A stretch of DNA of 24,026 nucleotides from a virus (IMGVR_UViG_3300022173_000071:1-24026); one strand, 5' to 3'; counted from the first letter of the stretch, positions 1 to 24,026 are shown. Notes: generated by a model not told the origin, from the sequence alone. Translations and numbers: made by a program.

Positions 1-1
1 C

Positions 2-106
2 GTGGTTCCCGCACACTTGCTCGTGCGCGCTTCTGAGGTGACGAGCAAGATCCGCAATGACTGGGAAACCTACATCGGTAACCCGCACGCTCGGATCGCG
101 CGTTGA
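2..106 (+). CDS. 3' end of a hypothetical gene entering from the left edge (...VVPAHLLVRASEVTSKIRNDWETYIGNPHARIAR*)
   Basis: Frame open from position 2 to TGA 104-106; same strand as all other genes. Confidence 0.5.
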   Translation: MVPAHLLVRASEVTSKIRNDWETYIGNPHARIAR

Positions 107-129
107 GTCTCACGATCGCGATCTCCAAC

Positions 130-210
130 GTGGGCACATTCCACGTAGGCACGATCGGAATACTGATCGCGCTTCTGGCGCTCGTGCTCCTAGCACGTCG
201 TCGGCGCTAG
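130..210 (+). CDS. putative 26-aa membrane peptide (MGTFHVGTIGILIALLALVLLARRRR)
   Basis: GTG 130 to TAG 208-210; hydrophobic helix followed by RRRR; no clear RBS. Confidence 0.35.
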   Translation: MGTFHVGTIGILIALLALVLLARRRR

Positions 211-228
211 CATCTCTACACGCGGAAA

Positions 229-265
229 CCGCGTAGGCCATGAACTGGCCCTACGCGGCTTTTTT
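229..265 (+). terminator. intrinsic (Rho-independent) terminator
   Basis: CCGCGTAG-GCCA / TGAAC loop / TGGC-C-CTACGCGG stem, followed by C and TTTTTT (260-265). Confidence 0.85.
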
Positions 266-359
266 GCGTCCGCAGTTTGCAGCGCTCGCGCTCGTAGATT
301 GTCGCGATGCGAACGGTCCACTCAACGGATCGATCGCATGGCTACGTCCTACGAATCGC

Positions 360-375
360 ATCTCCACATCTCAAC
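360..375 (+). repeat. tandem 8-mer RTCTCNAC leader repeat (also at 652-667, 678-685, 858-881, 1779-1792 degenerate, 3190-3204)
   Basis: ATCTCCAC-ATCTCAAC directly upstream of an RBS; the unit recurs in tandem before several left-end genes. Confidence 0.65.
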
Positions 376-395
376 ATCGAAAGGGATCCTGAACC

Positions 396-650
396 ATGAC
401 TCACGCAACGCGCTTCGCTCTCGCCACGCTCGCTCTCTCGCCCGACACCACGGATGCGCTCGAAGAGATCTCCACGATGATCGCTGACGAGCTGGATCTC
501 GACCTGGAAATCGAGAACAGCGACGCTCTCGACCTGGATCTCGACGCTCTCGACGCGAGCACGATCGATTGCGTGGCGTACTACGAATCGAGCGCGTTCG
601 AGTCTCTCGACGACGAAATCGCGGCGCTCGATCGCGACCTCAGCTTCTAG
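396..650 (+). CDS. very acidic 84-aa hypothetical protein
   Basis: AAAGGGA RBS and CCTGAACC before ATG; 23 D/E versus 2 R and 0 K. Confidence 0.8.
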
Positions 651-683
651 CATCTCAACGTCTCCACATCGGAAGGAATCTCA

Positions 684-902
684 ACGTGGAATTACAACTC
701 CACCGAGCGTGCGCGTGCGCGGAAATCTCGCATCGCTCGGATGATCTCGACGTCTGAATCCGCAGGGTCCACGCAAAAGGAGCGAGCGATCAGCGAGATG
801 CTGCAGCATCTCAACGATCTCTCGCGCGCGAGGTTCGATTCCTCGCCGTGGTACGAAATCTCTACGTCTCAACATCTCGACACAAGGAGCCTGAAGTCAT
901 GA
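684..902 (+). CDS. hypothetical protein, possible non-canonical ACG start (alternative ATG at 741)
   Basis: GGAAGGA RBS at 671-677, 6 nt before ACG; frame open to TGA 900-902, which overlaps the next ATG (ATGA). Confidence 0.45.
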   Translation, partial: TWNYNSTERARARKSRIARMISTSESAGSTQKERAISEMLQHLNDLSRARFDSSPWYEISTSQHLDTRSLKS

Positions 903-1066
903 TCGATCGCTACCGTCGCAAGGATCTCACCGTTCGCATGCGTCACAAGGATGCTGGTCTCCGCACTGATGATCGCGCTGCGAAGCGCGGCGAGCGGCGC
1001 GAGACGAACGCATCGCTCTCCAAGATCGCGTGGGATGATCTCGACGCGCTCGTGGAGTCGCTGTGA
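899..1066 (+). CDS. small basic hypothetical protein (55 aa, MIDRYRRKD...)
   Basis: AAGGAG 884-889 before ATG 899; GTGA overlap with next gene. Confidence 0.75.
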   Translation: MIDRYRRKDLTVRMRHKDAGLRTDDRAAKRGERRETNASLSKIAWDDLDALVESL

Positions 1067-1500
1067 ATCGGCAACGCAAGATGATCGAACTCGTGTATCG
1101 CGAGCTGACGAAGGCGAGCGAGGACGCAGAGACGATTCGCAAGCGTGGCACGGTGGATGATGGCTTGAACAAAGCACGCATCAGACTCGCGTGTGCAATC
1201 GATGATGCACTCGCGGATCTCGCGCATGCCACGGCGATCGTTCCGTGCAACCACGGCGCGTGTCTCGGCACGACGCTCGATAATGGTGAGTGGGCGCACG
1301 ACGATGATCGCGAGCGCGCGAGCGTGATGGAATACAATCCGGGCGAGCGGTGGCGCGGCTACTGCGAAACGATCTCACCAGAGATGCTGAAGCTGGAGAT
1401 CAAGCGCGTGCTCGCGCTCGCCGCGAATGACGATGGCGATGGAATGATCTGGCGCTATGGCGTCGCGCGAGATGTCGCGGCCGAGCGTGGTGTCAAATGA
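1063..1500 (+). CDS. hypothetical protein (145 aa)
   Basis: GTGA and ATGA overlaps on both sides; protein-like composition. Confidence 0.75.
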   Translation: MNRQRKMIELVYRELTKASEDAETIRKRGTVDDGLNKARIRLACAIDDALADLAHATAIVPCNHGACLGTTLDNGEWAHDDDRERASVMEYNPGERWRGYCETISPEMLKLEIKRVLALAANDDGDGMIWRYGVARDVAAERGVK

Positions 1501-1721
1501 GCCACCGCGATTGCGTGTGCGGTCAGCATGATGCTGATGCTCCGGTTCCCGCGAAGGATTGGCTCGTCACCGAGTTGATCGATCGCGGTGAGGGCGCCTT
1601 CTACCGCTACGCGGTGCGCGGTGTGAACCTGAACCATCCCGCGTGCTCTCCTGATCGCGAGTTCGCGTGGAGCGTTCCCACGCTGAGCGAGCGCTACGAT
1701 CTCTCTGCTGTACAGCGCTGA
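1497..1721 (+). CDS. hypothetical protein (74 aa)
   Basis: ATGA overlap; its TGA stop lies inside repeat element copy 1. Confidence 0.7.
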   Translation: MSHRDCVCGQHDADAPVPAKDWLVTELIDRGEGAFYRYAVRGVNLNHPACSPDREFAWSVPTLSERYDLSAVQR

Positions 1722-1767
1722 GACCGGCTAACGACCGGGCACCCACGCACGAGGCGTGGCAAGCGCT
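1714..1767 (+). ncRNA. structured three-way-junction repeat element, copy 1
   Basis: AGCGCTG-AGA-CCGG(CTAACGA)CCGG-GCAC-CCACGC(ACGAG)GCGTGG-CAAGCGCT; near-identical copies at 3125, 4324 and 7346. Confidence 0.7.
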
Positions 1768-1813
1768 CCAAGTTCTGCATCTCTCAACATCTGAAACGAA
1801 GGAGCCCGAAGTC

Positions 1814-2800
1814 ATGACTCAGCAGCCTGAATGGGAACTCGTGTACGCGACGGATTACTCCGCGCTGTACCGCGACAAAACCGGCGTCTATCCGCCCGAG
1901 CTGGCCATCGCGCAAACGCTCGACGATGTCGACGAGGATGACATCGAAGCGACCGTTGCGATCTCGTATCGCTTCCCGCTGGAGCGTTGCTGGCAGGTGA
2001 GCGAGTTCGACGAGGACGATGGTTCCACGCGCACATTCATCACGGACATGAATCCGGCGCGTGCAGTGAAGACGGGCGATCCCTACAAGGATCTGCCGTA
2101 TCCGCTCTCTCACTACAAGCCGTGGTACCTGAAGCATCTCAAGAGCGTCGCTGATTCTGTCGGTCAGCCCGTCGAGGATCTCATCGACGACTTGTGCACC
2201 AATGATCCGAAGGCGCTCGCGAGCGCATACGAATCGATCGGCGGTCACTCTGGCTACGACAACTTCGATTCGGAACCGCGGCATCTCACCGAGACGGAGT
2301 TCGCGGAGTGGCCGGATCGTGGTCCTCGTCTGAAGACGAGCGAGCGCGAGGAGTTCACGAAGGGCTACATCTCCACGGCGCTTTGGTGCGACGTGATGGT
2401 GTACAAGCACGACGACGATTGTCCGTGCAAGAAGCCGAGCGACGACGGTGACGCGTACGACTCCGACACCTGCACGTGTGAAGAACCAGAGATGGTGTCA
2501 TCGGGCAGCGAGCACGATGAATCGGATCTCGCGGAGGATGCGTTGAAGACGCTCACCGATGATGCGCACGCATTCTACGCGGACAACATCGAGGATCTCC
2601 GCGCATCGACGCTCAGCATGGAACGCGCTGGTCACAATTTCTGGCTCACGCGCAATCGCCATGGTTCTGGATTCTGGGATGACAAGTCTCAGGGCTCGGC
2701 GGAAGCGGACGCGGCGCTCGACAAGCTCACGGAAGCATCGCATTCATACGGCTCGCAGAACCTGATCGAAGGTTCCAACATGAAGGTCGATCTCCTGTGA
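1814..2800 (+). CDS. acidic two-domain phage hypothetical protein (328 aa); C-terminal domain with AGHNFWLTRNRHGSGFWD motif
   Basis: AAGGAG 1799-1804 before ATG 1814; motif recalled from a widespread phage hypothetical family (GHDFWLTRNGHGxGFWD), function unknown. Confidence 0.85.
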   Translation: MTQQPEWELVYATDYSALYRDKTGVYPPELAIAQTLDDVDEDDIEATVAISYRFPLERCWQVSEFDEDDGSTRTFITDMNPARAVKTGDPYKDLPYPLSHYKPWYLKHLKSVADSVGQPVEDLIDDLCTNDPKALASAYESIGGHSGYDNFDSEPRHLTETEFAEWPDRGPRLKTSEREEFTKGYISTALWCDVMVYKHDDDCPCKKPSDDGDAYDSDTCTCEEPEMVSSGSEHDESDLAEDALKTLTDDAHAFYADNIEDLRASTLSMERAGHNFWLTRNRHGSGFWDDKSQGSAEADAALDKLTEASHSYGSQNLIEGSNMKVDLL

Positions 2801-3132
2801 GCGAGTTCACCGATGCATTCGAGCGCGGCATGCAGGGCATGATCGGCGTGTCGAGCGGCTCGTGTCCTGGATGCGAGAAGTGCATGGAAGGCTATGCAAC
2901 CGCGGATGCGCACCGCAAAGCGTGGGAGCGTGGCGAGACACCAGAGTCGCCAACGTTCTCGTGGTCAGCATGCGGTGTGTGTGGCACGACGCTCGGCGGT
3001 GATCGCAGCGTGTGGCATTGGATCGACCCGAACGATCCCAAGCGCGAGATCAACCACGAGCACGACATGTGCACCGATTGTGTGCTGTTTCACGCGAACG
3101 GTGATGAGCCAGAGTCCTGGCGCAAGCGCTGA
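2797..3132 (+). CDS. Cys-rich putative zinc-binding protein (111 aa; CPGCEKC, FSWSACGVCGTTLGGDR, CTDC)
   Basis: GTGA overlap; CxxC pairs; stop lies inside repeat copy 2. Confidence 0.8.
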   Translation: MSEFTDAFERGMQGMIGVSSGSCPGCEKCMEGYATADAHRKAWERGETPESPTFSWSACGVCGTTLGGDRSVWHWIDPNDPKREINHEHDMCTDCVLFHANGDEPESWRKR

Positions 3133-3178
3133 GACCGGTTAACGACCGGGCATCCACGCACGAGGCGTGGCACGCGCT
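3125..3178 (+). ncRNA. structured three-way-junction repeat element, copy 2
   Basis: AGCGCTGAGACCGGTTAACGACCGGGCATCCACGCACGAGGCGTGGCACGCGCT. Confidence 0.7.
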
Positions 3179-3219
3179 CCAAGCGATGCATCTCAACTCT
3201 CAACGAAGGAGCCTGAATC

Positions 3220-3774
3220 ATGGCGCGAGGAATCGACTACAGCGGGCCGGGTGCAACGTGCAACCGAGATCCCGACACTGGAATCCGCTACGCAATCATC
3301 CCGATCCACAATCTCGGTGAGGGAGCGCACGACGAGTTCGAGGCTGTCTACGTCGCGCGGTGTCCGCACTGCGCGCACGAGCTGCCCGATGACACGCACT
3401 TCACCACGCGTTCGGTGAAGCGTCCCGGTGGGAGCATCGGCAACGTGCAGGCGACTGATTGTCCTGCGTGCGGCAAGCTCATCCGCGAAGACGATCAGTA
3501 CGGCGACGAAGCCGATGCGCAGGTCTGCGACGATGGCATGTACAAAGCGCATCTCGATTCGTCGCAGGATGTGTGGTTCACGAAGTCGCCGTACTTCACG
3601 CGCGCAGCGTTCTGCTCGCCGTGCGCTCCGGGCGCGTGCTACCTCAACAGCCCGTGCGACGACGGTGAGCGTTGCTTCTGTCCCGGACCGGAGTGGTTCG
3701 ATGATGAGAAGGCTCCGTTCCCCATCTACAGCGTCGCGACTGGTGAGCGCGTTGATGTGGAGCGTGCATCGTGA
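3220..3774 (+). CDS. Cys-rich putative zinc-binding protein (184 aa; CPHC, CPAC, CSPC)
   Basis: AAGGAG 3206-3211; several CxxC pairs. Confidence 0.85.
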   Translation: MARGIDYSGPGATCNRDPDTGIRYAIIPIHNLGEGAHDEFEAVYVARCPHCAHELPDDTHFTTRSVKRPGGSIGNVQATDCPACGKLIREDDQYGDEADAQVCDDGMYKAHLDSSQDVWFTKSPYFTRAAFCSPCAPGACYLNSPCDDGERCFCPGPEWFDDEKAPFPIYSVATGERVDVERAS

Positions 3775-4331
3775 GCGAGTTGCTTCGCAACAGCCTCATC
3801 GCAGCGCTCAGCAAGCGCGCAGAGATCAAGCTCACGTGTGAGCCTGAAACGGAAGCCATCGAAGGCAACGCGAGCGCCATCGGTCCGAAGGAAGACGCAG
3901 AGACCAACCAGTGGATTCGTGATCAGCTCAACGCTGGAAACGAGTGGGCCTGGTGCGTCGCGACGGTGACGGTGAACTACAAAGGGTTCTCAGCGTTCGA
4001 TACGCTCGGAGCGTGCTCATACAAGAGCGAGGACGACTTCCGCAAGGATGGCTACTTCACCGACATGGTGAATCAGGCGAGCGCTGAACTCGCTGACAAG
4101 CTCATCGCAGCGAGCACAGCAATCACCGAGCTGCTCACGCCGATGAAACTAGAATGCGCCGGTGGTGATACATGCACGAAGGTCATCACGCACATCGATC
4201 ACAAGGGCTGGACGTACTGCACGAGTCACGGCAAGCAACGCCAGATCTACGTGCCATGCCGCAAGCTGACTGCGACTGAGATCGCGAAGCTCGAATGCGG
4301 CGAGACGATTCCGTACCGACGCAAGCGCTGA
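3771..4331 (+). CDS. hypothetical protein (186 aa) with C-terminal Cys/His cluster
   Basis: GTGA overlap; stop lies inside repeat copy 3. Confidence 0.85.
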   Translation: MSELLRNSLIAALSKRAEIKLTCEPETEAIEGNASAIGPKEDAETNQWIRDQLNAGNEWAWCVATVTVNYKGFSAFDTLGACSYKSEDDFRKDGYFTDMVNQASAELADKLIAASTAITELLTPMKLECAGGDTCTKVITHIDHKGWTYCTSHGKQRQIYVPCRKLTATEIAKLECGETIPYRRKR

Positions 4332-4377
4332 GACCGGCTAACGACCGGGCACCCACGTACGAGACGTGGCAGACGCT
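4324..4377 (+). ncRNA. structured three-way-junction repeat element, copy 3
   Basis: AGCGCTGAGACCGGCTAACGACCGGGCACCCACGTACGAGACGTGGCAGACGCT; C-G to T-A compensatory change in the second hairpin. Confidence 0.7.
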
Positions 4378-4407
4378 CCAACGAAAACCAACCAGGAGGA
4401 TCAAGAG

Positions 4408-4821
4408 ATGGCGAATGCAGAACGGCAACCGGTCACGGACTGGAAGGACTGGCGAGATGTGTTCGCCAGCGAGACCATCATCCCGGGCGATCAACTCGGC
4501 CTGCTCAGCAGGAAGACGCGCGAAGAGCGCTCGTCACATGTGTGGCGCGTGCCGTCGAGCACGGAGCCGATGTATCTCGACAAGTTCTGTCGCGTGAAGC
4601 GGCTCGACCGCACGTTCTACCTCGATGTCGTGCCGACGAAAGCATGCATCGCAGCGATGGAGCGCTACATCACCTTCGTCGAGAACGACACGATGAACTT
4701 CGAGGTCATCGAGTGGGAAGATGGACGCTCGCTCATCGTGTGCAAGAACGGGAAGATCATCGGAGGCCCGTGGGTCGCGAAGATCAACTCGATCACCATC
4801 CCGCATCTCGTGGAGCCATGA
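4408..4821 (+). CDS. hypothetical protein (137 aa, MANAERQP...)
   Basis: AGGAGGA RBS just upstream of ATG 4408. Confidence 0.8.
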   Translation: MANAERQPVTDWKDWRDVFASETIIPGDQLGLLSRKTREERSSHVWRVPSSTEPMYLDKFCRVKRLDRTFYLDVVPTKACIAAMERYITFVENDTMNFEVIEWEDGRSLIVCKNGKIIGGPWVAKINSITIPHLVEP

Positions 4822-5060
4822 TGGGCAAGCGTACCCGACAGCGGACGCTGCCGCGTGAGATCGAAATCGTTCCCGGGTTCACGCTCACTGCGTACCGTAG
4901 TCCTGTCGACGGTGCGCTCGTGCTCGAACTCGACGGAGCGCCCGAAGGTGATGAGGACTGCGAGCGTGTTCGCGTCTACATCAACGAAGGTCTCGCGATC
5001 AAGTGGGTGACGCCCGCGGATCCCGAGTATCCCGACGTCCACACAGCGAAGGAGAGCTGA
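4818..5060 (+). CDS. hypothetical protein (80 aa, MMGKRTRQ...)
   Basis: ATGA overlap; GGAG RBS. Confidence 0.75.
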   Translation: MMGKRTRQRTLPREIEIVPGFTLTAYRSPVDGALVLELDGAPEGDEDCERVRVYINEGLAIKWVTPADPEYPDVHTAKES

Positions 5061-5061
5061 G

Positions 5062-5304
5062 ATGGGCAAGCCTCCAACGAAGACGCGCTACGTCGTCGTG
5101 AACAAGCCCGTCGGCGTGAATTGCAGCGGGAAGAATCTCGCTGTGGTTGGCTCCATCCTGCCTGCGAAGGGTGTCACGCCCGAGTGTCGTGGCGTCATGC
5201 TGCGCAAAGATCTGTCGCTACTCGAAGAGGACCTCGGACATGAGGGCTTCGAGTGCGATGTCTGTCACCGGCGCGTGAAGTACGTGCCACCCAAGGAGGG
5301 CTGA
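5062..5304 (+). CDS. hypothetical protein (80 aa), possible Zn ribbon (CDVC)
   Basis: AAGGAG RBS; 1-nt gap from the previous stop. Confidence 0.75.
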   Translation: MGKPPTKTRYVVVNKPVGVNCSGKNLAVVGSILPAKGVTPECRGVMLRKDLSLLEEDLGHEGFECDVCHRRVKYVPPKEG

Positions 5305-5305
5305 G

Positions 5306-5530
5306 ATGGCTGAACGTGGAACTGGACTGGTATCTGAACGCTGGACGCGTGAGAGCTGCACCCTGCTGTACGATGGCAAACCAGCCATCGACGTCGAGCG
5401 TGTGGTCGATGAGAACCACCGCGCCACGCTCACGCCGGTCGAGGTCGATGCGATCAGAGCCCACATCTGTGATGTGCTCAACACCATCGACATCGACGTT
5501 CTCAAGCGCGAATGGATGCTGAAGCCGTAA
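5306..5530 (+). CDS. hypothetical protein (74 aa)
   Basis: AAGGAGG RBS; 1-nt gap from the previous stop. Confidence 0.75.
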   Translation: MAERGTGLVSERWTRESCTLLYDGKPAIDVERVVDENHRATLTPVEVDAIRAHICDVLNTIDIDVLKREWMLKP

Positions 5531-5555
5531 TCGAGTGGTGACGAAGTAGGTTCCT

Positions 5556-5586
5556 GTTGACATTGTCACCAGCAACCTGCTATGCT
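5556..5586 (+). promoter_or_regulatory. sigma70-type promoter with palindromic operator over -35 (P1)
   Basis: GTTGACATTGTCACC 5556-5570; TTGACA 5557-5562, 18-nt spacer, extended -10 TG-C-TATGCT (hexamer 5581-5586). Confidence 0.8.
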
Positions 5587-5620
5587 ACTTCTCGCAAACC
5601 TGAACCGGAGGTCATGAACC

Positions 5621-5800
5621 ATGAAGAAAATCGTGTTCGCTCTTCTCCTCGTGCCGAGCGTCGTGCTCGCACACCCAGGCCATGATGGTCACGCTGATGC
5701 GAGCCGCGAAGCTCTCATCACCAACCCGGCGCTCATCATCGCGCTATTCATCGGCATCTCGCTCGCGTTCTCTCGCGTCGCTCGGATGGTGCGCAAGTGA
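5621..5800 (+). CDS. 59-aa membrane protein: signal peptide, HPGHDGH, C-terminal TM helix
   Basis: GGAGG RBS; MKKIVFALLLVPSVVLA-HPGHDGH...PALIIALFIGISLAFSRVARMVRK; GTGA overlap with the ATPase gene; below the ORF-track cutoff. Confidence 0.75.
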   Translation: MKKIVFALLLVPSVVLAHPGHDGHADASREALITNPALIIALFIGISLAFSRVARMVRK

Positions 5801-7341
5801 GCAACAACGCCGCCGACGTCAACGCCAAGATCACGTCGTGGTTCCGTGCTCGCAACACCCTCATGCTCGTGCGCACGGATGACGAGCTGCGCGTCGAGCG
5901 TGCCCTCGTGCAGGCAGCAGCTGCTGCCAAGTTCGAGATGCGGTTCTGGGATTGTGACCGCGGCATCACCGGTGCTGATGACACGCGCATCTCGCAGAAC
6001 GGTGACCCGAGCGCATGCTTGGAGTTCATCCGTACCCGCAAGGACCGTGCGGTGTACGTGCTCCGTGACATGCACAAGTGGATCGGCGATCCCACGCTGC
6101 CACGCAAGCTGCGCAACCTGTCGCGTGAGCTGCAGGTCGCGCCGCCGAACGAAGCGCGCTCGATTCTCCTGCTCGCACCGATGGCAATGGAGATCCCGCG
6201 CGACATCCCCGAGCTGAAGTCGGTGGACTACCCGCTTCCTGATCGCGCTGAGGTCTCGCGCATCCTGGACGATGTGATCATGGCGCTGCCCGAGTCGATG
6301 CGTGACGCGGCTGCTCCGAACGGTACGCGTGAGCGTGCGGTGGATGCTGCGCTCGGGCTGTCTGCGCTGAACATCAGCAACAGCTATAGCGTGTCGCTCG
6401 TGACGAACCGCAAGGTCGACCCGGCGCTCGTGACCAGCGAGAAGAAGACGCTGATCGCTGGCATGCCGGGCATCACGTGGCACGAGCCTGACCCGCGTGG
6501 TCTCGACGCCATCGGCGGATACGATGAGCTGAAGCAGTGGTGTGTGCAGCGCAAGGCAGCGTTCACGCAGGAGGCGCGCGAGTTCGGCCTGCCTGCTCCG
6601 AAGGGCGCGATGCTCGTCGGTCTGCCTGGCACTGGCAAGTCGCTCGCTGCGAAGTGCATCGCCACGGTGTTCGGAGTTCCGCTGCTCCGTGGTGACCTCG
6701 GCGGTGCGAAGTCCAAGTACGTCGGTGACTCCGAGCAGAACATCCGCCGGCTCATCGCGCTCGCTGAGACGATGGCGCCATGTGTGCTCTGGTTCGATGA
6801 GATCGAGAAGGCGCTCGCGGGCGCCAGCGGTCAGCAGGGTGACGGCGGTGTCTCCACCGATGCGCTCGGCGTCATCCTCTCCTGGATGCAGGAGAAGACG
6901 GCTCCGGTGTTCGTCATCGCCACGGCGAACGATGTGCGCCAGCTGCCGCCCGAGCTGCTCCGCAAGGGACGCTTCGACGAGATGTTCTTCGTCGACCTGC
7001 CGCAGCATGGTGAGCGCAAGGAGATCATGGCGGCGTCGCTCAAGGCGTTCAATCGCCCGAGCGATGGCATCGACATGAACACCATCGCATCCGCCACGGA
7101 TGGCTTCGTTGGTGCCGAGATCGCGGCGCTCGTGCCGGATGCTCTGTACGCAGCGTTCGCGGATGGCAAGCGTCCGATCACCACCGAGGATCTCGTGTTC
7201 GCTGCGACGCGGGTGGTGCCGCTGTCGAAGACGGCGAGCGAGAAGATCTCAACGCTCCGCGAGTGGGCGAAGGGTCGTGCTCGGCCGGCGAGCGCGGTCG
7301 AGAAGCCCGCCGAGGGTGCTGTTCGTTCGCTGGATCTGTAA
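5797..7341 (+). CDS. AAA+ ATPase, Ycf46-like (degenerate N-terminal AAA domain plus active C-terminal AAA domain)
   Basis: Walker A GLPGTGKS, pore loop SKYVGDSE, Walker B VLWFDEIEK, sensor FVIATAN, SRH LPPELLRKGRFDE; N-terminal LRDMHKW segment. Confidence 0.9.
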   Translation: MSNNAADVNAKITSWFRARNTLMLVRTDDELRVERALVQAAAAAKFEMRFWDCDRGITGADDTRISQNGDPSACLEFIRTRKDRAVYVLRDMHKWIGDPTLPRKLRNLSRELQVAPPNEARSILLLAPMAMEIPRDIPELKSVDYPLPDRAEVSRILDDVIMALPESMRDAAAPNGTRERAVDAALGLSALNISNSYSVSLVTNRKVDPALVTSEKKTLIAGMPGITWHEPDPRGLDAIGGYDELKQWCVQRKAAFTQEAREFGLPAPKGAMLVGLPGTGKSLAAKCIATVFGVPLLRGDLGGAKSKYVGDSEQNIRRLIALAETMAPCVLWFDEIEKALAGASGQQGDGGVSTDALGVILSWMQEKTAPVFVIATANDVRQLPPELLRKGRFDEMFFVDLPQHGERKEIMAASLKAFNRPSDGIDMNTIASATDGFVGAEIAALVPDALYAAFADGKRPITTEDLVFAATRVVPLSKTASEKISTLREWAKGRARPASAVEKPAEGAVRSLDL

Positions 7342-7345
7342 TCGA

Positions 7346-7398
7346 AGCGCTGAGACCGGCTAACGACCGGGCACCCACGTGCGAGACGTGGCAAGCGC
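7346..7398 (+). ncRNA. structured three-way-junction repeat element, copy 4
   Basis: AGCGCTGAGACCGGCTAACGACCGGGCACCCACGTGCGAGACGTGGCAAGCGC, 4 nt after the ATPase stop. Confidence 0.7.
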
Positions 7399-7407
7399 GC
7401 CATTGCT

Positions 7408-7438
7408 GTTGACACTGTCACCGACTAACGAATAGTTT
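7408..7438 (+). promoter_or_regulatory. sigma70-type promoter with palindromic operator (P2)
   Basis: GTTGACACTGTCACC 7408-7422; TTGACA 7409-7414, 18-nt spacer, TAGTTT 7433-7438. Confidence 0.7.
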
Positions 7439-7481
7439 CCCTGTCAGACCCTGAACCGATACTTGAACCAAGGAGAGAAAC

Positions 7482-8303
7482 ATGTCCAACGCATCTGTCA
7501 TTCGTCCCGGCCTGCTCGTTTCGCTGAAGTCCACCCTCCAGGGTGGTGTCGTCTACGAGCGCGTCGACATCAACACCGGCGAGAAGCTGCCCGATGGTGC
7601 CGAGGTCAGCGAGTGGAAGACCAAGCGCACGATCGAGGATCCGGTCGAGCACACCGCAGCGACCAAGGCTCGTGGCGCGGCACGCTCGCTCATCGTCAAG
7701 TGCTGCTCCACCACGTCGTTCGGTCTGCTCTGCCCGGAGGAGCAGGAGGGCGCGCTCGATGCAGCGGTCAAGGCTGCGCGCCAGGTCGTCGACAACTTCA
7801 ACGACAGCGCGAAGCACACGCGCATCGGCATCTTCGTCATCAAGGGTAAGGTCGCGAGCACCGATGCAGAAGCGGCGCGCGCCATCACCCAGGAGATCGC
7901 CGAGCTGACCATCGCGATGGACGCTGGCATCAAGGCGTTCGATCCCGACGCGATTCGCAAGGCGGCGAGCCGCGCGCGCGAGCTGTCGAGCATGCTCAGC
8001 GAAGAGAAGCAGGGCAAGATCAACGGCGCGATCGAGCAGGCTCGCAAGGCGGCGCGCACCATCGTCAAGCGCATCGAGACCGAGGGCGAGGATCGCTCGG
8101 TCGTGATGATGGACATCCAGCGCGGTCAGATCGAGAGCGCGCGCATCGCGTTCCTCGACATGTCCGGCGACTCGGATGTTGTCGGTGGTGAGCTGCCCTC
8201 CGTGCAGCAGCAGCGCTTCGCGGATCTCGACGTGAGCGACGTCGAGACGACCGCTCCGTCCAAGAACCGCCAGATGCGCCAGATGGAAATGGAGGTCGAG
8301 TAA
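7482..8303 (+). CDS. helical hypothetical protein (273 aa), probable partner of the AAA+ ATPase
   Basis: AAGGAG RBS; long Ala-rich helical ORF directly after the ATPase; loose DUF3150-like impression only. Confidence 0.85.
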   Translation: MSNASVIRPGLLVSLKSTLQGGVVYERVDINTGEKLPDGAEVSEWKTKRTIEDPVEHTAATKARGAARSLIVKCCSTTSFGLLCPEEQEGALDAAVKAARQVVDNFNDSAKHTRIGIFVIKGKVASTDAEAARAITQEIAELTIAMDAGIKAFDPDAIRKAASRARELSSMLSEEKQGKINGAIEQARKAARTIVKRIETEGEDRSVVMMDIQRGQIESARIAFLDMSGDSDVVGGELPSVQQQRFADLDVSDVETTAPSKNRQMRQMEMEVE

Positions 8304-8304
8304 C

Positions 8305-8640
8305 ATGCCCTGCGACACCCAGCTCGCGAGCGGTCAGACGCTCGAAGATCGCAACAACCAGGTCAAGGCAGCCTTGCGCAAGCTCGAAGCCGCGCTCAAG
8401 GGCGGCACGGTGCGGGTCAACATCGGTCCGAACGGCGCTGTCGCGTTCCAGGGCTGGAAGGACCGCGGCGACGTCAGCGACGTCTGCGCGTACCGTACGC
8501 TCACCGCTGAGGGCTCCTGGGAGCTTCGCCAGGCGGTTGTGAAGGCGGAGGCGATGACCGGACGCAAGGTCAACGCGAACGCCGTGGCGAGCGGCGAGCA
8601 CAGCCACGACGGCGGCGACACCTGGCACAAGGGTCACTGA
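8305..8640 (+). CDS. hypothetical protein (111 aa) with His-rich C-terminus HSHDGGDTWHKGH
   Basis: GGAGG RBS; 1-nt gap from the previous stop. Confidence 0.85.
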   Translation: MPCDTQLASGQTLEDRNNQVKAALRKLEAALKGGTVRVNIGPNGAVAFQGWKDRGDVSDVCAYRTLTAEGSWELRQAVVKAEAMTGRKVNANAVASGEHSHDGGDTWHKGH

Positions 8641-8645
8641 GACCC

Positions 8646-8698
8646 GTGCGTCGATTCCCGTTGAGCCGGGACACCCGCGAGCTGTCGCGGCGATGCAC
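8646..8698 (+). ncRNA. sequence-divergent three-way-junction element (putative copy 5)
   Basis: GTGCGTCG-ATT-CCCG(TTGAGC)CGGG-ACAC-CCGCGA(GCTG)TCGCGG-CGATGCAC; same hairpin-stem and linker lengths as copies 1-4; follows CTGAGACC at the stop codon. Confidence 0.55.
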
Positions 8699-8732
8699 CA
8701 CGCTGAAACCCTGAACCAAGGAGCATGAACCA

Positions 8733-8933
8733 GTGAAGATCAAGATCCCATTCGACGTACGCATCCCGGGACCCGAACACGAGATCCTCTCCTTCCCCTC
8801 CGACAAGAACAGTCGTGAGCACGAGATGGAGATGACCGACGCGCTCGAAAGGCTCGCGCGCGCGGAACGTCATCACGAGCTGCTCGGCAAGGCGATCTCC
8901 AATCTCCGCAGCATCCTCAAGGAGGCACTGTGA
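8733..8933 (+). CDS. hypothetical protein (66 aa)
   Basis: AAGGAG before GTG; GTGA overlap downstream. Confidence 0.7.
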   Translation: MKIKIPFDVRIPGPEHEILSFPSDKNSREHEMEMTDALERLARAERHHELLGKAISNLRSILKEAL

Positions 8934-9334
8934 TCCCGCTTGCACTCGACTGGGGTCTCCAACCACCGCCGACCACGCCGCTCGCGTGGGGCGCACGAGC
9001 GATCTACAAGCTCGGCAGCCACGAAGAGAAGTTCTTCGAGAACGGCAAGCGTCGCAAGAACCCGAAGACGGTCACCCGCGCGAGCATCGATCTGCTCTGG
9101 GATCGGCAGGGTTCATCACGCGATGAAGCATCGACCACCGAGAAGGATCAGAAAGCCCTCTTGCAGTGGGTCGACAACATCGGCCTGCCGGAGCTGCGCA
9201 AGCTCTGCGTCGCTAAGTACCTCAGCGGAAGCAGCGAGGACGAGGTCGAGTTCGCGAGCGACGGCTACGCGATCAAGGCGTCGCCGCGCGCGAGCTACGG
9301 CTACCTCTACCTCGTCGCGTGGGTGACACTGTGA
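8930..9334 (+). CDS. hypothetical protein (134 aa; C-terminal ASPRASYGYLYLVAW)
   Basis: AAGGAGG RBS; GTGA overlaps. Confidence 0.8.
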   Translation: MIPLALDWGLQPPPTTPLAWGARAIYKLGSHEEKFFENGKRRKNPKTVTRASIDLLWDRQGSSRDEASTTEKDQKALLQWVDNIGLPELRKLCVAKYLSGSSEDEVEFASDGYAIKASPRASYGYLYLVAWVTL

Positions 9335-9561
9335 AGACCGCAACGTCACGCCAGGTCACGGACGACGCGGAAGAAGTCGGGAAGAGGGACGCCGAGCACG
9401 GGAAGTGCGATCCAGATGGTGCCTGGCACAACTGGCGCTCAGTCAACAACCTGTGGAACAGCGACTCACCGGAGACGTCGGCGCAGGCATCCGCGGAGAT
9501 GCCGATCGCCTACAAGCTGTTCGTCACCACGTACCTCACTGCACAGGGATGGAGGCGCTGA
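9331..9561 (+). CDS. hypothetical protein (76 aa, MKTATSRQ...)
   Basis: GTGA overlap upstream, TGATG overlap downstream. Confidence 0.7.
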   Translation: MKTATSRQVTDDAEEVGKRDAEHGKCDPDGAWHNWRSVNNLWNSDSPETSAQASAEMPIAYKLFVTTYLTAQGWRR

Positions 9562-9779
9562 TGGCGACGCCACGCGAAGAGCGCCCGTTCAACACAGAGC
9601 GCAAGCTCCACGAGGTGGTGGAAATCACCCAGGACTGCGAGCTTGGCGAGAAGGCCGAGCGTGCCGTCGTGATCAATCTCGAAGGGAAGTACATGACGCT
9701 CCTGTTCCCGAATCGCGCGCTGAAGTATCACCGCGAGGTTCACACCGGAGCCGACTACCTCTACGTGAAGAAGGTGTAG
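9561..9779 (+). CDS. hypothetical protein (72 aa, MATPREER...)
   Basis: GGAGG RBS; TGATG overlap. Confidence 0.75.
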   Translation: MATPREERPFNTERKLHEVVEITQDCELGEKAERAVVINLEGKYMTLLFPNRALKYHREVHTGADYLYVKKV

Positions 9780-9781
9780 CG

Positions 9782-10126
9782 GTGGGCGACAAACCAAGAG
9801 CGCACACAGTCGAAGAGATGCGCGCCATGTTCATCACCCAGATGCAGTCTCTGGCGACGTACTGGGCCAAGACCGACCTGAACCGCCCGGAGTTCAAGCC
9901 GCTGATCGAGCGCGACGGCGAGACGCTGTACCGCATCGAGGGCTTCATGCACAGCGTGCTGGTGATGTTGGACGGCGGAGGCGCGCTACCCGCGTTCGAT
10001 GTGACTCCTTCGCCGCACGAGAGCGATGAAGCATTCCACCGCGCCAATGGCGAGAACTGGTGGGCTCGCGAGGTCATCAACGATTGCCAGCTCCACGATG
10101 AGTGGAATGCAATGAGGAGGAAGTAA
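9782..10126 (+). CDS. hypothetical protein (114 aa, MGDKPRAH...)
   Basis: AAGAAGG RBS before GTG 9782; protein-like C-terminal half of track ORF 9416-10126. Confidence 0.75.
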   Translation: MGDKPRAHTVEEMRAMFITQMQSLATYWAKTDLNRPEFKPLIERDGETLYRIEGFMHSVLVMLDGGGALPAFDVTPSPHESDEAFHRANGENWWAREVINDCQLHDEWNAMRRK

Positions 10127-10426
10127 ATGCCGATCCATCTCGTCATCACCACACCGCAAGAAGTGTTCGCGAGCGCGCTCGGCTCGGCGAGAGAGTTGAG
10201 TGAACGCATCATGAAGCTCGCCGACCTGAAGGCATCGCCGCTCATGCCGGGTGAGACAGCGGACGGGCGCCGACACCAGATCGCCAAGTTCGGCAAGGCG
10301 CTCGCGGAAGCGTTCCTCGTGATCGACAAGCTCATGGCGCAGGCTGCTGATGAGCTTCAAGCTGCGCACGGGCGCGACGTGACATCGGGTCCGACGAAGC
10401 CGCCCGACGACTCGAACGCGAACTAG
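10127..10426 (+). CDS. hypothetical protein (99 aa)
   Basis: GAGGAGG RBS; abuts the previous stop. Confidence 0.75.
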   Translation: MPIHLVITTPQEVFASALGSARELSERIMKLADLKASPLMPGETADGRRHQIAKFGKALAEAFLVIDKLMAQAADELQAAHGRDVTSGPTKPPDDSNAN

Positions 10427-10435
10427 GAGGATGCG

Positions 10436-10771
10436 ATGAGCAGAGAACGTCTCCAAGAGATTCTGGATCGCGTCGCGTGTCTCGACCGGCAATTCGTGCT
10501 GCACCAAGAAGGCGAGAACTTCACGGTGTGCGTGACGTACTGGGAGAACGATGTCGACACTGGCTTCCACGAGAAGCAAGAGAGCCGACGCTGGATCATC
10601 AAGCACAATGCTTGTGAAACGGAGGTCGTGGACACTGCGTTCGCGTGCGTGATGCGCAGCTACGACCACGTCGTGCAAGAGCACTTCACGTATGACGGTC
10701 ATCGCGTGTTCTCACCGCACTTCGATCTCAAGCAGCGCATCGAGATGGCTGCCGCGCACGCAGCACGCTAG
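10436..10771 (+). CDS. conserved phage hypothetical protein (111 aa; RRW...EVVDTAF...EHFTYDG..VFSPH)
   Basis: AGGAGGA RBS; motif pattern recalled from a widespread phage family. Confidence 0.85.
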   Translation: MSRERLQEILDRVACLDRQFVLHQEGENFTVCVTYWENDVDTGFHEKQESRRWIIKHNACETEVVDTAFACVMRSYDHVVQEHFTYDGHRVFSPHFDLKQRIEMAAAHAAR

Positions 10772-10802
10772 CTCGCGCAGAGATCGCGTCGTGTCGTAAT
10801 GG

Positions 10803-10837
10803 TTACTGTTGACATCGTCAACAGTAAGCCTTATGCT
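10803..10837 (+). promoter_or_regulatory. sigma70-type promoter inside an extended palindrome (P3)
   Basis: TTACTGTTGAC-ATC-GTCAACAGTAA perfect 11-bp inverted repeat 10803-10827; TTGACA 10809-10814, 17-nt spacer, TATGCT 10832-10837. Confidence 0.85.
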
Positions 10838-10874
10838 GCTACGCCCTGAACCACACCTGAACCCGGAGGACAAC

Positions 10875-11270
10875 ATGAAGAAGCTCACGAAGACGCAGGA
10901 GAAGGAGAAGGCCGACCTCAGCTCGGAGCTGTTCGATGCTCATGCTGAAGTCGAAGCGGCCATCAACAAGTTCAACGCGGCGCTCGATGCTGCGAAGGAG
11001 GAGGTCGAGACCGCGGTGAACGCGTACAACGAGAAGCTCTCCGGCGCTCGCACGTTCTGTGAGCAGCTCGTCTCCGACATGGAGAACTACGAGGGCGAGC
11101 GCTCGGACAAGTGGTTGGAGAGCGATGCCGCCTCCGCGTTCCAGGACTGGAAGTCCGAGTGGGAGCAGATCGAGCTGGACGACTTCGAGGTCGAGTTCCC
11201 GGAGCCGCTGGAGGTGCCGGAGAACCCGCAGGAGGCTCTCGACGCGCTGCCCGACGAGGCATCGTCGTGA
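10875..11270 (+). CDS. helical protein with acidic C-terminal half (131 aa, MKKLTKTQ...)
   Basis: GGAGGA RBS before ATG 10875; YEGERSDKWLESD...DW motif. Confidence 0.85.
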   Translation: MKKLTKTQEKEKADLSSELFDAHAEVEAAINKFNAALDAAKEEVETAVNAYNEKLSGARTFCEQLVSDMENYEGERSDKWLESDAASAFQDWKSEWEQIELDDFEVEFPEPLEVPENPQEALDALPDEASS

Positions 11271-11590
11271 CGCGAGACGAGCACTACAAGCGGCTCAACT
11301 CGTACCGCAACTCTCGCGAGTACATCGCGTACGCGCGCAAGATCGGTATCGACACGACCGAGACCGTCGCAGAGTACAAGAAGACCGGCGAGCTGCCGTC
11401 TCTGCTCGGCGTGCGTTGGTCGATCGACGAGCGCATCTACAACGAGTTCCTGAACATGCTGCCGCCGATGAACTGGCGTGGCAGCTCGTTCATGATGCGC
11501 GAGTTCGTCTTCGGCACCATCACCACCAAGTATTCGCACGTCGGTGATCGCGCCTACTGCGAGTTCGTCGATGCCAAGGAGTGCACGTGA
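11267..11590 (+). CDS. hypothetical protein with DUF1419-like C-terminal domain (107 aa)
   Basis: GTGA overlap; IDERIYNEFLNMLPP...FMMREF..GTIT pattern recalled from DUF1419. Confidence 0.7.
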   Translation: MTRDEHYKRLNSYRNSREYIAYARKIGIDTTETVAEYKKTGELPSLLGVRWSIDERIYNEFLNMLPPMNWRGSSFMMREFVFGTITTKYSHVGDRAYCEFVDAKECT

Positions 11591-11769
11591 AGAGACGCGG
11601 ACAGGTACTCGGGTTCGATGTCAAGACCACAGCTACGGGATGGATCGTCACCATCACACATCGCTCTGGCAAAGGCGGAATCGAACCCGTGGTCAGCGAG
11701 CACGCGAAGTTCGCTGGTGTGCTCGCGCACATCAACAGCATCGTCGACACCTGTGGAGTCGAGCGATGA
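11587..11769 (+). CDS. hypothetical protein (60 aa)
   Basis: AAGGAG RBS; GTGA and ATGA overlaps. Confidence 0.65.
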   Translation: MKRRGQVLGFDVKTTATGWIVTITHRSGKGGIEPVVSEHAKFAGVLAHINSIVDTCGVER

Positions 11770-11996
11770 GACGCCCGGCCATGACGAAAGCGCAGCGCGC
11801 TCACGCGAAGCAGCAGCGCGCGCTTCTCACCCTCCGCAAGAACGCGGTCCGCTGGGCCATCGCATCCGGCACGGACACCGATGGCGAAGTCGATGATGGT
11901 GACAAGCTCATCAACTCGCTCACCGACATGCAGATCGCTGCTGACCGGTACACCGAGACGCTCTCGCCGCGCGAGCGAAAGAAGCTGCTCAAGTGA
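11766..11996 (+). CDS. hypothetical protein (76 aa; alternative start 11781)
   Basis: ATGA and GTGA overlaps. Confidence 0.7.
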   Translation: MRRPAMTKAQRAHAKQQRALLTLRKNAVRWAIASGTDTDGEVDDGDKLINSLTDMQIAADRYTETLSPRERKKLLK

Positions 11997-12202
11997 AGAT
12001 CAACAACGCGATGTCGCTCCTGGAGCTGCATGGTCTCCTGCGCGCAGGGTCGCTCGAAATGAAGATCGACTTCGTCAACAGCGCCGCGTACTGGCGTGTG
12101 TCGCTGCAGCGGCTCGCCGATGCCAAGATGTGGATCGGTGTCGGTCGCAACATCGGCGAAGCACTGAAGGACGCGTACGGCAAGTACGAGCGAGGTGAGT
12201 GA
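11993..12202 (+). CDS. hypothetical protein (69 aa)
   Basis: GTGA overlaps on both sides. Confidence 0.7.
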   Translation: MKINNAMSLLELHGLLRAGSLEMKIDFVNSAAYWRVSLQRLADAKMWIGVGRNIGEALKDAYGKYERGE

Positions 12203-12636
12203 TGCAGTGGAACACCGACGAGGTCATGGTTGGCATCGCGATCGGCGGAACCGCAGGTCTGGCTCTCGGCTACGAGCTGCGCAAGCTCGTCGTCCGCTTC
12301 CAGACGTGGCGAGGCAAGAAGCCTGATCACATCACCAAGCGCGACCTCAAGAAGGCGTACCGTCACGACAAGGTCGTCGCGATCGTCGAGCACGAGAAGC
12401 CGCCGACGATTCCGCTCAAGCGCACCCGGCGCACCACGCCAGTCAACCACACGCAGGAGCAGCCGATCCCTGTGACCAACCCGGACCGCGAGGATGTCAT
12501 CGCGGCGCTCATGGGTTCTGGTTACAAGAAGGACGTCGCGATCAAGGCGGCCGATGCATGCTCGATGGAGGAGCGTGCACGCGGTCTGCAGCAGTGGACC
12601 ATCGCTGCATTCAAGAACGCGCACGGTGCGAAGTGA
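12199..12636 (+). CDS. membrane-anchored protein with RuvA C-terminal (domain III)-like domain
   Basis: N-terminal VMVGIAIGGTAGLALGYEL helix followed by basic residues; K/R/P-rich linker; C-terminal EDVIAALMGSGYKKDVAIKAA...LQQWTIAAFK fits the RuvA_C pattern (EAxxALxxLGYxxxEAxxA...LIRxAL). Confidence 0.75.
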   Translation: MMQWNTDEVMVGIAIGGTAGLALGYELRKLVVRFQTWRGKKPDHITKRDLKKAYRHDKVVAIVEHEKPPTIPLKRTRRTTPVNHTQEQPIPVTNPDREDVIAALMGSGYKKDVAIKAADACSMEERARGLQQWTIAAFKNAHGAK

Positions 12637-12863
12637 AGCGCACGTGGGGTCTCGGTTGCTGGAGCGTTGGCGGCAACGTCTGGAGCCTGTACTCCGCGGG
12701 CGAGATCGTCAGCGAGATCGTCAGGCTCACCGACGGGTTCCGCACATTCTTCCGCGGCAAGCTCGTGCGCGAGAAGCCCTACACCAACATCGGAAACGCG
12801 AGGCTCGCTGCAGAGCGGGCACTCAGGAAGGAACGCCATGACCAGACGACAGATCGAACGTGA
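12633..12863 (+). CDS. hypothetical protein (76 aa, MKRTWGLG...)
   Basis: GTGA overlap upstream; 26-nt overlap with the next gene. Confidence 0.6.
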   Translation: MKRTWGLGCWSVGGNVWSLYSAGEIVSEIVRLTDGFRTFFRGKLVREKPYTNIGNARLAAERALRKERHDQTTDRT

Positions 12864-13014
12864 AGCGAACCGTTCTGATTGCACGTGCGACCAGGTCTGC
12901 AATCGAGGACATCACCACCGCCTCTGCAAAGCGTGGCGAGCGAAGGTCATCACCATCAAGCGTTTCCTGAGCGGGTTCACCTCGCTCAAGCGCTTGGAGA
13001 AAGCTCTGCCATGA
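12838..13014 (+). CDS. small basic Cys/His protein (58 aa; CTCDQVC..GHHH.LC)
   Basis: AGGAAGGA RBS; ATGA overlap with ruvB. Confidence 0.65.
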   Translation: MTRRQIEREANRSDCTCDQVCNRGHHHRLCKAWRAKVITIKRFLSGFTSLKRLEKALP

Positions 13015-14003
13015 AGGACAACGACATCCGACCAGCATCGTTCGACGACTACGTCGGACAGCGCGACACCATCATGACGTTGCGTCGTGCAGTGATCGCA
13101 GCTCTCCACAACGATCGCGCGTGTGGTCACCTCCTGATCGCCGGCCTCCCCGGGTGTGGCAAGACCACGCTCGCGGCGATCGTCGCGACGGAGATGAAGA
13201 CCCGCCTGCACTCCGCGGTGTGCCAGGCGATCGAGCACAAGGGCGAGCTGACTGGGCTGCTCACTGGGCTCGGCAAGAACGATGTGCTGTTTCTCGATGA
13301 GCTGCATGGTCTCAAGCCCGCGATGCAGGAGCTGCTCTACACGGCGATGGAAGACGGACACGTCGACCTCAGCGCAGGCAAGAAGACCATCCGCCTGCCG
13401 CTGCAGCCGTTCACGCTCATCGGAGCCACGACGCGAGCGCATCTGCTCACCGGACCGTTGCGTGACCGCTTCGCGTACACGTTCAACCTCGGGCACTACT
13501 CGGTTCCCGACCTCGCCACCATTGCAGGCCGAACGATGCGCAAGCTCGACGTCCGCACCAATGCATTCGGCGAGAACATCGCTGATGCGATCGGTCGACG
13601 CAGCCGTGGTACACCACGCATCGCGAACCGCCTCGTGCGGGCGTGCCGCGACTTCATGCAGTCGGCCGGCGAGCAGGAGCTGACGCTGGAGACCGCGGAG
13701 GGCACGTTCCATGCTCTCGGTATCGACTCGCTCGGGCTCGATGCGAACGATCGCGCGTACCTCGCGTTGCTCTGTGAGCGCGTCGGCATGCCCTACGGTG
13801 TGACTGCCATCGCAGCTCAGCTCGGGCTGGAGCGTGGTGTCATCGAGGGTGTGATCGAGCCGCACCTGATGGAGACCGGACTCATCCGCCGCACACCGCA
13901 GGGACGCATGGCGATGCCGGCGGCGGTCGCACACCTGCAGTCGCATCAAGAGACGATGCACGACGCCGATCCAATCAACCAGGGCTGGGAGATCACGTCA
14001 TGA
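13011..14003 (+). CDS. ruvB: Holliday junction branch migration ATPase RuvB (330 aa)
   Basis: IRPASFDDYVGQ, Walker A GLPGCGKTT, Walker B LFLDELH, FTLIGATTR, LRDRF, SRGTPRIANRL, C-terminal winged helix IEPHL...RTPQGR. Confidence 0.95.
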   Translation: MKDNDIRPASFDDYVGQRDTIMTLRRAVIAALHNDRACGHLLIAGLPGCGKTTLAAIVATEMKTRLHSAVCQAIEHKGELTGLLTGLGKNDVLFLDELHGLKPAMQELLYTAMEDGHVDLSAGKKTIRLPLQPFTLIGATTRAHLLTGPLRDRFAYTFNLGHYSVPDLATIAGRTMRKLDVRTNAFGENIADAIGRRSRGTPRIANRLVRACRDFMQSAGEQELTLETAEGTFHALGIDSLGLDANDRAYLALLCERVGMPYGVTAIAAQLGLERGVIEGVIEPHLMETGLIRRTPQGRMAMPAAVAHLQSHQETMHDADPINQGWEITS

Positions 14004-14341
14004 AGCTCGATGCAGAGACCCTCCGCAAGCTCGCTCTCGCTGGAGCACGCACTCGGCTCAAGGAGCTGGAGTCCGAATCCGAGAAGCTGCGCGATGTGAT
14101 TCGTCAGCTCACCGGAGCGACGGTCCCACCCGATGGACGCAGGTCCGTGGCGAAAGCCATGAAGTCGAAGGCGCCGATGCGGCATGCGCCTGGTCGAACG
14201 CGGAAGAACCGCAAGTACACCGAGAAGTTCAAAGCTGCTGTCGTCAAGGAAGCCAACGAGGCCAACAACGCGTCGGCAGTCGGCAAGAAGCACAACGTGT
14301 CACCGAGCCTCGTCCGCCTCTGGGTCGACAAGGCGAAGTGA
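14000..14341 (+). CDS. coiled-coil plus C-terminal helix-turn-helix DNA-binding protein (113 aa)
   Basis: N-terminal heptads LKELESESEKLRDVIRQL, basic linker, RKYTEKFKAAVV...ASAVGKKHNVSPSLVRLWV (HTH_Tnp_1-like pattern). Confidence 0.8.
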   Translation: MKLDAETLRKLALAGARTRLKELESESEKLRDVIRQLTGATVPPDGRRSVAKAMKSKAPMRHAPGRTRKNRKYTEKFKAAVVKEANEANNASAVGKKHNVSPSLVRLWVDKAK

Positions 14342-14365
14342 CCTGAGCACCAAGAGGAGGAATTG

Positions 14366-14560
14366 ATGGCGAAGAAGGAAGATCAGCTCGACAAGGAGCT
14401 GAAGACGCTGCTGCGTCGTGTGTCTCTCATCCAAGGTGTGCGGGCCGGCAAGGTCGAGCTGCGCACCATTACCGTCAACCGCAAGGTGATGACGTGGACC
14501 GTTCGGGCGAAGCAGAGGAGCTACGTCCGCCGCATCGCACCGACAGGGTGGAAGCCGTGA
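14366..14560 (+). CDS. basic hypothetical protein (64 aa)
   Basis: GAGGAGG RBS. Confidence 0.75.
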   Translation: MAKKEDQLDKELKTLLRRVSLIQGVRAGKVELRTITVNRKVMTWTVRAKQRSYVRRIAPTGWKP

Positions 14561-14685
14561 CGCCCGACGAGCTGCAACGCGTCCTCGACAACCGAGACCA
14601 CAAGCAGAGCGGTGGTGGTGCGCTCTATGCGGTCGCGCTCGCTGTCATCGCGCTCATCGTCTTCCTCGTCTACGGCGGGTTGTGA
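14557..14685 (+). CDS. small membrane protein (42 aa)
   Basis: GTGA overlaps; ALYAVALAVIALIVFLVYGGL TM helix. Confidence 0.7.
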   Translation: MTPDELQRVLDNRDHKQSGGGALYAVALAVIALIVFLVYGGL

Positions 14686-14906
14686 CCGGAGAGCGCAACA
14701 TGATCCGCGATGGCTACCGCTGGGATGTCATCGCGGACTTCTCGTGCAACTCGTCCGGTGTTCGCGTCGCGACCCGCAAGACCAAACTCGGAGCAGGCGC
14801 CTACGCAGCGCTGTTCTACAAACGCAACCGTCCGCACGTCGAGTGCGTGTTCGTTCGGTTGCGTCACGATCCACAACTCGTCGTGAAGAAGAGGAGACGC
14901 CGGTGA
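14682..14906 (+). CDS. basic hypothetical protein (74 aa; alternative start 14700)
   Basis: GTGA overlaps on both sides. Confidence 0.6.
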   Translation: MTGERNMIRDGYRWDVIADFSCNSSGVRVATRKTKLGAGAYAALFYKRNRPHVECVFVRLRHDPQLVVKKRRRR

Positions 14907-15289
14907 AGAAGCCAACCGTCAAGCAGAAGGTCGCCGCGTTCAACAAGACCATCGGAGCCATCTCGCGCGGCGACTTTGAGGTGAAGTCGAAGAAGACGCT
15001 GCCACCGGGTATGGAGCCACTGCCGCGGAAGCCGATCGTCGAGAAGATGTGCGAGTCGTGCCCGTTCGGTCCGAACCGGGGAGGTCCTAAGCTCACCGTC
15101 TCTGACGACGACCTCGCATCGTTCAAGCAGACGGCGATCGTCAGCGAGTTCTATTGCCACGAGACCGTGCTGATGGATGCTCGCACCAAGACCGACCCGA
15201 ACACCGGAGACGCAATCGGAATCCAACCGCACTTCCGCGTCTGCCGCGGTGGTTGGGAACTGAAGCTCAAGACCATGAGGAACCGATGA
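14903..15289 (+). CDS. putative zinc-binding protein (128 aa; CESCPF...FYCHE...CRG)
   Basis: GAGGAG RBS; CxxCPF/FxCH/CxG motif set. Confidence 0.8.
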   Translation: MKKPTVKQKVAAFNKTIGAISRGDFEVKSKKTLPPGMEPLPRKPIVEKMCESCPFGPNRGGPKLTVSDDDLASFKQTAIVSEFYCHETVLMDARTKTDPNTGDAIGIQPHFRVCRGGWELKLKTMRNR

Positions 15290-15585
15290 CAGACAGAGAG
15301 AAGGCAGCGAAGAAGCGGATCAAGGTCGCGATCATGCACCTGGAGAAGGCTCGCGCTGAGCTGGATGCTGCGTGCTCGGACATTTCTTCACTCACCGGAG
15401 CGACCGCCAGCTTCACGGTGATCAGGAAGCTCTCGCTGGACACCGTCGAGGCACGACGAGTGCTCAACTACGAGCTGGATGGTAGTGGTCCGAAGAAGCC
15501 CTGGGTTCTCGATCACGACCCCACTCCGCAGGAGCTGCACTGCGGACATGGACCGAAGCACGGATGCGGAAAGGGAAAGCGGTGA
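15286..15585 (+). CDS. hypothetical protein (99 aa, MTDREKAA...)
   Basis: GAGGA RBS; ATGA and GTGA overlaps. Confidence 0.75.
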   Translation: MTDREKAAKKRIKVAIMHLEKARAELDAACSDISSLTGATASFTVIRKLSLDTVEARRVLNYELDGSGPKKPWVLDHDPTPQELHCGHGPKHGCGKGKR

Positions 15586-15911
15586 TCGAGTGGTTCGTGA
15601 CAGCTCCGAATCCAAGGACCATCGATCAGAGCGCTGATGCAGGGCAGCGTGGTTGGTCTCTGCATGCGGTGGACATCAAGGATGGGAAGACGACTCTCGG
15701 AGAGATCCGACGTGCCACCGCAGCATGTGGACTCACACCCGCACATGGTTGGACTGTTGACCTGTTCATCACGGTCGATAACGGTGCCAAGAATTGCAAG
15801 CGGTGCGAACGCGCGCTCGCGAAGCATGGCAAGCATCCTCACCCATTCGAGGGACTCACCGACAAGGAGGGTCACTACATCCCGCTAGCAGACAGGAGAA
15901 CCAAGAGATGA
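15582..15911 (+). CDS. putative zinc-binding protein (109 aa; LHAV...ACG...CKRC)
   Basis: GTGA and ATGA overlaps; H-C-CxxC ligand set. Confidence 0.75.
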   Translation: MIEWFVTAPNPRTIDQSADAGQRGWSLHAVDIKDGKTTLGEIRRATAACGLTPAHGWTVDLFITVDNGAKNCKRCERALAKHGKHPHPFEGLTDKEGHYIPLADRRTKR

Positions 15912-16936
15912 GCCGACAGCAGTTCCGATCCACCAACTTTCGACCCGACACGCTCACCCGCATCACGCAGGCAGCAGCGATCATCGCGGAGTACGACGGG
16001 CAGAAGCTCACCGCACGTCAGGTCTACTACCAGTTCGTCGCACGTGACCTGATCCCGAACACGCCGCGCAGCTACCAGAACCTCACGAGCATCCTGACTG
16101 ATGCGCGCTACGCCGGCCTCATCAGCTGGGACTCGATCGAGGACCGTGGTCGCGAGCCCGACGTGCCGTCCTCGTGGGACTCCATCGACGAGCTTGTCGA
16201 TGCAGCCGTCAACCAGTGGCGCTCGCCGCGGTGGAAGGACCAACCGAAGTACGTCGAGCTGTGGGTGGAGAAGCAAGCGCTCGCAGGCGTGCTCTCTCCC
16301 ATCGCGCGCCGGAACCACATCCCGCTGATGGTCAACAAGGGCTACAGCTCGGCGAGCGCGATGAAGGCAGCAGCCGAGCGCATGCTCGAAGCGTGCGGTG
16401 TCACGGTGCAGGTGCAGTGCGACGACTGCGCGTCGGACTTCGACTACCGCGAGGTCGACGGGACCTGCAAATACTGCGAGCAGAAGACCAACCCGATGTT
16501 CCGGTGGAACTACGCGAGCGGTGATCAGGAAGGCAACGAGTGCGAGGACGTCGAGAAGGAGGTCATCGTGCTGTACCTCGGCGACCACGACCCGAGCGGC
16601 AAGGACATGATCCGCGACATCCGTGACCGGCTCACGGAGTTCGGCGTGCCGAACCTGAAGGTCGATGCCATCGCGCTCACCACGGAGCAGGTGCGCCGGT
16701 TCAATCCACCACCGAACCCGGCGAAGATCACCGACTCGCGGGCTGCTGCATACATCGCGGAGTTCGGTAACCAGAGCTGGGAGCTGGACGCGCTGCCGCC
16801 TCGTGAGCTGAATCGAATCGTCGAGCAGGGCATCACCAGGAACATCAACCGCAAGCTAATGAACGAGGTCATCGCGCGCGAGGACGTGGAGCGTGAGCGC
16901 GTGCGTGCAGCCATCGAGAAGAGCCGAGAGTCATGA
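15908..16936 (+). CDS. Topoisomerase VI-A/Spo11-like winged-helix plus TOPRIM protein with inserted Zn ribbon (342 aa)
   Basis: AGGAG RBS; LTARQVYY (candidate catalytic Tyr), VELWVEK, YLGDHDPSG (DxD), WELDAL; CDDC...CKYC insertion. Confidence 0.8.
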   Translation: MSRQQFRSTNFRPDTLTRITQAAAIIAEYDGQKLTARQVYYQFVARDLIPNTPRSYQNLTSILTDARYAGLISWDSIEDRGREPDVPSSWDSIDELVDAAVNQWRSPRWKDQPKYVELWVEKQALAGVLSPIARRNHIPLMVNKGYSSASAMKAAAERMLEACGVTVQVQCDDCASDFDYREVDGTCKYCEQKTNPMFRWNYASGDQEGNECEDVEKEVIVLYLGDHDPSGKDMIRDIRDRLTEFGVPNLKVDAIALTTEQVRRFNPPPNPAKITDSRAAAYIAEFGNQSWELDALPPRELNRIVEQGITRNINRKLMNEVIAREDVERERVRAAIEKSRES

Positions 16937-17505
16937 TCGCTGATGTCTTCACGAAGCGATTCATCCTCTGCCCAACGTGCAAGCAGCACGAGCACAGCGT
17001 CGAGCACATGATCACAGGTGAGAAGCGCACGTTCGGACCGTGGCAGTGCAGGTCCGAGGACTGCCGGACGGAGATCTGGGGAACGGTCCGTGTTGATGGA
17101 ACGATCGAGATCCGAACCACGACAGCGAAGCCGAAGGGATTCGCGCTCTGCAAGCTGCGCGACCTCTATCTGGTGCTCGAAGAGGAGTACGGAAGGATCC
17201 AAGGCCCGGACTACTTCTACCACTCGCACCAGTGCCCGACGAACCTCATGCGGAAGGTCATCGAGGTGTTCGGTCCGAGCGGTGAGCACGATGTACACGG
17301 GATGATCCGGTACGTCGCCGGCATCGAGAACACACCCGAGACGCGCAAGGCACTCAAGGGTGACGAGACTGCACTGACCCGACGTCGGGTGTTCGAGCTG
17401 TTCGGCACCGATGGAGAGCCCATCGCTACGGATTGGCCGGAAGCGAACGAGGGTGTGATTCCGATGATCGCCGCGTGGCAACGCGAGGAGCAAAAGAAGT
17501 CATGA
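16933..17505 (+). CDS. Cys/His-rich hypothetical protein (190 aa)
   Basis: ATGA overlaps; CPTC, CRSEDC, YHSHQCP. Confidence 0.8.
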   Translation: MIADVFTKRFILCPTCKQHEHSVEHMITGEKRTFGPWQCRSEDCRTEIWGTVRVDGTIEIRTTTAKPKGFALCKLRDLYLVLEEEYGRIQGPDYFYHSHQCPTNLMRKVIEVFGPSGEHDVHGMIRYVAGIENTPETRKALKGDETALTRRRVFELFGTDGEPIATDWPEANEGVIPMIAAWQREEQKKS

Positions 17506-17891
17506 GCGGAACCAAGGAAGAAAAGGTCCAGCGCTCTCAGGAGCAGGTGATCGCATGGGCGTTCGAGCACCACCCGGACAAGATGGATCCGTACAAGACG
17601 TTCGGTGAGCAGCTCGTGCTGGCGAGTCGGCTGTTCAAGGAGCATGTGGATGCAGTCGATGCCAAGAAGGCTGAGCTGCCGCCAGGCGCCATCCGACTTG
17701 ACCCGGCTGTCGCTGCCGCGAAGCGTCTCATCACGACGCTCAACGCACAGCCCAGGTTGAGAGGACTCATCCGCGTGATCAACGATGACATCGTCATCGT
17801 GTGCTCCGTGATCCTCCAGATCGCCGGTCACCAGATCGTCGACAAGACGGGTGATGCAGTTCCTGTTGACAACGTCACCACTAAGGAGTAG
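17502..17891 (+). CDS. hypothetical protein (129 aa, MSGTKEEK...)
   Basis: GAGGAG RBS; ATGA overlap. Confidence 0.75.
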   Translation: MSGTKEEKVQRSQEQVIAWAFEHHPDKMDPYKTFGEQLVLASRLFKEHVDAVDAKKAELPPGAIRLDPAVAAAKRLITTLNAQPRLRGLIRVINDDIVIVCSVILQIAGHQIVDKTGDAVPVDNVTTKE

Positions 17892-17894
17892 GGT
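17865..17894 (+). promoter_or_regulatory. sigma70-type promoter with palindromic operator (P4), inside the 3' end of the upstream gene
   Basis: GTTGACAACGTCACC 17865-17879; TTGACA 17866-17871, 17-nt spacer, TAGGGT 17889-17894; shares the GTTCCTGTTGACA flank with P1. Confidence 0.65.
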
Positions 17895-17900
17895 CACATC

Positions 17901-18281
17901 ATGACGAACGATGACCTCCGAGAAGCGATCGGCGAGATGCTCGGCAAGATCAAGCAGGCATCAGATGAGTTCGATGACCTGGTCACAGAAGCCTCGCGCA
18001 AGGGTTACGTCGGAGACCTCTACCGCACCGACTACACCGTGACCGGTCGTGGTGCCTTCCCGATGGACATGCTGCGCTACGCAGTCTCGTGGCCGCACGA
18101 TGAATCGGATGCGAGCAACATCACCTACAGCCAAGACGATGACAACGACACTGAGACGTACGTCATCCGTCTCAGCAAGTACCACCGTGATGCGATGCCT
18201 CAGCTCTGCGATGAGCGCTGGGAGCAGAAGTTCCGATGGAAGGTCCTCCGCAACAACACCATCGAGACGGTGAAGATCTGA
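17901..18281 (+). CDS. conserved phage hypothetical protein (126 aa; VTGRGAFPMDMLRY motif)
   Basis: ATG 17901; motif recalled from a widespread phage family. Confidence 0.85.
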   Translation: MTNDDLREAIGEMLGKIKQASDEFDDLVTEASRKGYVGDLYRTDYTVTGRGAFPMDMLRYAVSWPHDESDASNITYSQDDDNDTETYVIRLSKYHRDAMPQLCDERWEQKFRWKVLRNNTIETVKI

Positions 18282-18514
18282 TGGCGAAACCGGAGTTCGA
18301 TGTCTTCGCTCGCTCATTCACACCTGACAGCAGCGGCAAGAAACACTGGAAGCGGGTCGGTGTCGGATGGCAGAGCAAGAGCAGGGTCGGTGTGCCCTAC
18401 ATCAAGGTGAAGCTCGACTTCATCCCGAACGATGGCGAGCTAGCCATCTATCCCGTAGATGAAACCAACAAGACGCGAACGCGTTTCGACGCAATCGCAG
18501 AGGAGCTAGACTGA
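18281..18514 (+). CDS. small beta-rich protein (77 aa; WKRVGVGW motif), possibly nucleic-acid binding
   Basis: TGATG overlaps on both sides. Confidence 0.75.
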   Translation: MAKPEFDVFARSFTPDSSGKKHWKRVGVGWQSKSRVGVPYIKVKLDFIPNDGELAIYPVDETNKTRTRFDAIAEELD

Positions 18515-19086
18515 TGGCGAAGCGCAAACGTGAGAAGCACAGCTACCACGTGAAGTGGACACCGTTCGCGCGGTGCAGCTCGTGGTCCGATGCGGATGGC
18601 AACCAGCACAAGATCCCGGATGAGATGGTGGTGCTGCGGAACAACATCTTCACCGTCACGGTCGAGGGTTGTGATGTGCCGCCTCCGATGGGTCCGGTCG
18701 CGTGGCTGTCGATCAAGCGCAATGACCGCACCACCATCCACGACTGGCGCGAGCTGCAGCGCATCAAGAACATGATCATGGGTGAGGAGTGCGAGGCCGT
18801 CGAGATCTACCCGGCCGAGAGCCGGCTCCACGACACCGCGAACCAGTACCACCTCTGGTGCTTCGCGCCCGGATACCAGCTGCCGTTCGGATACCTCGGC
18901 CGCTTCGTGGCAGACGAGACGACCGATGGCACCGGACCGGATCGCAACGCGAAGCAGCGTCCGTTCACGATGGATGACAAGCCGACGGACTGCCTCCGTG
19001 GTGCTGACCTGCCGAAGCTGTTCGGTGCGGATCCCACGCTCGGTGCCAAGCTCGCGCATCGCCGGCTCACCGCTGAGAAGAAGTGA
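18514..19086 (+). CDS. conserved phage hypothetical protein (190 aa; WRELQRIKN...EAVEIYPAESRL.DTANQYHLW)
   Basis: GAGGAG RBS; motif recalled from a widespread family of unknown function. Confidence 0.85.
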   Translation: MAKRKREKHSYHVKWTPFARCSSWSDADGNQHKIPDEMVVLRNNIFTVTVEGCDVPPPMGPVAWLSIKRNDRTTIHDWRELQRIKNMIMGEECEAVEIYPAESRLHDTANQYHLWCFAPGYQLPFGYLGRFVADETTDGTGPDRNAKQRPFTMDDKPTDCLRGADLPKLFGADPTLGAKLAHRRLTAEKK

Positions 19087-19325
19087 TGCCGTCTCCGAAG
19101 CCGACGCGCGATCCGTTCCTCGATGACAAGAGCAACTTCGTCACTGTCACCTCGGGAATGCGCGGCTGGTTCGCGGTCCAGATGTGGTGGAACAACCAGG
19201 ACGGCAACTTCTGGGAGCCGTGGAGCACCCGTCCCACCTCGTACACGACACCCGAGGAAGCCGAGGTCGAGGCTGAAGAATGGGCTGAAGCCGAAGGGAT
19301 TCGCTTCAAACCGTTCACCAAGTAG
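19086..19325 (+). CDS. hypothetical protein (79 aa)
   Basis: TGATG overlap. Confidence 0.75.
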   Translation: MPSPKPTRDPFLDDKSNFVTVTSGMRGWFAVQMWWNNQDGNFWEPWSTRPTSYTTPEEAEVEAEEWAEAEGIRFKPFTK

Positions 19326-19338
19326 GTAGTATCCCCCC

Positions 19339-19563
19339 ATGACATTCAATGGGGTGAAGGTGTTCTCGGCAACCATGATTGCGGACCGGCAGGTGCTCGG
19401 AGAGCGAGTGACCGACTGGCTCACCGCTCACCCGACGTTCGAGATCGGCGAGATGCTGGTGACACAGTCCAGCGATTCGGCGTTCCACTGCCTCGCAATC
19501 ACCGTCTTCTACCGGGACCCGGCAGCGGCGGCGCGAACCCTCCCTCCACGAAAGAACCCGTGA
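19339..19563 (+). CDS. small protein resembling a conserved myxobacterial hypothetical family (GVKVFSAT...LGE.VT.WL...VTQSSD..FHCL.I..FY)
   Basis: Family motif recognised from memory. Confidence 0.8.
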   Translation: MTFNGVKVFSATMIADRQVLGERVTDWLTAHPTFEIGEMLVTQSSDSAFHCLAITVFYRDPAAAARTLPPRKNP

Positions 19564-19593
19564 GTTGACAATGTCAACAAGAACAACTACAAC
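19564..19593 (+). promoter_or_regulatory. perfect palindromic operator and promoter upstream of the RHH gene (P5)
   Basis: GTTGACA-A-TGTCAAC 19564-19578; TTGACA 19565-19570, 17-nt spacer, weak -10 TACAAC 19588-19593. Confidence 0.75.
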
Positions 19594-19600
19594 CGACACC

Positions 19601-19810
19601 ATGGCGCCGAAGAAGAAGAAGCTGAAGCCGGAGAAGAATCCGGTTGGTCGACCGAAGACACTGCCGGCGGAGCTGGACACGCGGTTCCAGATTCGTTGCG
19701 CCAAGGTCGACGAGAAGGCGTGGAAGGCTCACGCGAAGAAGCTCGGCTACTCCGCCGGTCAGTGGATCCGCAAGGTCCTGAACGAAGCGCTCGCGCAGCC
19801 TGCGAAGTAG
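19601..19810 (+). CDS. ribbon-helix-helix DNA-binding protein (69 aa)
   Basis: Basic N-terminal tail with GRPK; alternating strand TRFQIRC, helix DEKAWKAHAKKLG, turn GYS, helix AGQWIRKVLNEAL. Confidence 0.8.
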   Translation: MAPKKKKLKPEKNPVGRPKTLPAELDTRFQIRCAKVDEKAWKAHAKKLGYSAGQWIRKVLNEALAQPAK

Positions 19811-19834
19811 TCGGCGGCGGCGTAAGCTCGATCG

Positions 19835-21589
19835 ATGAAGATTGCTGACCTGATCGAGACACCACCCGAGGCATCGGCGATGGGCGGCTTAGAAGCGCTC
19901 GCGGCGAAGGACCCGGTCATCTGGTGTGCTCTCAACCGTCGCGTGAAGGGCGAGCCGCTCGTCTACGACAACTCGCGCAAGCTCGAACCGGAGCAGCTCG
20001 ACATCGTCAAGAAGACGCTCATCAAGAGCGACTACGAGAACGAGCTGCAGGCGCGGCTGCTCCACCATCGGCCGTTCCTCAAGCAGCCGCTACGTGACCA
20101 GCACAAGCACAAGGCATATGAGAAGGGTCGCCAGGTCGGCGTGTCCGAGCTTGCGGTCTCGGAGGTGTTCCACTTCCTCGCTACGCATCCGGGCACGAAG
20201 CTGATCCTCACGTTCCCACGTGACAAGCAGCTTCAGGACTTCTCGATCACACGCATCGCCTCAGCGTTCGGTGAGTCACCTCGGATGGCCATGCTCGCGG
20301 GCATCCCGAATCAGGTGTTCACCAAGCGCATCGGTGACAGCTACCTCATCCTCCGCAGCGCCTGGGAATCCAACCTCGGCGAAGGTGTCGACGCGGATGC
20401 CGTGTTCCTCGATGAGAAGGACCGCATGCGCGACAAGGTCGAGCTTGCGTTCCGCGAGTCGCTGAAGTCGTCGCGTTACGGTCTGTTCCGCGAGTACAGC
20501 ACGCCCACGCTTCCCGGCCGCGGTATCGACGTTCCGTTCCGCGATTCGGACCAGCAGGTCTGGATGGTGAAGTGCGAGAAGTGCAACGAGTGGCAGGAGA
20601 TCGAGTGGCGCGCGAACATCGTCCAGGTCAAGGACTTCCCCACTGGCACGAAGGAGCTTCCACCGGAGAGCTACGAGTACCTGTGTCACAAGGTGAAGTG
20701 CCGCGGGAAGCTCGACCGCATCTACACGGGACGATGGGTGGCGCGGTTCCCCGACCGCAATCACATCCGCGGCTACCACGTCTCGCAGCTCATCGCTCCG
20801 TGGATCTCCGCCACGCGCGTGATGCAGGACAAGATCGACTTCCGCTGGATCCAACCGTGGCTCAACTACGTGTGCGGTCTGCCGGCGTCGATGGACGATG
20901 CGCTCGTTGGTGATCAGGACTTCGAGAACGCGTGCGCAGGTCACGAGTTCATCCACGGGCGCACGAGCGACTGGACGCAGATCTCCTCCGGCATCGATTG
21001 GGGATACTTCTCGTGGTGCGTGACGCTGGGACGCAACCGCAACAACAACCGCGTCTACCTCCTCGACATCGGGATCTTCGAGGACACCTCGGAGGAGCTT
21101 GGAGCTGCGAAGGCGGTCGAGAAGTTCCTCGCACCGTTCGTACCTGACATCGTCATCGCGGATGCTGGCTACGGCAAGGATCGCAACGCGTACCTGATGC
21201 GCAGGCTCTGTCCGACAGGTAACGAGGGACGTTTCTACGCGCAGTGGTACAACCCGAGCGCGAAGTCGAGCCGCACGTTCCAACCCGAGTGGTCCGATCC
21301 AGCGCGTGGACGCGTGCTCGTCGACCGCACGATGGCGCTCAAGAACGTCTGTCACTCGATCAAGGAGCGCGAGTTCGGCCTTCCGAGTCTGGCGCTCGAT
21401 AAGATGCAGCTGCTACACCGCCACTTCCGCGCGCTCGCGTTGCTCAAGGAGATCGACGACGAGACCAAGGAGATGGTAGAGGCGGTCAGCTCGTCAGGAG
21501 ATGACCACCTTGTTCATGCCACCGCGAGCGCACTCTTGGGGATGGAGAAGCTCTCCAAGCACAGCAAGTTCGATTTCAGTTTCGAGTAA
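19835..21589 (+). CDS. terL: terminase large subunit (GpA-type ATPase plus RNase H-like nuclease)
   Basis: Walker A-like KGRQVGVSE, Walker B AVFLDEKD, coupling motif STPT, CEKC...C-x3-C Zn site, nuclease GIDWG, IADAGYG, DDHLVHA. Confidence 0.9.
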   Translation: MKIADLIETPPEASAMGGLEALAAKDPVIWCALNRRVKGEPLVYDNSRKLEPEQLDIVKKTLIKSDYENELQARLLHHRPFLKQPLRDQHKHKAYEKGRQVGVSELAVSEVFHFLATHPGTKLILTFPRDKQLQDFSITRIASAFGESPRMAMLAGIPNQVFTKRIGDSYLILRSAWESNLGEGVDADAVFLDEKDRMRDKVELAFRESLKSSRYGLFREYSTPTLPGRGIDVPFRDSDQQVWMVKCEKCNEWQEIEWRANIVQVKDFPTGTKELPPESYEYLCHKVKCRGKLDRIYTGRWVARFPDRNHIRGYHVSQLIAPWISATRVMQDKIDFRWIQPWLNYVCGLPASMDDALVGDQDFENACAGHEFIHGRTSDWTQISSGIDWGYFSWCVTLGRNRNNNRVYLLDIGIFEDTSEELGAAKAVEKFLAPFVPDIVIADAGYGKDRNAYLMRRLCPTGNEGRFYAQWYNPSAKSSRTFQPEWSDPARGRVLVDRTMALKNVCHSIKEREFGLPSLALDKMQLLHRHFRALALLKEIDDETKEMVEAVSSSGDDHLVHATASALLGMEKLSKHSKFDFSFE

Positions 21590-21605
21590 CCACAAGGAGC
21601 AGAAG

Positions 21606-21992
21606 ATGATCGATGTCATGGGTAAGAGCACCGAAGAGCTGGAAGCGGAGCTGAAGACCCTCTCCGCCAGCATCACCACCGACAGCAACAAGCTCACCGA
21701 TGATCAGTCTCTGTTCCAGAGCATCACAGTCGAGTTGAAGAATCGTCGTGAAACGAAGGATGAACAGCCGATACCAACCATCATCCCGACAGGTGATGAA
21801 GCGCTCGCCCGCGAGAACGATCGTCTCCGCAACGAGAACCGCCAGCTCATCCTCAAGGTGATCTCGATGGAGACCGAGCAGGCCAAGCTCGTTGTCGAGG
21901 CCGAGGTCGCCAAGGCGATGCAGCGCGAGGCTGAAGACAAGCTCGCGCTCGTCGTGAAGTATATCAAGCCAGCTGCCGAGCAGAGCAGCTAG
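21606..21992 (+). CDS. coiled-coil hypothetical protein (128 aa)
   Basis: AAGGAG RBS before ATG 21606; heptad-rich. Confidence 0.8.
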   Translation: MIDVMGKSTEELEAELKTLSASITTDSNKLTDDQSLFQSITVELKNRRETKDEQPIPTIIPTGDEALARENDRLRNENRQLILKVISMETEQAKLVVEAEVAKAMQREAEDKLALVVKYIKPAAEQSS

Positions 21993-22025
21993 TAACCAAC
22001 CGTCACAGATACCGAGGAGAAGAGC

Positions 22026-22691
22026 ATGTCCGTCAAGTTGATGACCACCGAGCAGATCCACACCAACCTCGCCAGCATCCACAACATGTGGTCCGGCGGC
22101 GTTCCACCCGAGCAGGTCGACCAGGTCAACGCGCTCAAGTCTGAGCTGAAGCGCCGCGGTGTCGAGATGAACGCGCAGGCTCCGATCCTGCCGAGGGTGC
22201 AGGCGCAGGCACCCGAGGGCATGACCATGGAGCAGCTCCAGCTGGAGCTTGCCAAGGTCTCCTTGGAGATCAGCAAGAGCCCGAACGACGACTCGCTGCA
22301 GGAGCGGTTCGCGAACGTGCGCTTCGAGCTGCGTCAGCGGGCCAGCAGGGTCGAGCGGACTCCGCCGCCACCGATGATGACTCCTGATGCACCCGAGCCG
22401 ACCAATGGTACCAACGGTCACAGCAGCTTCGAGGAGGCTGCTGTCGTGCGTCGTACCGCTGAGATGCCGCGAGGAAGTGGGATCGACGTCGCGGCGCAGG
22501 CGCAGGCGCGCATGCAGAGCATGCAGGAGATGGAGGCGCTCGTGCGCAAGCACAACCTCGCCAAGCTCGCCGCGGACTCGGCGTCGCGGATCCTCTCGAT
22601 GAATAGCGATCCGAACGGCGACGACATCGACAGCGCTTGCAACATCGGCATGGCTGTCGCCGAGAAGATCTTCGAGAAGGTCGGGCTGTGA
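22026..22691 (+). CDS. helical hypothetical protein with an internal repeat (221 aa)
   Basis: GAGGAG RBS; two MTxEQ...EL(K/R)xR units. Confidence 0.85.
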   Translation: MSVKLMTTEQIHTNLASIHNMWSGGVPPEQVDQVNALKSELKRRGVEMNAQAPILPRVQAQAPEGMTMEQLQLELAKVSLEISKSPNDDSLQERFANVRFELRQRASRVERTPPPPMMTPDAPEPTNGTNGHSSFEEAAVVRRTAEMPRGSGIDVAAQAQARMQSMQEMEALVRKHNLAKLAADSASRILSMNSDPNGDDIDSACNIGMAVAEKIFEKVGL

Positions 22692-22954
22692 GCGTCGACG
22701 CCGAGATCTCCTTCATCCACGCGCTCACCAAGCACTTATTCAACATCCCGGAGGATCAAGCTCAGGAGATCTTCATCGGTGTGCAGCCACGCGGAGAGCG
22801 GTGGCGGGTGCGGGTGACGAGTCCGAGCTTCTTCATGGAAGAGGAAGCGGAGAAGCTGTCAGAGGCTCTCGGTACGATGGTCGAGAAGCTGACCGCGAAG
22901 GTGACAGCCAAGCTCGACGAAGGCGCGAAGCTACTCGGTCAGACTGAAACGTGA
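22688..22954 (+). CDS. hypothetical protein (88 aa, MSVDAEIS...)
   Basis: GTGA overlap; protein-like composition. Confidence 0.75.
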   Translation: MSVDAEISFIHALTKHLFNIPEDQAQEIFIGVQPRGERWRVRVTSPSFFMEEEAEKLSEALGTMVEKLTAKVTAKLDEGAKLLGQTET

Positions 22955-22988
22955 CGACGCGGCCGACGCCGCGATGAGGAGTACGAGA

Positions 22989-24026
22989 ATGCGGATGTCG
23001 GACTTGGTGATGTTGGTGATGCGGGTGTCACCGAGTGTCCTCGACGTTGAAGTCAGGACCTCGGATGACACCCTCCAGACCCTCCCCGCGGGCATGGTGT
23101 ACATCATGGTGTCCACCAACCTGGAGGGCGCTGAGCTGTACGACCTGCGCGCAACCATCGGGCAGGCAGTTGAGCCGTCGCGCCCGATGGGTGTTGGTTA
23201 CGAGATCGTGATGAAGCGTCCTGGTGCGGGAAGCATCGTTGGGAAGACCGAGCGAGGTCCAGCTCAAGAAGTGCGGATCTTCGAGTCGCCGGGTGAGGTG
23301 ATGCGTGCCTTCGGGTATGACACCAAGCCGCAGCGCACCCGGTTCAACGCACTCGCGGATGAGCTGACCGCGGAGCTTGCTCCACTCAAGAAGCCGAGCA
23401 CGAGCCCGGATCCATTCACGGCGCCGCGCCTCTTCGAGCTGATCATCGAGGTGAAGGACCGGAAGGTCTCGCCGTGCCCGAAGTGCGGATGTCAGGCGTT
23501 CACACCAGGCACAGTCGCAGGCAAGCCTCGGTTGAGCTGCCGTGGATGCCCGCTGCCCTCTCCGAACTATCCGGTCAACAACCTCGATGCATGGGGAGCC
23601 GCATCACAGGAGTACAAGTGCGGCTCGTGCGGGAAGGGCGAGCCCGTCACGATGCTGATGGGTGAGATCAACCTCTACTGCAGAGGTTGCGGAAAGCTGA
23701 CGCTGCACACCAAGCAGGTCGATAAGACGAGGGTCCTCACCGGATCGAAGGCCATCTTCAAGTTCGATGGTGTCGAGGTTGGGTTCGCGAGCGGTGTGGA
23801 AGAGATCACCTATGAACCTCTCGATGCAGCCGATGTGGTGGTGAAGGACTACGTCCCAGGAGAATACGAAGGCACCATCTCGATGACACTGGTGCAGACC
23901 GGCGAGAGCACGTGGCCGGACGAGATCTCGAACGAAGCGCTCGCGGAATCGATGGAGCAGCTCAAACAGAACCCTCCACCGACAAGCGATTGGGTGCGAG
24001 CCATCGAGCAGATGCAGACGAAGGTC
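22989..24026 (+). CDS. multi-domain protein, truncated by the window end; four CxxC pairs, segments resembling a baseplate-J C-terminus and a tail-tube N-terminus
   Basis: GAGGAG RBS 22976-22981 then ATG 22989; frame open to the window end (missing from the ORF track, presumably because it has no stop); CPKC, CRGC, CGSC, CRGC. Confidence 0.75.
   Translation, partial: MRMSDLVMLVMRVSPSVLDVEVRTSDDTLQTLPAGMVYIMVSTNLEGAELYDLRATIGQAVEPSRPMGVGYEIVMKRPGAGSIVGKTERGPAQEVRIFESPGEVMRAFGYDTKPQRTRFNALADELTAELAPLKKPSTSPDPFTAPRLFELIIEVKDRKVSPCPKCGCQAFTPGTVAGKPRLSCRGCPLPSPNYPVNNLDAWGAASQEYKCGSCGKGEPVTMLMGEINLYCRGCGKLTLHTKQVDKTRVLTGSKAIFKFDGVEVGFASGVEEITYEPLDAADVVVKDYVPGEYEGTISMTLVQTGESTWPDEISNEALAESMEQLKQNPPPTSDWVRAIEQMQTKV

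Follow-up and report, generated by a model that had tools for sequence, protein, structure and literature searches.

We describe a phage gene pair in which a homolog of RuvA domain III, without domain I or II and preceded instead by a predicted membrane helix, travels with a RuvB that belongs to a phage-only clade. The pair is a clade-level accessory module of one phage clade, in which known parts have been rewired into a conserved and apparently undescribed arrangement. We see about an even chance that the smaller protein, referred to as the stub in the following, is a membrane-tethered activator and an anchor or stator for the phage's own RuvB, which would hold or move phage DNA at the membrane.

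The window and its phage clade

The stretch of DNA analyzed here (the window; IMGVR_UViG_3300022173_000071:1-24026) is a complete virus record of 24,026 nt with a G+C content of ~61%. Its genes form a single run on the plus strand, the end of which lies near a terminase gene (Pfam GpA_ATPase, phrog_675). Since the 89-kb, 76% complete relative G002 encodes a major capsid protein, a tail sheath and a baseplate, we assign the window to a clade of large contractile-tailed phages; contigs of 107–122 kb suggest a genome of ~118 kb for this clade. On its opposite strand, G002 carries a replication module with DNA polymerase A, DnaB, primase, SSB, RecA and SbcCD, as well as a helicase (a weak UvsW_N match) and a RusA-like resolvase. 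Together with G004, it covers the map from the major capsid gene to the terminase on both sides. The sole hint at a host comes from G006 (33,839 nt; P0192, P0040), which is also deposited inside a ‘Polyangia bacterium’ MAG, maybe as an effect of binning. Among sequencing runs, no RNA data set was listed as holding the sequence.

Elsewhere in the window, positions 5797–8640 hold a AAA+ ATPase (514 aa) and two conserved unknown genes (phrog_8638, 11021, 11784); relatives of this ATPase occur in 103 viral stretches, many of which are unrelated phages. A protein encoded at 15908–16936 matches phrog_6247, annotated as DNA topoisomerase, has a Zn-ribbon-like insertion and is also present in the sister phage G007. 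Finally, a 70-nt direct repeat stands at gene ends at 1714, 3125, 4324 and 7346 on the plus strand, with 79–91% identity to its first copy.

Table 1. Coordinates of the gene pair and associated features, counted from the first nucleotide of the window
Feature	Position	Strand	Basis or remark
Promoter-like site TTGACA-17-TATGCT inside the clade motif CTGTTGACANNGTCA	10806–10837	+	Consensus match only; heads the gene run with both genes
Stub gene, 144 aa: predicted membrane anchor, linker and RuvA domain III	12202–12636	+	Alternative start GTG 12199
Predicted single transmembrane helix, V8–Y24	12223–12273	+	Hydropathy, uncharged run, charge bias
Basic, Pro-containing, flexible linker, residues 25–93	12274–12480	+	Hydropathy/charge analysis, model
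RuvA domain III homolog, residues 94–143	12481–12630	+	Profile searches, model
Two short overlapping passenger ORFs (12633–12863, 12838–13014)	12633–13014	+	Shared solely with the closest relative, L004
ruvB, 330 aa, phage-specific clade	13011–14003	+	Walker A/B, sensor 1/2, arginine finger and MED motif intact
Part inside ruvB	13356–13403	+	

A RuvA domain III homolog without the rest of RuvA

An earlier reading of the window from its sequence alone (the sequence-only reading) had placed a gene at 12199–12636, encoding a glycine-rich helix followed by basic residues, a K/R/P-rich linker and a RuvA C-terminal domain. Both the gene and this layout are borne out. The open reading frame is present and corresponds to the database protein P0001; because GAGGT lies 5 nt upstream of the ATG at 12202, this ATG overlaps the preceding stop codon, and P0001 is 144 aa long, we consider this ATG the likelier start. 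The stub has eight close relatives in a family that divides into 207 clusters at 50% identity, and its nearest ESM Atlas clusters, a lead only, are 91–100% viral (top score 0.90). The alignment used for the family comprises 144 of 157 collected family proteins, the 13 omitted ones being fragments or having odd N-termini.

By itself, the stub protein matched nothing in scans of Pfam, PHROG and NCBIfam, in a tblastn search of 50,697 GenBank phage records, or, at E ≤ 0.001, in Foldseek searches of the PDB and BFVD. Its relatives, however, lead to RuvA: Pfam RuvA_C (PF07499) is found at E < 0.1 in 12 of 15, and above the curated cut-off in P0009, P0117 and P0056. In the reciprocal direction, a profile of only the 49 C-terminal columns of the family was searched against cellular ruvB loci totalling 1.32 Mb, translated into 16,366 six-frame segments. 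In 46 of the 80 loci it matched, at E < 0.1, the C-terminus encoded by the gene that immediately precedes ruvB, with a best E-value of 1e-10 and the first unrelated match at 0.38; all seven loci checked among these 46 encode a full RuvA. A structural model built from the 144 sequences (mean pLDDT 86) shows a three-helix, UBA-like fold with pLDDT values of 92–97 over residues 91–140. In a comparison with 48,161 chains, the three highest-ranking matches come from RuvA domain III, with Z-scores of 6.3 (2ztc_A, rmsd 2.2, 50 residues aligned), 6.1 (7pbp_G, rmsd 1.7, 48 aligned) and 5.8, followed by UBA domains at 5.3 or less; these values are middling, lie within 1 of the UBA match at 5.3 and are supportive, not proof. 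Relatives, reciprocal profile and fold thus agree where the window protein alone gives no match, and together they indicate that the C-terminus of the stub is a true homolog of RuvA domain III. The window copy keeps L103, G107, Y108 and F137, has S106 at the position equivalent to L170 of E. coli RuvA, and carries the family-specific residues C120, E124, R125 and W132.

The remainder of RuvA is missing from the stub, in which Pfam and NCBIfam detect neither RuvA_N nor the HhH domain II and residues 1–93 are accounted for by the helix and the linker. A full, junction-binding RuvA subunit is thereby ruled out, as both the OB fold and HhH are missing. RuvA_N, HHH and RuvC gave no match among the 21 window ORFs scanned either, in agreement with the sequence-only reading, and RuvA_N is absent from six of six related records and RuvC from five of five (records 29–76% complete). 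Fused forms were not encountered among 8000 candidates of 427–2000 aa, a weak negative that holds for this length range.

The N-terminal helix and the linker

Based on hydropathy and charge bias, the two criteria behind the membrane call, the stub is predicted to span the membrane once, with its N-terminus outside and its C-terminus inside, which would leave domain III in the cytoplasm; the orientation follows from the basic residues that come after the helix. In the window copy, a 17-residue uncharged run with glycine at positions 11, 15, 19 and 23 is followed by R27, K28 and further basic residues, and the helix is marginal, with a Kyte-Doolittle (KD) 19-mer value of 1.51 and a hydrophobic moment of 0.26. 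Across the family, the median KD value is 1.96, and 106 of 144 members reach at least 1.5, compared with nine among 207 other phage proteins, of which one is itself a family member; the uncharged run is at least 17 residues long in 135 of 144. All 136 members with a KD value of at least 1.2 have more K/R after the helix than before it (4.66 versus 0.21). The membrane tether of the sequence-only reading consequently stands as a family-wide prediction, while the window helix itself is borderline. In the model, this region appears as one long helix of residues 5–39. The linker that follows varies between 28 and 161 aa in the family and has a median net charge of +6.

A phage-specific RuvB

The intact RuvB that had been noticed downstream is confirmed: RuvB_N, the AAA lid and the winged helix are all found by Pfam, and the protein scores 328.8 with NCBIfam NF000868 (cut-off 282) and 293.6 with TIGR00635, just below the cut-off of 299.05. 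Its ATG lies 374 nt beyond the stop codon of the stub gene, one less than originally counted (375). While the protein is 41–49% identical to cellular RuvBs, 75 database proteins (P0160–P0234) are 51–100% identical to it, against a cellular background of 46–49%. In a quick tree, a long branch with an SH-aLRT of 100 separates 25 sampled members of this clade from the rest, and no donor lineage is readable. A tblastn search of GenBank phages returned 34 records, all below 60% identity (best 46%) and none from the phage clade. Likewise, the best 80 of 368 matches in GTDB contigs were cellular RuvBs only (41–46%), and a stub search of these contigs gave 304 pattern matches, of which none was confirmed, and no prophage or host copy.

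The catalytic positions named in a structural account of RuvAB (PMC9477746), i.e. Walker A/B, the sensors, the arginine finger and the trans-acting Glu-Asp, are invariant in 74 of 74 clade members, a count that omits the fragment P0230. Two arginines that contact DNA are altered, with equivalences set by motif and by alignments: The contact after Walker B (R101 of T. thermophilus) is Gly or Ala in 74 of 74 members, G100 in the window, and the middle wing arginine is replaced by Q297 in the window, and by Lys in 39 and Gln in 31 of the 74. A basic residue is found at 296 or 297 in 43 of 74. For P. aeruginosa, the R317A exchange, which matches the middle wing arginine, is reported to kill branch migration (PMC10071043, PMC10272136). 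R142, R275, R294 and R299 are retained in the window RuvB, the latter two in all 74 clade members.

Remodelled docking surfaces

In the RuvAB structures described in PMC9477746, domain III is bound by helix α3 and the presensor-1 hairpin of RuvB. Both elements carry changes common to the clade RuvBs, all 75 of which have a hairpin four residues shorter than that of 41 of 44 other database RuvBs and of 74 of 74 measurable cellular RuvBs (80 loci). P0267, P0269 and P0273 are RuvBs outside the phage clade that share the four-residue-shorter hairpin.

The partner surface has changed as well. With E. coli RuvA numbering placed by motif spacing, 45 of 46 cellular RuvAs have Leu at the L170 equivalent and one has Met, whereas Leu stands there in 6 of 144 stub members, in which the position is mostly Ala or Ser, and Ser in the window copy. 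By comparison, the equivalent of L167, the other hydrophobic residue required for RuvB activity in E. coli, is kept (Leu in 98%), L103, G107, Y/F108 and L/F137 are conserved, and C120 and W132 are new and near-invariant. The L170A exchange in E. coli abolishes RuvB activity (PMC2628435, citing Nishino 1998). Loss of this leucine argues against canonical binding to host RuvB and is consistent with co-divergence of the two partners, but it is also compatible with a loss of binding, and our preferred reading has to assume a compensation for the Ser. As both surfaces are remodelled, a cognate pair is favoured over a host decoy. Since two of the six Leu members come from contigs as long as those of short-hairpin RuvBs, the L170 change and the hairpin shortening are not strictly coupled.

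A complex predicted for RuvB residues 1–312 and stub residues 90–144 scored 0.59 versus 0.00 for the best of three controls, passing a mark that is reached by 116 of 157 solved pairs and 2 of 215 mismatched ones, at scores of up to 0.60 by 18 of the 157 and both mismatches. The runs agree in at least 98% of the contacts, with partner pLDDT values of at least 85, and the pass may reflect memorization by the predictor, because similar RuvA–RuvB complexes have already been solved. The contact between domain III and phage RuvB anticipated by the sequence-only reading is thus hinted at by the prediction, which points weakly to binding.

Linkage and distribution

The stub gene lies 183–1558 nt upstream of ruvB in seven of eight viral records found through RuvB, six of the seven being independent because L007 and L008 are identical at this locus, and the metagenome contig L004 adds a further pair with a gap of 736 nt. 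Every record found through the stub also carries ruvB; a stub without ruvB was seen in none of them. The converse occurs in G003, whose 62 kb contain ruvB but not the stub; a different gene takes the stub's place, and ruvB lies 3.5 kb from the contig end. More distant records, chosen by length and closeness from 100 loci found via the terminase and the neighbouring AAA gene, were searched whole, and 24 of 24 have neither gene; among them are 12 records with a completeness of at least 90% as well as G007 with its 117.9 kb. The pair is therefore accessory, and the co-occurrence expected from the sequence-only reading is found in the linked records and in the joint absence from these 24. In a midpoint-rooted terminase tree, G007 and four further records without the pair stand opposite the ruvB-bearing group (both SH-aLRT 100). 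Within the pair-bearing clade, terminases are 58–80% identical, and both genes are retained while the intervening genes turn over.

Among 31 unplaced stub proteins, six come from contigs exactly as long as those of clade RuvBs (2766, 17384, 2145, 33839, 24691 and 18662), which is circumstantial. A second stub subfamily comprises 63 of the 144 members. Four of its proteins lie on contigs of 11–116 kb whose lengths match no RuvB in the set, and eight more on contigs of only 961–4815 nt, which are uninformative for such matching; two viral scans for loci of this subfamily returned only one, already known record.

No third conserved partner emerged, as conservation among relatives does not extend to the genes that separate stub and ruvB or to those directly behind the pair. 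For instance, the gene at 14000–14341, which overlaps the ruvB stop codon and encodes a C-terminal helix-turn-helix similar to HTH_Tnp_1/IS66 TnpA, is not conserved there. A 99-aa helical protein encoded at 10127–10426 is kept in all seven pair-bearing relatives that reach this region, in several of them close upstream of the stub; it has no NCBIfam match and is also present in G012, which is without ruvB. In L006, a 449-codon open frame on the reverse strand (439–1785) occupies the place where relatives have the stub gene.

A promoter-like motif

The motif CTGTTGACANNGTCA occurs four times in the window, at 5554, 7406, 10806 and 17863 on the plus strand, and in none of 100 shuffles. Its core is found in loci of the phage clade and is missing from all 80 cellular loci. 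Three of the copies resemble sigma-70 −35 boxes, and TGAC-N3-GTCA is palindromic. In L010 and L011, the motif lies 48–49 nt before the stub gene, and in L007/L008 a promoter-like motif lies between stub and ruvB. A sigma-70 scan of the window gave a count of 3, close to the shuffle mean of 2.6, so only the extended motif exceeds chance; we regard it as a candidate clade promoter or operator.

Discussion

According to PMC9477746, domain III of RuvAB brings in RuvB, stimulates nucleotide exchange and hydrolysis, and serves as the anchor through which RuvB motion becomes DNA pulling. Transferred to the phage pair, the helix would span the membrane with domain III inside the cell, and its small-residue face might pack several copies, standing in for the RuvA tetramer. 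Domain III may then dock on helix α3 and the shortened presensor-1 hairpin of phage RuvB, both diverged from the cellular type, where it would load RuvB, act as nucleotide-exchange factor and ATPase activator and provide a fixed point for DNA pulling. With this point in the membrane rather than on a Holliday junction, the motor would act on double-stranded DNA, and phage DNA would be drawn there and held or moved during intracellular replication, by analogy with phi29 p16.7; the basic linker could supply a non-specific DNA contact. Branch migration and resolution would probably fall to the separate replication module with its helicase and resolvase.

The same parts could also be directed against the host: A membrane-bound domain III would capture host RuvB, and phage RuvB may poison host hexamers, so that forks and junctions are left without RuvAB. 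The early-type promoter-like site upstream, the loss of DNA-gripping arginines, which suits a poison subunit, the second subfamily, which may lack an accompanying ruvB, and an ESM Atlas cluster of 104-aa viral proteins with RuvA_C on 95% of its members would all fit. We nevertheless consider such a device unlikely, given that the L170 equivalent is gone in 138 of 144 stub members and that the stub co-occurs tightly with a catalytically intact RuvB whose docking surface is remodelled. The related idea of a decoy for host RuvB, raised by the sequence-only reading, is weakened by the same leucine counts, though the second subfamily is still compatible with it. A brake, by which the anchor keeps the phage's own RuvB at the membrane and off DNA and thereby times or limits its activity, would share the linkage and docking evidence with the activator reading; it would also suit a stub that has no folded DNA-binding domain and a record such as G003, where ruvB comes without a detected stub. 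As domain III is an activator and loader in the RuvAB complexes of PMC9477746 and the linker is consistently basic, as DNA contact would need, we judge a brake to be distinctly improbable.

The remaining alternatives concern the two ends of the stub. The Gly-rich window helix with its modest hydropathy and the single long helix of the model might be taken for a soluble oligomerization element that replaces the RuvA tetramer, making the stub a junction-independent cytoplasmic RuvB loader, or for an export signal; both are very improbable in view of the long uncharged runs and the median hydropathy of the family, and the positive charge that follows the helix in 136 of 136 members is the reverse of a signal peptide. 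We give still less credence to a RuvA-derived domain that now binds something else, its linkage to ruvB merely reflecting the joint capture of a ruvAB operon. The lost L170 equivalent, the newly invariant C120 and W132, the ruvA–ruvB order as in the cellular operon and the weak complex prediction are in line with it, yet both genes are kept across the clade despite the turnover between them, and L103, G107, Y/F108 and L/F137 are conserved. Within the preferred reading of a membrane-tethered activator, lastly, lies a quite unlikely special case, in which the pair is a membrane-anchored RuvB pump that is expressed from whichever part of the genome enters first and reels in what remains of the ~118-kb phage DNA, or catches superinfecting DNA at the membrane. 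The sequence-only reading had thought of a DNA pump for genome uptake; this is disfavoured by the RuvB without two DNA-contacting arginines and by the complete sister phage G007, which is without both genes and thus argues against an obligatory entry pump.

Membrane-fixed hexameric motors for double-stranded DNA are known from FtsK/SpoIIIE, in which a single multi-span chain of the RecA-like class comprises both anchor and motor. In the phage pair, by contrast, a one-span adaptor would hold an AAA+ motor of the presensor-1-insert type without a covalent link. A close known counterpart is bacterial RuvA–RuvB (PDB 7pbl–7pbs, 7x7p/7x7q, 1ixr/1ixs; PMC9477746, PMC10071043, PMC10272136), with which the pair shares a homologous RuvB with intact ATPase motifs, a homologous tethered domain III and the position of the ruvA part before ruvB. 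It differs in that a predicted membrane helix takes the place of the OB fold and HhH, in the basic tether of 28–161 aa compared with 15 aa reported for E. coli (PMC2628435), in the shorter hairpin, the Ala/Ser at the L170 equivalent and the two altered DNA arginines, and in being phage-encoded, with no RuvC in the incomplete related records. A survey of 224 jumbo phages reports that their RuvC is not coupled to RuvB (PMC7824862). The phi29 proteins p16.7 and p1 (PMC11476376, PMC4974454) are, as described there, small early phage membrane proteins proposed to hold viral DNA or the replication machinery at the membrane; no homology is seen, and p16.7 reportedly binds DNA and terminal protein itself, while the stub carries a motor-docking domain. 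UBA domains (PDB 4ae4, 2ekk, 2do6) have the same three-helix fold (Z-scores 4.9–5.4), but the stub sequence profile leads to RuvA C-termini and RuvA structures hold the top three ranks. Searches of the open-access literature turned up neither a membrane-anchored RuvA domain III nor a phage RuvB system.

RuvB is familiar as the motor that works with junction-bound RuvA. If our preferred reading is true, the phage protein would be, as far as we could find, the first RuvB to act outside Holliday-junction processing. The pair would also be a natural test of the lever model put forward in PMC9477746, namely of whether a domain III fixed to any support suffices for DNA pulling, and with 144 and 330 aa it is small and can be reconstituted. 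Should even the entry reading hold, a recombination motor would have been turned into a DNA-entry machine.
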